From assembly GCA_942491345.1 (NCBI GenBank), contig CALOAN010000020.1, positions 257,671-321,670 of the forward strand: a DNA stretch of 64,000 bases, given 5' to 3'. The notes below the pieces were generated by a model, which saw only the letters and a program-made list of their open reading frames with translations, ran no database searches and was not told the DNA's origin. This stretch comes from an uncultured actinomycete (lineage in GTDB: Bacteria; Actinomycetota; Acidimicrobiia; Spongiisociales; UBA5794). The translations under genes and the position numbers were made by a program. This document shows positions 1 to 64,000 of this stretch, in pieces; positions within the stretch are counted from its first letter, which is position 1; every line of letters begins with the position of its first letter.

Positions 1-469
1 GACGCTCAGGCTCAACGGTCACCCAGCTTTTCTGGCGGCACGCAACACCGTGCGCGTGATGCGCTCGCAGGAACCAAACGAATCGGGCACAAGGGGATCG
101 ATCGTCCTGGTGACGAGCGTGCTCGCGGCCAGCCCCGTCCCGTCCCACTTCGCGACTCATGCGTATGCCGCCGTCAAGGGTGCGGAGGTTTCGCTCACCA
201 CAACCATGGCGTCGTACTACGCACCCGACTTGATCCGAGTCAACGCCATCGCACCCGGCTTGATACGGACGCCGATGGCCGAACGTGCCGCAGAGGATCC
301 GGTGATCTCGGCGTATGCGGCTCGCAAGCAGCCGATGGCCGGGGGGCTGCTCGAGCCCGAAGAGGTTGCGAGCGCGGGAGCCTTTCTCCTCGGCGATGGG
401 TCGCGGCACATCACGGGACAGGTCCTCGCCGTTGACGGCGGGTGGAGCGTGACCGAGGCATCTCCCTAG
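1..469 (+). CDS. SDR family oxidoreductase, C-terminal part (5' end lies outside the window)
   Basis: Frame is open from the window edge. GSIVLVTSVLA, catalytic YAAVK (YxxxK) and IRVNAIAPGLIRTPM are classic short-chain dehydrogenase motifs. Confidence 0.8.
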   Translation, partial: TLRLNGHPAFLAARNTVRVMRSQEPNESGTRGSIVLVTSVLAASPVPSHFATHAYAAVKGAEVSLTTTMASYYAPDLIRVNAIAPGLIRTPMAERAAEDPVISAYAARKQPMAGGLLEPEEVASAGAFLLGDGSRHITGQVLAVDGGWSVTEASP

Positions 470-484
470 GTCGGCAGAGCCGGG

Positions 485-496
485 TTGTCTAGACAA
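485..496. promoter_or_regulatory. Perfect 12-bp palindrome TTGTCTAGACAA; candidate GntR/HutC (DasR/NagR dre-like) operator upstream of deoC
   Basis: Read directly from the sequence, 29 nt upstream of the deoC ATG. Resembles the dre core GGTCTAGACC. Related copies at 2900-2911 and 16413-16424. Confidence 0.45.
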
Positions 497-524
497 GTCG
501 ACGGCAACATGCGATGATCCCCGG

Positions 525-1229
525 ATGCAACCCACATCACTCACCGTCGCGGACGTCACGTATGAAGAACTTGCAGCGATGATCGATCACTCGCTGCTCA
601 AACCGGAACTCACCAACGATGAGGTGATCGCCGGATGTGAACTGGCAAACCGATACGCGGTCGTTTCGGTGTGTGTGCGTCCGTGTGACGTCGCGCTCGC
701 CGCCGAGATCCTCGCCGATTCATCTGTCGCCGTCGGAACCGTTGTGGCGTTTCCCCACGGCGACAGCACAACCGCAACCAAGGTTTTCGAGGCAGAACGA
801 GCGATGGCCGACGGCGCCGTTGAGCTCGACATGGTGCTCAACATCGGCTGGCTCAGGTCGGGGGAGTACACCCTCGTCGAGGAAGACATTCGCGCGGTTG
901 TGAGCGTCGCCGGTGACGACGCCATCGTGAAGGTCATCTTTGAAAACGCCTACCTCGACGACACCCAGAAGGTGGCCGCATGCAAGGCGACGGAAGCGGC
1001 AGGTGCCCACTTCGTCAAGACGTCCACCGGCTACGCCGCGACCGGGGCAACACTCGAGGATCTCCGACTCATGCGTGCGTCGGTCTCACCGGCCGTCAAG
1101 GTGAAGGCGGCTCACGGTGTTCGGACGCTTGATGATCTCCTTGCCGTGCGCGAGGTGGGTGCCGCCCGCACGGGCGCAACCCAGACGGCTGTCATGCTCG
1201 ACGACTACCGCGAACGCACTTCGAGCTGA
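525..1229 (+). CDS. deoC: Deoxyribose-phosphate aldolase
   Basis: 234 aa. IDHSLLKPE N-terminal motif, VKVIFE and FVKTSTGY Lys-containing strands typical of class I DeoC aldolases. Confidence 0.85.
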   Translation: MQPTSLTVADVTYEELAAMIDHSLLKPELTNDEVIAGCELANRYAVVSVCVRPCDVALAAEILADSSVAVGTVVAFPHGDSTTATKVFEAERAMADGAVELDMVLNIGWLRSGEYTLVEEDIRAVVSVAGDDAIVKVIFENAYLDDTQKVAACKATEAAGAHFVKTSTGYAATGATLEDLRLMRASVSPAVKVKAAHGVRTLDDLLAVREVGAARTGATQTAVMLDDYRERTSS

Positions 1230-2131
1230 GCTCGCCCCGCCAGCGCTGCGCCGATCGCTCCCGCCCAGTTGCCGAGTTCGGCGGGTACAACCGCCACCTC
1301 ATCTGCCGGCGCCAGTGTCACGCGGGAGCGCATCGCTTCCCGGATGGGGCCGAGAACAAGCTCCCCGGATGCGACGATTCCGCCTCCGATGACGATACAA
1401 GATGGTCCGAGGAGAGTGACGACGTTGGCAAGCCCAATGCCGATGTACGTGGCCACGGTGTTGATGGCGGCTAAACACGCCTCGTCGCCATCTGCAGCTC
1501 GCTGATACACCGTGGCGGCGTCCGGCTGTCCGGCCAACGCGGCGAGTTTGTCGGCACGAGCTAGTGCCTCGACGCACCCGTGGTTTCCACATCCGCACAG
1601 CGGCCCGTCGGGCAGAACGATCTGGTGGCCGACCTCGCCACCCGTGCCGAATTCACCGAGGTGGATGCGCCCGTCGATCATGATGCCGCCCCCGATTCCG
1701 GTCCCAAGCGTGAGTCCAATCAGCGTGTGGCAGCCCCGCCCTGCCCCTACGGTTCCTTCGGCCAGAACAAACGCCCGAGCGTCGTTGATGAGTGCGGTCG
1801 GAACACCGAGCGCCTCGCCAACCGGATCTCGTAGGGAGTGGCCAGGCCACGGTCCGGGAAGGTTCGGGAAGAGGACGATCCGTCCGGTGTCCGGCTCAAA
1901 GAGACCGGGCACGCCGAGGCCGGCGGCATCGATTGGACCGATCGTCTCGATCGTCTCGAGGCCAACCTCGATCAGGCGGTCGGTGACCCCTCGGGGCCCG
2001 CGATCGGCATAGGTTGCGTACTGCCCGGTCGACACCACCTCGGGAGTTGCTGCGTCCTCGGAGCTTTCCACAACGGCAACCTTGATGTTCGTGCCGCCGA
2101 GATCGAGCCCCAAGAAGCGTCGGGCCATCAT
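1205..2131 (-). CDS. ROK family sugar kinase (glucokinase/N-acetylhexosamine kinase-like)
   Basis: 308 aa. LGLDLGGTNIKVAVV ATPase motif and ROK zinc motif CGCGNHGCVEA. No N-terminal HTH. 4-nt overlap with the upstream GntR gene. Confidence 0.85.
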   Translation of the reverse strand: MMARRFLGLDLGGTNIKVAVVESSEDAATPEVVSTGQYATYADRGPRGVTDRLIEVGLETIETIGPIDAAGLGVPGLFEPDTGRIVLFPNLPGPWPGHSLRDPVGEALGVPTALINDARAFVLAEGTVGAGRGCHTLIGLTLGTGIGGGIMIDGRIHLGEFGTGGEVGHQIVLPDGPLCGCGNHGCVEALARADKLAALAGQPDAATVYQRAADGDEACLAAINTVATYIGIGLANVVTLLGPSCIVIGGGIVASGELVLGPIREAMRSRVTLAPADEVAVVPAELGNWAGAIGAALAGRAQLEVRSR

Positions 2132-2850
2132 GAGGGGAGTCCCTCATCGTCTCGGTAGAGGACGGCGCTGAACGCGTATCGCTCGGCAGCGTAGAACGTG
2201 GAGGTGTGTTCGAGGGGAGCGCCGCGCTGGTCGAAGATCGTTCGGACTTCAGTCAAGATGATGCCGTTCGAAGGCAGTTCGAGCAGGTCCCGCTCGCGTT
2301 TCGTGGCCATCCTCGCACCAACCTCCGCGAGTGCGCGGGTTGGCACCCTGCCTGCCCGTTCGAATGCTGCGTGGAGTGATCCAGATGTGAGGTCCTCGTC
2401 GAGAAGTCCGGAGTTGTCTGCAGGGATGACCGCGTGCTCGATGGCCATTGGGATGCCGTCGGCAAGCCTGAGACGCTCGAGCAGGATTGCGGGCGCACCC
2501 GCCGCGATCCCAAACTCCGCAGCGACGTCCACCGTGATCTCCGCCGGCCCTGCCCGAAGGACCCGTGACGACGGCACCCTCCCGCGGAGGCGCATGCTCT
2601 CTGAGAACGAGAGGGGAGAACCGAGTGCACGAGGAACGCGACGACCACTGACGAACGTACCGGATCCGCGTTTGCGTTCGAGGAGGTGTTCGTTCGCGAG
2701 GACCATGACCGCTTGCCGGGCGGTCATGCGACTGACGCCGAAGCGCTCGCAAAGCTCTGCATCCGAAGGGAGCCGCTCGCCCGGTTCAGCGCTCGCGACG
2801 AGTTCTCGCAGGTAGTCCGCGATCTCGAGGTATCGGGGGCCCGAACTCAC
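2128..2850 (-). CDS. GntR family transcriptional regulator, HutC subfamily (UTRA effector domain)
   Basis: 240 aa. Winged-helix segment LPSDAELCERFGVSRMTARQAV followed by a UTRA-like C-terminal domain. Divergent from the SIS gene. Confidence 0.85.
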   Translation of the reverse strand: MSSGPRYLEIADYLRELVASAEPGERLPSDAELCERFGVSRMTARQAVMVLANEHLLERKRGSGTFVSGRRVPRALGSPLSFSESMRLRGRVPSSRVLRAGPAEITVDVAAEFGIAAGAPAILLERLRLADGIPMAIEHAVIPADNSGLLDEDLTSGSLHAAFERAGRVPTRALAEVGARMATKRERDLLELPSNGIILTEVRTIFDQRGAPLEHTSTFYAAERYAFSAVLYRDDEGLPS

Positions 2851-2899
2851 TTCATGCTCCTCCGGCTCATCTTGACGGTCTCATTGCGCCATCCCTAAC

Positions 2900-2911
2900 C
2901 TGTCTATACAT
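2900..2911. promoter_or_regulatory. dre-like imperfect palindrome CTGTCTATACAT in the GntR/SIS divergent promoter region
   Basis: The core TGTCTATACA differs by one base from the TGTCTAGACA core at 486-495. Lies in the 99-bp gap between divergent start codons. Confidence 0.4.
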
Positions 2912-2949
2912 TTACTCACCCTGGATGGAAGAAGCAAGGCGATACTCGA

Positions 2950-3759
2950 ATGCACGGTAGCGAAGACCCGGTAGCGGACGTACGCGGACGTTGGATCACG
3001 GAGGCGATCAGGCTTCTCGAGTTCGTCCAGGGGACGCAGATGGAGGCCATCGGATCGGCAGCCGAGATCTGCGCCGAGGCGATCGGCTCCGGCGGCCTCG
3101 TTCACCTGTTCGGGACGGGCCATTCGCGTATCCCGGTCGAAGAGATGTTCCCCCGATACGGGTCCTACCCCGGGTTCAATCCGATCGTCGAACTCTCGAT
3201 GACGTTCCACACCCAGATCACGGGTGCCAACGGTCAACGACAAGCGATGTACATCGAGCGTGTAGAGGGGCTTGCCGAAGAGATCCTCGCCAACTTCGAC
3301 TTCGGGCCGAACGACGCCATGATCATCTACAGCTCGAGTGGATCGACCGCCGTCCCGATCGAGATGGCAATGGGAGCCCGAAACCGGGGGCTTCCGGTCA
3401 TCGCCGTCACGTCGATTGCCCATTCCTCGGCCACGGCGTCCGGCCACTCTTCCGGTACCCGTCTGATGGACCATGCCGACATCGTCATCGACCTCGGCAC
3501 CCCGCCCGGCGATTCGCTCATCGAGATCGACGGGCCGGAGACACGCGTCGGACCAGGATCGACGCTATCGAATATCGCGATCACCAACGAGATCAAGGTC
3601 CAAACAGCGGCGCTTCTGGCGGCTCGGGGTGCGCTCCCTCCTGTCTTGAGTGGTGCGGCCCTGGTCGGGGAAGAGCGCTCAGGTGAGCTGTTCAAAGCCG
3701 CATACGCCGAACACTCGCGTCGACTGGCCAACGTTCTCGCGAAACCGGAACCATCCTGA
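2950..3759 (+). CDS. SIS (sugar isomerase) domain protein, UPF0309-like
   Basis: 269 aa. GLVHLFGTGHSRIPVEEMFPRYGSYPGF and IIYSSSGSTAVPIE are typical of the single-SIS UPF0309 family. Confidence 0.75.
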   Translation: MHGSEDPVADVRGRWITEAIRLLEFVQGTQMEAIGSAAEICAEAIGSGGLVHLFGTGHSRIPVEEMFPRYGSYPGFNPIVELSMTFHTQITGANGQRQAMYIERVEGLAEEILANFDFGPNDAMIIYSSSGSTAVPIEMAMGARNRGLPVIAVTSIAHSSATASGHSSGTRLMDHADIVIDLGTPPGDSLIEIDGPETRVGPGSTLSNIAITNEIKVQTAALLAARGALPPVLSGAALVGEERSGELFKAAYAEHSRRLANVLAKPEPS

Positions 3760-3764
3760 GAACA

Positions 3765-3796
3765 CCGCAATGAGCACCACGTGCACTCGATTGCGG
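3765..3796 (+). terminator. Hairpin just after the SIS gene stop (stem CCGCAAT/ATTGCGG); possible terminator
   Basis: 7-bp perfect stem, extendable with a bulge, beginning 6 nt after the stop codon. No U-tract. Confidence 0.3.
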
Positions 3797-3855
3797 CCAG
3801 GGCCACAACCAGGGGGTTGGAGCATCCGTTCGCGCGCCCCAAGCGGACTTTGTTC

Positions 3856-3868
3856 TTGACACAGTCAA
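3856..3868. promoter_or_regulatory. Inverted repeat TTGAC-ACA-GTCAA upstream of the ROK regulator gene
   Basis: Perfect 5-bp arms, 11-23 nt upstream of the candidate start codons (3879 TTG / 3891 ATG). Contains a TTGACA -35-like hexamer. Confidence 0.25.
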
Positions 3869-3878
3869 TAGTTGCTGG

Positions 3879-5081
3879 TTGAGTGACGGAATGGGCGAAG
3901 GCGCAGCGAGCGGATCACCGGGCAACCTCCTCGATGTGATTCGTCGCCGCAGCCCCATCACCAGGGCCGAACTCGTATCAACGACGGGGCTTGCGCGCTC
4001 CACCATCTCGCAGCGCGTCGACTATCTGATCGCCAAGGGTTTCGTCGGTGAGGTGGGCGAGGCCGTCTCCACCGGAGGTCGACCTCCGACCATGCTCGGC
4101 TTCAACGCGGAGTCCGGCATCGTGCTCGTGGCCGACCTCGGCGCCACCCATTCCCGCCTTGCAGTGTGTGACCTCGAGGCGACTCCCCTCGCCGAGGCGT
4201 GCCGCGATCTGGACATTGCGGACGGCCCCGAGATCGTGCTTGCGTGGGTACTCGAGACGTTCGAAGCCCTCACGGCGGACGCCGGACACTCTGCCAGCGA
4301 GGTCCGCGCCATCGGCATTGGTGTGCCGGGACCGGTGGACTTCGCAGCCGGGCGGGCGATCCATCCACCGATCATGCCGGGATGGGATGACTATCCGATT
4401 CGCGAGCGCTTCGAAGAGCGATACAGCGTTCCCGTGCTCGTCGACAACGACGTCAACATCATGGCGCTGGGCGAATACTGGGTCATGCAGCCGCAGGTCG
4501 AAGACCTGATCTTCGTCAAGGTCGGCACCGGAATCGGCTCCGGCCTCATCGTCGGCGGCCACCTCCAGCGCGGTGCGCGCGGTGCGGCCGGCGACATCGG
4601 CCACATCCAGGCCGGTTCGGCTGACGTGATGTGTCGCTGCGGGAACCCGGGCTGCCTCGAAGCATCTGCCGGTGGAGCGGCCATTGCGCGGGAACTCCGT
4701 GCGAATGGGTACGAAACAAACGGCAGCCGCGATGTTGTCGCTCTGGTCCAGGCCGGGAATCGCGACGCCATCCAGGCGGTGCGCCACGCAGGTCGACTCA
4801 TCGGCTCGGTGCTCGCAGCCACCGTCAATCTGCTCAATCCGGCCGTGATCTCGATCGGCGGAGATCTCGCCGAAGCGGGACAGCAGCTGCTCGCCGGCAT
4901 TCGTGAGACCGTCTATCAACGGTCCACGGCGCTGAGCACGAGTGAACTCCAGATCATCACCGGGGCACTCGGTGACCGAGCCGGGATCATTGGTGCCGCT
5001 GCATTGGTCATCGAACACATCTTCGACCCCGATCGGATCGACGTCGCCCTTGTGACTGCGAACAACGGAGGAGACTCTTGA
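3879..5081 (+). CDS. ROK family transcriptional regulator (NagC/XylR-like)
   Basis: 400 aa. N-terminal HTH ([24 protein letters not shown]), a ROK sugar-binding body and the zinc motif [11 protein letters not shown]. Start may be the ATG at 3891. Confidence 0.85.
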
Positions 5082-5193
5082 CGGACCTACACCTACAACC
5101 TCGCGCTTCCCCCACCGCTCGGCTCATACGAGCCAGCCAGAAGAAAGCAACGGCCACACCCTGGCCACGGACCGATACAGGAGGAACGGATAC

Positions 5194-6354
5194 ATGAAGA
5201 ACTGGACAATGGGTCTGCGGGTTGTCCTGCTGCTCATGGTGCTGGCGTTGGTAGCCGCTGCATGTAGCAGCGACGGCGATGACACCACCACGACGGCGGC
5301 GGCGGCCGGCGACGAGACGACCACGACGGAGGCGATGGCCGACGAGACCACGACAACGGAGGCGATGGCCGACGAGACCACGACAACGGAGGCGATGGCC
5401 GACGGCGAGATGTTCACCCTCGGTGTGTCGAACACACTCGTCGGCAACGCATGGCGTGAGCAGATGGTGTGTGCCATCAAGGCAGAGGCCCTTGCTCGCG
5501 GCAACGTCGACCAGGTGGTTCTCCAGAACCGCAACACGGACGTCGCCGGGCAGATCGCAGACATCCAGACCCTCATCTCGCAAGGTGTGGACGCGATCAT
5601 CATCAACCCGGCCGACCGTGAGGCGCTGGACGCGGTGATCGAAGAGGCGGCATCACAAGGAATCCCGGTGATCTCCGTTGATGCCCCGGTGTCCGCACCA
5701 AGCGCATACTTCGTATCGAACAACCAGGTCGAGTACGGCGCAGTCGGGGCCGAGTGGCTGTTCGAAGCACTCGGTGGAGAAGGCAATGTTGTGTACATGC
5801 GCGGACTCGACGGTCACCCGGCCGATGTCGACCGCGATACCGGTTTCCAGGAGGTTCTCGCGAACTACCCGGGAATCACGATCGTCGAAGAGGTCTACAC
5901 CGGCTGGGACCCGAGCGTTGGAGCCCAGCAAGCGCTTGAAATCCTGACGACCCAGGACGTCGATGGTATCTGGACCTCAGGTATCGACTACACCGTCGTC
6001 CAGCAGTTCGAGGTAGCAGGCGTGGACTTCGTACCGGTCGTCGGTGCAGACAACAACGAGTTCGTTGCGCAACTCTTGAATGTCGAAGGAGACACCGAGG
6101 GTCTCACGGGCGCAGCCATCTCCAATCCGCCGTCCATTGGCGGGGTTGGCGCGGCGATCGCTCTCGACATCCTCGAAGGCAAGGACGTGTCACAGACGAC
6201 GCTCATCACGCCGGCCGTCATCGACACACCCGAGGAGCTCGAAGCGGTCTACGTGCCCGGCCTGACCGCAGGTTGGTCGTCGTACATGGTGATCGAACCG
6301 TACGTCCACTACACGGCAGATCAGGTCGTTGAGTGCAAGGGCCCCGGCGAGTGA
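5194..6354 (+). CDS. Sugar ABC transporter substrate-binding lipoprotein
   Basis: 386 aa. Signal peptide with lipobox LVAAAC, a Thr/Glu-rich linker, then a periplasmic-binding-protein type I fold ([15 protein letters not shown]). AGGAGG RBS. Confidence 0.85.
5311..5400 (+). repeat. 3 x 30-bp in-frame tandem repeat ([10 protein letters not shown] x3) in the lipoprotein linker
   Basis: Copies at 5311-5340, 5341-5370 and 5371-5400. Copies 2 and 3 are identical. Confidence 0.95.
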
Positions 6355-6423
6355 TCTAGACGGACGATGTGTCGGGCTCCTTCGGGAGCCCGACACCCTC
6401 CACATCCACCCTGAGGATTCCAG

Positions 6424-7932
6424 TTGCCAACAACCAGCTCCGATCTACTTGTCGCACGCGACATCTCGAAACGATACGGACCCGTCGTTGCGCTCCGATC
6501 GGTGGACCTGACGGTGCGGCCGGGTGAGATTCACGCTCTCCTCGGAGCGAATGGAGCCGGGAAGAGCACCCTGGTGAAGATCCTCTCCGCCGTGATCTCC
6601 TCGGACTCCGGGTCCATCTCGGTACACGGGGAAACGGCAGACCTGCGCAAACCAGCTGATGCGATGCGAGCCGGCATCGCAACCGTGTTTCAAGACCCGG
6701 CCTTGATTCCCGACCTCACCCTTGCTCAGAACCTGCGAATCTCGAACCTCAGCGAAGAAGATGTCCTTCCCTGGCTCGACCGCATGAACCTCGGGGACAT
6801 CGACTTCGGACTCCAGGTGCAAGATGTTCCACTCGCCATCTTGCGACTCCTCGACCTCGCCAGAGCACTGGCCCACGACCCGCAGTTGCTCATGCTCGAC
6901 GAGATCACGGCAGCCCTCACCACCGACCAAGCCACGTACGTTTTCGAGGTGATGCGCGAGTGGAAGAGCCGCAACCGATCGGTTCTGTTCATCTCCCACC
7001 GACTCGGTGAAGTCCTCGAATTGTGCGACTACGCCACGATTCTGCGGAACGGAACCAACGTCGCCGACTTCGATCTCACCAACGTAGACGAGGCACAGCT
7101 GGTCACCGCCATGCTCGGCGACGAACTGGGCGAACAGTCCGTCGCGCTATCCGACACATCCGAAGAACCGGCTGCAGCGGAGCCCGAGCTGGAAGTGGAT
7201 CGACCGGTCGTTCTCGAACTCGACGATGTGCACCTCCGCGACAAGGTCAACGGTGTTTCGTTCAAACTCCACCAAGGTGAGATTCTCGGCCTCACCGCAC
7301 TCGAAGGACAGGGCCAGGACGGTCTCTTCCAGGTTCTCTCCGGGGACCATCGCCCCAGCTCCGGCCAGCTCATTGTCGGCGGTGAGCAGCTCAGCGCACG
7401 CTCACCATACGATGCCATCCGCAAGGGTGTCGTACTCGTGCCCGCCGAACGACAGAACGCACTCCTGCCTCAGCGCTCGGTTCGTGAGAACCTCTCCCTC
7501 CCGCTGTACAACCGAATCTCCAGGTGGTTCACGCTTGCACGAGATGAGACTCAACGCGTAGATGGTGCCGTCGATCGCCTCGACATCGACGTTCGTGCCG
7601 GGAGCCAAGTGCAGCGTCTTTCTGGCGGCAATCAGCAGAAGGTCACCATCGGGCGATGGCTCGCGTCCGGATTCGACACCCTGCTGTGCTTCGATCCCAC
7701 ACGAGGGATTGACATCCAGACCAAGGCACAGATCTACGAGCTGCTCCGACAGCTCGCGGACGATGGAACGTCGATCGTTCTCTACACGAGCGAACTGCGC
7801 GAGATCCCGCTTGTCTGTGACCGAGTCCTCGTGATGTATGGCGGGCGCATCGTTCACGAGCAGGACGCTGCGTCGGCGACCGAGGAACGGCTCTTGTCGG
7901 CCGCCCACGGGCTTGAAGGGGCGTCGGCATGA
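6424..7932 (+). CDS. Sugar ABC transporter ATP-binding protein (duplicated ATPase domains)
   Basis: 502 aa. Walker A GANGAGKST, LLMLDEITAAL, and a second half with LSGGNQQK and LLCFDPTRGID. TTG start. Confidence 0.9.
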   Translation: MPTTSSDLLVARDISKRYGPVVALRSVDLTVRPGEIHALLGANGAGKSTLVKILSAVISSDSGSISVHGETADLRKPADAMRAGIATVFQDPALIPDLTLAQNLRISNLSEEDVLPWLDRMNLGDIDFGLQVQDVPLAILRLLDLARALAHDPQLLMLDEITAALTTDQATYVFEVMREWKSRNRSVLFISHRLGEVLELCDYATILRNGTNVADFDLTNVDEAQLVTAMLGDELGEQSVALSDTSEEPAAAEPELEVDRPVVLELDDVHLRDKVNGVSFKLHQGEILGLTALEGQGQDGLFQVLSGDHRPSSGQLIVGGEQLSARSPYDAIRKGVVLVPAERQNALLPQRSVRENLSLPLYNRISRWFTLARDETQRVDGAVDRLDIDVRAGSQVQRLSGGNQQKVTIGRWLASGFDTLLCFDPTRGIDIQTKAQIYELLRQLADDGTSIVLYTSELREIPLVCDRVLVMYGGRIVHEQDAASATEERLLSAAHGLEGASA

Positions 7933-8942
7933 CCACCAGGACCCCTGGCATGGTCGCGTCCGGGGCGATCCCGACGTGGCAGCGGTGGCTTCGACGCCAC
8001 GGCTGGACGGTTGGAGTCTGGCTGCTTCTTGTTGTCCTCGTTGCGTGGTATTCGACCCTCATCCCGAGTTTCGGTTCCTTCCAGTTCGCCACAATCATCA
8101 CCAACGGGACGCCATGGGTCTTCCTCGCAGCAGCCCAGGCGGTGATCGTGATTGCAGGGGGGCTCGACCTGGGGGTGGGCGGCATGCTCGTCCTGACGAA
8201 CGTCGCGACCGCCCGATTCATGGACGGGCAGTCGTTCGAGGTCACGATCATGATCGCCATCGCAGCGATCTTGGCGGCCGTCGTCATCAACGCCTTCGTG
8301 GGCTGGATCGTCACGGCGTCGAAAGTGCCGGACATCGTGATCACGCTCGGCTCGCTCTACTTCTATCAGGGTCTAGCCCTCGCGATCCTTCCAAACCCTG
8401 GTGGAGGTACGAGCGAAGGTTTCCGATGGTTGTTCACCGGCTCCGACGTCGGCACCGGTTCGAATCCGTGGCCTGCCACGGTGATGATCGCGATCCCGAT
8501 CCTTGTGGTCGCCTGGTGGTTGGGGAAGACGCGAAGCGGCCTCTCCCTGTACGCGGTCGGCAGTGACAGAACCGCCGCGTATCTCTCCGGAATCCGCGCA
8601 GGCCGAACGAAGATCGTCGCCTTTGGCGTCGGCGGAGCCTTCGCCGCCATGGCCGGGCTCTCGACGACTGCCATCGCGGGCAGCGGCAACGCCAACACAG
8701 TGGGCGGGAACATGACCCTGAATTCGGTTGCCGCGATCGTGCTCGGTGGTGTCGCCTTGACCGGAGGCATCGGCTCGGTCATCGCAGTTGTTCCCGCAGG
8801 GCTGATTCTGTTCTTCCTGAGCCCGATCCTCACCGCCATGGGCGTCGACCCGAATCGGGCGCAGATCATCCAGGGTGTATTGATCGTCGTCGTGATGATG
8901 ATCGCGGGACTGATCGAGTGGAGGAGGCAGCGCAGAGTATGA
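7929..8942 (+). CDS. Sugar ABC transporter permease
   Basis: 337 aa polytopic protein. ATGA start/stop overlap with the ATPase gene. GGLDLGVGGM motif of the ribose/xylose-type permease family. Confidence 0.85.
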   Translation: MTTRTPGMVASGAIPTWQRWLRRHGWTVGVWLLLVVLVAWYSTLIPSFGSFQFATIITNGTPWVFLAAAQAVIVIAGGLDLGVGGMLVLTNVATARFMDGQSFEVTIMIAIAAILAAVVINAFVGWIVTASKVPDIVITLGSLYFYQGLALAILPNPGGGTSEGFRWLFTGSDVGTGSNPWPATVMIAIPILVVAWWLGKTRSGLSLYAVGSDRTAAYLSGIRAGRTKIVAFGVGGAFAAMAGLSTTAIAGSGNANTVGGNMTLNSVAAIVLGGVALTGGIGSVIAVVPAGLILFFLSPILTAMGVDPNRAQIIQGVLIVVVMMIAGLIEWRRQRRV

Positions 8943-9949
8943 GCACCTCCACGGCTCCCGCTGATTCGCCGGACGTCCAGCCGGCGCCCGAGCCAGAAAG
9001 CAAGTCGATTGGACGGCGGATCGCCGAGCACCCGCACCTTGTCCTCATCGCGGTGCTGATCGCCCTCATCCTGCTCACCGGATTGATCGAGCCCAACTAT
9101 CTGACCTTCAGGGGATTGCGCAATTCGGCACTGTTTGCCGTACCAATCGGAATCCTCGCTGCAGGGCAGACGATCCTGATGTTGACCGGCGGCATTGATC
9201 TGTCGGCTGCGATGATCGCTACCGGCGCCGCATACGTGGCTGCCAATCAGTCGCCGGAAGGAACCGCCATCGCGATCGGCGCCGGTCTTCTCGTCGGCCT
9301 GCTCGCCGGAGCGGCAAACGGGGTGGGAGTCGGAGTATTCAGGGTGAATCCACTCATCATGACGCTTGCGATGTCGGCGATTCTCCTCGGACTCTTCACA
9401 TCCTGGGCGCAGACGATCTTCTCCGGCTCAACACGCATGGGCGACTTCATCCGCACGCTCGGTGGCGGTTCATTCTTCGACAAACGGATACCGTGGGCCG
9501 TAGTCGTATGGGCATTCCTGGCGGTCTTCGTGATCTACTTCCTCCGCCGAACCGGCTTCGGCCGCAACCTGTACGCCCTCGGTGACAACGCCATCGCTTC
9601 GCGACTGTCGGGCATCCGGTCGTGGCAAGTGTTGCTTGCCGTTTACACGATCGCAGGCTTGTTCGCTGCCATCGCGGGGATCCTCATGGGAGGCAGAGTC
9701 GGTGCCGTTGATCTTCAATTGATGGGGTCGTTCCTCTTGCCGTCGGTCGCCGCGGCTGTGATCGGCGGAACCTCGATCTTCGGTGGTGTTGGTACGTATT
9801 CCGGAACGGTCCTCGGTGCACTGATCCTCGGCGTTCTTCAATCGATGCTCACGTTCCTCGGTGCCGGTCAGGCCGTGCAGCAGATGCTGTACGGCGCCAT
9901 CGTCATCGGGCTGTCGTGGATGTACACGCGGATCGCATCGTCGCAGTGA
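8939..9949 (+). CDS. Sugar ABC transporter permease (second subunit)
   Basis: Polytopic protein with a TGGIDLSAA motif. ATG at 8939 overlaps the preceding stop (ATGA) and follows a GGAGGAGG RBS. The track ORF opens at 8918. Confidence 0.85.
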   Translation: MSTSTAPADSPDVQPAPEPESKSIGRRIAEHPHLVLIAVLIALILLTGLIEPNYLTFRGLRNSALFAVPIGILAAGQTILMLTGGIDLSAAMIATGAAYVAANQSPEGTAIAIGAGLLVGLLAGAANGVGVGVFRVNPLIMTLAMSAILLGLFTSWAQTIFSGSTRMGDFIRTLGGGSFFDKRIPWAVVVWAFLAVFVIYFLRRTGFGRNLYALGDNAIASRLSGIRSWQVLLAVYTIAGLFAAIAGILMGGRVGAVDLQLMGSFLLPSVAAAVIGGTSIFGGVGTYSGTVLGALILGVLQSMLTFLGAGQAVQQMLYGAIVIGLSWMYTRIASSQ

Positions 9950-9962
9950 GAGAGGAACCATT

Positions 9963-11117
9963 GTGCGTTTGAGTCGAATCACAGCCGGAGTGGTCGGCGT
10001 CGGGTTCATCGGCGTCGCCCATATCGAGGCCCTCCGTCGCCTCGGAGTCGACGTGGCCGGGGTTGTCGGCTCGTCACCTGAGCGAGCACGAGCCAAGGCC
10101 GATGCAGCGGACCTGCCCGAGGTCTACCCAAGTGTGGAGGCGCTCGCGGACGATCCGGATATCGATGTTGTGCACATCGCGAGCCCGAACAACGTCCATG
10201 CGGATCAAGTACGAATGTGTCTTGCCGCGGGCAAACACGTGGTCTGCGAAAAACCGCTGGCGCTGACCTCGGCGGACGCTGCGGATCTGGTTGAGCGTGC
10301 CCGTGAGGCAGGCGTCGTCAACGCCGTTTGCTTCAACATCCGTTTCTATCCGCTCAACCATCAGATGGCCGCGATGGTGCGCTCAGGCGAGATCGGTGAG
10401 CCGCTGTTTGTGACCGGGAGCTACCTCCAGGACTGGCTGCTGCTCGAGACGGACTGGAACTGGCGCCTCGTTTCCGAGGAGGCTGGTCCGCTGCGGTCGG
10501 TTGCCGATATTGGATCCCACTGGCTCGATCTCGCTCGCTTCATCACCGGCAAGCGGGTTGTCGAGGTGATGGCCGACCTTCACACATTTGTCGCCGTGCG
10601 AAAGCACCCCGTAGGCCCTGTCGAGACGTTCGCGGCGACAACGGACGACGAGGAGCTGATCGAAGAAGAGATGTCGAGCGATGACGGTGCCGGGATCCTT
10701 CTCCGCTTCGAAGACGGCACACGAGGCACTTTGTCCATCGCCCAGACAGCGGCAGGTCGGAAGAACTCGGTTTCGATCGAGGTCGACGGCTCTGCGTCCG
10801 CGTTGTCGTGGTTCTCGGAGGACCCCGACCGCCTCTGGATCGGTCACCGGGGCAAGCCGAACGAGATCCTGCAGCGCGATCCGTCCATCCTGGCGCCCGA
10901 CGCCGCCCGCATCGTTGGCTATCCGGGCGGCCACGTCGAGGGCTACCCCGACACGTTCCGCGCACTCTTCAAAGAGGTCTATCAGGATGTGGCCAACGGG
11001 AGACCCGCGCCGGATCCGACCTATCCAACATTCGCCGATGGGCTCGATGCCCTGCTCGTAACCGAGGCGGTCGCCAGAAGCTCACAGGAGCAACGATGGA
11101 TCGCCGTTCAACGATGA
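9963..11117 (+). CDS. Gfo/Idh/MocA family oxidoreductase
   Basis: Rossmann N-terminus ITAGVVGVGFIGVAH and the EKP motif (VVCEKPLA). GTG at 9963 follows a GAGAGGAA RBS. The upstream part of track ORF 9861 overlaps the permease gene and looks non-coding. Confidence 0.85.
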   Translation: MRLSRITAGVVGVGFIGVAHIEALRRLGVDVAGVVGSSPERARAKADAADLPEVYPSVEALADDPDIDVVHIASPNNVHADQVRMCLAAGKHVVCEKPLALTSADAADLVERAREAGVVNAVCFNIRFYPLNHQMAAMVRSGEIGEPLFVTGSYLQDWLLLETDWNWRLVSEEAGPLRSVADIGSHWLDLARFITGKRVVEVMADLHTFVAVRKHPVGPVETFAATTDDEELIEEEMSSDDGAGILLRFEDGTRGTLSIAQTAAGRKNSVSIEVDGSASALSWFSEDPDRLWIGHRGKPNEILQRDPSILAPDAARIVGYPGGHVEGYPDTFRALFKEVYQDVANGRPAPDPTYPTFADGLDALLVTEAVARSSQEQRWIAVQR

Positions 11118-11127
11118 GGAGGAAGAA

Positions 11128-12042
11128 GTGAAGCTGGGTCTCTTGACCGCACCGTTCCCTGCCACCCCGCTCGATGCGGTGGCCGACTGGACCGCAGAAA
11201 ACGGGTTCACCACTATCGAGATAGCCTGCTGGCCGGCGTCAAGTGGCGACGCCCGGCGCTACGCAGGAACGAGTCACATCGACGTCGACGGATTGTCCGA
11301 CGCGCAGGCCGGCGAGATCGTCGACCGCATGAATTGGAAAGGTCTCGAGATCTCAGGTCTCGGCTACTACCCCAACCCGCTCCATCCCGATCTGGAGCAC
11401 TCCAGGATGGTGATCGACCACCTGAAGAAGGTGATTGTCGCCGCCGCGAAGATGCAGGTACCGGTGGTCAACACATTCATCGGTGCCGACCGTGCCCTCA
11501 CCCAGGAAGAGAACTGGGAGAAGGCTAAGCAAGTCTGGCCCGAGATCATCGCGGCCGCCGAGAACGAAGGCGTCAAGATCGCGATCGAGAACTGTCCGAT
11601 GATCTTCTCGAGCGATGAGTGGCCTGCCGGGCACAACCTGGCCTACAACCCAACGATCTGGCGTCGCATGTTCGACGAGTTCGGGGAGACGATCGGGCTC
11701 AACTTCGACCCGTCCCACCTGGTTTGGCTGATGATCGATATCGAGCGGGCCATACTGGAGTTCGGTGAACGTTTCTATCACTTCCAGGCCAAGGACGTGA
11801 TGATCGACTACGAGGGCCTCTACGAGAACGGGTCTCTCTCTTCGGGCATCGGGTGGCAGATTCCCCGTCTGCCCGGGCTGGGCCATGTCGACTGGGGCGT
11901 GGTCTTCTCCGCGCTCTACCGCGTTGGGTACGACGGGCCGATCATCATCGAGCACGAGGACCGTGGCTTCGAGGCCACCGATGAGTTGGTCAAGCGCGGC
12001 TTCCTGCTCGCCCGGGACGTGCTGGCACCCTACGTCCACTGA
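11128..12042 (+). CDS. Sugar phosphate isomerase/epimerase (xylose isomerase-like TIM barrel)
   Basis: 304 aa. IEIACWP, KIAIENCP and IIIEHED are consistent with the AP-endonuclease-2/xylose-isomerase-like barrel family. Confidence 0.8.
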   Translation: MKLGLLTAPFPATPLDAVADWTAENGFTTIEIACWPASSGDARRYAGTSHIDVDGLSDAQAGEIVDRMNWKGLEISGLGYYPNPLHPDLEHSRMVIDHLKKVIVAAAKMQVPVVNTFIGADRALTQEENWEKAKQVWPEIIAAAENEGVKIAIENCPMIFSSDEWPAGHNLAYNPTIWRRMFDEFGETIGLNFDPSHLVWLMIDIERAILEFGERFYHFQAKDVMIDYEGLYENGSLSSGIGWQIPRLPGLGHVDWGVVFSALYRVGYDGPIIIEHEDRGFEATDELVKRGFLLARDVLAPYVH

Positions 12043-12070
12043 TCGAGGAACCCGTAGAACTGCGGAACCA

Positions 12071-13396
12071 ATGAACATGCACGACTACGGACGGTTCGAC
12101 GTTGTTGTCGTCGGGTCTGGGGCCGCCGGGGCGAGCGCGACCATCGCCTCGGCTCGGGCCGGCGCGAACACGCTGCTGATCGAGAAGCTGCCGTTCCTTG
12201 GTGGCAACTCCACCGCCGTCCTCGACACGTTCTACGGCTTCTACACGCCCGGTGATCGGGCACTCAAGGTTGTGGGCGGCATCGGCGACGACGTGGTTGC
12301 GGGCCTGCGCCACATCGGCTCGGTCATGGAGCGGCCGAACACGTACGGTGCGGGAACCGGTGTCACGTATGTCGCTGAGGAGCTCAAGGTCGTGTGGGAA
12401 CGGCTCGTTGTCGAATCGGGCGCCGCGGTGTTGCTCCACGCATTTGTGCAAGACGTTGTGGTGAGCGACGGACGGATCACCGAGCTGATTGTCGCGACCA
12501 AGGCAGGCCTTCGCCGCATAGAGGCGTCGGTGGTCGTCGACGCCTCGGGGGACGCAGATGTCTGTCACCAGGCGGGATTCGGCTACGAGACTGCGGGATC
12601 GATCGACCCGGCACAAACACTCACGACGACGTTCCGCATGGCGAATGTCGACCACGAAGCTCGCGCCGAGATCGGCAAGGAGGGACTCCACGCTCTGATG
12701 GCCGAGGCCGCCGAATCGGGGGAGTACGACCTCCCGCGTCGTGAAGGCTCCGACCACATCACTCCAATACCCGGGGTGATCGCAACCGTGATGACACGTA
12801 TCGATCACGTCGAGGGTTCCGGCGACACGCTGCGCAACGCCACCGATCCGGAGATCCTCACCAGAGCCGAAATGGAAGGCCGTCGCCAGGCCGTCGAATA
12901 CGCCAGATTCCTCATCGACCGGGTCCCCGGCTACGAACATGCCGCCCTGGTGGCGCTGTCGAGCCAGATTGGACTGCGGGAGACTCGGCGCGTCTACGGG
13001 GACTACCGGCTCACGCGCGACGACGTGTTGACGGCCCGCCAGTTCGACGACCAGATCGGGCTTTGTGGTGCGCCGATCGAAGATCACCATGGCGGCGAGG
13101 GGACGGGGACCACCTGGCGTTACCTCCCGGACGGATCGGCGGTCGGCATTCCCCTCTCGACGCTCGTTGTGCGTGACGGTCTCAATGTGCTGGCTGCCGG
13201 GCGCTGCTTCTCAGCCAGCCACGACGCACAAGCGTCGGTTCGCTCGATGGCACAATGTATGGCGATGGGCCAGGCTGCCGGCACAACGGCCGCATTCGCC
13301 GTCGACCACGGCGGTTCCGTCCGAGACGCTCCGATTCCCAATGTCCAGGACCGTCTGGTCGCCGGCGGCGCAATTCTCGAAGTGCCGGCGACATGA
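12071..13396 (+). CDS. FAD-dependent oxidoreductase
   Basis: N-terminal dinucleotide fold FDVVVVGSGAAGASATIASARAGANTLLIEKLPFLGGNST. ATG at 12071 chosen; the upstream part of track ORF 11885 overlaps the previous gene. Confidence 0.8.
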   Translation: MNMHDYGRFDVVVVGSGAAGASATIASARAGANTLLIEKLPFLGGNSTAVLDTFYGFYTPGDRALKVVGGIGDDVVAGLRHIGSVMERPNTYGAGTGVTYVAEELKVVWERLVVESGAAVLLHAFVQDVVVSDGRITELIVATKAGLRRIEASVVVDASGDADVCHQAGFGYETAGSIDPAQTLTTTFRMANVDHEARAEIGKEGLHALMAEAAESGEYDLPRREGSDHITPIPGVIATVMTRIDHVEGSGDTLRNATDPEILTRAEMEGRRQAVEYARFLIDRVPGYEHAALVALSSQIGLRETRRVYGDYRLTRDDVLTARQFDDQIGLCGAPIEDHHGGEGTGTTWRYLPDGSAVGIPLSTLVVRDGLNVLAAGRCFSASHDAQASVRSMAQCMAMGQAAGTTAAFAVDHGGSVRDAPIPNVQDRLVAGGAILEVPAT

Positions 13397-14370
13397 CTGC
13401 GTCTGTTCGTACCGTGCTCGGCGATGTCAACTCGGCAGATCTGGGGATCACCTACATCCACGAGCACCTGATCATCGACTCGCCGCTCATCGTCGATCGA
13501 TGGCCCCACATCCTCCTGACAGATGTTGGCGACGCCGTGCGTGAACTCGAAACGTGCTCGGCGGCTGGTGTCGGCACGATCGTCGATGCGATGCCGGCAG
13601 CATCGGGACGCGACCCGATCCGGCTGGCAGAGATCAGCCGGCTGAGCGGACTCCATGTTGTTGCCTGCACGGGCCTCCACACGTCGAAGTACTACGAGGG
13701 TCAGCGTTGGACATCAGAAGAACCGCCGGAGGTGCTCGCGGATCTCTTCGTTGCCGACGTGCTCGAAGGGATCGATCGCTACGACTACATGGGCCCGGTG
13801 GTGAGGCGAACCACGCACCGCGCAGGGATTCTGAAGGTCGCCGTCCTCGAAGATGCCCCGACGGCTCGTGACGTCCGAGTCTTTGAAGCGGCCGCCCGTG
13901 CGCACGAAGCAACCAGGGTGCCGATCCTCACACATTGTGAGGGGGGGCGCGGCGCCATGGCACAGGTCGAATTGCTCGACCGACTCGGTGTTCCACTGGA
14001 TCGAGTCGTGATCTCACACACCGACAAGGTGAATGATCTGGCATATCACCGAGATCTGCTGGCCACTGGTGTGTACCTCGAATACGACCAAGCGTCACGG
14101 CAGGGAGAAGGATCCGTCGACCAGACCGCTCGGATCGTTGCCGCAATGGTCGAAGAGGGCCACACCGCACGGATCATGCTCTCGAGCGATGCCGCGCGCC
14201 GATCGATGTGGACCGTCCACGGCGGTCTCGGCCTCGTATGGCTCGCTACCCGCTTCGTCGAGATTCTCGACGACCTTGGAGTGGACCGGGAGGCGATCGA
14301 GAAAATGCTGAGAGTGAACCCGGCACGGTTCCTCGCGTTCGAGGCGCCCAGTCCTGCTGCCGGGCTCTGA
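13393..14370 (+). CDS. Phosphotriesterase-homology protein (amidohydrolase-fold, lactonase-like)
   Basis: GITYIHEHLIID (HxH metal motif), ILKVAV, ILTHCEGG and ISHTD fit the PTE/PHP family. ATGA overlap with the preceding gene. Confidence 0.8.
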   Translation: MTASVRTVLGDVNSADLGITYIHEHLIIDSPLIVDRWPHILLTDVGDAVRELETCSAAGVGTIVDAMPAASGRDPIRLAEISRLSGLHVVACTGLHTSKYYEGQRWTSEEPPEVLADLFVADVLEGIDRYDYMGPVVRRTTHRAGILKVAVLEDAPTARDVRVFEAAARAHEATRVPILTHCEGGRGAMAQVELLDRLGVPLDRVVISHTDKVNDLAYHRDLLATGVYLEYDQASRQGEGSVDQTARIVAAMVEEGHTARIMLSSDAARRSMWTVHGGLGLVWLATRFVEILDDLGVDREAIEKMLRVNPARFLAFEAPSPAAGL

Positions 14371-14429
14371 TGGGTCACCCGCCGTGCCTTGCGGTTGGTA
14401 GCGAGACCCGAGACATGAGACACGAGACT

Positions 14430-14490
14430 GTCTCAAGTCTCAAGTCTCAAGTCTCAAGTCTCAAGTCTCAAGTCTCAAGTCTCAAGTCTC
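14430..14490. repeat. Heptanucleotide microsatellite (GTCTCAA) x8 plus one degenerate copy
   Basis: Eight perfect head-to-tail copies at 14430-14485, followed by GTCTCTT. Lies in the gap between convergent stop codons (14370 and 14495). Confidence 0.95.
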
Positions 14491-14494
14491 TTGT

Positions 14495-15193
14495 CTACTT
14501 GCCCGCTGCTGCTCGGTCTGCGAAGACCGTCGCGTTCGGATGCTCTTGGAGGTACGTGGCGGGGAGGTCGGGACCGATCGGGCCGTTCAGGGCTCGGTCG
14601 AGGATCCCGGCCTTGTGGGAGCCGGCGACGAGCAGCCACACCTCCTCCGATTCGAGAATCGCCTGCATCCCGAGAGTCATCCCCCACTTCGGTTCAGCTC
14701 CCGCGCCGTAACGGCTTGCTGCATCGATGGTTGAAGGTGCAAGGCGGGTCACCCTTGTCGGTGCGTCGGCAGGGGTGCCTGGCTCGTTCAGCCCGAGGTG
14801 CCCGTTCCCGCCGAGACCGAGCATGGTGAGGTCCAACCCACCGTCAGCGACGAGCGTCGCAAACCGACGACACTCGGCATCCGGATCGGGAACCCCGGGG
14901 TCGAGACCGTGAACGGCCTTCGGTTGATGTGTCAGCAGATCGAGGAGGTCGCGCTGGATCATCATGTCACAGCGCGCCGGATTGCCCGGCGGCAGGTCGA
15001 ACTCATCGAGGATGAACACCGTGGCTGCGTCGAGATCCATCACCGAGGCGGCGACTGCGTACATCGGTCGCGGCGTCTCGCCGGTGGGCAGACAGAGCCT
15101 TGCAGCGGGATTTCGTTGCATCGCCAAAGCCCACCGTTGAGCCACACGGGCGGCCCACTGGTCGTCGTCAAAGATCTCCAGCCGGATGGTCAC
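14495..15193 (-). CDS. nagB: Glucosamine-6-phosphate deaminase family protein
   Basis: 232 aa. [33 protein letters not shown] and LLVAGSHKA align with the NagB/6-phosphogluconolactonase family, NagB-like. Confidence 0.75.
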
Positions 15194-16386
15194 GCGTCGG
15201 TGACGATGTCGAACACGGCGCCGGTGTCCTTGTCGGACAGCATCATCTTGACGCGGCCGTCGGGAAGGATCTCATCCTTGATGATCGCATGGCCGTCGTG
15301 GAGTCGAACGTCCTTGGCAATTCGCGGAGTTGCCTTGCCGCGCCACTCGACCTCGACCGGCTCCCACTGCTTGCTCGCTGCAGACCGATAGGCGGCGTCC
15401 ATCACCGCGTTCACGACATACCCGTCGTAGAACGTCTCACGGGGCTCCGTGCCGGCGTCGATCGCGTTGAACATGTCGGTGAACATGTGGACGTAGCCGA
15501 GTTCAGTGACCTCGTCCCCAACGGGGAACATCCAGCCTTCTGTGGACTCGAGCTTCTCAGCGACGTAGCCGCTTCCGCCCCCGGATGAGTACATCTCGAA
15601 CCCGGTGCGCAGGAAGTTGTTGGTCCAGATCGTGCCCTCGGTACCGGCTACTTCGTCACGAAGATCCATACCGCCGCGGAACGACCAGCTCACCTCGAAC
15701 TGGCCCAGCGCTCCCGACTCGAATCGGATGAGCACCACCGCGTTGTCCTCGGCCTCGATCGGGTGCACGAGGGTATCGGCCCACGCCATGACCTCGATCG
15801 GTCGATTGTCCTTTCCGACGTAGCTGCGGATGATCTCGATGCAGTGACAGCCGAGATCCACGATGGCGCCCCCACCTGCTTTCTCCTTGTCCCAGAACCA
15901 TGCACTGTGCGGACCTGGATGGGTTTCTCTCGACCGCACCCACGTGATATCGCCGATCGTTCCCGATTCCACGGACGCGAGTGCCTTGAGCGTCTTCGGG
16001 GTGTAGACGAGATCTTCGAGGTATCCACCGAATACACCGGCCGCCTCGACACGGTCGAGGATGCGCTTCGCTTCGTCGGCGTTGCGCGCAAGCGGCTTCG
16101 TGCAGAGCACCGGTTTCCCCGCATCGACGATGAGGTCGATGACCTCCTCATGGAGGAAGTTCGGCAGCGCAACCACGACAACATCCGTGTCGGGATGGTT
16201 GATCGCATCTTGGAGCGAGGTGGTGGATACGGGGATATCCCACCGTTCGGCGAATGCCCTGCCGCGTTCCTCTGATCGTGAGTAAACGACCTCAACACGG
16301 TCACGCCCGCGTTGACCGTGCAGGGTCATCGTGTAGAAGTCTCCGATGAGACCCGTTCCGAGCATGGTGATCGAGTGTGCGCTCAT
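15190..16386 (-). CDS. Gfo/Idh/MocA family oxidoreductase
   Basis: 398 aa. [13 protein letters not shown] Rossmann start and the LCTKPLA (EKP-type) motif. 4-nt overlap with nagB. Confidence 0.85.
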
Positions 16387-16412
16387 GACGCTCTCCTCCT
16401 GAGATCGCGAGG

Positions 16413-16424
16413 TTGTATAGCCAA
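16413..16424. promoter_or_regulatory. dre-like site TTGTATAGCCAA upstream of the Gfo/Idh/MocA-nagB operon
   Basis: 10/12 identity to the perfect palindrome at 485-496. Lies 27 nt upstream of the start codon at 16386 (minus strand). Confidence 0.35.
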
Positions 16425-16449
16425 CTTAGTCGATCGTTGAAGCGTGGTG

Positions 16450-17544
16450 TCAGCCGACGAACGACTCGACCCCTCCGACCAGGGTCCGGGTCACTTGGAA
16501 CGAGTCGTCGAGGATGCACACATCGGCGGGAGCTCCCGGTTCGAGGCGACCAAGATCGTCCCGGCGCATGAGCGTGGCGGGAGCTGATGTTGCCGCTGCG
16601 ATTGCTCGTGACGGCTCGTACCCGAGTGCCATCATGTTCCTCACGGCCTGGTCCATGGTGAGCGAGCTTCCCGCGAGTGTGCCGTTCTCGAGGCGACAAG
16701 CGCCGTCCTTCAGGATCACCGTTCGGTCGCCGAGGACGTACGCACCGTCGGGTCTCCCCGCCGCTGCGATTGCGTCGGTGATCAAGACAAACCGATCGCC
16801 GGCGGCATTGGCGGCCAGCATTGTCGCCTCGGGCGCCAGGTGGATGCCGTCGACGATTGCCGTGATGAACACGTCGTCTCGAACGAGGGCGACCCCGCTG
16901 ATCCCCGGGTCCCGGTGTTTCCAGGGACGCTGGGCCCCGAAGATATGGGTCACGGATCGGGCACCCCGATCGAATGCCGCATGAGCCGTTGTCGCGTCGG
17001 CGTCGGTGTGGCCGAGGGCTACGACGACGCCGGCCGCGGCCAGGAATTCGATCAGGTCGAGAGCACCGGGTAGCTCGGGGGCGATCGTCGCATAGGTGAA
17101 TGGACCCGCCTCGAGGAACTGGCTCGCGAGGATCGGGTCGGGTTCGACCATGTTCTCCGGGTCGTGAGCTCCGCAGCGGATCGGGGCGAGGAATGGACCC
17201 TCGAGGTGTATGCCGATGATGCGAGCGCTCGCGATCACCATCGTTCGCGCCTGGCGGAGCGTCGTGAAGTAGTCGGTGGGAGGCAGCGAGATCAGCGTCG
17301 GCTGGAAAGCAGTCACCCCGGTCGCGGCCAGCTTCTCCGCAACGTGTTCGTACTCGGCCGGGTCGGCGGTCGTGAAGTCGACCCCGTCAAACCCGTTGAT
17401 CTGCACGTCAACGAACCCCGGTGCGGCAAGTCCGGTCGAGCCGGCCGGGGCCACGCCGACCGATGCAACACGGCCGTCTTGCACCGTGACGTCGCCGTCC
17501 ACAATGCGACCACGAACGAGCGCCTGTTTGACTCCGAGCCTCAC
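16450..17544 (-). CDS. nagA: N-acetylglucosamine-6-phosphate deacetylase
   Basis: GFVDVQINGFDGVDF, IHLEGPF and ALGHTDA motifs. GTG at 17544 follows a GAGGAAGG RBS. The track ORF opens at 17613. Confidence 0.85.
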   Translation of the reverse strand: MRLGVKQALVRGRIVDGDVTVQDGRVASVGVAPAGSTGLAAPGFVDVQINGFDGVDFTTADPAEYEHVAEKLAATGVTAFQPTLISLPPTDYFTTLRQARTMVIASARIIGIHLEGPFLAPIRCGAHDPENMVEPDPILASQFLEAGPFTYATIAPELPGALDLIEFLAAAGVVVALGHTDADATTAHAAFDRGARSVTHIFGAQRPWKHRDPGISGVALVRDDVFITAIVDGIHLAPEATMLAANAAGDRFVLITDAIAAAGRPDGAYVLGDRTVILKDGACRLENGTLAGSSLTMDQAVRNMMALGYEPSRAIAAATSAPATLMRRDDLGRLEPGAPADVCILDDSFQVTRTLVGGVESFVG

Positions 17545-17706
17545 TGCCACCTTCCTCAACCCGTCGCAGCGTAGCGCCGCATGCTCGAGCCCCGGGCGCC
17601 CGAGGTACGGCACCTACGGGCTACAGGCTGCGGACTTCGGAGTACCGCCCGCGAGACGTCAATGGACTACGCCCCCGGCGCAGCCCGACGCGCGTAGGAT
17701 TGCCCG

Positions 17707-19044
17707 ATGGCGACTGCTCCAACGATGCCTGATGTCGCGCGTGCGCTGGTTCGCCGCTACTACACCTACGCCGGGATCTACACACTCGCCGCCTCGATCA
17801 TCTGGGGTATCAACACCCTCTTCCTGCTCGACGCCGGACTCTCGGTGGCCGAAGTCTTCTTCGCCAATGCCGCCTTCTCGGTCGGAACGGTGTTGTTCGA
17901 GATCCCGACAGGCGTCGTTGCCGACACCGTCGGCCGTCGCGCTTCGTTCCTTCTGTCGGTGCTGGTGCTCGCTGGAGCGACGTTCGCCTACGTGGCGCTT
18001 GCCGCGATCGGTGGCGGAGTGGTCGCCTTCGCTGGCGTGTCGGTGCTCCTGGGTCTTGGGTATACGTTCTACTCAGGAGCGATGGAGGCGTGGCTCGTCG
18101 ACGGAGTTCGAGGTCTGGGCTACGACGGTCCCATGGATCGTGTCTTCGCGACCGGCCAGATGATTGGCGGAGCGGCGATGCTGATCGGCACCGTGGGCGG
18201 AGGTGTGCTCGGCCAGATCGACCTTGCGATTCCCTTCGTCGCGCGGTCGCTGCTCCTTCTGCTGCTCTTCGTCCTCGCGTACTTCGGGATGCACGACATC
18301 GGTTTCCAGCCGAAACCTGTCACGTGGCGCACTCTTCCTGCGGAGGCGAACGCCGTCGCAGCGGCAGGCGTCAAGTTCGGATGGCGTAATCGCCCTCTCC
18401 GTCTGATCATGATCGCGGGAGCCATCCAGGGCGGCGTATTCATGTGGGCCTGGTATGCCTGGCAGCCCTACTTCCTGGAGCTCCTGGCTCGCGACGCGGT
18501 ATGGGTCGCAGGGGTGGTTGCGGCGCTTCTGGCGGTCGCGATGATCATTGGGAACAGCCTCGTGCAGCTGATCACCCGGTTCTGCGGCCGACGGACGACG
18601 ATCCTCCTCTGGACTGCCGTGGCATTCTCACTCACGTCGATCGGGGTTGGTTGGGCGACGAGTTTTCCGCTTGCCCTCGCGTTCCTGCTCGTCGGCTCTG
18701 TTGCGATGGGTGTCCAGATGCCGGTGCGTCAGGCCTTTATCCACGGCATGGTCCCGTCGGCTGAGCGGGCGACGGTGGTCTCCTTCGACTCGATGATCGG
18801 CGGTATCGGTGCGGTGGGCGGGCAGGCGGGGCTTGGCCTCTACTCCGAGCGCCAGTCGTACTCGGCGGCCTACGTGGCCGGCGGCGTCATCACACTCGCC
18901 GCGTTCCCGATCATGTGGCTGGTGCGTCGGAGCGACACCCCGTCAGACTTCTTCGAAGGCAAGGCGTCACCTGAGCCGGGGGCGTGCGTGCCGAAGGGGC
19001 TTCCGACGATCGCCGCCGTGGAGACATCGGTGGACCGCAGCTGA
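17707..19044 (+). CDS. MFS transporter
   Basis: 445 aa, about 12 hydrophobic segments. The loop motif VADTVGRR is typical of the MFS. Confidence 0.85.
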   Translation: MATAPTMPDVARALVRRYYTYAGIYTLAASIIWGINTLFLLDAGLSVAEVFFANAAFSVGTVLFEIPTGVVADTVGRRASFLLSVLVLAGATFAYVALAAIGGGVVAFAGVSVLLGLGYTFYSGAMEAWLVDGVRGLGYDGPMDRVFATGQMIGGAAMLIGTVGGGVLGQIDLAIPFVARSLLLLLLFVLAYFGMHDIGFQPKPVTWRTLPAEANAVAAAGVKFGWRNRPLRLIMIAGAIQGGVFMWAWYAWQPYFLELLARDAVWVAGVVAALLAVAMIIGNSLVQLITRFCGRRTTILLWTAVAFSLTSIGVGWATSFPLALAFLLVGSVAMGVQMPVRQAFIHGMVPSAERATVVSFDSMIGGIGAVGGQAGLGLYSERQSYSAAYVAGGVITLAAFPIMWLVRRSDTPSDFFEGKASPEPGACVPKGLPTIAAVETSVDRS

Positions 19045-19244
19045 GAGGACCTGCAGGCCGATCCACGTGGGTAGGCAACCGCTGAATCGATCGACCAGCC
19101 CCCGTAGCTCACACGCGAGCTGTCCGGTGGACGTCCAAGCCGCGAACCGGTGCGAGACGGTTCTCGGCCTTTCGCCGGGAGATCGAAGACCGCCCGCGCA
19201 GCCATACCCATTGACTTCGACCCTGCGATCGGTACGTTTCGAGC

Positions 19245-19529
19245 ATGGATGTTCAGAGCCGCCAACACGAACTTCGCCACCTGCTCAGTGCCACCGGACG
19301 AGCCCACCATTCCGTCTACGGTGGTCCGAACCCCGGATGGTCGCGTTGGTATGCCGAACACATGTATGGCCAGGGCCTGCGACTGCTTGAATCGAACCCG
19401 TCCGTCGACACGCTCCAGGAGTGGCTCGTCCGAGCTGATGAGCGCTACCGAGCCGAAGCGCCGGAAGGGTCGTGGCCCGGCGCCTACGCCACCTGGATCC
19501 TCGAGTGGGACGAGACGGCCGTCAGCTAG
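19245..19529 (+). CDS. Small hypothetical protein with a Trp-rich WxxWYAEHM-type motif
   Basis: 94 aa. Reasonable codon bias. The motif GWSRWYAEHMYGQ resembles a motif I recall in small actinobacterial proteins. No search possible. Confidence 0.4.
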   Translation: MDVQSRQHELRHLLSATGRAHHSVYGGPNPGWSRWYAEHMYGQGLRLLESNPSVDTLQEWLVRADERYRAEAPEGSWPGAYATWILEWDETAVS

Positions 19530-19717
19530 AGGCTGACCCTCGAGTGTTCGAGCTCTTCTCTGAATCGCGTGCTGAGGGTTCCAGACGCCCTGTTTGGCGT
19601 CTCGAGCCGACCGTTCACAAGGTAGTTTCGGATGCAGGTTGGGACGGCGAAAGGCGTGAGATCCCGGCGAGAAATGACAGGGATCCGGTGCAGCCGGCCG
19701 GCCGGCCGAGATGACGA

Positions 19718-21076
19718 TCAAGCGGGTTGGGTATCGGGCGCACGGATCGGGAGCGAAACGGTGAACGTCGTCTGTTCCGGGTTCGAGTCGACCTCGATCG
19801 TTCCCCGATGCTGGTTGGCCACGATGTCGTAGACCGTGTCGAGACCGAGGCCGGTGCCGCGTCCCGGTTCCTTCGTCGTGAAGAACGCCTCGAAAATGCG
19901 GTCCCTGACCGGCGGCGGGATCTCGGGGCCGTTGTTTGCGACCGTGATCACGATGGACTCGTCGCGAGTTCTTGCCGTCAGCGTGATCTGGCCATTATCG
20001 GTCCCGGCGTCGTGGATAGCGTCAGCCGCGTTGTCGATGAGGTTCGTCCATACTTGATTGAGTCTGCTTCCGTAGGCCTGGATTGTCGGCAGGCCGGATT
20101 CGTAGTCCCGGACCACCGTGAGGTCGCTCGTCTTCGACTTGAGGATCAGCAGGGTGTCTTCGATCCCGCGTGCGACGTCAACGTTCTGGACGGGAGCCTG
20201 ATCTAGATAGGAGTACGACTTGAGTGCTGCGACCAGGTCGCTGAGCCGCCTCGAGCCCTCCGCAACTTCGGCGACGAGCGCGTCGACCTCAGCGCGTGAG
20301 GCCAGTACCTCAACGACTGCTGCCGCCGTTGCTTCGTGCAGATCGAGGTCGGCGGCTCGGTAGCCGGCCTCTGCGAGAACCGGAGCCACACGCCACGCTT
20401 CCTCGATCCCGAATCCGTCGAGCGCCGCCTCGAGGCTGTCCTCGTTTTCGGCTCGTTCCATTGGGCTTGCTGCCGACGGTCCGGCTGCCGAAGGACCGGG
20501 AACAAGAGCATCGTGTGGGATCGCAGCCTCGGCCCTCACTCTTCGTTCGACGGCAGCTGCGACCAGCGATGATCCCCGTGTGACGGCAGCCGCCGGGTTG
20601 TTCATTTCGTGAGCGAGGCCCGCAGTGAGCACCCCGATCTGAGCCATGTGCTCGGACTGGCGAAGTCGCGATTGCTGCTCCCGCCACCGAGCGATGAACA
20701 CGTTGAACAGAGCGTGCACTACGCGGACATCCGATTCGAGCAGGGCATCGAGCGCTGCTTTCGGGATCGAGACGAGTTCGGTGTCACCGAGCGCACGAGC
20801 CGTCGCGCTCCGCGGTTCGCCGGTGAGGAGCGACATCTCGCCCACGATCTGCCCGGGTCCGGAGATTGCGATACGCACGGACTGATCGGCCGACGCCTTG
20901 AGAATCTCGATCTCTCCGGATGTGACGACGTACGCCGTGTCGCCCGCGTCGCCCTCTTCGAACAGCGTGGCGCCCCGCAGCAGCACACAGGTTGTGACGT
21001 CACTGCTCAGGCGGGCGAGCGCGTCATCATCGAGACCGGAGAACAGATCGACGGAGCGAAGGTCGAATGAGTTCAC
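19718..21076 (-). CDS. Cyclic-nucleotide-binding domain histidine kinase
   Basis: 452 aa. N-terminal cNMP-binding fold (LFEEGDAGDTAYVVTSGEIEI, GEMSLL), H-box LAHEMNNP, and HATPase N/G boxes (NLIDNA, GTGLGL). Confidence 0.85.
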   Translation of the reverse strand: MNSFDLRSVDLFSGLDDDALARLSSDVTTCVLLRGATLFEEGDAGDTAYVVTSGEIEILKASADQSVRIAISGPGQIVGEMSLLTGEPRSATARALGDTELVSIPKAALDALLESDVRVVHALFNVFIARWREQQSRLRQSEHMAQIGVLTAGLAHEMNNPAAAVTRGSSLVAAAVERRVRAEAAIPHDALVPGPSAAGPSAASPMERAENEDSLEAALDGFGIEEAWRVAPVLAEAGYRAADLDLHEATAAAVVEVLASRAEVDALVAEVAEGSRRLSDLVAALKSYSYLDQAPVQNVDVARGIEDTLLILKSKTSDLTVVRDYESGLPTIQAYGSRLNQVWTNLIDNAADAIHDAGTDNGQITLTARTRDESIVITVANNGPEIPPPVRDRIFEAFFTTKEPGRGTGLGLDTVYDIVANQHRGTIEVDSNPEQTTFTVSLPIRAPDTQPA

Positions 21077-22725
21077 ACGGTATCGAGGTATCGATGAACG
21101 AGCGTGACAGCAACCGAGCCTTCACCGACAGCAGACGCAACTCGCCGGACGGCCCCTTCCCGGATGTCGCCTGCTGCAAACACCCCGGGAGCCGAGGTCT
21201 CGAGCGGGAACGGATCGCGGCTCAGGGTCCAATCAGATGTGAACGTTGTGACGTCGGAGCCCGTGTAGATGAAACCCCGCTCGTTCATGGCCAGGGTGCC
21301 TTCGAGGAAAGAAGAATGCGGCACAGCTCCGACGAAGATGAACAATGCAGAAGCGGGACGGGTTTCTTCCGTTCCGGCTGCAAGGTTCTGGAGGCGGATC
21401 GACTCGACCGTTGTGGTGCCCTCGACGTCGACGACGCGAGTGCCGGTGAGCACTTCGATGTTCTCGATGGCGGCGATCTGATCGACCAGATACTGCGACA
21501 TCTTCTGTTCGAGCGACTCGGAGCGCACCACCATCGTGACCTTCGAAGACGTCTTCGAGAACATGACGGCGGCCTGCCCTGCCGAGTTGGCGCCTCCGAT
21601 CACATAAACGTGGCGGTCCTGGTAGGTCGCCGCTTCGGTTGCCGCCGCTCCGTAGTACACGCCGGCACCTTCGAATCGGGCGTACCCGGGAACCTCGAGC
21701 TTCCGCACGGTCATACCGCTTGCGATCACGAGGGCGCGGCATTTCAGCTCGGTCTTGTCCGTGAGGACGATCGTCTTGACCGTGTGACCGATCCGGACGT
21801 CGGCGACTTCGGCCGGCGTGATCAATTCCGCTCCGAGGCGGGTTGCCTGGGCAATCGCTCGACGTGCCAGATCGGCGCCACTCACGCCCTTCGGAAAGCC
21901 GAGGTAGTTCTCAATGCGAGAGCTCGTCCCGGCCTGGCCGCCCGGTGCTTCTCGTTCGAGCAGCACGGTCGAGAGGCCTTCGGAGGCGCCGTATACCGCG
22001 GCGGCGAGTCCGGCGGGCCCGCCGCCGATGATGGCGAGATCGTAGAACGGCGCCTCAGGCGTTGAGTGAATCCCGGCTGCCGCCGCCAATTCGGGTTTTG
22101 ACGGCTGGAGCAGGATCGAGTCGTCCGGCAGGATGACCACAGGGAGTCTGGATTCGGTGGCGTGAGCAGCAGCAGCTGTTGCGGCGGCTTCTGTGTCTCT
22201 CTCGATATCGAGGAATCGGTATGGCACCTCGTTGCGGGCCAGGAACGCCTTGATCTCATAGGTTGCCGGCGACCACGTGGTGCCCAGCACGCTGATCCCG
22301 TCGAACGGCACGTCGGCGTGCGCTTGCCAGTCGTCGAGAACGTCATCGAGCACGGGATAGAGGCGCTCTTCGGGCGGGCTCCACGGTTTGAGGAGATACT
22401 GATCGAGACCGACATCGTTGATCGCCTGGATCGCCGCTTCAGTGTCGGCGTATGCGGTCAGGAGCAGTCGCTTGGCTTGCGGGTAGACCTCTTGCGCCGC
22501 AAGGAGGAATTCGGTGCCTGTCATTTCCGGCATGCGCTGGTCGACGACGAAGGCGGCAACCGTTCTGGACCGAAGCTTGAGCTCTCGCACCGTCTCGAGT
22601 CCCTCGGGTCCTGAGGTCGCCGCAACAATCTGATACGTAGAGCCGTACTGCGATCGGAGGTCGCGGCGAACCGCCCCCAGCACCTGCGGGTCGTCGTCGA
22701 CGGCGAGAATCACCGGTTTGCTCAT
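21073..22725 (-). CDS. Fused response regulator / glutaredoxin-like / thioredoxin-reductase-like flavoprotein
   Basis: 550 aa. REC domain (ILAVDDD, FVVDQRMPEMTG, KPW). FAD fold YDLAIIGGGPAGLAAA, NAD(P) fold VYVIGGANSAGQAA, and C-terminal GVFAAGD. 4-nt overlap with the downstream kinase gene. Confidence 0.85.
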   Translation of the reverse strand: MSKPVILAVDDDPQVLGAVRRDLRSQYGSTYQIVAATSGPEGLETVRELKLRSRTVAAFVVDQRMPEMTGTEFLLAAQEVYPQAKRLLLTAYADTEAAIQAINDVGLDQYLLKPWSPPEERLYPVLDDVLDDWQAHADVPFDGISVLGTTWSPATYEIKAFLARNEVPYRFLDIERDTEAAATAAAAHATESRLPVVILPDDSILLQPSKPELAAAAGIHSTPEAPFYDLAIIGGGPAGLAAAVYGASEGLSTVLLEREAPGGQAGTSSRIENYLGFPKGVSGADLARRAIAQATRLGAELITPAEVADVRIGHTVKTIVLTDKTELKCRALVIASGMTVRKLEVPGYARFEGAGVYYGAAATEAATYQDRHVYVIGGANSAGQAAVMFSKTSSKVTMVVRSESLEQKMSQYLVDQIAAIENIEVLTGTRVVDVEGTTTVESIRLQNLAAGTEETRPASALFIFVGAVPHSSFLEGTLAMNERGFIYTGSDVTTFTSDWTLSRDPFPLETSAPGVFAAGDIREGAVRRVASAVGEGSVAVTLVHRYLDTV

Positions 22726-22827
22726 CTGCTCCCCAGGGTGGTCGCGCTCGATCCTATCGCGATGGCGTACACCACGGAGGCCGACGGCTTCGCTACGCTC
22801 AGAACTTCTCGGGAGGAGGGTAGAGCG

Positions 22828-23625
22828 GTGGCCGAAGGTGCTCGTATCGTGGTGCTCGGCACTCGCGGGTCAACTCCTGTGTCCGGGGCTGAGTTCGTTC
22901 GGTACGGCGGGAACACGTCATCGTTCGCGATTTCGATCGGCAGCCGAGTTGTCGGGTTCATCGATGCCGGAACCGGGCTGTTGGCCTACCCATCGTGCGA
23001 CCTCGAGCTCGCGCCATCGATCGACGTGTTTCTCACGCACTACCACTGGGATCACATCCAGGGACTCTCCATGCTCGAGGCGCTGTGGTCGGGAGACGCT
23101 GAGATCGTGATCCATGGTCCCGGCGGACCGGAGCGTGCCTTGACGGCCGTGATCACTCCTCCATGGTTCCCGGTATCGCTCGCCGAGGCTCCGGGGGTTC
23201 GTTTCGAGACCATCGGTCGGCCCGTCGAGATCCAGGGGCTGGCTATCACGCCGTTCGAGATCGAGCATCCGCAGGGTGCTGTCGGCTACCGCGTCGACGG
23301 GCCACGCGCGAGTGTCGCGGTGGTGACGGATCACGAGGCCGGAACCCAGCGGGACGTTTCGATCACTCGGGCAATTCGCGGAGTCGACGTGCTCATTCAC
23401 GATGCTCAGTACACGCCGGATGAGATGCCGATTCGCCGGGGATGGGGCCACTCGACCTGGGAGGGAGCCGTTGATGCCGCCGAGGCAGCGGGCATAGAGC
23501 GGCTGCTGCTGACGAGCCTGGATCCCCGCACCACGGATGACGACGCTGAGTCGATCTTGGCGCTTGCCAGACGACGGTTCCGTAACACAGATATCGCCGC
23601 GCCGGGCGTTGTGGTGCCTCTGTGA
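22828..23625 (+). CDS. MBL-fold metallo-hydrolase
   Basis: HYHWDHIQG (HxHxDH) motif. GTG at 22828 follows a GGAGGAGG RBS. The track ORF opens at 22738. Confidence 0.8.
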   Translation: MAEGARIVVLGTRGSTPVSGAEFVRYGGNTSSFAISIGSRVVGFIDAGTGLLAYPSCDLELAPSIDVFLTHYHWDHIQGLSMLEALWSGDAEIVIHGPGGPERALTAVITPPWFPVSLAEAPGVRFETIGRPVEIQGLAITPFEIEHPQGAVGYRVDGPRASVAVVTDHEAGTQRDVSITRAIRGVDVLIHDAQYTPDEMPIRRGWGHSTWEGAVDAAEAAGIERLLLTSLDPRTTDDDAESILALARRRFRNTDIAAPGVVVPL

Positions 23626-24830
23626 AGTTCGCGGCGATCGCACCACCGCGCCTGAGGACCGCCGAGGAATCGGAACGTACCGCGACCTGGCTCGAGCTCT
23701 TCTACGACCTTGTTTTCGTCGCCGCCGTTGCGATGATGGGGACGCGGCTCGTCAGCGACGTCTCATGGGCCGGCGTCGCTTCCTATCTCGCGTATTTCGC
23801 GCTCGTGTGGTGGCTGTGGGCGAGCCACACGTTCTACGCCGACCGCTACGACACCGACGATCTCATCTATCGCCTTCTCGCCGGCGCCCAAATGGTGGCT
23901 GTGGCCGTGATTGCCGTTTCGCTCTCATTGGGCGAGGCGGGATCGACGCAGGTATTTGCGCTCGGATACACGGCGACCCGGTTCACGCTGTTGCTCCTGT
24001 ATGCCAGGGCATACCGCCACGTGCCCGGCACCCGTGCGTTGGTGCGGGGCTATCTCATCGGCTTCGGGACGGCGTCGGCGATCTGGTTGGTTTCCATTGC
24101 GACCCCGGAGCCTGCGCGGTTCTGGCTCTGGGGCGTCGCGTTCGCGGTCGATCTAGCGACCCCGTACGCAGTCCGAAAGATCCAAGCTGCATCCCCGCTC
24201 GACCGGTCACACCTGCCGGAGCGGTTCGGCCTGTTCACCATCCTGGTGCTTGGCGAATCGATCGTCGCCGTGACCGTCGGGCTGAGCCATGTTGCCTGGC
24301 AAACGCCAACAACAATCGTGGGAATCCTCGGCCTTGGAGCGGCGACATGTCTGTGGTGGATCAACTTCGAACACCTCGATGGCTCGGTCATACGGAGGCG
24401 AGGGGAGGGGAAGAACTGGCGCCCGACCGTGTGGATCTACAGCCACCTTCCGCTCGCTGCGGCTCTGGCTATGTTCGGGGTATCCGTCGAGCTCGCCATC
24501 ATCGGAGCCGATCACGGTCATGAATACTCGAGCAATGATCGGTGGCTCCTCGCGGCGTCCGTGGCGCTTGCCTACGCAGCAATGGCCGGAATCCAGATTG
24601 CCTCGGTGCGAGCTGGGCAAGAACACCTTCGGGCATCGGCCATTCGCGCTCGACTCGCAGGGATCCCGCTGGTGCTCATCATCGGCTTGATTCCGGGTCT
24701 CGGTGCGGTGTGGACCATGGCGCTCGTCACGGCAGTCTGCACCGCAGAGGTGCTGGTGGACCTCTTCGCTGCGAACCCCGAATTCATCAGCGCCCTGTCG
24801 GCATCCCTCCGTGTGGAAGACGATTCCTGA
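23622..24830 (+). CDS. Low temperature requirement protein A (LtrA) family membrane protein
   Basis: 402 aa polytopic protein. The N-terminal ATWLELFYDLVFVAAV is the characteristic LtrA motif. GTGA overlap with the MBL gene. Confidence 0.8.
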   Translation: MKFAAIAPPRLRTAEESERTATWLELFYDLVFVAAVAMMGTRLVSDVSWAGVASYLAYFALVWWLWASHTFYADRYDTDDLIYRLLAGAQMVAVAVIAVSLSLGEAGSTQVFALGYTATRFTLLLLYARAYRHVPGTRALVRGYLIGFGTASAIWLVSIATPEPARFWLWGVAFAVDLATPYAVRKIQAASPLDRSHLPERFGLFTILVLGESIVAVTVGLSHVAWQTPTTIVGILGLGAATCLWWINFEHLDGSVIRRRGEGKNWRPTVWIYSHLPLAAALAMFGVSVELAIIGADHGHEYSSNDRWLLAASVALAYAAMAGIQIASVRAGQEHLRASAIRARLAGIPLVLIIGLIPGLGAVWTMALVTAVCTAEVLVDLFAANPEFISALSASLRVEDDS

Positions 24831-24879
24831 CCGGCAGAAGTTGTTCCCCGGCTTCGCGGGTGTCGACCGCCCCTGGGCT

Positions 24880-25224
24880 CTAAAGGTCGGTTCGGACCGT
24901 TGTAGCCTCGGTGTCGCGAGCGAATCGCTTGAGGACGCTGCGATTGAGACAATGCCACGTGCGGGGGCCATCGTCTTCAGTCCGGAGGATGTTCGCCGTC
25001 CTGAGGATTCGGAGGTGCTCGGAGACGGTGGACTGAGCGAGTGCCAGGTGATCGGAAATCTGTCCGACGGTGTGAGGCTTGCACTCCTGGAAGAACTCGA
25101 TGATCTCCATGCGCGCCGGGTGGCCCATCGCCTTGGCGATCGCGGCCATCTCCTCACAGCTGAGTGGCGCCGGATCAACCGGTGGGTCGTCATCGAGGCA
25201 CGCCTGCGGAGGGCTGAGATCCAT
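24880..25224 (-). CDS. ArsR/SmtB family transcriptional regulator
   Basis: 114 aa. AKAMGHPARMEIIEFF...VGQISDHLALAQSTVSEHLRILR is the winged HTH of the ArsR family. Confidence 0.85.
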   Translation of the reverse strand: MDLSPPQACLDDDPPVDPAPLSCEEMAAIAKAMGHPARMEIIEFFQECKPHTVGQISDHLALAQSTVSEHLRILRTANILRTEDDGPRTWHCLNRSVLKRFARDTEATTVRTDL

Positions 25225-25361
25225 GGATACGAGCGTACCAAGGGATCTTCGGCGTGTATGGGGCCGAAAGACCGTTCATCGTCGATGAGCGGTGTCGCCT
25301 CCGCGGGGCCGATCTCGTCGCTTTGATACGAAATGTAAAGATAGGGACTGAGGACTCTATC

Positions 25362-25385
25362 GTTAATCGTCGAAAGACGATTAAC
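25362..25385. promoter_or_regulatory. Perfect 10-bp inverted repeat GTTAATCGTC-GAAA-GACGATTAAC
   Basis: Read from the sequence, in the most AT-rich patch of the window, between arsR and the gene at 25432. Operator or RNA hairpin with a GAAA loop. Confidence 0.4.
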
Positions 25386-25392
25386 TCCCTCT

Positions 25393-25410
25393 TTGTGAAC
25401 CCAATCACAA
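25393..25410. promoter_or_regulatory. Perfect CRP/GlxR-type site TTGTGA-ACCCAA-TCACAA
   Basis: TGTGA-N6-TCACA consensus matched exactly at 25394-25409, 22 nt upstream of the ATG at 25432 and 10 nt upstream of the AGGAGG RBS. Confidence 0.5.
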
Positions 25411-25431
25411 ACCGCCGCTAGGAGGCAACAA

Positions 25432-26139
25432 ATGGCAAAACGGCTCCGAACCCTCGGAATCGCCCTATCAGTAATCGGCCTGCTCTTCGTCGTCGGAGGT
25501 GGAGTGGCCTACACCCAGGTGCAGGACGGATACAACTCACTCCAGTCGTTCAGCGAAGCGCAGAACGTACAACTCAGCTACAACGAAGACGGACAACTCA
25601 TCGATCGCGGAACCACCGAAGGTGCCGATGCGATCATGATGCTGTTGACGGAGGACTGGGGCTACCCGGTCAAGGAAGCGGATCTCGATCCCAACGACCC
25701 GCTCGTGAACACGGCTTCTGAGTACATGTTCCAGATGGCGACGATCACTTACCACACACTGTACGGCACCCAGACCGTGGTGCTGACTGAGCCTGTTGAG
25801 TACAACGGCGAGACCTTCGCCGCTGGCGAGTACCAGTTTGACGTCAACGGCTTCTACTGGACCGACTTCGATCGGATGCATCCGATCGAGGGCCCGGCAC
25901 GTGACCAGGCGTGGAACGGAACAGCACATGCTCTGATCGCCGAACTCGGCGTAGGGACCGTGACCCATTCCGCGCTCCAACTCGGCCTTGCACTCGCAGG
26001 GACGCTGGCAGCGATCGGCCTCACAGTCCTGGTCGCCGGCCTCGGTTTGGTCTGGGCGACGAAGGAAGAGAAGGCCACGAAGCCGCAGCCGCCGGCAACC
26101 GAGCCTGACGCGAAGAAGGAACTCGAGCCGGTTGGCTGA
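25432..26139 (+). CDS. Hypothetical membrane-anchored protein (N- and C-terminal TM segments, extracytoplasmic middle)
   Basis: 235 aa. AGGAGG RBS. TM segments LGIALSVIGLLFVVGGGVAY and LALAGTLAAIGLTVLVAGLGLVW. No recognised domain. Confidence 0.6.
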   Translation: MAKRLRTLGIALSVIGLLFVVGGGVAYTQVQDGYNSLQSFSEAQNVQLSYNEDGQLIDRGTTEGADAIMMLLTEDWGYPVKEADLDPNDPLVNTASEYMFQMATITYHTLYGTQTVVLTEPVEYNGETFAAGEYQFDVNGFYWTDFDRMHPIEGPARDQAWNGTAHALIAELGVGTVTHSALQLGLALAGTLAAIGLTVLVAGLGLVWATKEEKATKPQPPATEPDAKKELEPVG

Positions 26140-26178
26140 TCGAGTTCGAAGACCTGCCGGCTAGGTAGGCGACGAGAC

Positions 26179-26205
26179 GGGGCCCCGCCGATTCGGCGGG
26201 GCCCC
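26179..26205. terminator. Bidirectional hairpin terminator between convergent genes
   Basis: Perfect 12-bp GC stem GGGGCCCCGCCG / CGGCGGGGCCCC with an ATT loop, followed by GGTTGTTG. Confidence 0.6.
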
Positions 26206-26235
26206 GGTTGTTGCGGGCCTGAAGGTGTGTGCTGG

Positions 26236-26589
26236 TTAGCGACCGGGCCCGAGAAGCGGACAGAGGAAGAATGCATCACCCTCGTCCATCTCGCCGTCCT
26301 CGTTCAGGTCGAGCCACCACCGCCCGCCGACGTAGCCGTGATCACCCGGGCCGTACTGGGTCACGAGCCCATTGTCAGTCGGGATCAATTGCTGAAACCG
26401 GCCCCTCATCGGCAAATCGGCCTTAACGATCGAATCGTATGTCAGCCCGGTGCTGAGGACCGTCACCTGCACATCGGATCCGGGTCGACCGTTGCTGTCA
26501 CCGGACCTTCCGTTCGAAGCCAGAGCCGGCATTGTCATCAGCACGGTCAGGAGACCGGCCAACAGGCCGATCAACAGAGTCTTGCGCAT
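26236..26589 (-). CDS. Small secreted hypothetical protein
   Basis: 117 aa from the internal ATG at 26589. Signal peptide MRKTLLIGLLAGLLTVLMTMPALA. The upstream part of track ORF 26236..26808 looks non-coding. Confidence 0.6.
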   Translation of the reverse strand: MRKTLLIGLLAGLLTVLMTMPALASNGRSGDSNGRPGSDVQVTVLSTGLTYDSIVKADLPMRGRFQQLIPTDNGLVTQYGPGDHGYVGGRWWLDLNEDGEMDEGDAFFLCPLLGPGR

Positions 26590-26740
26590 CGTTGCTCCTT
26601 TGCATATGCGTGTCGCCGCTTTGACGACGCAACCAACGATGGACGACCCGACTGAACGCCGCAGGAACTGCCACTGAACAAACGGTGAACTCGGGTTGGA
26701 ACACCAGACGAGTCGACTCGTTGCCCGTACGATGACAACC

Positions 26741-27439
26741 ATGGAAGAAACGGCCGGTACGGTTCTCGTGGTGGACGACGAGGACATTGTTCGCGAAGTC
26801 GTCTGCACCTACCTCGAACGTGAGGGGTACACGACCCTGCAGGCTTCGGCCGGGCGCGCTGCCGTCGCGCTCATCGAATCCGAGCGGCCGGACCTGATCG
26901 TGCTCGACGTGATGCTGCCAGAGATCGATGGATACAGCATCCTCGCCGAGCTCCGAAAACGGGCCGATATCCCCGTCATTCTCCTCACCGCGCGCACTGA
27001 GGAGACTGACCGAGTGCTCGGCCTCGAGCTCGGAGCGGATGACTACGTCGTCAAGCCCTTCTCGCCGCGAGAGCTCGCCGCACGAGTTCGAACGGTCCTT
27101 CGACGATCGGGGCGCGCCAACCCGCCGCCTCCGGCGCCGTCGCTGGCGTTCGACGGCCTGGAGATCGACGGCCGGAGCAGGGAAGTGCGGGTCGACGGAC
27201 AGCCGGTCGAATTGACGGCGAAGGAGTTCGACCTCCTCGCGTTCCTCGCATCAGCCCCGAGACAGGTCTTCTCACGTAGTCAGCTGCTCGAACAGGTGTG
27301 GGAGTCCTCGACCGACTGGCAGGACGCCTCAACGGTGACGGTCCACATCCGTAGGATCCGGCGCAAGATCGAACGCGATCCCAACGAACCGCGCTGGATC
27401 GCCACGGTGTGGGGCGTTGGCTACCGGTTCGAGTCATGA
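26741..27439 (+). CDS. OmpR/PhoB family response regulator
   Basis: REC domain (VLVVDDE, LIVLDVMLPEIDG, KPF) plus a winged-helix output domain (LTAKEFDLLAFL, VWGVGYRF). Start could be 26696, 26732 or 26741. Confidence 0.85.
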   Translation: MEETAGTVLVVDDEDIVREVVCTYLEREGYTTLQASAGRAAVALIESERPDLIVLDVMLPEIDGYSILAELRKRADIPVILLTARTEETDRVLGLELGADDYVVKPFSPRELAARVRTVLRRSGRANPPPPAPSLAFDGLEIDGRSREVRVDGQPVELTAKEFDLLAFLASAPRQVFSRSQLLEQVWESSTDWQDASTVTVHIRRIRRKIERDPNEPRWIATVWGVGYRFES

Positions 27440-28617
27440 AGGCCGTTATGTGGTTCCTCGCAGCGGTGCTGATCGGTCTGGTCGTGTTCGAGATATCCAT
27501 GCAGCCGACCGCCGAGGATCGAGTACTGCTCGGACTGATCTTCGTGCTGGTCGCCGTGCTTGCCGGGCTCCTCGCGCTTGCGCTGCGGTGGGCCGGTCGC
27601 CGGTCTCACTCCATTCGGCGCAGTGTGCTGATCGTCGGACTCGCCGGGTTGGTGATTGCGGCGGTGACCGTGGGGATTGCCGCACAACAGATGTTCCTGT
27701 CGAGTCATGATCTCAACCTCTTGCTCGTGGTGCTCGTGTTCGCTGTGGCAACGACGGTTGCTTTTGCCGTCTCGGTCAGCGGTGATCTCACGAGGGACCT
27801 GGAAGCGACCGCCGCTGCAGCGCGGCGGGTTCAGGCTGGAGATCTCAGCGCCCGCACGGGTGTGGTTCGCGCCGACGAGGTCGGTACGGTCGCTGAGACG
27901 TTCGATCGCATGGCCGCCGACCTCGAGCAGCGTGACGCTGAGCGTCGCTCTCATGAGGCAGCTCGCCGCCAATTCCTCGCTGCCATCGGCCACGACCTTC
28001 GAACGCCGCTCGCGTCATTGCGTGCCGCGATCGAGGCTCTTGAAGACGGTTTGGCTCCCGACCCAGATCGGTACCTCCATTCGATGGACCGTGATGTGGC
28101 GGTCCTGAGCTCCCTGGTCGACGACCTCTTCCTGCTGTCGCGCCTCGAAGAGGGATCAGTCGAGATGGAGCGGGGGCCAATCGACATCACGGAGCTGGCC
28201 GACGAAGCCATCGAGATGCTCACACCGGTGGCGGTGTCGGCGGAGGTCCAACTGGAGCTGGTTGCCGGCCAGCGTGTCGTTGCCATGGGTGGATCCGAAG
28301 CGGTCAGCCGGGTTCTCCGCAACCTGCTCGACAACGCCATCCGATTCGCTCCGAGCGGGTCGGCCGTGACCGTTGAGGTTCTCGGCGAGGACGGGGCCGA
28401 GGTACGCGTGGTCGACGACGGTCCCGGGTTTGATCCGGCGTTTGTCGGTGAGGCGTTCGAACGGTTCAGTCGCGGTGACCCGTCACGGGAGCGCTCGACC
28501 GGGGGATCTGGCCTTGGTCTCGCCATCGCACGCGGCTTTGTCGAGGCGCTCGACGGATCGATCTGGGCCGAACCCGGCCCTGGTGGATGTGTGGGGTTCC
28601 GTCTCCCGGCCGCATGA
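27436..28617 (+). CDS. Sensor histidine kinase (HAMP-HisKA-HATPase)
   Basis: Two N-terminal TM segments, a HAMP region, H-box AAIGHDLRTPL, and N/G boxes LLDNAIRF and GSGLGLAI. ATGA overlap with the regulator gene. Confidence 0.85.
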   Translation: MKAVMWFLAAVLIGLVVFEISMQPTAEDRVLLGLIFVLVAVLAGLLALALRWAGRRSHSIRRSVLIVGLAGLVIAAVTVGIAAQQMFLSSHDLNLLLVVLVFAVATTVAFAVSVSGDLTRDLEATAAAARRVQAGDLSARTGVVRADEVGTVAETFDRMAADLEQRDAERRSHEAARRQFLAAIGHDLRTPLASLRAAIEALEDGLAPDPDRYLHSMDRDVAVLSSLVDDLFLLSRLEEGSVEMERGPIDITELADEAIEMLTPVAVSAEVQLELVAGQRVVAMGGSEAVSRVLRNLLDNAIRFAPSGSAVTVEVLGEDGAEVRVVDDGPGFDPAFVGEAFERFSRGDPSRERSTGGSGLGLAIARGFVEALDGSIWAEPGPGGCVGFRLPAA

Positions 28618-28621
28618 CTCA

Positions 28622-28663
28622 GAGTCGGCGGCACCCCGCCGGGTGACGCCGCAACGCCGACTC
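28622..28663 (+). terminator. Nested hairpin after the histidine kinase gene
   Basis: Outer 9-bp stem GAGTCGGCG / CGCCGACTC enclosing an inner CACCC-CGCC-GGGTG hairpin. Starts 5 nt after the stop codon. No U-tract. Confidence 0.4.
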
Positions 28664-28694
28664 GATTCAGTACGATCCCGCCGAGGAGGTCACC

Positions 28695-30239
28695 ATGACT
28701 CGATCGTCCGACACGCGCCCGCATTGGTCAGCCGCCATGCGCGATTACGACTGCCTCTCGGTCCGCAACGGGGTACTCCACATCGAAGGCGTCAGCACCG
28801 TGGATTTGGCCGAACAATTCGGCACGCCGTTGTTCGTGTTCTCCGAGGCGCAGATTCGCGAGAACCTGCGGCGCTTCCAACAAGCTTTTGCCACGGGCTG
28901 GCCCGGCCCGGTCGATGTGCTGCCCGCAATGAAAGCAAACACCCTCCTCGCCACCCGTCAGATCCTGTCGAACGAAGGAGCCGGCGCCGACATCTACTCA
29001 CCCGAAGAACTCGACGGTGTGCTGCAGACCGGTGTTGATCCGGAGCGGGTATCGGTCAACGGTGGCGGCAAGCCCAAGGAACACCTCCGCAACTGTGTTG
29101 ATGCCGGCGTGCGCATCACGATTGAAGATGTGCACGAGATCGATCTCATTCAGGAGGTCGCCGCCGGGCTTGGGAAGATCGCGAATGTCCGTTTTCGCGT
29201 CAAGCCAACGATGCCGAACCTCTGGCGCCCTACCGATTTTTCGCAGATGACCGTACCCATCGATCTCGGTGGGCAAGTCTACAAGTCGGGTATTCCGCCC
29301 GAGTATCTGGCGGAAATGGGTCACCGCGTCTTTGCGATGCCGAACGTCGAACTCGTTGGCCTGCACTTCCACTCTGGTCGCCATCACCCGAGCCTCTGGT
29401 ACTGGGAAGGCATGATGGTTCGATTCGCCCGGCTCGTAGGGGAGCTGAGCAGAGCGTGGGGCGGCTGGCAGCCCTCCGAGATCGACATCGGCGGCGGTAT
29501 GGCGAGTCCGCGGGATCCACACAACAAGGAGTTCCCGAGATCGGAATTCCTGCTGACGGCTCTCGGCTACCCGTTCCTTGTTGGGTTGCGAGGTCTCGGC
29601 GAGAAGACATACCACGCTCTGCTGGCGAGGATCCTTGCGGTCCTGACGAGCCAGAGCGACCCGAAGGCACCGCCGACCATCGAGGACTACGGGACGGCGA
29701 TCACTTCCGTCCTGCGTCGAGAGTTGAAAGCCAACGGAGTGGCGGTCGGTGGCGTGCGGCTGCAGATCGAGCCGGGGCGGGCGATGTACGGGGACACCGG
29801 GATCCATCTCGCCTCGGTCAAGACCGTGAAGCGGCAGACGAGCCCGATCCCTTATACGTGGGTCCTCACGGACACCACGTACTTCTTCCTGGCGGGCGGT
29901 GTCTTCGAGCACAATCGGCATCCGTTCGTGTTCGTCGAACAACCGGAAGCCCCAGCAATTCAGACAGCCGATATCGTGGGCCATTCGTGCTACGCCGACC
30001 AAATCGTTCTCGGCGCCCGCGTCCCCGAGGTCGAAGCAGGTGACATCGTGGCATTGCTCGAGACCGGGGCATACCAGGAGAGCTCGGCGTCGAATTTCAA
30101 CTCCCTGCCGCGCCCGGCGTCGGTACTCGTCAACGGCAACGAGGCGGAGCTGATCAAACGAGCTGAGACGATCGGAGATGTCTACGGCCGGGATGTGATA
30201 CCGGACCGGCTCAGGCACGCCGGAGAACCGGCGACATGA
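28695..30239 (+). CDS. PLP-dependent decarboxylase, Orn/DAP/Arg decarboxylase (alanine racemase fold) family, long form
   Basis: 514 aa. PLFVFSEAQIR, PLP-lysine context LPAMKANT, EPGRAMYG, and C-terminal GAYQESSASNFNSLPRPA. Carries an internal insertion relative to LysA-sized proteins. Confidence 0.8.
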   Translation: MTRSSDTRPHWSAAMRDYDCLSVRNGVLHIEGVSTVDLAEQFGTPLFVFSEAQIRENLRRFQQAFATGWPGPVDVLPAMKANTLLATRQILSNEGAGADIYSPEELDGVLQTGVDPERVSVNGGGKPKEHLRNCVDAGVRITIEDVHEIDLIQEVAAGLGKIANVRFRVKPTMPNLWRPTDFSQMTVPIDLGGQVYKSGIPPEYLAEMGHRVFAMPNVELVGLHFHSGRHHPSLWYWEGMMVRFARLVGELSRAWGGWQPSEIDIGGGMASPRDPHNKEFPRSEFLLTALGYPFLVGLRGLGEKTYHALLARILAVLTSQSDPKAPPTIEDYGTAITSVLRRELKANGVAVGGVRLQIEPGRAMYGDTGIHLASVKTVKRQTSPIPYTWVLTDTTYFFLAGGVFEHNRHPFVFVEQPEAPAIQTADIVGHSCYADQIVLGARVPEVEAGDIVALLETGAYQESSASNFNSLPRPASVLVNGNEAELIKRAETIGDVYGRDVIPDRLRHAGEPAT

Positions 30240-30667
30240 CGGACAGCCCCGTGACATGGGTGATCGCCGCACTCGAGGTGATCACAGCCCTCGGAATCGC
30301 CGCCTATTGGATCATGTGGTTCCGGACACCTCACGACGAGCCCTGGCTGCCGGATGGCTACGTGGACCACGAGGCACCATTCGTTTTCACCGACACGATC
30401 CTCGCCATGGTGCTGGTCGCCGCTGCGGCGCTCCAGGTAACTCATGAACCTGCCACTTCTGCGGCCGTGCTGGTGTCGGGTGGCCGTCCGGTGGGGGACT
30501 CGTTGGGCCTGATCGCCGCGGGGATGCTGATGTTTCTCGGCATCTTGGATCTTGCCTACTTTGCGAGGACGGGTCTGTTCAAGCGGGAACATGAGGGCAT
30601 CATCAACGCAGGCGTGGTGATCGGCACGTTGACGTTGGCCGTCGTCCTCATCGTGCGCTTCGTCTGA
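30236..30667 (+). CDS. Small hypothetical membrane protein (about 4 TM)
   Basis: 143 aa. ATGA overlap with the decarboxylase gene. Hydrophobic segments throughout. Confidence 0.6.
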   Translation: MTDSPVTWVIAALEVITALGIAAYWIMWFRTPHDEPWLPDGYVDHEAPFVFTDTILAMVLVAAAALQVTHEPATSAAVLVSGGRPVGDSLGLIAAGMLMFLGILDLAYFARTGLFKREHEGIINAGVVIGTLTLAVVLIVRFV

Positions 30668-31473
30668 TGCAGTATCGAGGTGTCCACTCGATCGTCACCG
30701 GCGGGTCGTCCGGAATCGGTCGGGCGCTCGTGGCCCGGCTCGTGGATCGCGGTTCCCAGGTCTCGATCCTAGCGCTCGACGACGCCGACCTCGAGCGTGT
30801 CGCCGCCGACTATGCCGATGCGGCGGGAACCGTCACGACCTACGCCGTTGATGTCGGCGACGAGGAACAGGTCCAGGCGTCCGTCGCGGATGCCGCCACC
30901 TTGCACGGGCCGTGTGACCTGCTCATCACGTCGGCGGGGATCGTTCGGCCGGGTCACTTCCTCGAACTCCCCGACGGTGAGTTCGAACGAGAGATGCGGG
31001 TGAACTTCTTCGGAACGCTCTACGCAATCCGGGCGGTGGCCCCTTCGATGATGGAGCGTCGGAGCGGACGCATCGTCGCCATCTCATCGGCCGCCGGCCT
31101 GCTCGGGGTGTTCGGATACTCGGCCTATGGCTCCACGAAGTACGCGGTGCGGGGTCTCTGTGACGTGCTACGCACAGAGCTCAAGCCGCATGACGTGTAC
31201 GTCGGGTGTGTGTTCCCGACCGACGTGGATACCCCCCAGTTTGCAGGCGAGCGGCCGTACCTTCCCGACGAGGCGAAGGCGATCTCCGGCACGGTGACAC
31301 CGATCTCGCCGGAGAAGGCGGCCGCCGCCATCCTGCGGGGTGTCGATCGACGAACGGCCAACATCTTCACGGACCCGACAACGACCGTCCTCGATCGGCT
31401 CGTCCGCGTGGCCCCCGGCATGACGCAGCGATGGCTCGATCGCAAGGTCGCGGGGGTTGCGGACGATCGCTAG
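30667..31473 (+). CDS. SDR family oxidoreductase (TGGSSGIG type, ketosphinganine-reductase-like subgroup by motif)
   Basis: 268 aa. TGGSSGIGRA cofactor motif, catalytic YGSTKYA (YxxxK). TGATG overlap with the preceding gene. Confidence 0.85.
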   Translation: MQYRGVHSIVTGGSSGIGRALVARLVDRGSQVSILALDDADLERVAADYADAAGTVTTYAVDVGDEEQVQASVADAATLHGPCDLLITSAGIVRPGHFLELPDGEFEREMRVNFFGTLYAIRAVAPSMMERRSGRIVAISSAAGLLGVFGYSAYGSTKYAVRGLCDVLRTELKPHDVYVGCVFPTDVDTPQFAGERPYLPDEAKAISGTVTPISPEKAAAAILRGVDRRTANIFTDPTTTVLDRLVRVAPGMTQRWLDRKVAGVADDR

Positions 31474-31550
31474 AACGGTCCGGTTGTCGAACCTCGAGGA
31501 GTCTGGCATCGTGGCAGCACCACGCAGTACGCTCCGCTCCGGAGGAGTTG

Positions 31551-32222
31551 ATGTCGAGAGTTGTCGGTGCAGACGTTTGGAAACGTGGGTGGATTGCCGT
31601 CGTCACCCTCGATGGTTGGATCGCCTCGATCGACGCCTACGAGACCATGGCCGAACTCGCAGCGGCCGAGCCCGATGCCGAGGTCATCGCGGTCGACATC
31701 CCGATCGGGCTGCCCGTGGCGCCACCTCGCGCCGCTGATTCCGCTGCGCGACACTTCATCGGCGCCCGCTCTTCGAGCGTGTTCCCGACCCCACCTCGCG
31801 ATGTGCTCGAAGCAGACACGTATCAGGATGCGCTGCGACTCTCTCGCAAGCGCTACGGCGTGGGCCTGACGGCACAGAGCTACGCGTTGCGTCGGCGAAT
31901 CCTCGAGACCGACGTGGTTGCGCGGTCGGACCCGAGGTTGATCGAGATCCATCCGGAAGTCACCTTTCGTGCCCTCGCCGGTCGAAACATCGCCTATTCG
32001 AAGAAGAGCTGGAACGGACACGCCGAACGCCGACGGCTTCTCTCCGGTGTCGGACTGTCGCTGCCCGATCGCCTTCCCGACGCCGTGGGCAGGGTCCCAT
32101 CCGACGACGTGCTGGATGCCGCAGCCGGTGCCTGGACGGCCGCTCGTTATGCGGCGGGCGAAGCACGATCCCTTCCCGAGGAGACGCCACTCCCCGGTTT
32201 CGGCGAGGTGATCTGGTACTGA
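31551..32222 (+). CDS. DUF429 domain protein
   Basis: VVGADVWKRGWIAV and AVDIPIGLP match my recollection of the DUF429 family. ATG at 31551 follows a GGAGGAG RBS. The upstream part of track ORF 31206 overlaps the SDR gene. Confidence 0.65.
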   Translation: MSRVVGADVWKRGWIAVVTLDGWIASIDAYETMAELAAAEPDAEVIAVDIPIGLPVAPPRAADSAARHFIGARSSSVFPTPPRDVLEADTYQDALRLSRKRYGVGLTAQSYALRRRILETDVVARSDPRLIEIHPEVTFRALAGRNIAYSKKSWNGHAERRRLLSGVGLSLPDRLPDAVGRVPSDDVLDAAAGAWTAARYAAGEARSLPEETPLPGFGEVIWY

Positions 32223-32390
32223 GGATCCCGACAGATCGGGTGAAGTGAAGCTGGGCTTCCCACACCTGGAGTGCGCAGTTGGAGGGGATCCCGCCTCACC
32301 GGCGAGCCCAATCCCTCTGTGTCCATGATGGGTGAGACAGTTTCTGGTTTCGTGTTCTGAGTATTGAGGGCGTGGAAGGAATCGATCATT

Positions 32391-32831
32391 GTGGAGAAGA
32401 AACGAGCGATCTACGACGCCGATACGTGGCATGTCGATGACGGTGTCGCTACTGACGGGTCTGGGCGGCCGCCGATCAAGAACCCGGTCCGCCGGTCGTT
32501 CAGTCCCGAGTACAAGCTCTCGATCCTCGCCGAATATGACCGGGCATCCGAGACCGGTGAGAAGGGCGCCATCCTGCGCAGAGAGGGCCTGTATTCGAGT
32601 CTCATCACCGATTGGCGCAGACAGCACCGTCAAGGGCTGCTGAAAGCCGCTGTTGGGCGCAGTGACGGTGGCCGGGGCGGCCCGTCCCGCTCGGAGGTCG
32701 CCAAGCTACGGGTCGAGAACGAACGCCTGAACACCAAACTCGCCCAGGCCGAGGCGGTGATCCAGGTTCAGGGAAAAGTGCACGCGCTCTTGGAGGAGAT
32801 CTCGAAGAGCGCGGACACCGACGAGTCGTGA
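32391..32831 (+). CDS. IS3 family transposase OrfA (HTH)
   Basis: RRSFSPEYKLSILAEY...GAILRREGLYSSLITDWRRQ is the typical IS3 OrfA HTH, followed by a leucine-zipper-like C-terminus. The ORF opens at 32364. Confidence 0.85.
   Translation: MEKKRAIYDADTWHVDDGVATDGSGRPPIKNPVRRSFSPEYKLSILAEYDRASETGEKGAILRREGLYSSLITDWRRQHRQGLLKAAVGRSDGGRGGPSRSEVAKLRVENERLNTKLAQAEAVIQVQGKVHALLEEISKSADTDES
32771..32812 (+). promoter_or_regulatory. Candidate programmed -1 ribosomal frameshift signal (slippery G GGA AAA plus downstream hairpin)
   Basis: Heptamer at 32771-32777 is in X XXY YYZ phase with orfA. After a 6-nt spacer comes the 8-bp stem GCGCTCTT (32784-32791) / AAGAGCGC (32805-32812). The -1 frame is open into orfB. 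Confidence 0.55.
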
Positions 32832-33835
32832 CCGACATCTTGGACGCCGGCGTCGACGAACTCGCCCCGATCGTTGGACGGAAGCGGGCGTGTGAGGCGC
32901 TCGGACGGTCTCGTGCCAGCCACTACCGGCAGCGGCAAGGGCCCCGTTACGGGCCTGCGAAACCGCGACGCTCACATCGGGCCCTATCACCCGCCGAGGC
33001 TCAAACGGTGGTCGCGACGCTCAACGACGAACGGTTCTGCGACAAAGCCCCCGCCCAGGTGTGGGCCACCCTGTTGGACGAAGGCACCTATCTGGCTTCG
33101 GTCTCGACCATGTATCGCCTGTTACGCGAACGACACCAGGTCAGGGAACGCCGAGCCCAGGCTCGCCGCCCGGCGCTGATCAAACCCGAACTCGTCGCCG
33201 TCGCCCCAAACGAGGTGTGGAGCTGGGACATCACCAAACTCGCCGGACCCTACAAATGGACCTGGTACCAGCTCTACACGATCCTCGACATCTACTCCCG
33301 CTACGTCGTCGGTTGGCTCATCGCACCCACAGAATCAGCGAAACTCGCCGAACAACTCATCGCCGACGCCATCTACACCCACAACGTCGCCCAAGACCAG
33401 CTGACGCTGCATGCCGATAGGGGCAGCTCGATGACGTCTCGCACCGTCTCCCAACTCCTCGCCGACCTCGGCGTCCTCCAGAGCCACTCGAGGCCGCACC
33501 AGTCCAACGACAACCCCTACTCCGAATCACAATTCAAAACCCTCAAATACTCGCCGACGTTTCCAAAACGGTTCACGAACATCACTGCAGCCCGGTCGTT
33601 CTGCGCAGCGTTCTTCGACCACTACAACAACGAACACCGCCACTCCGGCATCGGTCTCAACACACCAGCCAACGTCCACTACGGACTCGACGAAATCGTG
33701 CGAGAGAAACGCCAAGGAGTCCTCGACACCGCCTACACCCAGCACCCGGAACGTTTCCGGAAACCACCCCAAGCACCCGAAGTGCCCCAAGCCACCTGGA
33801 TCAACCAACCCGAGGAGAAACCCGACGACAACTGA
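32828..33835 (+). CDS. IS3 family transposase OrfB (DDE integrase core)
   Basis: 335 aa. WSWDITKL, LHADRGSSMTS and SRPHQSNDNPYSESQFKTLKY are the rve/DDE core motifs of IS3 transposases. Confidence 0.9.
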   Translation: MTDILDAGVDELAPIVGRKRACEALGRSRASHYRQRQGPRYGPAKPRRSHRALSPAEAQTVVATLNDERFCDKAPAQVWATLLDEGTYLASVSTMYRLLRERHQVRERRAQARRPALIKPELVAVAPNEVWSWDITKLAGPYKWTWYQLYTILDIYSRYVVGWLIAPTESAKLAEQLIADAIYTHNVAQDQLTLHADRGSSMTSRTVSQLLADLGVLQSHSRPHQSNDNPYSESQFKTLKYSPTFPKRFTNITAARSFCAAFFDHYNNEHRHSGIGLNTPANVHYGLDEIVREKRQGVLDTAYTQHPERFRKPPQAPEVPQATWINQPEEKPDDN

Positions 33836-33943
33836 GCAACCCGTGTCTCAAACTCCTTGACACCTACCGAATACGCCGAATCTGTCACAGGGACTCCCTA
33901 CGCTGAGGTCCCGAGACCAAGGAATGGAAGAGAGGCCGCCAAC

Positions 33944-35086
33944 GTGGAAGTCGCACTGATTGTTCTGGCGGTGGCGCTCGTTGTGATCGCGGGCGTGATC
34001 GTGTGGGTCGTGCTCCGTCGAGAGAACACCGCGACCAGGGAAGTCGACCAGCGCATCGAGCAGCTCGCAGGCGCCCAGGAGCGGTCGCAGGAGAACCTGT
34101 CGGGCCAGCTGAAGATGCTCACCGACCAGCAGAGTGCCGCGACCGCCGCAACCACGAAGGCGTTCCAGGAATCGGCGGAGCGGTTGACGAAGGCGATGAA
34201 TGATCGCCTCGAGCAGGTCCAAGACCGTATGGGCCAAAGCCTCCAGAAGTCATCGAAGGAGACCGCCGAATCGGTCACGAAACTCACTGAGCGGCTGTCG
34301 GTGATCGACCAGGCGCAGCAGAACATCACGAAGCTGTCGACTGAGGTTGTTGGGCTGCAACACATTCTCGACGACAAACAAGCCCGCGGAGCGTTCGGCG
34401 AGGTTCAGCTCGAAGCGATCGTCGAAGATGCGCTCCCGGCGACGGCTTACGAGTTCCAGAGTGTTCTTGCGAACGGGAGGCGGGCCGACTGCCTCATCAA
34501 GCTCCCGAATCCCCCCGGGTCGGTGGTCGTCGACGCGAAGTTCCCGCTCACTGCGTACCGCAACATGTTGAACGCGGAAGACAACACGGCACGGGCCGCC
34601 TCCGCGAAGCAGCTCGGAGAAGACGTGAAGAAACACGTTCGCGACATTGCTGAGCGCTACATCATTCCCGGGGAGACGGCGGACTCGGCCCTGATGTTTC
34701 TGCCGTCCGAGGCCGTCTACGCCGAGCTGCACGCTCACCACCCGGCGATCATCGACGCCAGCTACAAGGCGAGGGTCTACATCGTCTCACCGACGACCAT
34801 GATGGCGACGCTCACCACCGTCCGGGCGGTCCTGCGAGACGTTGAAATGCGCAAACAGGCGGGCGTCATCCAGACGGAGGTCGGCACCATGCTCACCGAC
34901 GTCGGCCGCCTCTCAGAACGGGTCACGCATCTCAGGAAGCACTTTGATCAAGCGAATCGAGATATTGACCAGATTGAGACCTCGGCCACCAAGGTACAGA
35001 CGCGCGGCACACGCATCCACGAGCTGGATCTCGGCGAGACCGAGAAGGAGGTGCTGCCGGCGCCGGACCCGACCTTGCTGGACTAG
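33944..35086 (+). CDS. rmuC: DNA recombination protein RmuC
   Basis: N-terminal TM helix, a coiled-coil region, and the RmuC core FGEVQLEAIVEDALP...VVVDAKFPLTAY. GTG at 33944 chosen; the track ORF opens at 33857, only 7 nt from the putative IS end. Confidence 0.85.
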   Translation: MEVALIVLAVALVVIAGVIVWVVLRRENTATREVDQRIEQLAGAQERSQENLSGQLKMLTDQQSAATAATTKAFQESAERLTKAMNDRLEQVQDRMGQSLQKSSKETAESVTKLTERLSVIDQAQQNITKLSTEVVGLQHILDDKQARGAFGEVQLEAIVEDALPATAYEFQSVLANGRRADCLIKLPNPPGSVVVDAKFPLTAYRNMLNAEDNTARAASAKQLGEDVKKHVRDIAERYIIPGETADSALMFLPSEAVYAELHAHHPAIIDASYKARVYIVSPTTMMATLTTVRAVLRDVEMRKQAGVIQTEVGTMLTDVGRLSERVTHLRKHFDQANRDIDQIETSATKVQTRGTRIHELDLGETEKEVLPAPDPTLLD

Positions 35087-35162
35087 CACGCGTAGCCGGG
35101 GTTGGCGACGGCCTGTTTGGCGTCGTGAGCCCACAGAATGAAGGCAAACGAAAGCCCGCACC

Positions 35163-35654
35163 ATGCAACCGAAGCAAGAAGAGTCGACCACGCGGATCCC
35201 GCGGCACGAACACCGGGTCCGCACGTTCAGCCGCAACTATGGACTCATCACCGGACTCGGCGATCGTCATGCTGTCGAGCCCGATGGGGCCCGGGAGTTG
35301 GTGCGTTTCGTGACCGGGCGGTTTGACGTGGTGGAGCCCGACCTGGCCTTCAATCGGCGCCGGCGCCCCGATACGGGTCAGTGTTGGGCACCGAGGTGGC
35401 GGGCGGTTGAGCAACACGGCGAGTCGCGAATCCAAGCCTGGGAGCGGCACTACCAACGGGACTACCCCTCAGACGGTCAGATCCGTCTCGGGACGACGAC
35501 GTCTGTTCGGACGCTCGCTCACGAACTCGCGCACCACCTCGTCCACGTGCTCGAACCTGCGCGTACGCCGGCACACGGCAAGGTATGGGTGGGTCGATTC
35601 GATGATGCGATGGAGCTGATCGCCGAGTGTCTCGAAGCCCCTATCCCTGGCTGA
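35163..35654 (+). CDS. Hypothetical protein with an HExxH zinc-metallopeptidase-like motif (SprT/YgjP-like)
   Basis: 163 aa. LAHELAHHLVH followed by PAHGKVWV resembles the HExxH...H..FW arrangement of SprT/DUF45-type proteins. Confidence 0.5.
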   Translation: MQPKQEESTTRIPRHEHRVRTFSRNYGLITGLGDRHAVEPDGARELVRFVTGRFDVVEPDLAFNRRRRPDTGQCWAPRWRAVEQHGESRIQAWERHYQRDYPSDGQIRLGTTTSVRTLAHELAHHLVHVLEPARTPAHGKVWVGRFDDAMELIAECLEAPIPG

Positions 35655-35733
35655 TCGCAGTTCGGTGTTGGCATCCTCAGGACCACGACCTATCTCCGTA
35701 CCCGACGAATAGTCGGAAATCGGACGATTCACG

Positions 35734-36141
35734 GTGGACTCAACTCGACTGTGCGTTGATCTAGTCATGACTACACAGGCACTCGCTCGTCCCGGTCTTC
35801 GTCGCGTCCTCGTTTGGAGCGTGGCCCTGGCCGGGCTCTGGGTCGGCGTGGCCCTGATCCGTCCGACGTCCACGTTTCACCTCGCTCCGCTCCTCATCGC
35901 GGCGGCTGCGCCGGTGCTGTTCACACTGGATGGCGACAACCGAGCTGAATGGGCAACGGTGTTGCGCCTCGCGGCCGGCGGCATCGCCCTTGCGCTGGCT
36001 GCGACGTTCGCTGTTTCCGTCCTGGGAGCAATGCAAGGTCCCCCGTTCGAGGGCTTCTCAGGTCCCCTCGTCGAGGCTGTGGTGCTCACCGCCGTCGGGG
36101 CTGCCGCCGGCATCGGTTTTGCCTGGTGGAGGCAGCGCTGA
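35734..36141 (+). CDS. Hypothetical membrane protein (about 4 TM)
   Basis: 135 aa, hydrophobic throughout. Abuts the stop of the convergent Crp gene. Confidence 0.5.
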   Translation: MDSTRLCVDLVMTTQALARPGLRRVLVWSVALAGLWVGVALIRPTSTFHLAPLLIAAAAPVLFTLDGDNRAEWATVLRLAAGGIALALAATFAVSVLGAMQGPPFEGFSGPLVEAVVLTAVGAAAGIGFAWWRQR

Positions 36142-36819
36142 TCAGCGCCCGGCTGCGGCCGCGAGAGCGGCGTCATCGGCGCGCCTGATCACTCGATATC
36201 CGGTCTCAAGCGCTCCCTCACCCCGGAGCTCCGACAGAGCCTGGTTGACCGACTGCCGGCTCGCGCCCAGCAACCCGGCGAGGCTCGCCTGTGACAAGTG
36301 AAGATCGCCATATCGGTCTGCCTCGTCGAGCACCATCTCCGCGACCTGTTCCTTGATCGTGCCCCGCATCAATCTGAGCACGCGTCGTTGTGTCGACTCG
36401 AGCTGGTTGAGTCCGGCCACGAGCCACCGGATGGCGATCCTCGGATGCTCGAACAACACCGGGAGGAGCTTCGACCGGTCGAGGCGGAACGCCTCGACCG
36501 GTGAAACCGCACGCGCGCTCGAGATGTAGGGCTGGCCGCGCAGCAGCGCGATATCGCCGATAACGGCGCCGGGGCCAACCCGACCAACAACAAGGCGGCC
36601 GCTTCTTCGGTTGCGAAACAGCTCGACGTCGCCGGTCCGAATCACGTATGCCGCATCCGAGTCGGCACCCTCCTTGAAGAGGTGGGTGCCCGGGTACTTC
36701 TCGATGTAGCTGCCGGCATCCGAGAGTGCGGCAAGGTCGGCTGCCGTGAGTGGTAGGTAGTCCGTACGTCCAAACGATCGGGCGAGCCAGGCAAGGTGTT
36801 GTTCTTCGGCGGGATCCAT
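36142..36819 (-). CDS. Crp/Fnr family transcriptional regulator
   Basis: 225 aa. cNMP-binding fold (LFKEGADSDAAYVIRTGDVELF, GDIALL) and a C-terminal HTH (LSQASLAGLLGASRQSVNQALSEL). Confidence 0.85.
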   Translation of the reverse strand: MDPAEEQHLAWLARSFGRTDYLPLTAADLAALSDAGSYIEKYPGTHLFKEGADSDAAYVIRTGDVELFRNRRSGRLVVGRVGPGAVIGDIALLRGQPYISSARAVSPVEAFRLDRSKLLPVLFEHPRIAIRWLVAGLNQLESTQRRVLRLMRGTIKEQVAEMVLDEADRYGDLHLSQASLAGLLGASRQSVNQALSELRGEGALETGYRVIRRADDAALAAAAGR

Positions 36820-36885
36820 GCCGTAGCAACACCCGGGAGGCGCTCCGTATTCTCGAACCGCACGCGCAGCTCGGCTGATGCACTC

Positions 36886-38472
36886 CTACGGCTGCAGGCG
36901 CACCCACCTGCGAATTGCGGCTTGTGCCGCCACGTCGTCCTCGTTGTATTCGAGAAGCCGGACGCGCTGCTCGACGTCTCCGTCGAGCGCATCAACGTAC
37001 CAGAGCTCGGACTGGGCGCCACCCGGGTCGCCGTCGCGCCACTCGAATCCACAGAGGGGGGCGATGACTTTGAGGGAGTAGCCTTCGGGTGAGACGAAAC
37101 GCTGCTTCATCCACGCCCACAGGTCGCAGCCGAATTGATCGAACCATTCGTCGACCGACGCCGCCGACCGCAAGGAGAGCCCGTGACGTGCGGCCGCTTC
37201 CTTCAGGATCGTGCGCTCATAGTCGGTCCAGTGATAGACAACGGCATCGCCCCGCTCGGCGACCGAGTCGAGAAACCGGAAGAGGCGTCCTAGGACCCTG
37301 CGCTCACCCGCGGGTGTGCCGGTCCAATCCGAGATCGGCTGGAACGCTGCACCTTCTGGCTCGTGGACGAGCAACCCTGCGAGATACAGTGTTCCGAGGT
37401 AGGTCTCTACGTCGAAATCGATCTCGTGCGCAGCATCGGGGAGGCTGAGATCGACGCCGGGGCGTCGAAGGAGGGCTCCCGATGCGCGTGCGTGGGCCTG
37501 GAGAATCGCCTCGTCGGTCAGCGAGTATTCACCGAACGCGGTGCCGGGAGTGAGGTCCGCTATCTGTGTAGTTGTGGTGATGCCCGAATTGAGCAAGTGT
37601 GCGGTTTCGTGCGCACCGACGGCGGGGAGGAGCGAGACATGGTCGAGTGCTTCGAGTTCGCTGCGGCAGAAGTCGGCCCAGGGGCACGAGCGGCATTCGC
37701 CTCGCCATACGGCGGGAACAAGTGGTGTGTCCGGCTGAAGGCGCCCTGCCGCGGCCACGATGATGGCTTCGTCGAGCGCTTGGAGATGGCGGTCGAGGAG
37801 CGTTGGCTTGCCAGCGTCGAGGTCGACCCACACGACGATCAGGGAGGATTCAGCACCAATGATCCCGGCAAGATGCCGCGGATTCGCGAATCCGGCGTCA
37901 TCGAGCAGCTTCCAGTAGTGGGCCACTTGGAAGAGATCCTTGACCCGCCCGCTGCGGAAGCGACACGCAGGCCCGTCGACATTATTGATGGCATCGATGG
38001 GTGCCGTGCGCCCGGGGATACCGGTCTTGCCGATCGCCTTGTGGTGCTTCACGTCGATCGGCGCGTAGCCATCGTCGAGGCGAACGAGGAGGTCAGGAGC
38101 ACCAACGGACTGCAGCCATGGTGCCGAGAGGCGCCCGCCGACGATCAGCGGGACACCGGCGCGCAGCGCTCGTGTGGTGATCGATTCGCGATCTGGTGCC
38201 AGCACCTCGGGTGGGATGACCACCGCCTTCGCAGGGTCGATTGGGGTAGTGGGAGCGGACACGACCCTGGGCGCCGTCCTTTCAAGCAGCCGGGCGACAA
38301 CCGTTTCCTCCCATGCCCGACCGTCCTCGATTCTGCGCTGGATGATCGGATCAAGGCGGCGCTCGGCCGGGTTGTATCGGTCGTGGTGGATACGAGTCGG
38401 GCAACGCCCAAGTTCTCCGCCTCCGATCATGATCAGATCCCCGTGTGCTGTCGGCGCGCTCATCGGTCCCAT
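36886..38472 (-). CDS. RecB-like putative nuclease, TM0106 family
   Basis: 528 aa. PD-(D/E)xK-like GAPDLLVRLDDGYAPIDVKHHK, Cys cluster CRSCPWADFC, and a C-terminal RNase-H-like exonuclease region (EIDFDVE...YHWTDYE). Confidence 0.7.
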   Translation of the reverse strand: MGPMSAPTAHGDLIMIGGGELGRCPTRIHHDRYNPAERRLDPIIQRRIEDGRAWEETVVARLLERTAPRVVSAPTTPIDPAKAVVIPPEVLAPDRESITTRALRAGVPLIVGGRLSAPWLQSVGAPDLLVRLDDGYAPIDVKHHKAIGKTGIPGRTAPIDAINNVDGPACRFRSGRVKDLFQVAHYWKLLDDAGFANPRHLAGIIGAESSLIVVWVDLDAGKPTLLDRHLQALDEAIIVAAAGRLQPDTPLVPAVWRGECRSCPWADFCRSELEALDHVSLLPAVGAHETAHLLNSGITTTTQIADLTPGTAFGEYSLTDEAILQAHARASGALLRRPGVDLSLPDAAHEIDFDVETYLGTLYLAGLLVHEPEGAAFQPISDWTGTPAGERRVLGRLFRFLDSVAERGDAVVYHWTDYERTILKEAAARHGLSLRSAASVDEWFDQFGCDLWAWMKQRFVSPEGYSLKVIAPLCGFEWRDGDPGGAQSELWYVDALDGDVEQRVRLLEYNEDDVAAQAAIRRWVRLQP

Positions 38473-38565
38473 CTTCGCACTCGGGAGTGACAGGAAACGA
38501 AACGGCGAGGTTGCTGCGGATACGGGCCGCCAGGGCTGCGGGTGCGGACAGTCAACATCGGGTGA

Positions 38566-40014
38566 CTATCGCCGCCAGCTCTCGCGGTTGAACAGGATCA
38601 GGATCGGGAGGATCTCGAGTCGCCCGACGATCATGAGGCCCGCGAGCAGCCACTTGCCCAACATTGGGACCTCGAGGTAGTTGCCGGTCGGACCGACCGA
38701 GCCAAGCCCTGGGCCAACGTTCCCGAGCGATGACGCTACGGCAGAAACTGTTGAGACGATGTCCATGTCGGGGCCCCAGATCGAGGCGATCACCGCGAGG
38801 GCGAAGCTGCCGGTCATGAAAGCGAACATGTAGAGCAGGAAGAATGTCTGAACGGCCTCGACGAGGTCATCCTTCAGTGGGTTCTTGCCGATGCGAGCCA
38901 CGAAGATCCCGCGGGGATGAATGAGTCGTCGTATGTCGACCCGCGACGCCTCGTACAAGACTTCGTGGCGATAGATCTTCACCGAACCGGCGGTAGATCC
39001 GGCCATTCCGCCGATGAACATCAGGCCGACGATCATGATCTGAAGCGCCGGCTTCCAGAGACCGAAGTCGGCCGTTCCGTAGCCGGTCGTGGTGATCATC
39101 GACGCCGATGTGAAGATGGCATCACGAATGGTGTCGTGGACCGAGCCGCCCCATGTCCCGACGATCATCACGATCGCAGCCGCGCCGATGACACCTGCGT
39201 AGACGCGCGCCTCGGTGGTCTTCCAGTACGCCGAGGGTTTGCGAATCGCCCGGTAGTGCAGTGCGAACGATGCTCCAGCCAGGATCATGAAGATGATCAC
39301 GATCCACTGCGAGTAGTTGTCGAACGCGTTGAGGGACCCCGCATTTGTGCTGTATCCACCGGTCGACATGGTCGTGAAGCTGTGGTTCACGGCCTCGAAG
39401 AGCGTCATGTCTCCAAGCCACAGCAGTACTACTTCGACGAGAGTGAGTGCGACATAGACGATCCAAAGGCGCTTGGCCGTTTCCCTGAAACGGGGAGTCA
39501 GCCGGTCCGGAGTGGGGCCGGGAGACTCGGCCCGGGCGAGCTGCACGGCGCCCATTCCGAGCAACGGCAAGACTGCGATGGACAGCACGATGATCCCCAT
39601 ACCCCCCATCCATTGGGTGAATGAGCGCCAGAACTGGATGCCATGGGGGATGACTGCCGGATCGGGGATGACCGACGAGCCGGTGGTTGAGAATCCGCTG
39701 ACCGTTTCGAACACGGCATCGGTGACGTTCGTGATCGATCCGGTGAACAGGTAGGGGAGTGCACCAACAAGACCAATTGCGATCCAGGCCAACGCGACGG
39801 CTGCGAATGCCTCACGTGTGCTCAATTCGCCGGGGCGGTCGAACCATCGCCACAAGCCGAGGCCGATCACGGTGGTCACGACGGAGGCGGCCACGATCCA
39901 GAGCGCTGCCGACCACTCCTGGTAAATCGTCGAAACGAGCGCTGAGATCAGCATCGAAACGCCGATTGCCCCGACCACGGCGCCGACGACGTGGAGGAGG
40001 TGCCGCCATGACAT
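38566..40014 (-). CDS. trkH: TrkH family potassium uptake protein
   Basis: 482 aa polytopic protein. Repeated selectivity-filter-like motifs (GFSTTGSS, MSTGGYST, TTTGYGT, GNVGPGLG). Confidence 0.85.
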   Translation of the reverse strand: MSWRHLLHVVGAVVGAIGVSMLISALVSTIYQEWSAALWIVAASVVTTVIGLGLWRWFDRPGELSTREAFAAVALAWIAIGLVGALPYLFTGSITNVTDAVFETVSGFSTTGSSVIPDPAVIPHGIQFWRSFTQWMGGMGIIVLSIAVLPLLGMGAVQLARAESPGPTPDRLTPRFRETAKRLWIVYVALTLVEVVLLWLGDMTLFEAVNHSFTTMSTGGYSTNAGSLNAFDNYSQWIVIIFMILAGASFALHYRAIRKPSAYWKTTEARVYAGVIGAAAIVMIVGTWGGSVHDTIRDAIFTSASMITTTGYGTADFGLWKPALQIMIVGLMFIGGMAGSTAGSVKIYRHEVLYEASRVDIRRLIHPRGIFVARIGKNPLKDDLVEAVQTFFLLYMFAFMTGSFALAVIASIWGPDMDIVSTVSAVASSLGNVGPGLGSVGPTGNYLEVPMLGKWLLAGLMIVGRLEILPILILFNRESWRR

Positions 40015-40020
40015 CGCCGG

Positions 40021-41349
40021 TCAGCCCGAGAGGCTCTCTGCGGCGGCAATGGCCTCTGGGCGGGCGATGACGATCAGGTGGTCGCCTTCTTCGATGACCG
40101 TGCTCCCGCGTGGCACGAATGCCTTGGCGCCGCGTTGCACGCCGCCAATGATGAGAGATGCCGGCGGGTTGAGATCGTTGAGGGTTTTTCCGATTGCCGG
40201 ACTCCCGGGGCGGACTTCGAGTTCGATGGCTTCGGCGTCGGAATCCGAGAACGTGGTCACGGAATGGATGATGCCGCGTCGCACAAACCGAAGGATCTCA
40301 TTCGCTGCAGAGAGGCGTGAGCTCACGGTGGCGTCGATGCCTGCCCCGCTGAGGAGCCCAACCAATTCCGTATTGGTGAATCGAGCGATGACTTCCCCCG
40401 CGCCAAGCTCCTTCGCGACGAGGCATGCCAGCAGGTTGTCGCCGTCCCATCCGCTGAGCGCGAGAACGGAGTCAGCGGCATCAACACCTTCGGCCATCAA
40501 GAGCTTCGGATCAGTCGGGCTGCCGCACACCGTGACGACCCGAGGGAATCGCTCGGCGATGAGGTGGCAGCGCTTGCGGTCTTCATCGATGAGTGTGGTC
40601 GAGATGCCATTGTCGGCGAGAAGCGCTGCGGTGATTTGTGCGAGCCGTGTTGCGCCGAGCACGATCGCCTTCTCAGCTGCCTGGTCGCTGATTCCGAGCA
40701 GCTCGTATGCCTCAGACGTCTTGTCGGCCTGCGCCATCAGGAGGACATGGTCGTGTGGCTCGAGCACCGTTGACCCCCGAGCGATCATGGTTTCGCCGTG
40801 CCGGATCACCGCGACGACGAGCCAGGTCCAGCCGTCAACGGCGCGGCGCAGTTCTGCGAGGGTTGTTCCGACGAAAGACGCCTTCGGACCTACGTACGCC
40901 CCGAGCAGGACGAGTTGCCCGTCTGCAAATTCCACGAGATCCGAGATCGCGCCTCGTTTGACGAGACGGAGGAGATCGCGAGCAGCGGCCTCTCCGGGAT
41001 CGATGATGAAGTCAACGCCGAGCTCTTCGACTTCCGCCTTGAGCTCAGGATCTTCGACACGAGCGACGGTGCGGGGAATTCCGATCGTGGTGGCAGCACT
41101 GCATGCCAGGACGTTGATGGCATCCGAAGAGCTGACGGCGATAAGGAGATCGGCGTCATCGAGACCTGCCTTCACGAGGGTCGAGGTTGAAGCGCCGTTG
41201 CCGTTGACGACCATGCAGTCAATCGCGGATTGAACTTCGAGCGCACGCTGCTCGTTCGACTCGACGAGAACGATGTCCTGGCCCTCGAGCGCGAGCCGCT
41301 CCGCAAGGTATGAGCCGACGGCCCCGGCACCGACAATGACAATCCTCAT
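40021..41349 (-). CDS. trkA: Trk system potassium uptake protein TrkA (two RCK/NAD-binding domains)
   Basis: 442 aa from MRIVIVGAGAVGSYLAERL, with a second Rossmann motif AIVLGATRLA. The track ORF extension to 41766 is Arg/Pro-rich non-coding read-through. Confidence 0.9.
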   Translation of the reverse strand: MRIVIVGAGAVGSYLAERLALEGQDIVLVESNEQRALEVQSAIDCMVVNGNGASTSTLVKAGLDDADLLIAVSSSDAINVLACSAATTIGIPRTVARVEDPELKAEVEELGVDFIIDPGEAAARDLLRLVKRGAISDLVEFADGQLVLLGAYVGPKASFVGTTLAELRRAVDGWTWLVVAVIRHGETMIARGSTVLEPHDHVLLMAQADKTSEAYELLGISDQAAEKAIVLGATRLAQITAALLADNGISTTLIDEDRKRCHLIAERFPRVVTVCGSPTDPKLLMAEGVDAADSVLALSGWDGDNLLACLVAKELGAGEVIARFTNTELVGLLSGAGIDATVSSRLSAANEILRFVRRGIIHSVTTFSDSDAEAIELEVRPGSPAIGKTLNDLNPPASLIIGGVQRGAKAFVPRGSTVIEEGDHLIVIARPEAIAAAESLSG

Positions 41350-41552
41350 AGGCCAGGCAGGATAGGTCCGCAGTGGGGTCGGCACGAACCGGGCCACTCC
41401 GATTCCGAGACGCTCACGCGCTGCGCCGCGGCAAGCGGCTCCACCGCCCACCTCCCCGGGGTCGTGTCGGGTCGTGACCTGGCCGGTGGGCTGGGACGCC
41501 GAAGGTCGTTGGGCTCTACCAATGCACGCGTCGGCGCCGGAGGATGTGAAGT

Positions 41553-41927
41553 GTGGAGTTGGGTGATTGGTACTTGACGATCGTCCCGGTGCTGATCGGG
41601 GTGGGCATGCTCGGCTTCTGGATCTTCGCCGTGGCGACCCGTCGCGTATCCGAAATCGAATCCGGGGGGGTCGAAATCCGGTTCCACATCGCTGCCGAGG
41701 TGGCCACCGGCTTCGTGCTGATCGTCGGGGGGTTGGCTGTCTTGACCGATGAGGATGCCCCCTCAACGATCTTCCTATCGGCGTTCGGTCTGGGGATGCT
41801 CGCGTACACGCTCATCGTGTCACCCGGCTACTTCGTTGAGCGGCGAGACGCGCGGATGGCATGGATGTTCGCGGGCTTCTGGGTGTTGATGATCCCCGCG
41901 ATCATCGTTCGCTTCTTCGGCACTTGA
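41553..41927 (+). CDS. Small hypothetical membrane protein
   Basis: 124 aa with 4 hydrophobic segments. Divergent from trkA. Confidence 0.5.
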   Translation: MELGDWYLTIVPVLIGVGMLGFWIFAVATRRVSEIESGGVEIRFHIAAEVATGFVLIVGGLAVLTDEDAPSTIFLSAFGLGMLAYTLIVSPGYFVERRDARMAWMFAGFWVLMIPAIIVRFFGT

Positions 41928-42075
41928 CCGCGGCCCGTCGTCAACGCTTCAGGTCGGCGTCGCCACACAGAGTGGCCGTCTTGTTCGACGCGGCGGGATC
42001 GCGGCCGCCGAACCAAAGGGCGGGCAGGTGAGCGCGTCAGCGTCGCTCAATCAGTCTGAGTGACCAGAGACCGGT

Positions 42076-42573
42076 TCAGCCGCCCGTCTTCTTCGCGTGC
42101 CCCGGGGGAGTCTTATGAGGCTTGGCCGGCTTCTCGGCCTTCTGCATCTGTCCAAGGTTCTTGTACGGCAGTTCCTCGTAGAGGCCGTCTTCCACGCCCT
42201 GCAGATAGTCCTTGCGGAGCTGGCCGAGCGCGTAGCCGCCGCCATCATCCGATGCAACCACCATGAACTCGTCAATCGTCATGCCGGCAGCGGCATAGGC
42301 AGCGAGCTTGGAAAGAACCCCCCAGCCCATGGACGGCTCCTCGGTACGGAGCGCGATGACCAGGGCCAGCGCATCCTCGACTGCTTCATCCGATGGATCT
42401 TCTCCTGCGAAGTACGCTGCGATTGTCTCGGCCTTCCACAGCTGGGCTGCCGAGAGAGCGTTCTCCGACGTGGCGCCGCAGTCAAACTCGACATCTGCCC
42501 CACTCGCGATTGTTGCGGGCGCAAGAGCTGCCATCGCCAACGCCATCGTTGCGACAAGCACCGAACGTCTCAT
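42076..42573 (-). CDS. Secreted hypothetical protein
   Basis: 165 aa. Signal peptide MRRSVLVATMALAMAALAPATIASG. Lys/Pro-rich C-terminal tail. Confidence 0.6.
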   Translation of the reverse strand: MRRSVLVATMALAMAALAPATIASGADVEFDCGATSENALSAAQLWKAETIAAYFAGEDPSDEAVEDALALVIALRTEEPSMGWGVLSKLAAYAAAGMTIDEFMVVASDDGGGYALGQLRKDYLQGVEDGLYEELPYKNLGQMQKAEKPAKPHKTPPGHAKKTGG

Positions 42574-42747
42574 TCGTCACCCTCCAAGGTCTTTCGGCCA
42601 CTCAGAGTAGTCGCAGCAACGCCGTGCCGCAACCCTCGGATCAGCGTTCGGGCGGCCGGCCGGTCGACGAAAACCCCATGGCCCCGTCGAATAGTCACGC
42701 CCATCGGCGTCTCCATACATGGAGTCTCACAACGAAAGGAGATCCAT

Positions 42748-43425
42748 ATGAAAAGGATGACGCTCCTCACGAGCCTCATCATGGTGTTCTCGCTTGTCAC
42801 CGCCACGGTCGCGAGTGCCGATAGCGGTTCGAAAGCCGGAGACGGTTCTCAGAACACCGACGTGGTGGCGACGCAGACGCAGGAACGTGCCCGGGTCCAG
42901 GTTCAGGAGCCGTCGTGCCAGTCGGGTGATCCGGATTCCGGCTGCGAAGCTGCACAAACGCGTACCCAGGCACGTGAGGAAGTTCAGGTTCGGGAGCATG
43001 ACGGTGAATGCCTCGGCACGGACAAGGAGTGTGAGGCCGACCAGGACCGGGCCCAGGCTCGCGACCGGGATCAGATCCGCCTGAATGACGGTGAAGCTGC
43101 ACAAACGCGTACCCAGGCACGTGAGGAAGTTCAGGTTCGGGAGCATGACGGTGAATGCCTCGGCACGGACAAGGAGTGTGAGGCCGACCAGGATCGGGCC
43201 CAGGCTCGCGACCGGGATCAGATCCGCGCGAACGACGGTGTGTGCTTCGGCGCAGACAGCGAGTGTGATCCCCTCCGCGAGATGACTCGCGCCGAAGCCG
43301 AGGAGAGGATCGTCGAACACCTTGCTGCTCTCGCCGGCGGTAGCGTCGACGGCGAGTACCTTCGCGTCTTGACGCGGTGGATGCTGGCCCACATGTATGG
43401 GCCCTTCTCCGCCCTGTTCACGTAG
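42748..43425 (+). CDS. Secreted Cys-pair repeat protein upstream of the ECF sigma factor
   Basis: AAAGGAG RBS. Signal peptide MKRMTLLTSLIMVFSLVTATVASA. Internal 49-aa duplicated module. The track ORF 42097 extension is antisense to the neighbouring gene. Confidence 0.65.
   Translation: MKRMTLLTSLIMVFSLVTATVASADSGSKAGDGSQNTDVVATQTQERARVQVQEPSCQSGDPDSGCEAAQTRTQAREEVQVREHDGECLGTDKECEADQDRAQARDRDQIRLNDGEAAQTRTQAREEVQVREHDGECLGTDKECEADQDRAQARDRDQIRANDGVCFGADSECDPLREMTRAEAEERIVEHLAALAGGSVDGEYLRVLTRWMLAHMYGPFSALFT
42949..43242 (+). repeat. 2 x 147-bp near-identical in-frame tandem duplication
   Basis: Period 147 nt (42949 vs 43096). One C/T difference plus divergence in the last ~12 nt. Encodes AAQTRTQAREEVQVREHDGECLGTDKECEADQDRAQARDRDQIR twice. 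Confidence 0.9.
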
Positions 43426-43445
43426 TCGAGGCGGTTGAGAGGCAT

Positions 43446-43997
43446 GTGAGCGAATACCCGGAACTGGATGAGATCATGAACGGAATCCGAGCCCGAAGCG
43501 AAACCGCATTCGCCACGGCCTATCGGCACACCGCCGACCCCCTGGCATCCTTCGCCAACGGCATGGTGCACGATCAGCGCTTTGCCGAGGACGCGGTGCA
43601 ACAGGCATTCCTCGAACTCGTCCAAGCTGCCCCGAGCATCAAGGGTGACGGTCGTTCACTCCGTGCATGGCTGTTCCGGAGTGTCCGTTTCACCTGTCTC
43701 GATGAGTTGCGGCGCAAATCGCGTCGCCCCGAACATCTTGCTGCGGCGGTCCCGGAGGTCGGTGTCGAACCTGAACTCCCACCCGGGTTCGATACCGACC
43801 CGGACCTCGCAGCCGCGATGGCGCAACTGACACCCAATCAGCGCACCGTTCTCGTGCTACGGCACGTCGTCGGAATGGATGGCAACGAGATCGCAGATGT
43901 CATCGGTGGGAACCGGGTCGCGGTGTACGCGGCATCCCGTCGCGCTGAACGACGTCTCCGTGAGCTGCTCGAGTCAACCGATGGGGGGCGTGTGTGA
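43446..43997 (+). CDS. RNA polymerase ECF-type sigma-70 factor
   Basis: Region 2 (AEDAVQQAFLELV, LRAWLFRSVRFTCLDELRR) and region 4 (LTPNQRTVLVLRHVVGMDGNEIADVIG). Start may be GTG 43446 or a downstream ATG. Confidence 0.85.
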   Translation: MSEYPELDEIMNGIRARSETAFATAYRHTADPLASFANGMVHDQRFAEDAVQQAFLELVQAAPSIKGDGRSLRAWLFRSVRFTCLDELRRKSRRPEHLAAAVPEVGVEPELPPGFDTDPDLAAAMAQLTPNQRTVLVLRHVVGMDGNEIADVIGGNRVAVYAASRRAERRLRELLESTDGGRV

Positions 43998-44812
43998 TGG
44001 CCGACCAAGACGCATCGAAACGACTCTCTGCCGCCTACCGCACCGAGGTTGACGAAGTGACGAAGGAGCGGCATATCGCTGAGATGAGTGCGGTGATACG
44101 GACCGCTCCACCGGCTCCCATTTCGACAAGGCATGCCCTTCGAAGCCGCGCTGCGGGGGCCGTCGCGGCAGTGCTGATTGTTGCTGCACCGGTTGGAATG
44201 GCCGTCGCTGCCGAGGACGCCGTGCCCGGGGAGTTCCTGTATCCGCTGAAGCAGGTCACCGAGCGAGTTCGCGCTCTTGTCGACGACGACATCGCAGCAA
44301 CGCATCGCGTCGAAGAAGCAGAGCGCCTCGTAGTTCGGGGGGCTCCGATCCCCGAGATCACCCGAGCCGTCGAGCGCGCGCAGGTCGCGACCTCAGACCT
44401 GGTCGATGACGGCACCCTTGGGCCACGTTTGGAGAGCATCCGCGAACGTCTCCGCCAACAGGACGACGAAGAGCGGGTTCTTGTAGAACGCGAGGAGCTG
44501 CAATCCGGCCAACAGAACTCACGCGGCTCCGGTGGTGGAGAAGCGGATCCAGATGGCGATCAGGATGGTCCCGGCACCGGTTCGGCGACAACCTCTGTAC
44601 CGAGATCAGGCGGTCAAGGGGAAGGCGCAGGAGCAGGTTCGACGAGTGGCGACTCAACGCCCGGCGATTCGCCGCCAACGGACGGCAACGCCGGGACCCG
44701 GGGAAACAACGGTGCGGGAGAGACCCCCGAGCGGGAGGGCGCCGGTCCAGGGGGAGACGCTTCCCCGCCGACGACGGCTCGGCAGGGTTCCACTGGAACA
44801 AGCGGTTCGTAG
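43994..44812 (+). CDS. Putative anti-sigma factor-like protein (DUF5667-like, Gly/Ser/Pro-rich tail)
   Basis: Start overlaps the sigma gene stop. One TM segment (AAGAVAAVLIVAAPVGMAVA). FLYPLKQVTERVR motif. Low-complexity C-terminus. Confidence 0.6.
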   Translation: MMADQDASKRLSAAYRTEVDEVTKERHIAEMSAVIRTAPPAPISTRHALRSRAAGAVAAVLIVAAPVGMAVAAEDAVPGEFLYPLKQVTERVRALVDDDIAATHRVEEAERLVVRGAPIPEITRAVERAQVATSDLVDDGTLGPRLESIRERLRQQDDEERVLVEREELQSGQQNSRGSGGGEADPDGDQDGPGTGSATTSVPRSGGQGEGAGAGSTSGDSTPGDSPPTDGNAGTRGNNGAGETPEREGAGPGGDASPPTTARQGSTGTSGS

Positions 44813-44891
44813 CCTCCTGGTCATTGGCTGAAGGCAGGTACCCGCGACCGTACGGGCCGGAGCGGATCCGCAGGCGCGAATCCTCCCGGCT

Positions 44892-45905
44892 TCACGTTGC
44901 CCAGAGGTTGATGCCGCTGTCCACCGCGAATTCATCGATCTGCGCGAGCTCCTCCTCGGCAAAGGCGAGGTTGTCGAGTGCACCGAGGCTGTCCTCGATC
45001 TGAGACCAACGACTCGCGCCGATGAGCGCCGTGGTCACGCGTGGATCGCGTAGGGTCCATGCGATCGCCATCTGAGCCAACGTCTGGCCGCGCCGGGTCG
45101 CAATCTCATTCAGGCCGCGCACTCGCGCGAGGTTCTCCTCGGAGACAGAAGCTCTCGGCAGCGTCGAGCCTTCCGCAGCACGCGAGCCTGTCGGCACTCC
45201 GTCAAGGTACTTGCTCGTCAGCATCCCCTGACCGAGAGGCGAGAAGACGATCACGCCCAAACCTTCATCTTCGGCTACATCGAGCAAACCAGCCTCGATC
45301 CAGCGGTTCAGCATCGAGTAGGACGGTTGGTGGATCAGGCACTCTGTCCCGGAGTCTCGGAGGATGGCCGCCGCCTCGGCCGTGGCGGCCGGACCGTACG
45401 AGGAGATTCCGACGTACAGCGCCTTGCCCTGCCGAACCGCGGTGGTCAATGCCCCCATCGTCTCCTCGAGCGGCGTCGTCGGGTCGAAGCGGTGCGAATA
45501 GAAGATGTCGACGTAGTCGACATCCATCCGGGCGAGGCTCTGGTCGAGACTCGCAAGCATGTACTTGCGGCTTCCTCCACCCTGTCCATAGGGCCCGGGC
45601 CACATGTCGTATCCGGCCTTGGTGGAGAGGATCAACTCGTCACGATATGGCCTGAGGTCGGAGGCCATGATCCGACCGAAGTTCTCTTCCGCAGTTCCGT
45701 ACTCGGGTCCGTAGTTGTTGGCGAGGTCGAAATGGGTGATGCCACGGTCGAATGATCTGAGCAGCATCTCCCGGGCGGGTTCGAGGGGGGTCTGGCTCCC
45801 GAAGTTCTGCCAGAGGCCCAAGGCGATCTTCGGGAGGTCGAGGCCGCTGCGGCCGCATCGAGCGAACGGCATGTGGTCGTACCGGTTGGCAGATGCCTGG
45901 TACAT
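44892..45905 (-). CDS. Aldo/keto reductase (YghZ/L-glyceraldehyde-3-phosphate reductase-like)
   Basis: 337 aa. GITHFDLANNYG, VDIFYSHRFD, GKALYVGISSY and IHQPSYSMLNR are AKR family motifs. Confidence 0.9.
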   Translation of the reverse strand: MYQASANRYDHMPFARCGRSGLDLPKIALGLWQNFGSQTPLEPAREMLLRSFDRGITHFDLANNYGPEYGTAEENFGRIMASDLRPYRDELILSTKAGYDMWPGPYGQGGGSRKYMLASLDQSLARMDVDYVDIFYSHRFDPTTPLEETMGALTTAVRQGKALYVGISSYGPAATAEAAAILRDSGTECLIHQPSYSMLNRWIEAGLLDVAEDEGLGVIVFSPLGQGMLTSKYLDGVPTGSRAAEGSTLPRASVSEENLARVRGLNEIATRRGQTLAQMAIAWTLRDPRVTTALIGASRWSQIEDSLGALDNLAFAEEELAQIDEFAVDSGINLWAT

Positions 45906-45988
45906 GGAGGTCTCCGATCAGCTTGGGGTATCCCATTATGACCGGGTCACGGTGAAGCCCGCTGGAGGGAGTAGTCGTCGTCCTTGTC

Positions 45989-46471
45989 CTACTTGTCTTT
46001 GTCTTTGTCCTTGTCTTTGTCCTGGCCGGGTGGTGTGTCCTTGTCCTTCGCCTGGCCGGGCGGGGTAGACGTCGCTTCGTCTTTGTCCTGGCCGGGTGGT
46101 GTGTCCTTGTCCTTTGCCTGGCCGGGCGGGGTAGACGTCGCTTCGTCTTTGTCCTGGCCGGGTGGTGTGTCCTTGTCCTTTGCCTGGCCGGGCGGAACAC
46201 ACATGTCTCTGTCCTGGCCCGGAGGCACGGGCTTGTCCCGGTCTACTTGGCCGGGGGGGATGCAGTCTTCCTTGTTCTGGCCCGGCGCCGTTGAAACACC
46301 ATGGTCGACCGGCTCGGCGGTGCCGGACGGCTCGGCGGTGCCGGACGGCGGTGGTGCCGGCGGTGGTGCCGGCGGTGGTGTCTGGAGCGTTCGTGGTGGA
46401 CGGCACGATCGGCTGGGCCCACGCGGCGGCCACTGCCACACGCTCGTTTTCGGCCCGGTGATCATCGGCAT
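45989..46471 (-). CDS. Low-complexity PPGQ/DK-repeat protein; reading frame and N-terminus ambiguous
   Basis: This frame has the better GC3 across the repeats (PPGQAKDKDTPPGQDKDEATST units, DKDKDK tail). It lacks any signal/TM segment. An upstream TM-containing ORF start at 46556 lies in a different frame. Confidence 0.45.
   Translation of the reverse strand: MPMITGPKTSVWQWPPRGPSRSCRPPRTLQTPPPAPPPAPPPSGTAEPSGTAEPVDHGVSTAPGQNKEDCIPPGQVDRDKPVPPGQDRDMCVPPGQAKDKDTPPGQDKDEATSTPPGQAKDKDTPPGQDKDEATSTPPGQAKDKDTPPGQDKDKDKDKDK
46019..46195 (-). repeat. About 2.7 x 66-bp tandem repeat (22-aa PPGQ units), flanked by degenerate copies and a (DK)n hexamer tract
   Basis: Copies at 46019-46084, 46085-46150 and 46151-46195. 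One mismatch between copies 1 and 2. Confidence 0.9.
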
Positions 46472-46937
46472 GGGACAGTGCGAGCACGTTCACAGCCACG
46501 GCGGTGGTGGCGAACGCGACGGCAATGATGACGATGATCTGGTCGCGCATCCGCATGATTCCGGCCTTTCGCTCGTCCGATGCCACTGTGCTCGCAGCGA
46601 TCTCATATTGAATATCGGCACTTGGTCGGCATTCCCGCAGAGTGATTGTGAAATAACGCGTTGGGACTAGTCCCTCCTGACCGGTGTGCGATAGCTGAGC
46701 CGTGATCGGGGTACGACCACGTTCTCCCGGTTCGTCACGGCCCCGACCATGGCGTGAGCAGGAGAACAGGCGAGACAACGTGTGTCGAGGTATCCCCCTC
46801 CGCTGGGAATTCATGGAGTCTGGCTGTCACGATCGTACGGCCTGTGCGTGATTCTGAGGAGATTCTCAGACTTCGCGGGATGGGTTTCCCGATTCGATCC
46901 CTAGCCTCACCGCCACTGTTCTCTACGAAGGAACCCC

Positions 46938-47846
46938 ATGAAGCGTCTGATTGTTCTGATTGCGGCTCTTGGTCTTGTGCTCGCTGCGTGCGGTGGATCT
47001 TCATCCACGGCAGCAACGGTCAACGGAACCGAAATCACGGCGGGGGATATCGACGGCCTCTTCTACGAAGTCGATGAAGACTTCACCGAGGCACAGAACG
47101 CTCAGTACCTCGGCACCCTCATCCAATGGACGGCAATCGAGCAGCGGGCCGCAGCCGACCTCGCTTTCCAGCCAACGCAGGAAGAGACGGATGCGGAAAT
47201 CGAGACGATCCTCTTCGATTCAGGTTACGTCGGAGATCTTGACGGATTCTTGGCGGCACAGAACGTGTCAGAGGAAGGGATGACCAAGGTTGCGAACCAG
47301 TTCCTCATCGAAGACGCCGTGATCGTGGCGGTGACACCGACGATTGAGACACCCACGTTGGAAGATGCCCAAGCGACGATCGACGAGAACCCACTGCAGT
47401 TCACGCAAGTCTGCGCTTCGCACATCCTTGTCGAGACTGAAGATGAAGCCGTGGCGGTGACCGAGCGTGTCGATGCGGGCGAAGACTTCGCCGCCGTGGC
47501 GACGGAAGTGTCAATCGACACCGGGACCGGACCTGGCGGTGGTTCGCTGGGCTGCAACGCTGCGGCATCGTACGTACCTGAGTTTGCGGCGGCTGCCGCT
47601 GAGGCGCCGATTGGGGAGGTTACGGAGCCGGTTGAGACCGAGTTCGGATACCACGTCATCGTCGTCGAGAGCCGGACCATCGCGACACCTGAGGAAGTAC
47701 AGCTCCTCATGGAGGACCAGGCGGTCTCAGCAGCGACCAACGAATGGCTGCTTGAAGCCATCACCACAGCCGACGTGACGGTTGAAGCCGAATATGGCAC
47801 CTGGGAGACCGAACCGTCGCCTCAGGTGGTCCCACCACCCGCCTGA
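46938..47846 (+). CDS. Peptidylprolyl isomerase lipoprotein (PpiC/parvulin type, PrsA/SurA-like)
   Basis: 302 aa. Lipobox LVLAACGG. Parvulin core ASHILVETEDEA...FGYHVIVVE. Confidence 0.85.
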   Translation: MKRLIVLIAALGLVLAACGGSSSTAATVNGTEITAGDIDGLFYEVDEDFTEAQNAQYLGTLIQWTAIEQRAAADLAFQPTQEETDAEIETILFDSGYVGDLDGFLAAQNVSEEGMTKVANQFLIEDAVIVAVTPTIETPTLEDAQATIDENPLQFTQVCASHILVETEDEAVAVTERVDAGEDFAAVATEVSIDTGTGPGGGSLGCNAAASYVPEFAAAAAEAPIGEVTEPVETEFGYHVIVVESRTIATPEEVQLLMEDQAVSAATNEWLLEAITTADVTVEAEYGTWETEPSPQVVPPPA

Positions 47847-47888
47847 TCCGGAGCATCCGGCACGCCGAGCCGTTCCTAGGCTGAGGGT

Positions 47889-49049
47889 GTGAACCCCAGG
47901 AATCGTGTGTTCGCCGTGATGGCGGCCAGCTTCGTGTTGCTCGGAATGCCGATGGCGGCCATGGGCGTCGCTTGGCCGTCGGCGGCCGAAGACCTGGGCA
48001 GGACCCTTGCCGATCTCGGCTTGATCACCTTCGCATATGGTGCGGGATACACGGTCTCGACCCTGGCAAGCGGAGAACTGACCCGGCGCTTCTCAACGGG
48101 TCCGCTGCTCGTGGCGGCAGCATCGGCAGCGGCAGCAAGCCTTGCGGTATTCGCGATCAGCTCCACTTGGATTCCGTTCCTCGTTGCAGGGTTCATGGTT
48201 GGGCTGGCCGGGGGTCTTCTGGACGCCGGCGTGAATGCCTACGTCGCCGTACACCGAGGACCTCGAGCGATGGGGATCATTCACACCGGGTTCGGGATCG
48301 GATCCACGATCGGTCCGCTCCTCGTTGCGCTCATCATCTCCTTGGGGTGGTCGTGGCGCATAGCGTTTGGTGCCTTTGCCGTCGCGGAACTCATGCTCGC
48401 AATCGCGTTTGTTGCGACGGTGAGTGCCATTGATTCAAACGAGCTGGAGGGCGGCGCACGGCCTTCAGTGGGGAACAACGGCCTCGTTCTTGCCCTCTCG
48501 CTGACGGTCTTCTTCCTCTACGCCGGGGTGGCCGCCGGCACCGGCGCATGGTCTTACAGCCTGCTGACCGAAGGCCGCGGATTCAGCACGGCTGTGGCCG
48601 GTGTGGCTGTTGCAGCGTATTGGGGGGGCGTGACCGCCGGGCGGGCCGCACTCGGGGTCTTCGGGAATCGCGTCGAGCCGAACCGTGTGCTCACCATGTC
48701 CGCGGTCGGAACCGTGGCCAGCCTCTTGTTGTTGTGGATCGCCCCGACACCCTGGCTCGGCATCGTGGGTCTCATCGCATCGGGCCTCTCCCACGGGTTC
48801 GTGTTTCCGCTTGAAGTGCTCCTTACACCGCGTCGGTTTGGCGCTGGGTTTGCTCCCTGGGCCGTCGGGTACGAAATCGCTGCCGCCAATGTCGGAGTTG
48901 CGGTGGTGTCCGGCACGATCGGGCTCCTGGTTGGCAGGTGGGGGATCTTCATCGTGGCGCCGGCACTCGTGGTCGTCGCCCTCGCGCTCTGGGCAGCCAT
49001 CGAAACCCTGCGCGTCCAATCGGCGTTGCGTTCAGCTGCCCCGGCGTAG
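47889..49049 (+). CDS. MFS transporter
   Basis: 386 aa, about 12 hydrophobic segments, GELTRRF loop motif. Confidence 0.8.
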   Translation: MNPRNRVFAVMAASFVLLGMPMAAMGVAWPSAAEDLGRTLADLGLITFAYGAGYTVSTLASGELTRRFSTGPLLVAAASAAAASLAVFAISSTWIPFLVAGFMVGLAGGLLDAGVNAYVAVHRGPRAMGIIHTGFGIGSTIGPLLVALIISLGWSWRIAFGAFAVAELMLAIAFVATVSAIDSNELEGGARPSVGNNGLVLALSLTVFFLYAGVAAGTGAWSYSLLTEGRGFSTAVAGVAVAAYWGGVTAGRAALGVFGNRVEPNRVLTMSAVGTVASLLLLWIAPTPWLGIVGLIASGLSHGFVFPLEVLLTPRRFGAGFAPWAVGYEIAAANVGVAVVSGTIGLLVGRWGIFIVAPALVVVALALWAAIETLRVQSALRSAAPA

Positions 49050-49066
49050 CGATTCCTCGCGGTTCG

Positions 49067-51205
49067 TCACGCCGCGATGTCGTGTCTGGCCGGCGAAGGA
49101 TCTCGGACGGAGTTCCGAGGAAGGAACATCGGGATCACCACGAGGGCGGTGAGTGCGCTGGTGATCATCGCGACCCACATGATCATGGATACCTGCGAGT
49201 GGACCTTGAGCGGCGAGACCCACAGGGCCGTCATTGCGACGGCAATCCCGAGGGCATTCGCGACGATCGGTCGTCCAGCGCGGTCGATGGCGCGCAGCAC
49301 GTAGCCGTCGCCTCGCGGCCGTGCGTTGTTGATGGCTGCGATGAAATGGATGGCGTAGTCGATTCCCACGCCGATCACGATGCTCGAGAGAATGGCGGTG
49401 ACGAGATTCAGATTGATGCCCGACATCGAGATAAAGCCGAGCACCGTTGCGATCGTGAGTGTGATGGGAACAAGCGCCACAATGGTCTCCTTGATGTTCC
49501 GATAGGCGATGAGAAGCATCAGGGCCACGAGAACGAAGGCGACGATGATCGATGTCATCTGTGCATTCAGCACGAGGCGGGCGATCTCATCCCACACGAT
49601 CGGCATCCCGGTGAGGGTCAGGATCTCTGGTGTGTTCTCGGCGAACGTAACCCACGCTTCGAGGTCCTCGGTCGTGAAGTCTGCCGGGAAGACCATGAAC
49701 CGCAGACCATCGTTGCTCGCCATATCGCCGAGTGGGAAGGTGAATCCGCCGGCGACAACACTCTGTATCTCGTCGGGGCTGAGCTGTGTCGCCACATCGG
49801 CGATCGAGAACACCCTCCGAATGCCGGGCAGCGCCTCGAGCTCTCTCGACACGGCCGTGATCTCGTTGAGACCCTCGAGCCCCTCGGAGGGAGCAAAGGC
49901 GAACTCGCCTGCTAGCGGTGTCGCCCCGCCGAACACCTCTTCGGTCTTTGCGAAGGCCTCGCGCACCGGGTCACCGTCTTTGAAGAAGAAGAGCTGATCC
50001 GAGTCGACTTGGAGTTGTGGAATGAAGACCGCGGCGTACACGACGATCGCCCCACAGATGACCAATGCCGGGGTACGGGTTCGGACGAGCGATTTGATGC
50101 CCGACGTCACTCGCGGCCCGAGCATCGCCTTGCCACTGGCGTCGCGGACGGTGATACGACTCATGAGCGCTGGAAGGGAGAAGAAGGAGATGATGCCGGC
50201 GAAGCCGATACCGATCGCAGCGAAGAGCCCGAGCTGACGGATTGGTGACACCCCCGTCGCGAGCAGGGAGAGGAAACCTGCAGACGTGCTGATCGTCGTG
50301 AGGATCATCGGCACGCCGACTTCGGAGAGAGCCGCGCGAACTCGGCCAACGGAGTCTCCCCGACTGGCCGACTCCTGGAAATGGGTGACGAAGTGCAGGC
50401 CGTCGGCCGATCCCATGACGATGACGAAGATGGGTACGAGCAGGGTCACGATGTCGACCTTCAGTCCAAGGCCGAAGATCAGCCCGAACGTCCAGAGCGC
50501 ACCCAGCCCCGCCGGAAGGAGGGACAGAGCGCTCAGCCGGAGGTCGCCAATCGTCAGGTAGAAGACGCCGACGAGCAGGGCGATGACGAGGGGGGGAATG
50601 ATCAGCAGGAACCACGAGAAGATGTCAAGCACCTTCGCGAATATGACGGGGTTGCCAGAGAGAGTGACCTCGACACCGCTCGGCGCTTCCATCTCGCCGA
50701 GGGTCCTCGCGAGGGCCGTCGCGTCGTCGGCCGGGATGACCAGCATCAGGGTGTTTCTGCCACTCTCGTCGAGCAGGATCCCGGAGACGGGGCTCGTATC
50801 GATCAACGCGACAATCGCCTGTTCCGGAGCGGAGCTGACGGCGGCCGCGGTGATCGGTTCCCCGGTGATGGGATTCTCGTCGGGGATGATGGTCGCAACA
50901 CTCTCGACCCCGTCGACGGCGAGGATCTGATCTCGCAGCCCAACCAACGTGACGAGGCCCGCCTTCGATCGGAATGTCTCACCTTCCGGAAGTGTGATCA
51001 CCACGTTGATGGGATCGCCGGTGTTGTACTTCTCCTGAAGTTCTACAAACGCCTCACCGGCCTCGCTGCCGGTGAGGGCGAACGAGCTGATGTCGGCGTT
51101 GAACTGCATCCTGAACAGCATCACGACGGCGATGAGGCTGATCAGCGCGGTCGCAGCCAGGATCGGCTTGCTTTTCAGAACGATGACGCGAGCGATGCGT
51201 TCCAT
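49067..51205 (-). CDS. MMPL/RND-superfamily membrane transporter
   Basis: 712 aa from MERIARVIVLKSKPIL. Two 6-TM bundles, each preceded by a large soluble loop. GSADGLHF and GVGIDYAIHF motifs are typical of MMPL/SSD proteins. Confidence 0.85.
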   Translation of the reverse strand: MERIARVIVLKSKPILAATALISLIAVVMLFRMQFNADISSFALTGSEAGEAFVELQEKYNTGDPINVVITLPEGETFRSKAGLVTLVGLRDQILAVDGVESVATIIPDENPITGEPITAAAVSSAPEQAIVALIDTSPVSGILLDESGRNTLMLVIPADDATALARTLGEMEAPSGVEVTLSGNPVIFAKVLDIFSWFLLIIPPLVIALLVGVFYLTIGDLRLSALSLLPAGLGALWTFGLIFGLGLKVDIVTLLVPIFVIVMGSADGLHFVTHFQESASRGDSVGRVRAALSEVGVPMILTTISTSAGFLSLLATGVSPIRQLGLFAAIGIGFAGIISFFSLPALMSRITVRDASGKAMLGPRVTSGIKSLVRTRTPALVICGAIVVYAAVFIPQLQVDSDQLFFFKDGDPVREAFAKTEEVFGGATPLAGEFAFAPSEGLEGLNEITAVSRELEALPGIRRVFSIADVATQLSPDEIQSVVAGGFTFPLGDMASNDGLRFMVFPADFTTEDLEAWVTFAENTPEILTLTGMPIVWDEIARLVLNAQMTSIIVAFVLVALMLLIAYRNIKETIVALVPITLTIATVLGFISMSGINLNLVTAILSSIVIGVGIDYAIHFIAAINNARPRGDGYVLRAIDRAGRPIVANALGIAVAMTALWVSPLKVHSQVSMIMWVAMITSALTALVVIPMFLPRNSVRDPSPARHDIAA

Positions 51206-51429
51206 GGCGCCATCGTAGAGGCTGCACGCCGACGACCTCTCCGTCGTTTGTCCGAGCGAAGGGTGGAGGTGAGGTCCGCCACGGCGTCTCGTGCGTCCGG
51301 CGCCGCGCACGGATACCCGGGTAGTGCATAGCGGAGGGCGTACGATGAGACCGACGGCAGCCGCATCACCTACGCAACGCGGAGGTGCAGCTTGGTGGCG
51401 TTGAGCGGCCCGCATAACATTCGTCGCGA

Positions 51430-54400
51430 TTGCTCGATTGGAGGCGTCATCGGGGACGGACCATGACGGACCAGGAGACGTCGCGAGACGCAGCGGGAAT
51501 CTCGCTGCGTCGGTACGCGATCGGAATCATCGCGCCGATCTTGATCTCGGTGCTATCCCAGTTCGAATTGGTGCAGAATCTCGATGGTTCTCTGATCCCG
51601 GGCCTGCCCTGGGATGTGGGCCGTTGGGAGATCATCGCGGACATCTTCGCACCATCATGGGCGGTTTCGCTCCTGGTGCTCGCTGCGCTTCTCCGGCGTC
51701 TCGTCGGTGTGTGGCCCGGGCCGCAAGGCCCGCCCGCGACCGGCTGGTTTGCCGAGACATTCCTCACTGAACGATGGGCGGTTCGAGCTACATGGATGTC
51801 GACCGCTGGTGCCGTGCTCCTCATCCTGTTCGCCTGGACGAGGGAGTGGGAGCGGTTCGGTCAGCGCCCGTCGGCGTTTTGGTATGCCGCGCTTCTGGTC
51901 GGAACGGTTGCGCTGCTCGTTGTGCCTGCGTGGTGGATACGACACGACCTCTTCGCAGCTACCTCCCGCTATTTCCTCGGCTCCCGCTGGTTCGCCGCAT
52001 CGGAGAGATACTTCTTCGACGAGCCGCAGCACCACCCCAGATGGGCGAACGCCCTTGCCCTCGCGTCGGTGACGCTGGTAGGTGGCCTCGTCGTGCTTGC
52101 CCAGCTTGACCGACTTCTGCAGGGCATGCGGGCGGAAGGCGCGGGCCGTGTGGGCATTGCGAGCCTTGCCGGCATGCTGGAAGTGGACCTCAGTCGAAAG
52201 CCGGGCTTGATCGCGGAGCGGGTCGGAGTGTGGAGGGACTACAGCGACTCGATTGGGGACGGCTTCGCCTCCGCCTACCAGGTGGTTGTCACCCACGTGC
52301 TCGTTGACTCGTTGCTTGTGGTCCCGGCAATCGCCGTCATTGGGATCATTCTTGTCATTGCCACGTGGCGACATCGACCGACTGCGGCGCCTCCGTCGGT
52401 GACCACGAGCTACGCCATCATCGTCCAGACTGCGCTCGCCGTTCTCATAGTGGTGGTTGTCGCGGATTTCCTCGAGAACCTCTTCACCTGGTACGTCGTT
52501 GACCGTGCGTGGAGGCCCGATTCCTTCCTTGTACCCGCGAACGTGCGCATCTTGTGGGCGGTCTCGCTGACCCGGACGGTCGGGCTGGTGCTCCTCGGTG
52601 CATTTGCGGTTCTGCTGGTTGCACTTCGCGGGGTTCATCCGAGGCGGCTATTTGTCGCAATAGGCGCCGTTCGGGCGGAGTTGATCCTCCTTGCCATCGT
52701 GGCGATCGTGCTCTTGACCCAAGCGCAAGCCGCTGATGTAGTCCGGCAATGGGATGTCACGATCGCTCTGATCACGGTGTTCATGGCGACCGTGCTTGCC
52801 ATGTTGCTGCACCAAACATCGTCAACCACGTTGTCGAGGCTCAGGAACGACGCCGAGGCATCGGACGAAGGCCACCCTCCCACGCCGGCTGAGGTCGAGA
52901 TGCCCGGAATCGGTCGACTCGGCCTCAGGACCGCAGTCGTAGCCGCCATCTTCCTCGTGGCCGGGATGCAGATCGTCATGAGGGCAGGGCTGCTCTGGCC
53001 CGTCGGGCTTGGGTTCCTGATCCCGGCTGCAATCATCGCCGTGCTGTGGACGTTCGGCCTGGCGCTTCCACCGAAGGCGTTCAACCGGGGAGACCGCGCC
53101 GTCTCCGCACACGCCAGGAAGCTGATTCCACGGTTCCTTGGAGCGGCGGTGTTCGTGGCGCTGGGGATCACGGTGTTGAAGGCGGCGATCCCGAATCTTG
53201 TGTTCGCACGGCACGAGGATTGGTATCTCCTCTTTTGCGTCGTGCCGATCGCTGCCGGTGTGTGGCGAATGGCTCGCGGTACCTACGACACCATGGGTGC
53301 ACTCGAGATTGTGATCGCCGGATTGGTCGGCGCTGCGGCACTGGTCAGGATCATCATCGGGGACCAGGAGCTCTCACCTGGAGCCCTGACCTTCGTGGGT
53401 GTGATGATCCTGTACGGAGCCTTGCCGTTCTTCTATTCGTACGAGCATGGCTCGCTACCCAGCCGGTTCACGACCGAGCGACTGGGGTGGGTGCCGGTCC
53501 GTCCGTTGATCTTGATCGGTGCCGCCATTGGGGCGATCCTGGCCTTCGTGCTCGTCGTCCAGCCTGTGCGCATCGCACCCGAGATCGGCACGATCGCCAT
53601 TGTGCTCACCGGGGCGATGTTCCTGACTCTGATCGGTGCGGGCATGGTGCGGTTCTCGGAACGAACCGAGTCACCTCGAGTCCTCGCGGCCTTCGGCATC
53701 AATCGAACACCGATGTTCATCTTCCTCGGCGTGTGGCTGCTCGTCGGCGGATCAATCGTCACGACCGGCAACAATGTCCAGCTGATCGACTCATCGGACC
53801 GGGAGCCCGATGGGCTTGCGGTCGGTGCTTCGATCGACAGTATTTGGGAACGCTGGCTCGAACGTAATGCGACCGCGCTCGATGCAGCATCCGGGGTTGA
53901 ACGGGGCGCGATACCGATGGTGCTCGTCTCGAGCTCCGGCGGAGGGGCACGCGCCAGCGTGTGGACCTCGTATGTGCTCGATTGCCTTTTCGAACGCAAG
54001 TCGGACGGTGAGACGTCGTGTGGCGGCACGCGCGAGCCGGGGGAAGGCCGATCCAGCACGATTGCGTTGATGAGTGGGGTGTCCGGTGGTGGTCTCGGGA
54101 TTGCTGGATACTCGTCGTACCTGGCTGATCCTTCGGGTGCGGCCGGGGAGGACTGGGTCAAGGACAAGATGGGCACCGACTCTCTCTCGCCCGCGATGGC
54201 ATGGCTGATGTACGTCGATCTGCCGCGGGCTTTGATCGGCTACGGATCAGGGATTCCTGATCGAGCCGCCGTCACCGAGTGGGCGTGGGAAGCACCTTGG
54301 ACCAACGGAGGGGCGCTCGGACGCGGGGTCTTCGACTTGTGGCACAACGAGCCTGGGCTACCCCCCGTCGTGTTCAACGGTACGAGCGTGGGGGACAGCT

Positions 54401-55188
54401 GCCGCTTCAACGCGTCGGTCTTCGAAACCAACGCACAGCCGCCGGGATCTTCCTGTATGGACCTGTCCGTCTACGAAACCGGCAGGGCAGCAGCACCCGG
54501 GAGGGTGCTTGCAGCCACCGAGGACCTCGCCGACTACTTGTGCGCGAACCAGGACATGCGTCTATCGACGGCGGTTCATCTCGCCGCACGATTCCCTGTC
54601 ATCGCAGCTTCAGGGCGAGTCGGCGCTGATCTCGTAGATTGTGGATCGGAGGGTCGCGTCGCATACGTGGTTGACGGCGGGTATCTCGAGGGATCTGCAT
54701 CGAGCACGGTGGTCGAGATATGGAGCACGCTCGAGGAGCACGTTGCCCGGCACAACGCAACAGCGACTTCGGAACCGTGCATCGTTCCTGTGCTTGTTCA
54801 CATCGACAACGGCTACGAGGAGCCGGCTCCGGCCGCTGCCGATCCCGACCCCGGAGAACTGCTGCTGCCGGTGCGCGCCTTGGCAGGCGGGCAGTTCGGT
54901 CGCTACGCCAACGCTCGACAGTCCGAAGCGCTCGAGTTCTCACGGCAATTCTCCGTCGGCGGGTCGGAGGCCACTATCCGCAGCGCGGACGGATCGGTGC
55001 TCGATGATCGCTACGTTCGCATCACGACCCGCGCTCACCCCGGGGTGCAGGCTCCTCTCGGTTGGAGTCTGTCGGACGCCTCGATCGACGACCTCCGAGG
55101 TCAACTCGATTTGCCGTCCAATCGAAGGGAGGTCGCCGAGGTGAGGACGTGGCTCGACGGCGCACTGACGTGTTCCGTGGGCTCGTAG
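51430..55188 (+). CDS. Giant polytopic membrane protein with a C-terminal patatin-like phospholipase domain
   Basis: 1252 aa (start TTG 51430 or ATG 51463). About 19 hydrophobic stretches in the first ~790 aa. Then GGGARA oxyanion motif (53938-53952), GVSGG nucleophile elbow (54076-54090, Ser codon 54082) and DGG catalytic Asp motif (54673-54681). Confidence 0.8.
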   Translation: MLDWRRHRGRTMTDQETSRDAAGISLRRYAIGIIAPILISVLSQFELVQNLDGSLIPGLPWDVGRWEIIADIFAPSWAVSLLVLAALLRRLVGVWPGPQGPPATGWFAETFLTERWAVRATWMSTAGAVLLILFAWTREWERFGQRPSAFWYAALLVGTVALLVVPAWWIRHDLFAATSRYFLGSRWFAASERYFFDEPQHHPRWANALALASVTLVGGLVVLAQLDRLLQGMRAEGAGRVGIASLAGMLEVDLSRKPGLIAERVGVWRDYSDSIGDGFASAYQVVVTHVLVDSLLVVPAIAVIGIILVIATWRHRPTAAPPSVTTSYAIIVQTALAVLIVVVVADFLENLFTWYVVDRAWRPDSFLVPANVRILWAVSLTRTVGLVLLGAFAVLLVALRGVHPRRLFVAIGAVRAELILLAIVAIVLLTQAQAADVVRQWDVTIALITVFMATVLAMLLHQTSSTTLSRLRNDAEASDEGHPPTPAEVEMPGIGRLGLRTAVVAAIFLVAGMQIVMRAGLLWPVGLGFLIPAAIIAVLWTFGLALPPKAFNRGDRAVSAHARKLIPRFLGAAVFVALGITVLKAAIPNLVFARHEDWYLLFCVVPIAAGVWRMARGTYDTMGALEIVIAGLVGAAALVRIIIGDQELSPGALTFVGVMILYGALPFFYSYEHGSLPSRFTTERLGWVPVRPLILIGAAIGAILAFVLVVQPVRIAPEIGTIAIVLTGAMFLTLIGAGMVRFSERTESPRVLAAFGINRTPMFIFLGVWLLVGGSIVTTGNNVQLIDSSDREPDGLAVGASIDSIWERWLERNATALDAASGVERGAIPMVLVSSSGGGARASVWTSYVLDCLFERKSDGETSCGGTREPGEGRSSTIALMSGVSGGGLGIAGYSSYLADPSGAAGEDWVKDKMGTDSLSPAMAWLMYVDLPRALIGYGSGIPDRAAVTEWAWEAPWTNGGALGRGVFDLWHNEPGLPPVVFNGTSVGDSCRFNASVFETNAQPPGSSCMDLSVYETGRAAAPGRVLAATEDLADYLCANQDMRLSTAVHLAARFPVIAASGRVGADLVDCGSEGRVAYVVDGGYLEGSASSTVVEIWSTLEEHVARHNATATSEPCIVPVLVHIDNGYEEPAPAAADPDPGELLLPVRALAGGQFGRYANARQSEALEFSRQFSVGGSEATIRSADGSVLDDRYVRITTRAHPGVQAPLGWSLSDASIDDLRGQLDLPSNRREVAEVRTWLDGALTCSVGS

Positions 55189-55231
55189 CGGCCGCGGGTC
55201 GGCCTCGAATGCACCCGCCGCAAATCTCCGA

Positions 55232-55774
55232 TCAGCCGCCGAAGCGTTCGGCAAACTCAGCGAAGATATCTCGGCACTGCTCATCTGCGGCGACGAAGGC
55301 AGGGTCGTCCGGGTCGAACGGCAGATCGCCATCTTCGATGATCGACGTGAGATCAATGCTGTCCGGAATGTCCTCGATGCCCTGCTCCCGCATACATGTG
55401 GCGTACTCGAGGAACGTGTCGTCGAACTCGGCCGTATCGAAGTCCAGGAGGTTCAACACCACACCCTCGATGAGATACCGGCATTCCTCTCCGGCTTCGA
55501 ACATGGCGTCCTGATCGATCGACTCGGGATCGTCGAAGTCAAATCGCGGAAGGCCGTTTGCATCGACACTCGGGTCGGGGAAGTCCATGCCTTGATCGCG
55601 CATACAGGCGGCGAACTCGATCAGAGCTTCTTCATCCGACAACGCTTGGGTTGTGTCGGTCACCGAGGCGTCGGCTGTGGCTTCGATCGATGCCACGTCG
55701 GCGGTGTCGTCTCCGCCCCCGCAGGCGGCGAGAGCGAGGACGAAGACGGCGATGAGGGTGGCGATTCGACTCAC
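55232..55774 (-). CDS. Acidic lipoprotein with a duplicated two-Cys module
   Basis: GTG at 55774 follows a GAGGAG RBS. Lipobox LALAACGG. Two related ~55-aa modules, each with C...C (FAACMRDQGMDFPDP / YATCMREQGIEDIPD). Confidence 0.65.
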   Translation of the reverse strand: MSRIATLIAVFVLALAACGGGDDTADVASIEATADASVTDTTQALSDEEALIEFAACMRDQGMDFPDPSVDANGLPRFDFDDPESIDQDAMFEAGEECRYLIEGVVLNLLDFDTAEFDDTFLEYATCMREQGIEDIPDSIDLTSIIEDGDLPFDPDDPAFVAADEQCRDIFAEFAERFGG

Positions 55775-56051
55775 GGCGGGCTCCTCTGTTCGTTCTCCTC
55801 CAAGGTACCGCGCCGGTCGGCTACTCATCGTTGGAGCGCGGCAGAACCCCTGGAGGGCGCTTGGTTCTTTCCACCTCGATGGGTGCGGGTCTATGGACCC
55901 GATGCTGTGCGCCGCAGGGGTTCTGCTCTGTCCGCGCATCGTCGCGCCCGGCGATCTCGGTGTCCAGGACTATTTCCCGCCGTAGACACCACGGTCTCGG
56001 CAGCGCACGTTGGCACTGCCACGGTGAGGCTCCGAGGCATCCAAGGTACGA

Positions 56052-56387
56052 TCAAGCGCTGCCACCACCGCCACCACTCTCGATCGGCGAGACGATTTCG
56101 GGATGTCCCAGATCCTCCTTGGCTTTGGCGCCTGCCTGTTCTGCCCACCTCCGGCCGATGTCCTCTGATCCGGGAATCTCAAACTCTCGCAGCATGCGTC
56201 CAAGATCGGCTTGGCGGTCTCGAAGCCTGGAGCGTTCGGCGAAGGCATCCGACGGAAGGCTCTGAAGTTGATCGAGCGTCTCGCCGATTTCTGCCCGAAT
56301 CCGCCGCTCGGTCATGGCCGGGTCCGGTTCTTCGCGGGTCACGTATCCAGGTCCTTCTCCGTAGGCGAACTGGCGTTTGCTCACCAT
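56052..56387 (-). CDS. Hypothetical protein
   Basis: 111 aa. Good codon bias, charged, Gly-rich tail. No recognised motif. Confidence 0.45.
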   Translation of the reverse strand: MVSKRQFAYGEGPGYVTREEPDPAMTERRIRAEIGETLDQLQSLPSDAFAERSRLRDRQADLGRMLREFEIPGSEDIGRRWAEQAGAKAKEDLGHPEIVSPIESGGGGGSA

Positions 56388-56570
56388 CAGCCTACGCGTA
56401 CAGGCACAGTCGGGGTGACTTCGGTAGTTCTCAAGCCGAGGGTGACGGCCAACCCCAAACGTCGAGGCATGCCTTCCTCAGACGTGATCTGAAGGCAGCG
56501 ATTGATCGATCCGAGGAGCCCGTCCGGGGTGCCGGTAGGCTGCCGGGCACGTTCTCGAAGGAGCACACCG

Positions 56571-58682
56571 TTGGAAGACTGGATCGCGAAGGAAGGCTAT
56601 CCAGGGCGTGGTGGTGTTACTCATGTGGCCCGGCTCAACGCCTACAACTTTGCGATCTACTCGAAACACGCGACGTTCGTCCGGCTCAATCTGTATCGAT
56701 CTGGATCCGTGGTGGCGCCCTTCTTCACCTACGACTTCGACCCACTCAAGAACAAGACCGGCCGCATCTGGCACTGCATGATTCCCGAATCGGCTGCTCG
56801 CGACGCGATCTACTATTCCTACACGGTCGATGGCCCGAACAACCCTGCCCAAGGATTTCGCTTCGACCCCGACAAGGTTCTCCTCGACCCGTATGCGAAG
56901 GCCGTCTACTTCCCGCCCAACTTCGATCGCGGCGCCGCCCGCCGACCCGGATCCAACGCCGGACAGGCACCGCTCGGGGTGATGTGCTGCTCTCAACCCG
57001 GGCGTCGGCACGAGACCGATCGTACGCCCCGCATGCACGGTCACGACCTGGTCATCTACGAGGCCCACGTTCGCAACTTCACCCGACACCCCTCCTCGGG
57101 CATAGACCGAGACCGCCGAGGCACGTACGCCGGATTCGCAGAGAAGATCCCGTATCTGAAGGACCTAGGCGTGACGGCCGTCGAACTCATGCCGGTATTC
57201 CAGGCGGACCCCCAGGAAGGTTCAACATGGGGCTACATGACGTTGGGGTTCTTCGCACTCCACGGGCAATACGCGCGGTCGGCGGTCGCGGGCGAGCAGC
57301 TCGACGAGTTCCACGACCTGGTCGCCGCACTCCATGAGGCCAACATCGAAGTGATCCTTGATGTCGTGTTCAACCACACCACCGAGGGTGACCACAACGG
57401 CCCGACCTACTCGCAGCGAGGCATCGACAACACCACGTACTACCTGTTGGAAGAGGATCGCCGGTACTACCGCAACGATGCCGGGACGGGCAACGTCATC
57501 AGGGCCGACAACCGGTTCGTGCGAACGTTCATCCTGGACAGCCTGCGGTACTGGGTGAATGAGATGCACGTAGACGGATTCCGCTTCGACCTGGCGTCGA
57601 TCCTCACCAGGAGAGCCGACGGGTCGGTCGATCTCGGTGATCCGCCGCTCATCTCGGCCATCCGCGCCGATCCGACGCTGCGCGACATACGGCTCATTGC
57701 CGAGGCCTGGGACCTCGGTAGCTACCAGCTCGGCCGGGCCTTCCCCGGCACCTACTGGACGCAGTGGAACGGGGCATTTCGCGATGACGTGCGGGGTTTT
57801 GTCCGCGGCGATGAGGGCAAGGTCCCGTCGCTGATGCGACGGCTCTATGGGAGCGACGATCTCTTCCCGGACACGTTGGCGGACTCGTACCGTCCTTATC
57901 AGGGAGTGAACTTCGTGACTTCTCACGACGGGTTCACGCTCTACGACCTCGTCGCCTACAACCGCAAGCACAACCAGGCAAACGGCCACAACAACAACGA
58001 CGGATCTGACTACAACCTGTCTTGGAACTGCGGCTGGGAGGGCGACGCCGGTGTTTCGGACGAGGTCGTCGCGCTTCGCCGGCGACAGGCGAAGAACTTC
58101 GCCGCCATTCTCATGCTGTCGAACGGCGTTCCCATGTTCCGCATGGGCGACGAGTTTCTCACGACCCAGGGCGGCAACAACAATCCTTACAACCAAGACA
58201 ACGCCACCACCTGGATCGATTGGGACCGGATGGACGAATTCGCGGCTGTTCGTCGCTTCTTCCGATTGATGATTGCGTTCCGCGGCGCGCATCCGTCGAT
58301 CGGGCGCAGCACCTTCTGGCGGGATGACGTCACCTGGTTTGGCACATCTGGTCCTCCCGACCTCAGTGTCGGCTCGCACAGCATCGCCTACGCGCTGAGC
58401 GGCGCCTCTGAGCAGGACGACGACCTCTACGTCATGATCAATGCGTGGACCGAGCCGCTCGAGTTCACCATCCAGGAAGGAGAGCCGGGGGAGTGGCGGC
58501 GCGTCATCGATACGTCACTCGCATCACCGGACGACATCGCCGAGGACCTAGATGGTGAGGTGGTCGACCGCCGAACCTGTAGGGTCGACTCGCGGTCGGT
58601 TGTGGTCCTGGTCCGGCCTGTGGCGGAAAGTCGCGAAGGGAACCGAGGCGGGCTATTCCTCCTCGAGGATGCTCCGCAGTAG
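56571..58682 (+). CDS. glgX: Glycogen debranching enzyme (isoamylase-type, GH13)
   Basis: GH13 motifs VILDVVFNHT, GFRFDLASIL and AEAWD, plus N-terminal NFAIYS. TTG at 56571 follows an AAGGAG RBS. The track ORF opens at 56502. Confidence 0.85.
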   Translation: MEDWIAKEGYPGRGGVTHVARLNAYNFAIYSKHATFVRLNLYRSGSVVAPFFTYDFDPLKNKTGRIWHCMIPESAARDAIYYSYTVDGPNNPAQGFRFDPDKVLLDPYAKAVYFPPNFDRGAARRPGSNAGQAPLGVMCCSQPGRRHETDRTPRMHGHDLVIYEAHVRNFTRHPSSGIDRDRRGTYAGFAEKIPYLKDLGVTAVELMPVFQADPQEGSTWGYMTLGFFALHGQYARSAVAGEQLDEFHDLVAALHEANIEVILDVVFNHTTEGDHNGPTYSQRGIDNTTYYLLEEDRRYYRNDAGTGNVIRADNRFVRTFILDSLRYWVNEMHVDGFRFDLASILTRRADGSVDLGDPPLISAIRADPTLRDIRLIAEAWDLGSYQLGRAFPGTYWTQWNGAFRDDVRGFVRGDEGKVPSLMRRLYGSDDLFPDTLADSYRPYQGVNFVTSHDGFTLYDLVAYNRKHNQANGHNNNDGSDYNLSWNCGWEGDAGVSDEVVALRRRQAKNFAAILMLSNGVPMFRMGDEFLTTQGGNNNPYNQDNATTWIDWDRMDEFAAVRRFFRLMIAFRGAHPSIGRSTFWRDDVTWFGTSGPPDLSVGSHSIAYALSGASEQDDDLYVMINAWTEPLEFTIQEGEPGEWRRVIDTSLASPDDIAEDLDGEVVDRRTCRVDSRSVVVLVRPVAESREGNRGGLFLLEDAPQ

Positions 58683-58985
58683 GTCGTCGACGGCACGATT
58701 CCCGACCGTCTCGCCGTACCTCTGGTCGAGGAGTTCACGCAGGCGGCCGACCACTTCTTCCCGCTCTTGGTCCTCGGACTTCGTCGATGCGGGGAAGACC
58801 TCGGTTCCGTCGACCCACGGTTTGGAATCCGATGCCCACGGGATGAGAATCAGCCACGACCACACCGTGTTGCGCCCAGAGACCGCGGTCTTGCGAATCA
58901 CACCGGTGCAGGAGTACGGCAGCGAAATCCAACCCATCGTTCGGATGAGATCACGGCCGTCCGGAATCGCGTTGGTTTCGCTCAT
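58653..58985 (-). CDS. Hypothetical protein
   Basis: 110 aa. Good GC3 bias. Its 3' end overlaps the glgX 3' end by 30 nt (convergent). Confidence 0.5.
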   Translation of the reverse strand: MSETNAIPDGRDLIRTMGWISLPYSCTGVIRKTAVSGRNTVWSWLILIPWASDSKPWVDGTEVFPASTKSEDQEREEVVGRLRELLDQRYGETVGNRAVDDLLRSILEEE

Positions 58986-59064
58986 TGGTCCTCACTTCGT
59001 CGCGAAGACGGAAACGGTACCGCGGCACTGGACACAGCGGAACGGATCGCCGGCGGACGCGGAT

Positions 59065-59091
59065 GGCGGGGTGACGATTCGTCACCCCGCC
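59065..59091 (-). terminator. Hairpin downstream of the LuxR/HK operon
   Basis: Perfect 12-bp stem GGCGGGGTGACG / CGTCACCCCGCC with an ATT loop. No U-tract. Confidence 0.5.
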
Positions 59092-59238
59092 TGATCCGGA
59101 GAGTTCATGCCTGCCGGCTGAGGACTCGCCGTCCGCTCCCCCCGTTCCCGGGTAGCCCCGGGTCCGCGCGGCTTCGAGTCTTCGCACCTGGCTGCGGCTC
59201 TCGCTCGGAGTCATGTTCGGGCATCGAGCCGACCTCCG

Positions 59239-59910
59239 CTATCGGGGTTCTCCCCGATAGCTCGGCTCCTCGTCCGGTCGCACGAAACCGGTGTCGTATG
59301 CCAGCCTCGATAGTTCGTGACGACTGGCGACCCCGAGTTTGTCGAAGATGTGTCGCATATGCGTCTCGAGTGTCTTCACCGATATCTCCATGCGGGCCGC
59401 CGTTTCTCGATAGGTATAACCGCGGGCGATGAGGTTCACGACGTCGCGCTCTCGCGGGGTGAGCTTCTCGATACCGGCAGCCTCAACGATGTCTTCGTCG
59501 ATATCCAGGAGATACCCGGCCACATCGGCCGACACCGGTCGCTGTCCTGCAGCAGCGGCTTCGATGAGGTCGGGGAGGTCGGGACCGAACGTAGCCTTGG
59601 TGACGTACCCGTCAACGCCGGCCTGGAGGAGGCGGAGAACGTCGTGTCGTTCTGCGGAGACCGTGAACGCCAGGAAGCGGACCGACGGGTCGGTGCGCCG
59701 GACCTGTTCGACAACGTATGCGCCACCCCCACCCGGGAGGCGCACATCGAGGAGGACCAGGTCGGGCCGGCGGCTGACGATCATTTCGGCGGCGTCGATT
59801 GCGTTGTCGGCTTCGCCGACGATGTCGAATCGGTCTTCCAGATAATGCCGGGCACCCGCACGTGCGACGTCGTGGTCGTCGACCAGGAAGACTCGGAGGC
59901 GCTCGGTCAT
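59239..59910 (-). CDS. LuxR/NarL family response regulator
   Basis: 223 aa. REC domain (VFLVDDHDV, LVLLDVRLPGGGG) plus a LuxR HTH (LTPRERDVVNLIARGYTYRETAARMEISVKTLETH). Confidence 0.9.
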   Translation of the reverse strand: MTERLRVFLVDDHDVARAGARHYLEDRFDIVGEADNAIDAAEMIVSRRPDLVLLDVRLPGGGGAYVVEQVRRTDPSVRFLAFTVSAERHDVLRLLQAGVDGYVTKATFGPDLPDLIEAAAAGQRPVSADVAGYLLDIDEDIVEAAGIEKLTPRERDVVNLIARGYTYRETAARMEISVKTLETHMRHIFDKLGVASRHELSRLAYDTGFVRPDEEPSYRGEPR

Positions 59911-61037
59911 GACCCACTCCCGGAGCAGATCTCAACCTCGGTGCCGAGCCCAGGTGTGCTCGTTATCTGGAGTGTCCCGCCCGCATCCGCCATCCGCTCG
60001 CGGAGCGAGTGTCGCATGCCGCGACCCTCTTCGACCGTCGTCGGGTCGAAGCCGACGCCACGGTCGCGAACGAAGACCCGGACGCTGCCGCTATGTGCCT
60101 CGGCGTACAGATTGACGATCGCCGCCCCGGAGTGGCGCGCAGCATTGGTGAGTGCCTCCCGGGTTGCATCAACAGCCACGGCGACGGGGGGAGTGAGCGG
60201 AACATCGTCCCGGATCACCGTGCGGATCTCAACACCGTGGAGATCCTCGACCTCGTCGCGCACCGCGAGGAGCGCAGCTTCGAACCCCGCCGTCCCCGGG
60301 TGGCGATAGCGGTTGATCATCCGGTCGATGGATCGCTCTTCACTCCGGACGAGATAGCGCACCCGGTCGGCATCGTCCGCGTCGGTGCGAATCACTTGCA
60401 GTGTCTGGAGCACGGAATCGTGGAGTTCGTTGGCGAGCGCCAGGCGCTCTGCCTCCAAGGCACGCCCAGTCCGTTCGGTCTCGAGCGCACGCTCGGCGGC
60501 GCGACGGCGCGCGTCGTTGCGGCGGAGGGTGTCGATCGTCCATCCGAAGATCACGCCGTAGACGATGAACACGAACGCTCCGGTTGTCGCGACGAGCGAC
60601 CGATCAGTCAGCATGAATCCGATCACCTGGTCTGCTGCGAGCACAACAGCGGCAGCGACCGCGAGGCGCATGCCGCCGGCGTAGGCGGCAACGGCGAGCC
60701 AAGAGATCGGGTAGCCGCCGTGGAAGAGTTCGCTTGCCCCCGCGATGAACGAAGCGCTGGCGACAAAGAGCGCGATGGCGCCGTCGAGGGCGACGAACTG
60801 CCACGTTCGCATCGTGCTCGGATTCCGCGACGTCACGATCGTGACGACCGTCCACCCGGCAGCCGCGATCTCCGCAAGGGCAACGACGACTCGGTTCGCA
60901 TCGGGATCGCTGAACCACGTGACGATGACCAAGAGCGTCATCCAGACGAATCCGAGGATCCGGACGAACAGGACGAGCTGGACCAGCGTGGTCTCGATCT
61001 TGGGAACCGGCTCGTTCGGGTCTGCTCGGCTGATCAC
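59907..61037 (-). CDS. Sensor histidine kinase (HisKA_3/NarX-type)
   Basis: 376 aa. N-terminal TM bundle, H-box ELHDSVLQTL, and HATPase motifs (LTNAARHS, GRGMRHSLRERM). 4-nt overlap with the regulator gene. Confidence 0.85.
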   Translation of the reverse strand: MISRADPNEPVPKIETTLVQLVLFVRILGFVWMTLLVIVTWFSDPDANRVVVALAEIAAAGWTVVTIVTSRNPSTMRTWQFVALDGAIALFVASASFIAGASELFHGGYPISWLAVAAYAGGMRLAVAAAVVLAADQVIGFMLTDRSLVATTGAFVFIVYGVIFGWTIDTLRRNDARRRAAERALETERTGRALEAERLALANELHDSVLQTLQVIRTDADDADRVRYLVRSEERSIDRMINRYRHPGTAGFEAALLAVRDEVEDLHGVEIRTVIRDDVPLTPPVAVAVDATREALTNAARHSGAAIVNLYAEAHSGSVRVFVRDRGVGFDPTTVEEGRGMRHSLRERMADAGGTLQITSTPGLGTEVEICSGSGS

Positions 61038-61116
61038 GCTGCAACGCTACCGCTTGGGACGGCTCGTCGGGGTGTCGGCGGTCGGCGGGGCGCCGGGAAT
61101 CATCGTTTTGAAAGCT

Positions 61117-61977
61117 TCAGGCGTCCTTCATCTCGGTGACGAGGGGGGCGTACGCGTCGAGCCTGGCTAGGACCTCGTCTGGTGACTTCGAAGGGACGGG
61201 CAGCACTGCACGCGTGACGCCGGCTTCGGCGAAACGGCGCAGCTGATCGGCATCGGCCGGAGCTCCAAAGATCCCGAGACTCAGCGATGCCGGGTCGCGT
61301 CCCGCAGCGCGAGCCGCCTGGTGGAGCGACTCGACCTTCGAAGTGAAGTCATGACGGCCGGCGATTGGCATCCATCCGTCGCAGAATTCCGCGATATCGC
61401 CGAACGTCTTCGGACCGGCGCCACCGCCCAGCACGATCGGTGGGTGAGGTCGCTGGATCGGCTTCGGCCACGACCACGAGGGCTCGATGTTCACGTGATC
61501 ACCGGCAAACGACGCCTCCTCGTTGGTCCAGATCTCCTTCATGGCGAGTACGTTCTCACGGAGGATCGCTCGACGCTCGAGGTAGGCGACACCGTGGTTC
61601 GCCATCTCTTCCTTGTTCCAGCCGTACCCGATCCCGAAGATGACCCGGCCGTCTGAGATCGTGTCTAGGGATGCGACCTGCTTCGCGAGCCAGATCGGGT
61701 CGCGCTGGGCCACGAGCGTGATACCGGTGCCAAGCACGAGCGTCCGGGTGGTCGCGGCGATGGCCGAGAGAGCGATGAACTGGTCGTGGGTCCGCCAGTA
61801 CATCTCCGGGAGCGGGGCAGCGTCGGCGACCCCTCCCCACGGTGTGGCGCGCGACGTCGGAATGTGGCTGTGCTCGGGGAGCCAGATTGACTCGAATCCC
61901 CGCTCTTCCACGGCTCGGCCAAGGGCGACCGGTTGAAGCGTGGTGTCGGTCGCGAAAATGGAGACACCGATATTCAT
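61117..61977 (-). CDS. LLM class (luciferase-like) F420-dependent oxidoreductase
   Basis: 286 aa from MNIGVSIFATD. GFESIWLPEHSHIP and GRVIFGIGYGWNKEE are typical of this class. The track ORF extension to 62463 is antisense to the next gene. Confidence 0.8.
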   Translation of the reverse strand: MNIGVSIFATDTTLQPVALGRAVEERGFESIWLPEHSHIPTSRATPWGGVADAAPLPEMYWRTHDQFIALSAIAATTRTLVLGTGITLVAQRDPIWLAKQVASLDTISDGRVIFGIGYGWNKEEMANHGVAYLERRAILRENVLAMKEIWTNEEASFAGDHVNIEPSWSWPKPIQRPHPPIVLGGGAGPKTFGDIAEFCDGWMPIAGRHDFTSKVESLHQAARAAGRDPASLSLGIFGAPADADQLRRFAEAGVTRAVLPVPSKSPDEVLARLDAYAPLVTEMKDA

Positions 61978-62061
61978 CCCGGTGAGGCTAGTGCCGCTTC
62001 TTCCAGACGGCGGTGCCGGTGGATCCGTTGCGCAGTGAACGTCGGCTCCTGCTGCCGGATC

Positions 62062-62075
62062 GGTACGATCGTACC
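62062..62075. promoter_or_regulatory. Perfect 14-bp palindrome GGTACGATCGTACC abutting the start codon of the LLM gene
   Basis: Read from the sequence. Ends 1 nt before the ATG at 62077. No SD sequence is present. Confidence 0.35.
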
Positions 62076-62076
62076 C

Positions 62077-62991
62077 ATGAGTGCTGCAAATCGACCCCTC
62101 GCAGTCGGCGTTCAACTTCCTGAGATCGAGCGACCGGTCCGGTGGCCGGAGCTCAGGGAGCTGGCGCTCGCGATCGAGGACCTTGGATTCGACTCGATCT
62201 GGGTCGGAGATCACCTTCTCTACGAGACCCCGGATGGTCCCCTCGGACCGTGGGAGGCCTGGTCGCTGCTTGCTGCTCTGGCAGCGAGCACGACGCGGGT
62301 CCAGCTCGGGCCGCTGGTCGCTGCGACCAGCTTCCACAGCCCGGCCATGCTCGCCAAGAAAGCGACCACGGTCGACGAGATCTCCTGTGGACGCCTCATC
62401 CTCGGACTCGGCGCAGGCTGGAATGAAGTCGAATACCGCGCCTACGGATTCCCGTTCGACCATCGGGCGAGCCGTTTCGAGGAAGCGTTCACCATCATCC
62501 GCACCTTGCTTCGCGAGGGTGAGATCGATTTCGAGGGGAGCTACTACCAGGCGCGCGACTGTCAGCTCGTTCCCCGCAGCAGACCCGAAGGGCCGCCGAT
62601 CATGATCGGATCGATCGGACCGCGGGTCCTAGCGGCGACGCTTCCCTACGTCGATGCGTGGAACACTTGGCATGCCTGGTTCGGCAACACTCCCGACGGG
62701 TTCGTGGATCTCAATACGACGATCGACGAGGCTGCTCGCGCCGTTGGACGCAACCCGGCGGAGATCGGCCGATCGGCGGCGCTCTACTGGCAATTCGACG
62801 GCGGTGGCGGGCGGCGGCAGGGAGACACGGACCGGCATACGGCTGATCCGCAGGCGGGCTCTCCAGACGAGCTTGCTGAGGCGCTCCGTGCATATGCGGA
62901 CGCCGGCGTTGACCATCTCCAACTCGTCCTCGACCCGATCACCGTGCGGTCCGTCGAACGTGCAGGCCAAGCACTCGACCTCCTCAGTTGA
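62077..62991 (+). CDS. LLM class flavin/F420-dependent oxidoreductase
   Basis: 304 aa from MSAANRPLAVGVQLPE. GFDSIWVGDHLLY and GRLILGLGAGWNEVEY motifs. Confidence 0.8.
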   Translation: MSAANRPLAVGVQLPEIERPVRWPELRELALAIEDLGFDSIWVGDHLLYETPDGPLGPWEAWSLLAALAASTTRVQLGPLVAATSFHSPAMLAKKATTVDEISCGRLILGLGAGWNEVEYRAYGFPFDHRASRFEEAFTIIRTLLREGEIDFEGSYYQARDCQLVPRSRPEGPPIMIGSIGPRVLAATLPYVDAWNTWHAWFGNTPDGFVDLNTTIDEAARAVGRNPAEIGRSAALYWQFDGGGGRRQGDTDRHTADPQAGSPDELAEALRAYADAGVDHLQLVLDPITVRSVERAGQALDLLS

Positions 62992-63065
62992 AGACGGGAC
63001 TTTCGTCCCTTGCCGACTCCCGGCGGCTGTCGCACGATGACGGCCGATCGAACCGGGGTGTTGAC

Positions 63066-63737
63066 ATGTGCTACTCGCCGGAAGCTGATCTCGTCGCCGG
63101 TCTGGTTGTAGGAGCCGCCGGAGTTGACGCTCTACGCCACGTTGACGATCGACGCGATCTCGCGCTCGCAGCAGTCCCGTTGGTTCTCGCCGCACACCAG
63201 TTGATCGAAGCGGTCGGGTGGTGGGGCTTGCAGGACCGTGTCCCTGAAATGGCCGGAACCCTGGCAATCGGTGCGTATCTCGTGATTGCCATGGGCGTCG
63301 TGCCGGCTCTCATTCCGTACGCGGTGATGAGGACCGAGCGAGATCCGACCCGGAGCAGGATGATGGTTCCTCTTGCGGTGCTCGGTGCCGCCGTTTCCGT
63401 GGTGTTGCTCTTCGCCCTGGCAAGCGGACCATATGGGGCGGCCATCGGTGGGCGCTACATCGCGTACGAAACGACGTTGCCATGGAGCGGAGCCATCGCC
63501 GTTGCCTATGTGGTCGCTGTTTGTGCTCCTCTGTTGTTGTCGACCCACCGGCGGCTGGTCGTGTTCGGTGCTGTAAACGTCCCGATGGTGATCGGACTCG
63601 CCACGCTGCTGTCCGCCGGATTCATCTCTCTGTGGTGCATATGGGCGGCTGTCTCGAGCCTCGTCGTCACCCGGCACATCAGGGAGCAGCCGGCCAAGAG
63701 TTACAGCGACCCCTCGGCTGCCACCGCACGCAGCTAG
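63066..63737 (+). CDS. Hypothetical polytopic membrane protein (DUF6629-like by recollection)
   Basis: 223 aa from MCYSPEADLVAGLVVG. About 6 hydrophobic segments. Confidence 0.55.
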   Translation: MCYSPEADLVAGLVVGAAGVDALRHVDDRRDLALAAVPLVLAAHQLIEAVGWWGLQDRVPEMAGTLAIGAYLVIAMGVVPALIPYAVMRTERDPTRSRMMVPLAVLGAAVSVVLLFALASGPYGAAIGGRYIAYETTLPWSGAIAVAYVVAVCAPLLLSTHRRLVVFGAVNVPMVIGLATLLSAGFISLWCIWAAVSSLVVTRHIREQPAKSYSDPSAATARS

Positions 63738-63768
63738 ATCAGGATTCACGACCGTTAGCGTGGTCCGG

Positions 63769-64000
63769 ATGCAGGCCCGCGTTCTGAGCGCTCTCATAGC
63801 CGCCTCCCTCGGCTGGGGGATGGCAGGGGTCGGCACGCGCTACCTGTTCGGCGAGGGTGTCGCGACCTTCACGGTTGTTGTTGTGCGCACGTTGACGGCA
63901 ACTGCGGCCGTGCTGGTTGTCGGGCTGGCGAGCGGGACCCGGGTCGACCGGACCGCCTGGCGGGACGGCAGCATCATTGGGGTGCTGCGCATTGGGATCG
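63769..64000 (+). CDS. EamA/DMT family transporter, N-terminal part (3' end outside the window)
   Basis: Open to the window edge. Hydrophobic segments SALIAASLGWGMAGVGTRYL and FTVVVVRTLTATAAVLVVG are typical of an EamA repeat. Confidence 0.6.
   Translation, partial: MQARVLSALIAASLGWGMAGVGTRYLFGEGVATFTVVVVRTLTATAAVLVVGLASGTRVDRTAWRDGSIIGVLRIGI

Follow-up and report, generated by a model that had tools for sequence, protein, structure and literature searches.

What does a two-component pathway switch when its response regulator ends in a flavoprotein, and what would the kinase that feeds it sense? Two genes on the minus strand of the window, by which we mean the whole 64-kb stretch of DNA analysed here, raise this question. 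The first encodes a response-regulator flavoprotein (21073..22725, minus strand; 550 aa, ATG start), called as an ORF and identified with Pfam and NCBIfam, and the second a soluble histidine kinase with a cyclic-nucleotide-binding (CNB) domain (19718..21076, minus strand; 452 aa, GTG start; ORF call and Pfam). As the first-pass annotation had noted, the two overlap by 4 nt, the regulator stop and the kinase start sharing GTGA. The Pfam searches it had proposed were run, and Response_reg, Pyr_redox_2, cNMP_binding and HATPase_c were all matched.

The three-part architecture claimed for the regulator, a receiver (REC) with glutaredoxin-like and thioredoxin reductase (TrxR)-like FAD/NAD(P)H modules, was confirmed by Pfam, TIGR02200, PDB matches and an AlphaFold model. 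The REC domain (residues 6-118; 22372..22710, minus strand; Pfam PF00072 Response_reg, 54.7 bits) is nearest to those of RpfG/NosR-type regulators, and both its sequence and the family alignment show D10/D11, the phospho-acceptor D62, T90 and K113 all intact, with the motifs VDDD, VVDQR, LLTAY and LLKPW. The glutaredoxin-fold segment (residues ~140-218; 22072..22308, minus strand) was assigned from a TIGR02200 mycoredoxin match at residues 144-214, which with an E of 1.6e-7 lies below the TIGR02200 cut-off, and from the modelled beta-alpha-beta-alpha-beta-beta-alpha topology at 144-217, which is that of a thioredoxin fold. The TrxR-fold module (residues 226-550; 21076..22050, minus strand) was delimited by alignment with TrxRs of the PDB and by family conservation; Pyr_redox_2 matches residues 228-536 with 121 bits, and the PDB sequence matches to low-Mr TrxRs reach an E of 1e-48. 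The FAD motifs GGGPAG and GVFAAGD and the second Rossmann motif GGANSAGQAA are kept, and these motifs are invariant across phyla. The model (pLDDT 79.9) resembles TrxRs with a Foldseek TM of 0.84, while the domain arrangement predicted by AlphaFold is uncertain (pTM 0.53-0.55). Together, the invariant motifs and the structural match predict a functional flavoprotein core. It also holds that the output is a flavoprotein and includes no DNA-binding domain, the protein being made up of REC, a glutaredoxin fold and a TrxR fold with FAD motifs.

This family is already catalogued, under the NCBI name "fused response regulator/thioredoxin-disulfide reductase". Full-length proteins so named from Scytonema, Calothrix, Brasilonema and Nostocales are 55-58% identical to the window regulator at 100% coverage, actinomycete members are ~50% identical, and the identity is 72-94% across many MAGs. 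A Streptomyces census lists SCO7298 with the kinase SCO7297 as a regulator-kinase pair with a TrxB output (PMC9739842), and a 'Mycobacterium-like' REC-TrxR combination has been recorded as well (PMC5847659). SCO7298/SCO7297-type 'TrxB' regulators have the same three-part architecture and the same adjacent kinase family as the window pair. In the literature searched there was no experiment on any member of the regulator family, no characterised response regulator with a flavin oxidoreductase output, and no characterised histidine kinase with a CNB domain as its sole sensor; the earlier statement that the family is annotated without an experimentally defined function agrees with this lack of functional reports.

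Does the regulator do what its name says? With low-Mr TrxB (EC 1.8.1.9) it has in common the two-domain FAD/NAD(P)H fold and the motifs GxGxxG, GGQ...EN[YW]xGFP, GGxNSA and G[VI]FAAGD, but where TrxB has C-x-x-C-D the regulator has G-A-A-A-T-E (G359-A-A-A-T363-E364), C135, C138 and D139 of E. coli TrxR aligning with G359, T363 and E364. Family-wide this position carries the motif GV[YF]YGAxxxEA, and the TrxR CxxC is absent in 150/150 representatives and 80/80 loci. The CPYC site of glutaredoxin fares no better, as it reads W-S152-P-A-T155, neither CxxC nor CxxS, within a cysteine-free family motif RWSxxSHE in which CxxC has become SxxS/T. Unlike TrxB, the regulator bears N-terminal REC and glutaredoxin-fold domains, and it would have no dithiol for disulfide reduction. 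Because the redox cysteines are missing, the core is excluded as a thioredoxin or disulfide reductase; judging from its sequence, the regulator is a flavoprotein, yet no disulfide reductase. Since every redox cysteine is lost, the database name is almost certainly wrong. The loss of both redox-active cysteine motifs was absent from the first-pass annotation and was found in this analysis, so that of the glutaredoxin-like and TrxR-like output described there the folds stand, while the thiol-disulfide chemistry does not. With the defining CxxC missing from the window protein as from all family members inspected, the glutaredoxin CxxC gone too, a single cysteine (C329) in 550 residues and a TIGR01292 TrxR score of 241.3 bits where the cut-off is 343.45, a phosphorylation-controlled thioredoxin-disulfide reductase that uses its glutaredoxin domain to supply reducing power to thiol systems is extremely improbable, even though low-Mr TrxRs are the best sequence and structure matches, the JGI and NCBI names say so, and S. 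coelicolor sco7298 ('trxB3') is induced by polysulfide (PMC9952706).

So what could a cysteine-less core of this kind do? AhpF is among the top Foldseek matches over the whole length of the regulator, and AhpF and NTRC, like it, join a thioredoxin-fold domain to a flavoprotein with the TrxR fold. However, these enzymes carry CxxC in both partners and relay electrons between them, whereas both modules of the regulator are cysteine-less, and their domain arrangement is not superposable on that of the regulator (rmsd 22-26 Å). A TrxR fold without CxxC is found in the TrxR-type FNRs (B. subtilis YumC, Chlorobaculum FNR), and we take the G-V-H-Y-A motif of YumC at the TrxR CxxC site to resemble the GV[YH]Y[GA] of the regulator family. 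FNRs are NAD(P)H:acceptor electron-transfer enzymes and provide a working model for the core, although they are far more distant from it than TrxRs (E 1e-15 versus 1e-48). Moreover, FNR 3lzw (aligned over residues 5-315 of 332) runs on for 17 residues as a C-terminal segment that stacks an aromatic residue on the flavin, while the regulator ends 2 residues past the aligned region and is without such an extension. The TrxR NADPH motif HRRDTLR aligns to VRSESLE (HRRxxxR in TrxB versus VRSxxxE), HRR becoming V-R401-S. R401 is invariant and GGANSA is kept, but because two of the three arginines of the NADPH 2'-phosphate site are lost, the cofactor use of the regulator would be uncertain. Most likely, the core would be an oxidoreductase that passes electrons from NAD(P)H to an acceptor. 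The gene for this acceptor would have no fixed position; it could be O2, a quinone, ferredoxin/flavodoxin, or the small Cys/His-rich zf-UBP protein, whose gene lies beside the pair in about one third of the loci of other genomes. No zf-UBP gene was found in the 64-kb window, which has no conserved acceptor gene either, and in the loci compared no substrate or acceptor gene accompanies the regulator family throughout.

The missing linkage could also be read differently, with the flavoprotein module as a second input in which FAD would read out the NAD(P)H/NAD(P)+ ratio or the redox state of the cell. The regulator would then combine this input with its phosphorylation and act through protein contacts. 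Such contacts, with the kinase, with the zf-UBP product or with some other partner, would take the place of substrate turnover. That the scaffold was kept though the thiol relay was lost and that the NADPH-site arginines are partly eroded would fit a module of this kind, and the degenerate receivers of 77/123 complete representative clusters suggest regulatory rather than catalytic diversification. We nevertheless consider a second input unlikely: both dinucleotide-binding motifs are invariant, the invariant Tyr-Gly...Glu motif that replaces the active-site disulfide looks like a maintained active site, and stand-alone cores without a sensor domain exist, as would be expected of an enzyme. The glutaredoxin plus TrxR-like core occurs with a canonical REC, with a degenerate REC, with an N- or C-terminal CNB domain, or alone, and in some sister proteins the CNB domain is fused straight to it. 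Because the same core is found with varied sensor domains or none, we infer that this core is the regulated unit.

The partner of the regulator is, as claimed, a soluble histidine kinase whose only sensor is a CNB fold. Its cNMP_binding match (residues 33-116) scores 82.1 bits against a gathering cut-off of 27.5 for Pfam PF00027, HATPase_c is matched at residues 337-445 with 83 bits, and PDB matches include CckA, ZraS and CNB domains of the PKA-R/CRP type. Neither protein has a stretch hydrophobic enough for a membrane segment, the maxima of a 19-residue hydrophobic window being 1.34 (kinase) and 1.36 (regulator), compared with 2.33 for the neighbouring LtrA protein. In the AlphaFold model (pLDDT 84.3, and ~90 in the CNB barrel), a CNB beta-barrel of residues 1-116 (20729..21076, minus strand; cassette G79-E80...R89-S-A; Pfam and PDB matches) is followed by a dimerisation/phosphotransfer region (20198..20728, minus strand), delimited from modelled secondary structure and H-box alignments. 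The first helix of this region (117-185) extends the CNB C-helix without a break, and the H-box AH156EMNNP lies on it; next come a helical insert peculiar to the family (186-250), whose sequence is conserved across phyla, and the second helix (251-293). The catalytic ATP-binding domain (residues 297-445; 19742..20188, minus strand) has its N (NLIDNA), F (FEAFFTTK) and G2 (GTGLGL) boxes, and the phospho-acceptor His is intact. Its G1 box, however, reads NNGPE instead of DxGxG throughout the clade, and without the adenine-contacting Asp the enzyme might be a weak kinase or one with changed activity.

Kinase and regulator genes are supported as a putative cognate pair. The kinase family is adjacent in 42 of the 46 loci with a canonical REC (three of the four unpaired loci are contig ends that cut off the neighbourhood), and in none of the 34 with a degenerate or absent REC. 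The two are thus conserved as neighbours elsewhere, a point on which the first-pass annotation had staked its proposal, and this pairing spans at least eight phyla: it was found in Actinomycetota, Chloroflexota, Gemmatimonadota and Bacteroidota, and also in Cyanobacteria, Acidobacteriota, Verrucomicrobiota and Burkholderiales. In comparison with the Streptomyces, Nocardia and Mycolicibacterium members, the window's clade differs in three respects: its kinases have retained a canonical cNMP cassette, their G1 box is of the form NNGPx, and MBL-ltrA are divergent neighbours of the pair.

It is this cassette that bears on the signal. The phosphate-binding cassette of the window kinase, GEMSLLTGEPRSATA, fits the tested pattern G-E-x-x-L...R-[STAN]-A: the Glu that contacts ribose and the Arg that contacts phosphate are both there, and 116/116 close kinases (Acidimicrobiia clade) retain them in GEMSLLTGEPR[SNT]A. 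In contrast, most partner kinases of other clades (Streptomyces, Nocardia, Mycolicibacterium, Bacteroidota, Acidobacteriota) are without the Arg and often without the Glu, these positions being otherwise occupied, e.g. in GAMQAYVRQAYNNS and GYLPFSRGTNYQV, while Pfam still finds the CNB fold. Where a CNB domain is itself fused to the flavoprotein core, the cassette Arg is gone as well, and often the Glu. Because of these substitutions, a cyclic nucleotide cannot, on sequence grounds, be the signal for the whole regulator-kinase family, and the ancestral CNB ligand may have been another molecule. For the window's Acidimicrobiia clade, the predicted circuit from cAMP/cGMP through a phosphorelay to the flavoprotein is plausible. 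It is possible, though we think it rather unlikely, that with the same architecture and phosphorelay the CNB fold senses a molecule other than cAMP/cGMP in this clade too, or only dimerises or regulates. CooA, CprK and PrfA are CRP/FNR-family precedents that bind other small molecules, and both the residues at the cassette Glu/Arg positions in most partner kinases and the fused domains without Arg point the same way, as does the lack of any cyclase hit in the 64-kb window when two actinobacterial cyclases served as tblastn queries. Yet it is difficult to see why a textbook cassette would be conserved so strictly if it did not bind phosphate-ribose, the CNB domain matches PKA-R and CRP-type domains with E values of 1e-15 to 1e-19, and in two relatives (L087 and L092) class III nucleotide cyclase genes lie directly beside the module. 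The window was also said to feature cyclic-nucleotide signalling prominently. The Crp/Fnr-family ORF (36142..36819, minus strand) does exist, and the window has one perfect CRP box, TGTGA-N6-TCACA at 25394..25409, and no other, but this ORF is without the cassette Arg (GDIALLRGQPYISSA) and no cyclase was found, which leaves the claim weak.

Our preferred reading, to which we would give an even chance, is a self-contained cytoplasmic two-component pathway in which phosphorylation directly switches the output, a flavoenzyme in place of a transcription factor. The N-terminal CNB domain of the kinase would bind its ligand, in the Acidimicrobiia clade most probably cAMP/cGMP, and since the CNB C-helix runs into the dimerisation helix that bears His156, ligand binding would bias autophosphorylation versus phosphatase activity. 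The phosphoryl group would then move to Asp62 of the receiver, which in its phosphorylated form would change its packing on the glutaredoxin and TrxR-fold FAD/NAD(P)H core, or dimerise it, and thereby switch the electron-transfer activity of that core. An enzyme under the allosteric control of a fused receiver or CNB domain is a logic shared with CheB, PleD/WspR, RpfG and RsbU-type proteins and with the CNB effectors CRP, PKA-R and the cAMP-activated EAL protein Bd1971, all three of which are matched by the kinase CNB domain. The predicted output, a flavin oxidoreductase, is unlike theirs. Could the pair instead be a decaying or kinase-dead relic that has no signalling output in the window's clade? 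The G1 box NNGPE without its Asp, VRS in place of HRR, and one relative (L090) in which the kinase gene is disrupted and ltrA was not called would suit decay. We hold this to be very unlikely, as both proteins are strongly conserved (the regulator across MAGs, and over its full length to cyanobacterial members), no loss is seen in the H, N, F and G2 boxes, in the REC residues or in the cassette, and a four-gene block with the MBL and ltrA genes is retained while the outer flanks vary.

The other half of this block is divergent from the regulator gene. It consists of an MBL-fold hydrolase gene (22828..23625, plus strand; Lactamase_B_2, HYHWDH motif) and a gene for an LtrA-family membrane protein (23622..24830, plus strand; Pfam PF06772, E 1.6e-81); the MBL stop codon and ltrA overlap by 4 nt and the two are translationally coupled. 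Depending on the MBL start, the start-to-start gap is 12 bp (GTG 22738), 36 bp (ATG 22762) or 102 bp (GTG 22828). Because GTG 22828 has a GGAGG Shine-Dalgarno just 5' of it and gives the length of 264-265 aa called in relatives, a gap of about 100 bp, as originally described, is most likely. The intergenic region (22726..22827), delimited with a five-locus alignment, holds no inverted repeat and no CRP box. In the same alignment, conserved -10-like elements are seen at 22751..22756 (TAGGAT, minus strand) and 22794..22799 (TACGCT, plus strand), and we infer that they are promoter elements of the regulator-kinase operon and of MBL-ltrA, respectively. The MBL gene lies beside the pair in six loci of the window's clade (L005, L085, L086, L087, L090 and L092; regulator identity 72-82%), in all but L090 together with ltrA, and is absent at loci of other phyla. 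Phylogenetic profiling, as proposed at the outset, thus upholds the kinase-regulator pairing across phyla, while the adjacent MBL gene is confined to the window's clade; judged from these loci, divergent MBL-ltrA is an accessory peculiar to that clade. The nearest characterised relatives of the MBL protein are RNase Z and PhnP phosphodiesterases, and one may speculate that such an enzyme might degrade the nucleotide signal. An ltrA gene is also found downstream of the kinase gene in a cyanobacterial locus (L011).

The operon described by the first-pass annotation is indeed present on the minus strand, with the regulator gene at 21073..22725(-) encoding 550 aa from an ATG start with GGGGAG upstream, the kinase gene at 19718..21076(-) encoding 452 aa from a GTG start, and GTGA as their shared overlap. 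Its domain reading of both proteins is matched by domain searches, which place Response_reg at residues 6-118, a mycoredoxin-like segment at 144-214 and Pyr_redox_2 at 228-536 of the regulator, and cNMP_binding at 33-116 and HATPase_c at 337-445 of the kinase. A sequence scan of both proteins found no hydrophobic stretch of membrane-segment type, and no Rfam families, tRNAs, sigma-70-like promoters or terminators were found above chance near the operon.

Its sequence marks the regulator as a flavoprotein derived from thioredoxin reductase (TrxR), whose flavin-facing site is remodelled yet conserved. The receiver is canonical (D10/D11, D62, T90, K113). For the C-terminal 325 residues, low-Mr thioredoxin reductases are the best matches (PDB E 1e-48; Foldseek TM 0.84), and both the FAD motifs and that of the second Rossmann fold are retained. 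In a residue-level alignment, the CxxC-Asp of TrxR is replaced by G359-A-A-A-T363-E364, and the NADPH 2'-phosphate motif HRRxxxR by V-R401-S-x-x-x-E. The glutaredoxin (Grx)-fold segment, for which the AlphaFold model gives a beta-alpha-beta-alpha-beta-beta-alpha topology, carries W-S-P-A-T at the CPYC position, and C329 is the sole cysteine of the regulator. At the former disulfide site, GV[YF]YGAxxxEA is found in 150/150 representatives of the family, clustered at 50% identity, and at 80/80 genomic loci; RWSxxSHE is present in the Grx fold of the majority of representatives, and Y358, G359, E364 and R401 are invariant in a cross-phylum alignment. This loss of the CxxC motifs is family-wide, and the regulator cannot be a disulfide reductase. 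Both thioredoxin reductase and glutaredoxin function were rejected, as neither the TrxR nor the Grx-fold module has a CxxC, and against the TrxR equivalog the regulator reaches 241 bits, the cut-off being 343. Membership of the TrxR-type ferredoxin-NADP+ reductases was rejected as well: the loss of CxxC is the only feature of these enzymes that the regulator shares, the C-terminal extension is absent and sequence similarity is much weaker.

At NCBI this architecture is named 'fused response regulator/thioredoxin-disulfide reductase', each of our protein searches returned at least 8,000 relatives, and thousands of database entries name family members thioredoxin reductases, contrary to their sequence. 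Since they cannot be thioredoxin reductases, counts of thiol-redox capacity are inflated in Actinomycetota, Cyanobacteria, Bacteroidota and others. The TrxB class of response regulators and the S. coelicolor pair SCO7297/SCO7298 are listed in censuses (PMC9739842; PMC9953108; PMC5847659), and sco7298 ('trxB3') is induced by polysulfide (PMC9952706). In the literature searched, which covers the field incompletely, this induction is the only functional result on the family besides census tables; we found there neither a biochemical or genetic characterisation of the family, nor a published mention of the missing redox cysteines or of the constant pairing with a kinase that carries a cyclic-nucleotide-binding (CNB) domain. 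The same literature held no characterised receiver-controlled flavin oxidoreductase and no characterised CNB-sensor histidine kinase. The window's locus thus belongs to a family that is known but uncharacterised.

Scanning one genome per species with the family alignment gave 80 loci, which span Actinomycetota, Chloroflexota, Gemmatimonadota, Bacteroidota, Cyanobacteria, Acidobacteriota, Verrucomicrobiota, several proteobacterial groups and others, and whose ORFs were searched with the window proteins and a kinase-family profile. A kinase of the same family lies directly adjacent and on the same strand in 42 of the 46 loci with a canonical receiver, and three of the remaining four are cut by contig ends; at none of the other 34 loci, where the receiver is degenerate or the core (Grx fold plus TrxR-like fold) is bare or carries an N-terminal CNB domain, is a kinase of this family adjacent. 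The refuting condition named in the first-pass annotation, a pair not conserved as neighbours elsewhere, hence does not apply. This obligate pairing is established, as are the domain make-up, the intact signalling residues and the lost thiol chemistry. Cyanobacterial look-ups have the same pairing. Of 46 kinase loci, four of which are copies of the window's own locus (L001-L004), 43 can be aligned over the CNB region and all that follows it. The exceptions are one kinase with an unassigned N-terminal region, one that is partly covered, and that of a Chloroflexia MAG (L020, 5449-6867(+)), in which a receiver replaces the CNB domain. Synechocystis sp. PCC 7509 has a further kinase, a PAS-containing hybrid (L089, 3689-5980(+)), directly upstream of the regulator, besides the CNB kinase downstream. 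Receivers without the acidic pocket, Thr or Lys make up a large radiation of 77 out of 123 complete representative clusters (members P0246-P0386; loci L066, L068, L077, L078 and L082), and the kinase gene was never seen adjacent to these pseudo-receiver versions.

The CNB domain of the kinase matches those of PKA-R, CRP and Bd1971-type proteins (E 1e-13 to 1e-19) and retains the phosphate-binding cassette, GEMSLLTGEPRSATA. In the AlphaFold model (pLDDT 84), its C-helix continues unbroken into the first dimerisation helix, which bears His156. A confidently predicted insert of ~65 residues forming two helices (residues 186-250; 20327..20521(-)) is placed between the dimerisation helices, at the hairpin tip; its sequence is kept in all partner kinases inspected, with the motif ...ERED.L..WL...G....W.LAP.L...G..., and it may serve as a docking surface for this regulator in particular. 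While the N, F and G2 boxes of the catalytic domain are normal, the G1 box at residues 381-385 reads NNGPE instead of the canonical DxGxG. ENNGPxIPP is the consensus of the window's clade, the Acidimicrobiia relatives with 72-82% regulator identity, whereas D(N/T/D)GPGIP, with the Asp kept, is found elsewhere in the family. This deviation might weaken or alter nucleotide binding, and is a caveat on full kinase activity.

So what does the CNB domain sense? It is fused to the N-terminus of the core in 26 representative clusters and to the C-terminus in one, with 11 clusters having the core alone; since such fusions exist alongside the kinase pairs, sensor and flavoprotein core have been joined repeatedly, within a single polypeptide or by way of a phosphorelay. 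The cassette Glu and Arg are present in 116/116 close homologues of the window kinase, and also in L005, L030 and the C-terminal CNB domain of P0245. The canonical cassette is missing from most other partner kinases (Streptomyces, Nocardia, Mycolicibacterium, Bacteroidota, Acidobacteriota) and from the N-terminally fused CNB domains, and these deficient domains are still matched by Pfam as CNB fold. Given this narrow distribution, cyclic-nucleotide sensing can reasonably be inferred for the window's clade and does not hold for the family as a whole. A main alternative is that the CNB domain senses a ligand other than a cyclic nucleotide, which the cassette-deficient domains favour and the intact cassettes of the clade speak against. 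No class III cyclase gene was found in the window at E < 1e-3, and none of the 80 loci from other clades has a cyclase neighbour. Within the clade, two class III adenylate/guanylate cyclase genes adjoin the conserved block around the operon in L087 (1-1180(-) and 2671-3900(+)), and one does so in L092 (9951-11027(-)), co-oriented with a truncated-globin gene (11024-11392(-)). With its canonical cassette and these adjacent cyclases in some relatives, the clade is best suited for testing cyclic-nucleotide control.

The divergent gene encodes an MBL-fold hydrolase (Lactamase_B_2) and is translationally coupled, through a 4-nt overlap, to a gene for an LtrA-family membrane protein. Its start is most likely GTG 22828, favoured because of the GGAGG upstream and the length as called in relatives, which puts the divergent starts 102 bp apart, close to the ~100 bp first read. 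Two -10-like TAnnnT hexamers in between, TAGGAT at 22751..22756(-) and TACGCT at 22794..22799(+), are kept in five related loci and probably act as core promoters for the two divergent operons; neither a CRP box nor an inverted repeat is present in this region. The ltrA-MBL / regulator-kinase block is kept, with different outer flanks, in five loci of the window's clade (L005, L085, L086, L087 and L092), and L090 keeps the MBL gene with a disrupted kinase gene. No MBL gene occurs at the loci of other phyla, and ltrA lies downstream of the kinase gene in one cyanobacterial locus. The canonical cassette, altered G1 box and MBL-ltrA partners make the clade a distinct variant. The MBL protein carries an HxHxDH motif, and among characterised proteins it is closest to two phosphodiesterases, RNase Z and PhnP, the sole PDB sequence matches (E 5e-9 to 2e-6). 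Pfam searches to E 10 with the window protein and three orthologues returned only the generic Lactamase_B and Lactamase_B_2, and the NCBIfam matches (RNase Z, PhnP, 'cyclic nucleotide-degrading phosphodiesterase') are all far below cut-offs, so that the protein could not be placed in any particular phosphodiesterase family. Without a specific family match, a role as cyclic-nucleotide phosphodiesterase is a guess.

All-against-all clustering of neighbours at the 80 loci singled out only two specific partners, the kinase and a zf-UBP gene, while ABC ATPases and SDRs were generic neighbours. The zf-UBP gene (PF02148, ~90-120 aa) either immediately precedes the flavoprotein gene or immediately follows the kinase gene. 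It occurs in several phyla and with both architectures, at 22 of the 80 loci, which are of the receiver type (L006, L008, L011, L015, L016, L022-L024, L030-L033, L037, L038, L040, L046) or CNB-fused (L055, L056, L059, L061, L064, L080), and in three clade look-ups (L087 9019-9288; L090 10003-10269; L091 3656-3925). None is present in the 64-kb window. The encoded protein could be a partner or electron acceptor of the flavoprotein.

Beyond the pairing itself, we infer which ligand is bound, that phosphotransfer takes place and what reaction is under control. The CNB-domain histidine kinase would read a second messenger, cAMP or cGMP in the window's clade and other ligands elsewhere, and by phosphorylation would switch a Cys-less, TrxR-derived flavoenzyme whose new active site would hold the invariant Tyr-Gly...Thr/Ser-Glu in place of the disulfide. 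Electrons would then pass to a dedicated small metalloprotein, the zf-UBP protein whose gene is a neighbour at roughly a third of the loci in other genomes, or a redox signal would be generated, and in Acidimicrobiia the divergent MBL protein would be the matching cyclic-nucleotide phosphodiesterase. As a complete chain, we consider this scheme improbable. For the core by itself, we favour a phosphorylation-switched NAD(P)H:acceptor oxidoreductase, because the dinucleotide sites are conserved, a new motif occupies the old active site, and sensor-less cores exist. It is against these same three points that the other main alternative, in which the flavoprotein 'output' is itself a flavin-based sensor, has to be weighed. 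If the full scheme with a switched oxidoreductase were true, it would link nucleotide signalling directly to electron flow without a transcription step, in a widespread module. The kinase pairing and the CNB-fused one-component versions provide a compact, testable system for post-translational control of a redox enzyme by a receiver or a ligand-binding domain, for which cultivable homologues open to genetics are found in, among others, S. coelicolor (SCO7297/7298), Synechocystis sp. PCC 7509 and Chryseobacterium.

The first-pass annotation had further pointed to a Crp/Fnr regulator and a perfect CRP box as signs of cyclic-nucleotide signalling in the window. The palindrome, TGTGAACCCAATCACA at 25394..25409, is real, and the window contains no second perfect match. 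From its end, 22 nt lead to the ATG (25432) of the gene for a 235-aa protein without Pfam match; on its other side, this intergenic region borders a divergent ArsR-family gene (24880..25224). The ORF at 36142..36819(-) does combine a CNB fold with an HTH; however, its cassette, GDIALLRGQPYISSA, is without the Arg, and its recognition helix reads SRQSVNQ as opposed to RE(T/S)V in classical CRP. For these reasons it is not evidently a cAMP-CRP or the binder of the box at 25394..25409, and classical cAMP-CRP is an unlikely identity. Overall, the interpretation in the first-pass annotation is supported in part. Lastly, a MAG with an identical regulator carries an IS481-family transposase gene beside the ArsR gene (L001, 399-1367(+)); it is missing from the other copies of the locus, and the insertion is therefore strain-level variation.

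Follow-up and report, generated by a model that had tools for sequence, protein, structure and literature searches.

Most characterised patatin-like enzymes work in the cytosol or at the cytosolic face of a membrane, and the MFS-NTE fusions of Mycobacterium tuberculosis (Rv3239c and Rv3728) combine a polytopic region and a C-terminal patatin-like domain with MFS and cyclic-nucleotide-binding domains. PlpD from Pseudomonas aeruginosa (type Vd secretion; 5FYA, 5FQU) is a membrane-tethered patatin-like lipase displayed outside the cytoplasmic membrane; its anchor consists of a POTRA domain and a β-barrel in the outer membrane of this Gram-negative bacterium. Rv3091 from M. tuberculosis, a patatin-like phospholipase of 564 aa, is reported to be extracellular and has a Ser214/Asp407 dyad whose members are 193 residues apart (PMC7517356). 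In the AT3-SGNH acyltransferases OafA, OafB and OatA, a polytopic part and an outward serine hydrolase-type domain acylate envelope carbohydrates (PMC7448272, PMC9558356).

We analysed a 64-kb stretch of actinobacterial DNA (the window) that encodes a protein resembling these systems in part. As in the MFS-NTE fusions, an actinobacterial polytopic region is joined to a C-terminal patatin-like domain; membership of that group is rejected, as MFS and cNMP-binding domains gave no match in the window protein or in 15 relatives. PlpD is a structural match of the C-terminal domain (E = 1.4e-3, TM-score on the target 0.61) and is likewise tethered, but the module that carries the lipase domain here is an all-helical, polytopic one of the cytoplasmic membrane, and POTRA and β-barrel Pfam domains were not found, which excludes the type Vd autotransporters. 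Rv3091, likened here by its published description, is also actinobacterial and has a similar dyad spacing (193 residues, compared to 197), but lacks the large membrane module. A scan of reference genomes returned no Mycobacterium locus for the large gene.

The gene lies in the open reading frame 51430..55188 (+), which the original prediction had read from its TTG codon. The earliest in-frame ATG, at 51463, yields a protein of 1241 aa, the same length as three of its relatives (P0002, P0004 and P0006). This ATG is the aligned start in four of five close relatives, with a GTG at this place in the fifth, so the TTG at 51430 is doubtful as a start and translation probably begins at 51463. The complete gene thus occupies 51463..55188 (1241 aa and the stop codon; + strand, as for all of its parts given below) and encodes a polytopic membrane module followed by a patatin-like domain. 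With full-length relatives of 1207-1257 aa, it is a single conserved gene for a big uncharacterised actinobacterial membrane protein, and the fusion of an apparently intact patatin-like domain to a huge membrane module holds as originally proposed. The base composition around the gene is uniform.

The reference genomes of Actinomycetota contain 41 loci related to the gene, and the two-domain architecture recurs in dozens of independent assemblies, far beyond chance. Searching with a profile built from just the membrane module returned 466 protein clusters (E ≤ 0.001), and in 114 of the 121 listed matches of at least 900 aa the motifs GGGxRA, GxSxG and DGG follow downstream of the module in this order: membrane module and patatin domain therefore form a fixed, unannotated architecture across Actinomycetota. 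Relatives are named only "hypothetical protein" or "PNPLA domain-containing protein" in the databases, and a full-text literature search found no paper on the architecture, in keeping with the earlier impression that it was undescribed.

The C-terminal domain (residues 769-1241; 53767..55185) contains eight cysteines and is predicted, from its AlphaFold model, Foldseek matches and cysteine parity, to adopt a divergent patatin-like fold outside the membrane. The three patatin hallmarks are present in the canonical order, with the spacing of 197 residues between Ser and Asp that had been noted originally. GGGARA (residues 826-831; 53938..53955), by motif and model the oxyanion-hole glycine loop, connects strand 45-55 and helix 60-74 of the AlphaFold model (domain numbering, in which residue 1 is protein residue 770). 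The predicted nucleophile Ser874 (domain residue 105), within GVSGG (residues 872-876; 54076..54090), is located between strand 98-104 and helix 105-119 in a classic nucleophile elbow, and the predicted catalytic Asp1071, the first residue of DGG (residues 1071-1073; 54673..54681; VDGG at 1070-1073), is at the end of strand 299-302. Counted from the TTG, the two residues are S885 and D1082, in agreement with the original numbering. GGGxRA, GxSGG and DGG were found to be invariant in 15 relatives and then in 50 diverse ones; across these 50 sequences, which share just 25-46% overall identity, G827, G828, S874, G875, D1071 and G1072 do not vary. The domain also has two strongly conserved, family-specific motifs, DNGY and HPGVQAPLGW (residues 1192-1201; 55036..55065). 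In the latter, P1198 and W1201 are invariant and H1192, P1193, G1194, A1197, L1199 and G1200 are at least 90% conserved among the 50 sequences; AlphaFold confidence is low in this region.

A Pfam search of the window protein returned no patatin match even at E ≤ 10, a result that the original prediction had named as grounds for abandoning the assignment. This is the case for the window protein alone and is overturned by its relatives and by the predicted fold; the assignment rests on these and on the motifs. PF01734 weakly matches 6 of 15 relatives (best E = 2e-5), the match of a Lentzea relative scoring 30.1 bits (gathering score 27.7) and extending from the GGG motif to the DGG motif, and UniRef labels two relatives as patatin-like or PNPLA domain proteins. 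Profile searches found no patatin among PDB sequences. The AlphaFold model of the domain has moderate confidence (pLDDT 70, pTM 0.83), and the 27 PDB structures that Foldseek ranks highest are all patatin, cPLA2, CapV, CapE, PlpD or ExoU (E from 2.1e-5, with a probability of 1.00 for 20 of them), every further match having E > 1. TM-scores are modest for this pLDDT 70 model (query 0.41, target 0.5-0.64), and the domain shares 9-14% identity with the structures matched. The domain thus appears to be a real but remote patatin relative. With the superfamily (PF01734; patatin, 1OXW; cPLA2, 1CJY) it shares the oxyanion loop, the GxSxG elbow, DGG, their canonical order and a spacing of about 200 residues from Ser to Asp, and its predicted fold matches patatin-type structures first. 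It differs in having ~150-200 extra residues, eight conserved cysteines, and DNGY and HPGxxAPLGW, in being covalently joined to a membrane module of 15-19 helices, and in its predicted position outside the membrane.

Hydropathy shows ~19 hydrophobic segments across residues 16 to 768, and AlphaFold models residues 1-800 as entirely helical, with helices that agree with these segments. Profile matches of the module mostly begin at profile position ~190, which, together with the hydrophobic segments, delimits an N-terminal extension of ~4 membrane helices (residues 1-190; 51463..52032) that is specific to the Acidimicrobiia subfamily. The core (residues 190-768; 52030..53766; ~15 membrane helices) has no known family or fold: Pfam families matched neither the 15 relatives nor 8 distant relatives scanned, a profile search of the PDB found nothing, and the best Foldseek match in the PDB had E = 0.14 and a TM-score of ~0.1. 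Comparison with hhalign detected neither an internal repeat nor similarity to AT3. The module was originally described as free of recognisable motifs. Conservation nevertheless marks two sites, placed by the topology model. DFLEN (residues 335-339; 52465..52479), where membrane helix 7 is predicted to reach the outer side, has conserved D335, E338 and N339: D335 is invariant and N339 nearly so in 15 relatives, and D335 and E338 are conserved in at least 90% of 50. Q-x-x-D-x-x-R-x-W (residues 422-430; 52726..52752) lies in a predicted outward-facing loop, with Q422 and D425 invariant and R428 and W430 conserved in at least 90% of the 50 sequences.

The side on which the lipase domain sits was addressed with our own hydropathy and charge counts and with cysteine parity. 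In the 19-helix layout, loops on the N-terminal side average 35.6 Lys and Arg, compared to 19.6 on the opposite side; the loop preceding the last helix has a mean of 4.3 Lys and Arg versus 1.6 Asp and Glu, and the sequence following that helix is acidic. The number of cysteines is even in 110 of 117 C-terminal domains (binomial p = 6e-25; most commonly 8), as opposed to 50 of 117 membrane modules. Seven cysteine columns of the domain are at least 90% conserved, three of them invariant, and the window protein has no CxxC motif. From the charge distribution and the even cysteine counts, strong though indirect evidence, we infer that the domain faces away from the cytoplasm and is disulfide-bonded.

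The divergent neighbour of the gene (49067..51205, − strand) encodes an RND transporter of 712 aa in the MMPL / HAE3 / HpnN group, in line with the MMPL/RND type recognised originally. It matches Pfam MMPL (PF03176) in two stretches (E = 4.8e-25, 88.6 bits against a cut-off of 20.5) and a sterol-sensing domain (E = 1.7e-10); scores with the NCBIfam models tried (HAE3, HpnN and MMPL) stay below the subfamily cut-offs (TIGR00921 140/352, TIGR03480 120/752, TIGR00833 100/875). Its start at 51205 is consistent with locus L002. The intergenic region (51206..51462) measures 257 bp from the conserved ATG, or 224 bp if the TTG were used, is weakly conserved among five close relatives, and contains no match to a sigma-70-like promoter. 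Around the pair, the window encodes an aldo-keto reductase, a rotamase, an MFS transporter, an isoamylase and a two-component system. The MMPL neighbour recurs at four further loci (L001, L002, L009 and L013), all within the clade of ≥68% identity: L001 and L002 also have rotamase and MFS genes upstream and a small lipoprotein gene downstream, and an isoamylase gene is present at L001, L009 and L013.

Sister clades of 40-50% identity have a different neighbour. An orthologous AT3 membrane acyltransferase adjoins the large gene at 19 distinct loci, downstream on the same strand at 12 and upstream and divergent at 7, while its other surroundings vary. The gene tree of the large protein resolves well-supported clades, each with its own conserved neighbourhood, and in a neighbour-joining tree the MMPL-linked clade is nested among the AT3-linked ones; the more distant relatives share no conserved neighbour. 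An AT3 gene is absent from the whole 64-kb window, and AT3 orthologues searched from their own side mostly lack an adjoining large gene, so the linkage runs in one direction and might not extend to the window genome. Adjacency to AT3, usual in the sister clades, suggests a pathway of envelope acylation or deacylation. The large protein also follows the logic of the AT3-SGNH enzymes, a membrane part with an outward domain, and it is an AT3-only gene that adjoins it in the sister clades. This resemblance is best seen as analogy, not membership: the outward domain is patatin-like rather than SGNH and AT3 is a separate gene. Membership of the AT3 or AT3-SGNH families is rejected, as PF01757 and SGNH matched neither the protein nor 15 relatives and hhalign of the membrane core against an AT3 alignment gave a probability of 0.4%.

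The original prediction treated the large protein and the transporter as a dedicated module in which the lipase would remodel or deacylate an exported lipid, or the reverse. The genes do diverge across 257 bp, the neighbour is a true MMPL/HAE3-type RND protein with a sterol-sensing domain, the pair is retained at four more loci, and both proteins would work on the outer side of the membrane, in accord with the predicted topology. We nonetheless regard a dedicated module as unlikely: all five linked loci belong to one clade, where rotamase, MFS, lipoprotein and isoamylase genes are co-conserved wherever the loci are long enough, and since the whole block is syntenic there, the adjacency is explained by descent and carries no independent functional signal. 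Moreover, the shared intergenic region is weakly conserved, and no MMPL gene was found within the 4.5-6 kb examined at any of the 19 AT3-linked loci or around ~24 distant relatives. The linkage expected originally is thus real, but as clade-specific synteny, and the transporter is not a demonstrated partner of the lipase.

More improbable still is a cytoplasmic orientation, with the enzyme turning over phospholipids of the inner leaflet as the membrane-anchored PNPLA/NTE enzymes of eukaryotes do. This would suit the cytosolic habit of most characterised relatives, and a helix count wrong by one would flip the predicted side. However, even cysteine numbers in 110 of 117 domains, mostly eight, conserved at wide spacing and accompanied by no CxxC in the window protein, are the signature of an oxidising compartment, and the positive-rich loop before the last helix with acidic sequence beyond it argues for an outward orientation. 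The proposal that the membrane module is a sensor or channel gating a membrane-destroying patatin effector (a toxin, an abortive-infection protein or a CBASS CapV-like protein) recalls the structural matches, the top ones including two CBASS effectors, CapV and CapE, as well as the ExoU toxin, but is very hard to reconcile with the locus. PADLOC defence-system models gave no relevant match and the neighbours are ordinary housekeeping genes, with cyclase, sensor and immunity genes absent nearby, for which reasons membership of the CBASS/defence patatin effectors (CapV, CapE) is rejected; base composition is uniform, the clades of the gene tree keep their own neighbourhoods, and an outward-facing domain would spare the cell's own inner leaflet. 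Just as implausible is a non-catalytic C-terminal remnant kept for binding or structure, with the true function, for example transport, in the membrane module. The extreme divergence of the domain (9-14% identity to structural matches) and the strong conservation of DNGY and HPGxxAPLGW would fit such a role, but pseudoenzymes usually lose catalytic residues, and here the oxyanion glycines, Ser and Asp are invariant among 50 sequences of 25-46% identity.

The reading that we find reasonably probable is an integral membrane enzyme, an acyl hydrolase or transacylase, whose patatin-like domain lies outside and whose substrates would be lipids or acylated polymers of the envelope. Its N-terminus would be on the cytoplasmic side and ~19 helices, a 15-helix core and a 4-helix lineage-specific extension, would span the membrane; the C-terminal 470 residues would fold outside as a divergent patatin-like domain with about four disulfide bonds, served by the predicted Ser874-Asp1071 dyad and the GGGxRA oxyanion loop. 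We infer that such an enzyme would act on the outer side of the cytoplasmic membrane, cleaving or transferring ester-linked acyl chains; the candidate substrate is a lipid of the membrane or an envelope glycoconjugate that carries acyl groups. The membrane module may bind or deliver this substrate, because invariant polar residues cluster at its predicted outer face.

A more tentative extension, which we consider possible but not likely, is that this outward-facing lipase is the partner of AT3-only acyltransferases in Actinomycetota, with a patatin domain replacing SGNH and with MMPL re-coupling in the window clade. If so, AT3 would move an acyl group across the membrane, where Ser874 of the disulfide-bonded patatin domain would accept it, and the acyl group would be passed on to, or later removed from, a lipid or glycan of the envelope that the 15-helix module holds. 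The family would then represent a non-homologous stand-in for the SGNH domain that OafA/OatA-type enzymes carry, on a membrane fold without known relatives, and in the window clade it would have become re-coupled to a lipid that the MMPL-type transporter exports.

The large gene occupies the ORF at 51430..55188 on the forward strand, and its translation has a hydrophobic N-terminal part and the motifs GGGARA, GVSGG and VDGG near the C-terminus. Translation probably begins with the ATG at 51463, for a protein of 1241 aa: three independent relatives found by protein search have exactly this length, and in an alignment of five close relatives this ATG lines up with the start in four (the fifth has GTG), with no conservation of the upstream TTG at 51430. 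Numbered from this ATG, Ser874 is the putative nucleophile and Asp1071, 197 residues further on, the putative catalytic aspartate; the original prediction called them S885 and D1082. A 19-residue hydropathy scan shows ~19 hydrophobic segments across residues 16-768, and AlphaFold models residues 1-800 entirely as helices, which match these segments (pLDDT 64.5, pTM 0.60). The divergent gene at 49067..51205 (reverse strand) encodes a 712-aa RND protein, which matches Pfam MMPL over two stretches (E = 4.8e-25) as well as the sterol-sensing domain; its scores against the NCBIfam HAE3, HpnN and MMPL models are all far under cut-off. By sequence it is a transporter of the MMPL/HAE3 group. The ORF, hydrophobic stretches, three motifs and MMPL-type neighbour originally described were thus all confirmed by translation, hydropathy and Pfam. 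A promoter-like site and a conserved operator were sought in the region between the two genes and none was found; this region is poorly conserved among close relatives.

The initial protein search returned only 17 relatives, and wider searches showed the family to be far larger. One genome per species was scanned, which gave 41 loci, nearly all from Actinomycetota (Acidimicrobiia, Streptomyces, Lentzea, Microthrixaceae and others), with a few labelled “Kiloniellales”, “Acidobacteria” or “uncultured bacterium”. Loci L017 (CAXMSN010000033.1) and L052/L057 (JACZWZ01) hold full-length or partial members and an AT3 (membrane acyltransferase, PF01757) orthologue under the Kiloniellales and Acidobacteria labels; all of their nearest relatives come from Acidimicrobiia, and mis-binning seems a better explanation than horizontal transfer. 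A profile of the membrane module only (residues 1-800), searched against 1.84 billion representative proteins, matched 466 clusters at E ≤ 0.001, of which 253 reach E ≤ 1e-10. The sequence clusters of the family in Actinomycetota number in the hundreds, with Streptomyces, Actinoplanes and Lentzea among the carriers. Among the matches listed, most are 950-1350 aa long and most begin at profile position ~190, so the window subfamily is a 15-helix core with a lineage-specific 4-helix extension. Some distant members, L032 (1796 aa), L039 (1538 aa) and P0044 (1558 aa), are much longer and have extra N-terminal hydrophobic and charged regions before the core. Although the query contained no sequence from the C-terminal domain, GGGxRA, GxSxG and DGG follow in order downstream in 114 of the 121 listed matches of at least 900 aa. 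The membrane module and the C-terminal domain are therefore an obligate pair, which rules out that the N-terminal region is a separate gene and bears out the predicted fusion.

The membrane module itself matched no Pfam family in scans of 15 relatives and of 8 distant ones, no PDB sequence and no PDB structure (best E = 0.14, TM-score ~0.1), and hhalign found neither an internal repeat nor similarity to AT3. Assignment of the module as MFS, GT-C-like, MprF-like or AT3-like is accordingly unsupported. The Streptomyces relatives are annotated as “hypothetical protein” throughout, and every database name examined was either this or “PNPLA domain-containing protein”.

The original prediction expected a patatin HMM to recognize the C-terminal domain (residues ~769-1241). 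For the window protein alone it does not: Pfam returned no patatin match, even at E ≤ 10 with the isolated domain, Pfam and NCBIfam single-sequence scans of the whole protein and of the C-terminal 462 aa gave nothing relevant, and no patatin was found among PDB sequences by phmmer or by 15- and 50-sequence profiles. This failure is outweighed by motif conservation, the Pfam matches of relatives, the predicted fold and the placement of the motifs within it. G827, G828, S874, G875, D1071 and G1072 are invariant in 50 relatives whose identity, the closest clade aside, is only 25-46%. PF01734 matches six of 15 relatives (best E = 2e-5), and UniRef labels two relatives as patatin-like or PNPLA domain proteins; a relative from Lentzea reaches 30.1 bits with PF01734 (gathering score 27.7), over residues 583-810, from its GGGIRA (584) to its VDGG (804). 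The AlphaFold model of residues 770-1241 (pLDDT 70, pTM 0.83) has as its top 27 PDB structure matches only CapV, CapE, patatin, cPLA2, PlpD, ExoU or unnamed cryo-EM “lipase” complexes (E from 2.1e-5, probability 1.00 in 20 of the 27), with all remaining matches at E > 1. TM-scores normalized to the target are 0.45-0.64 where the target is the size of patatin; the cPLA2 and ExoU chains, which are larger, give lower values. In the model (domain residue 1 being protein residue 770), strand 45-55 leads through the Gly loop to helix 60-74, strand 98-104 leads to Ser105 and helix 105-119, and the Asp terminates strand 299-302. By its motifs and predicted fold, the domain belongs to the patatin/PNPLA superfamily as a highly divergent member, with ~150-200 extra residues and the family-specific motifs DNGY and HPGxxAPLGW. 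An hhalign comparison of the domain profile with an approximate potato patatin sequence mis-aligned DGG to the patatin oxyanion motif and was discarded.

Two independent, indirect arguments, the positive-inside rule and the cysteine pattern, bear on which side of the membrane this domain occupies. With a 19-helix model and means taken over 13 sequences, the N-terminal-side loops hold 35.6 Lys+Arg versus 19.6 on the opposite side, and the charge alternation is clean from helix 6 on; the loop preceding the last helix has 4.3 Lys+Arg versus 1.6 Asp+Glu, and the 60 residues past that helix have 4.6 versus 7.8. Cysteines occur at 1.70 per 100 residues in the C-terminal domain versus 0.47 in the membrane module, and their count is even in 110 of 117 relatives for the domain (p = 6e-25) versus 50 of 117 for the module. 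Eight is the commonest count in the domain (78 proteins), followed by ten (25 proteins), and seven columns are at least 90% conserved (C841, C853, C980, C998, C1027, C1106 and C1237). The cysteines of the window protein are widely spaced and form no CxxC motif. Such even counts, conserved columns and wide spacing are, at the level of sequence, the signature of structural disulfides in an oxidizing compartment and not of a metal site, and together with the charge data they allow the strong inference that the patatin domain lies outside the cytoplasm. In the membrane module, the invariant polar residues (W257, D282, D335/E338/N339 and Q422/D425/R428/W430) all map to the predicted outer face, adjoining where the catalytic domain must sit, which we take to mean that the module is more than an anchor for the enzyme.

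Divergent pairing with an MMPL gene is confined to the window and four loci of close relatives (L001, L002, L009 and L013), whose large proteins are 68-88% identical to that of the window. The same clade keeps a wider block, with rotamase and MFS genes upstream and a small lipoprotein gene downstream at L001 and L002, and an isoamylase gene also present at L001, L009 and L013, so the MMPL adjacency is uninformative beyond shared descent. In the window, the lipoprotein gene (55232-55774, reverse strand) is convergent with the large gene and encodes a very acidic protein of ~180 aa, with the lipobox LALAAC and two paired-cysteine repeats (FAACMRDQG...EECR and YATCMREQG...EQCR); it matches no Pfam family, its position is kept in all four relatives, and it probably starts at GTG 55774, not ATG 55939. 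Downstream of it, 56502-58682 (forward strand) encodes an isoamylase/GlgX-type glycoside hydrolase with CBM48, alpha-amylase and isoamylase C-terminal domains; this gene belongs to the block that the close clade keeps. The aldo-keto reductase and rotamase genes flank a 292-aa ORF (45936-46814, reverse strand) that matches no Pfam family; L001 has a 184-aa gene at that position, likewise with no Pfam match, so the ORF of the window probably starts further downstream.

The recurrent neighbour elsewhere is AT3. After removal of duplicates, the 40-50%-identity clades show 19 distinct loci with an AT3 gene immediately adjacent: in 12 it follows the large gene directly, on the same strand (gaps of ~10-20 nt), and in seven it is upstream and divergent. 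It is absent at two fully informative loci (L015 and L017) and at the partly informative L023. These AT3 proteins are orthologues with 60-70% mutual identity and have diverged less than the large proteins. By neighbour joining, the MMPL and AT3-downstream clades form one group (72% bootstrap) that excludes the AT3-upstream clade, so AT3 adjacency is probably ancestral and was lost or replaced in the lineage of the window, where tblastn detects no AT3 gene (best E = 0.18). The L013 genome was not returned by the AT3-orthologue scan, which used exact peptide patterns and hence gives no evidence of absence. The linkage is one-sided: a scan from the AT3 side gave ~20 loci with orthologues of 55-73% identity, only two of which have the large gene adjacent, the others having unrelated surroundings, for instance GMP synthase, NrtR and ABC transporter genes. 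Among ~24 more distant relatives, neighbour clustering, with crude ORF calling at high-GC loci, found no recurrent neighbour. The AT3-only orthologous group (440-480 aa, 55-73% identical; L003, L004, L007, L008, L010, L012, L016, L018-L022, L024-L027, L029, L030, L034 and L054-L072) is widespread in Acidimicrobiia; two members scanned match no NCBIfam model, and the annotated flanking genes include no recurring neighbour besides the large patatin gene.

The best-supported reading of sequence and models is that the large protein is a putative outward-facing, membrane-integrated Ser-Asp acyl hydrolase or transacylase. The predicted enzyme would act on an outer-leaflet lipid or an acylated envelope glycoconjugate, which the conserved membrane module may bind or deliver. 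AT3 proteins pass acyl groups through the membrane to acceptors outside the cytoplasm, and the adjacency suggests that the patatin domain belongs to the same acylation or deacylation pathway. Whether AT3-only proteins require a partner protein is posed as an open question in a review of that family (PMC9558356).

The partnership first proposed, a dedicated module coupled to the MMPL transporter, is unlikely, as the pair is limited to one clade in which the whole block is conserved and comparative support is missing. A phospholipase facing the cytoplasm is contradicted by both the cysteine and the charge data, and we consider it very improbable. The alternative that the membrane part gates a toxin or defence effector was also raised originally and is likewise very improbable: defence-system models gave no hit, the genes around it are ordinary, and its tree consists of well-supported clades, each with its own conserved neighbourhood. 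That the C-terminal domain is a pseudoenzyme is hardly credible given its invariant catalytic residues.

Patatin-like enzymes are known as soluble or peripheral lipases, secreted toxins or cytosolic defence effectors. PlpD likewise displays a patatin externally but, unlike the large protein, is anchored by a beta-barrel. MFS-NTE fusions occur in M. tuberculosis, whereas no MFS or cNMP-binding domain was found in the large protein. AT3-SGNH enzymes follow the same logic with different domains, and Rv3091 is an actinobacterial patatin reported to be extracellular (PMC7517356). None of these has the membrane module described here, and we found no description of this architecture in the literature. 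The catalytic fold is familiar; the orphan module of 15-19 helices, the predicted outward topology and the predicted disulfides make the architecture new with respect to the literature found, and the novelty claimed for the fusion holds in that sense.

If correct, this would be a bacterial polytopic cytoplasmic-membrane protein that displays a disulfide-locked patatin domain on its outer side. Its recurrent adjacency to AT3-only genes makes the partner question for these proteins (PMC9558356) testable, and cultivable Streptomyces that carry homologues would make the family experimentally tractable.
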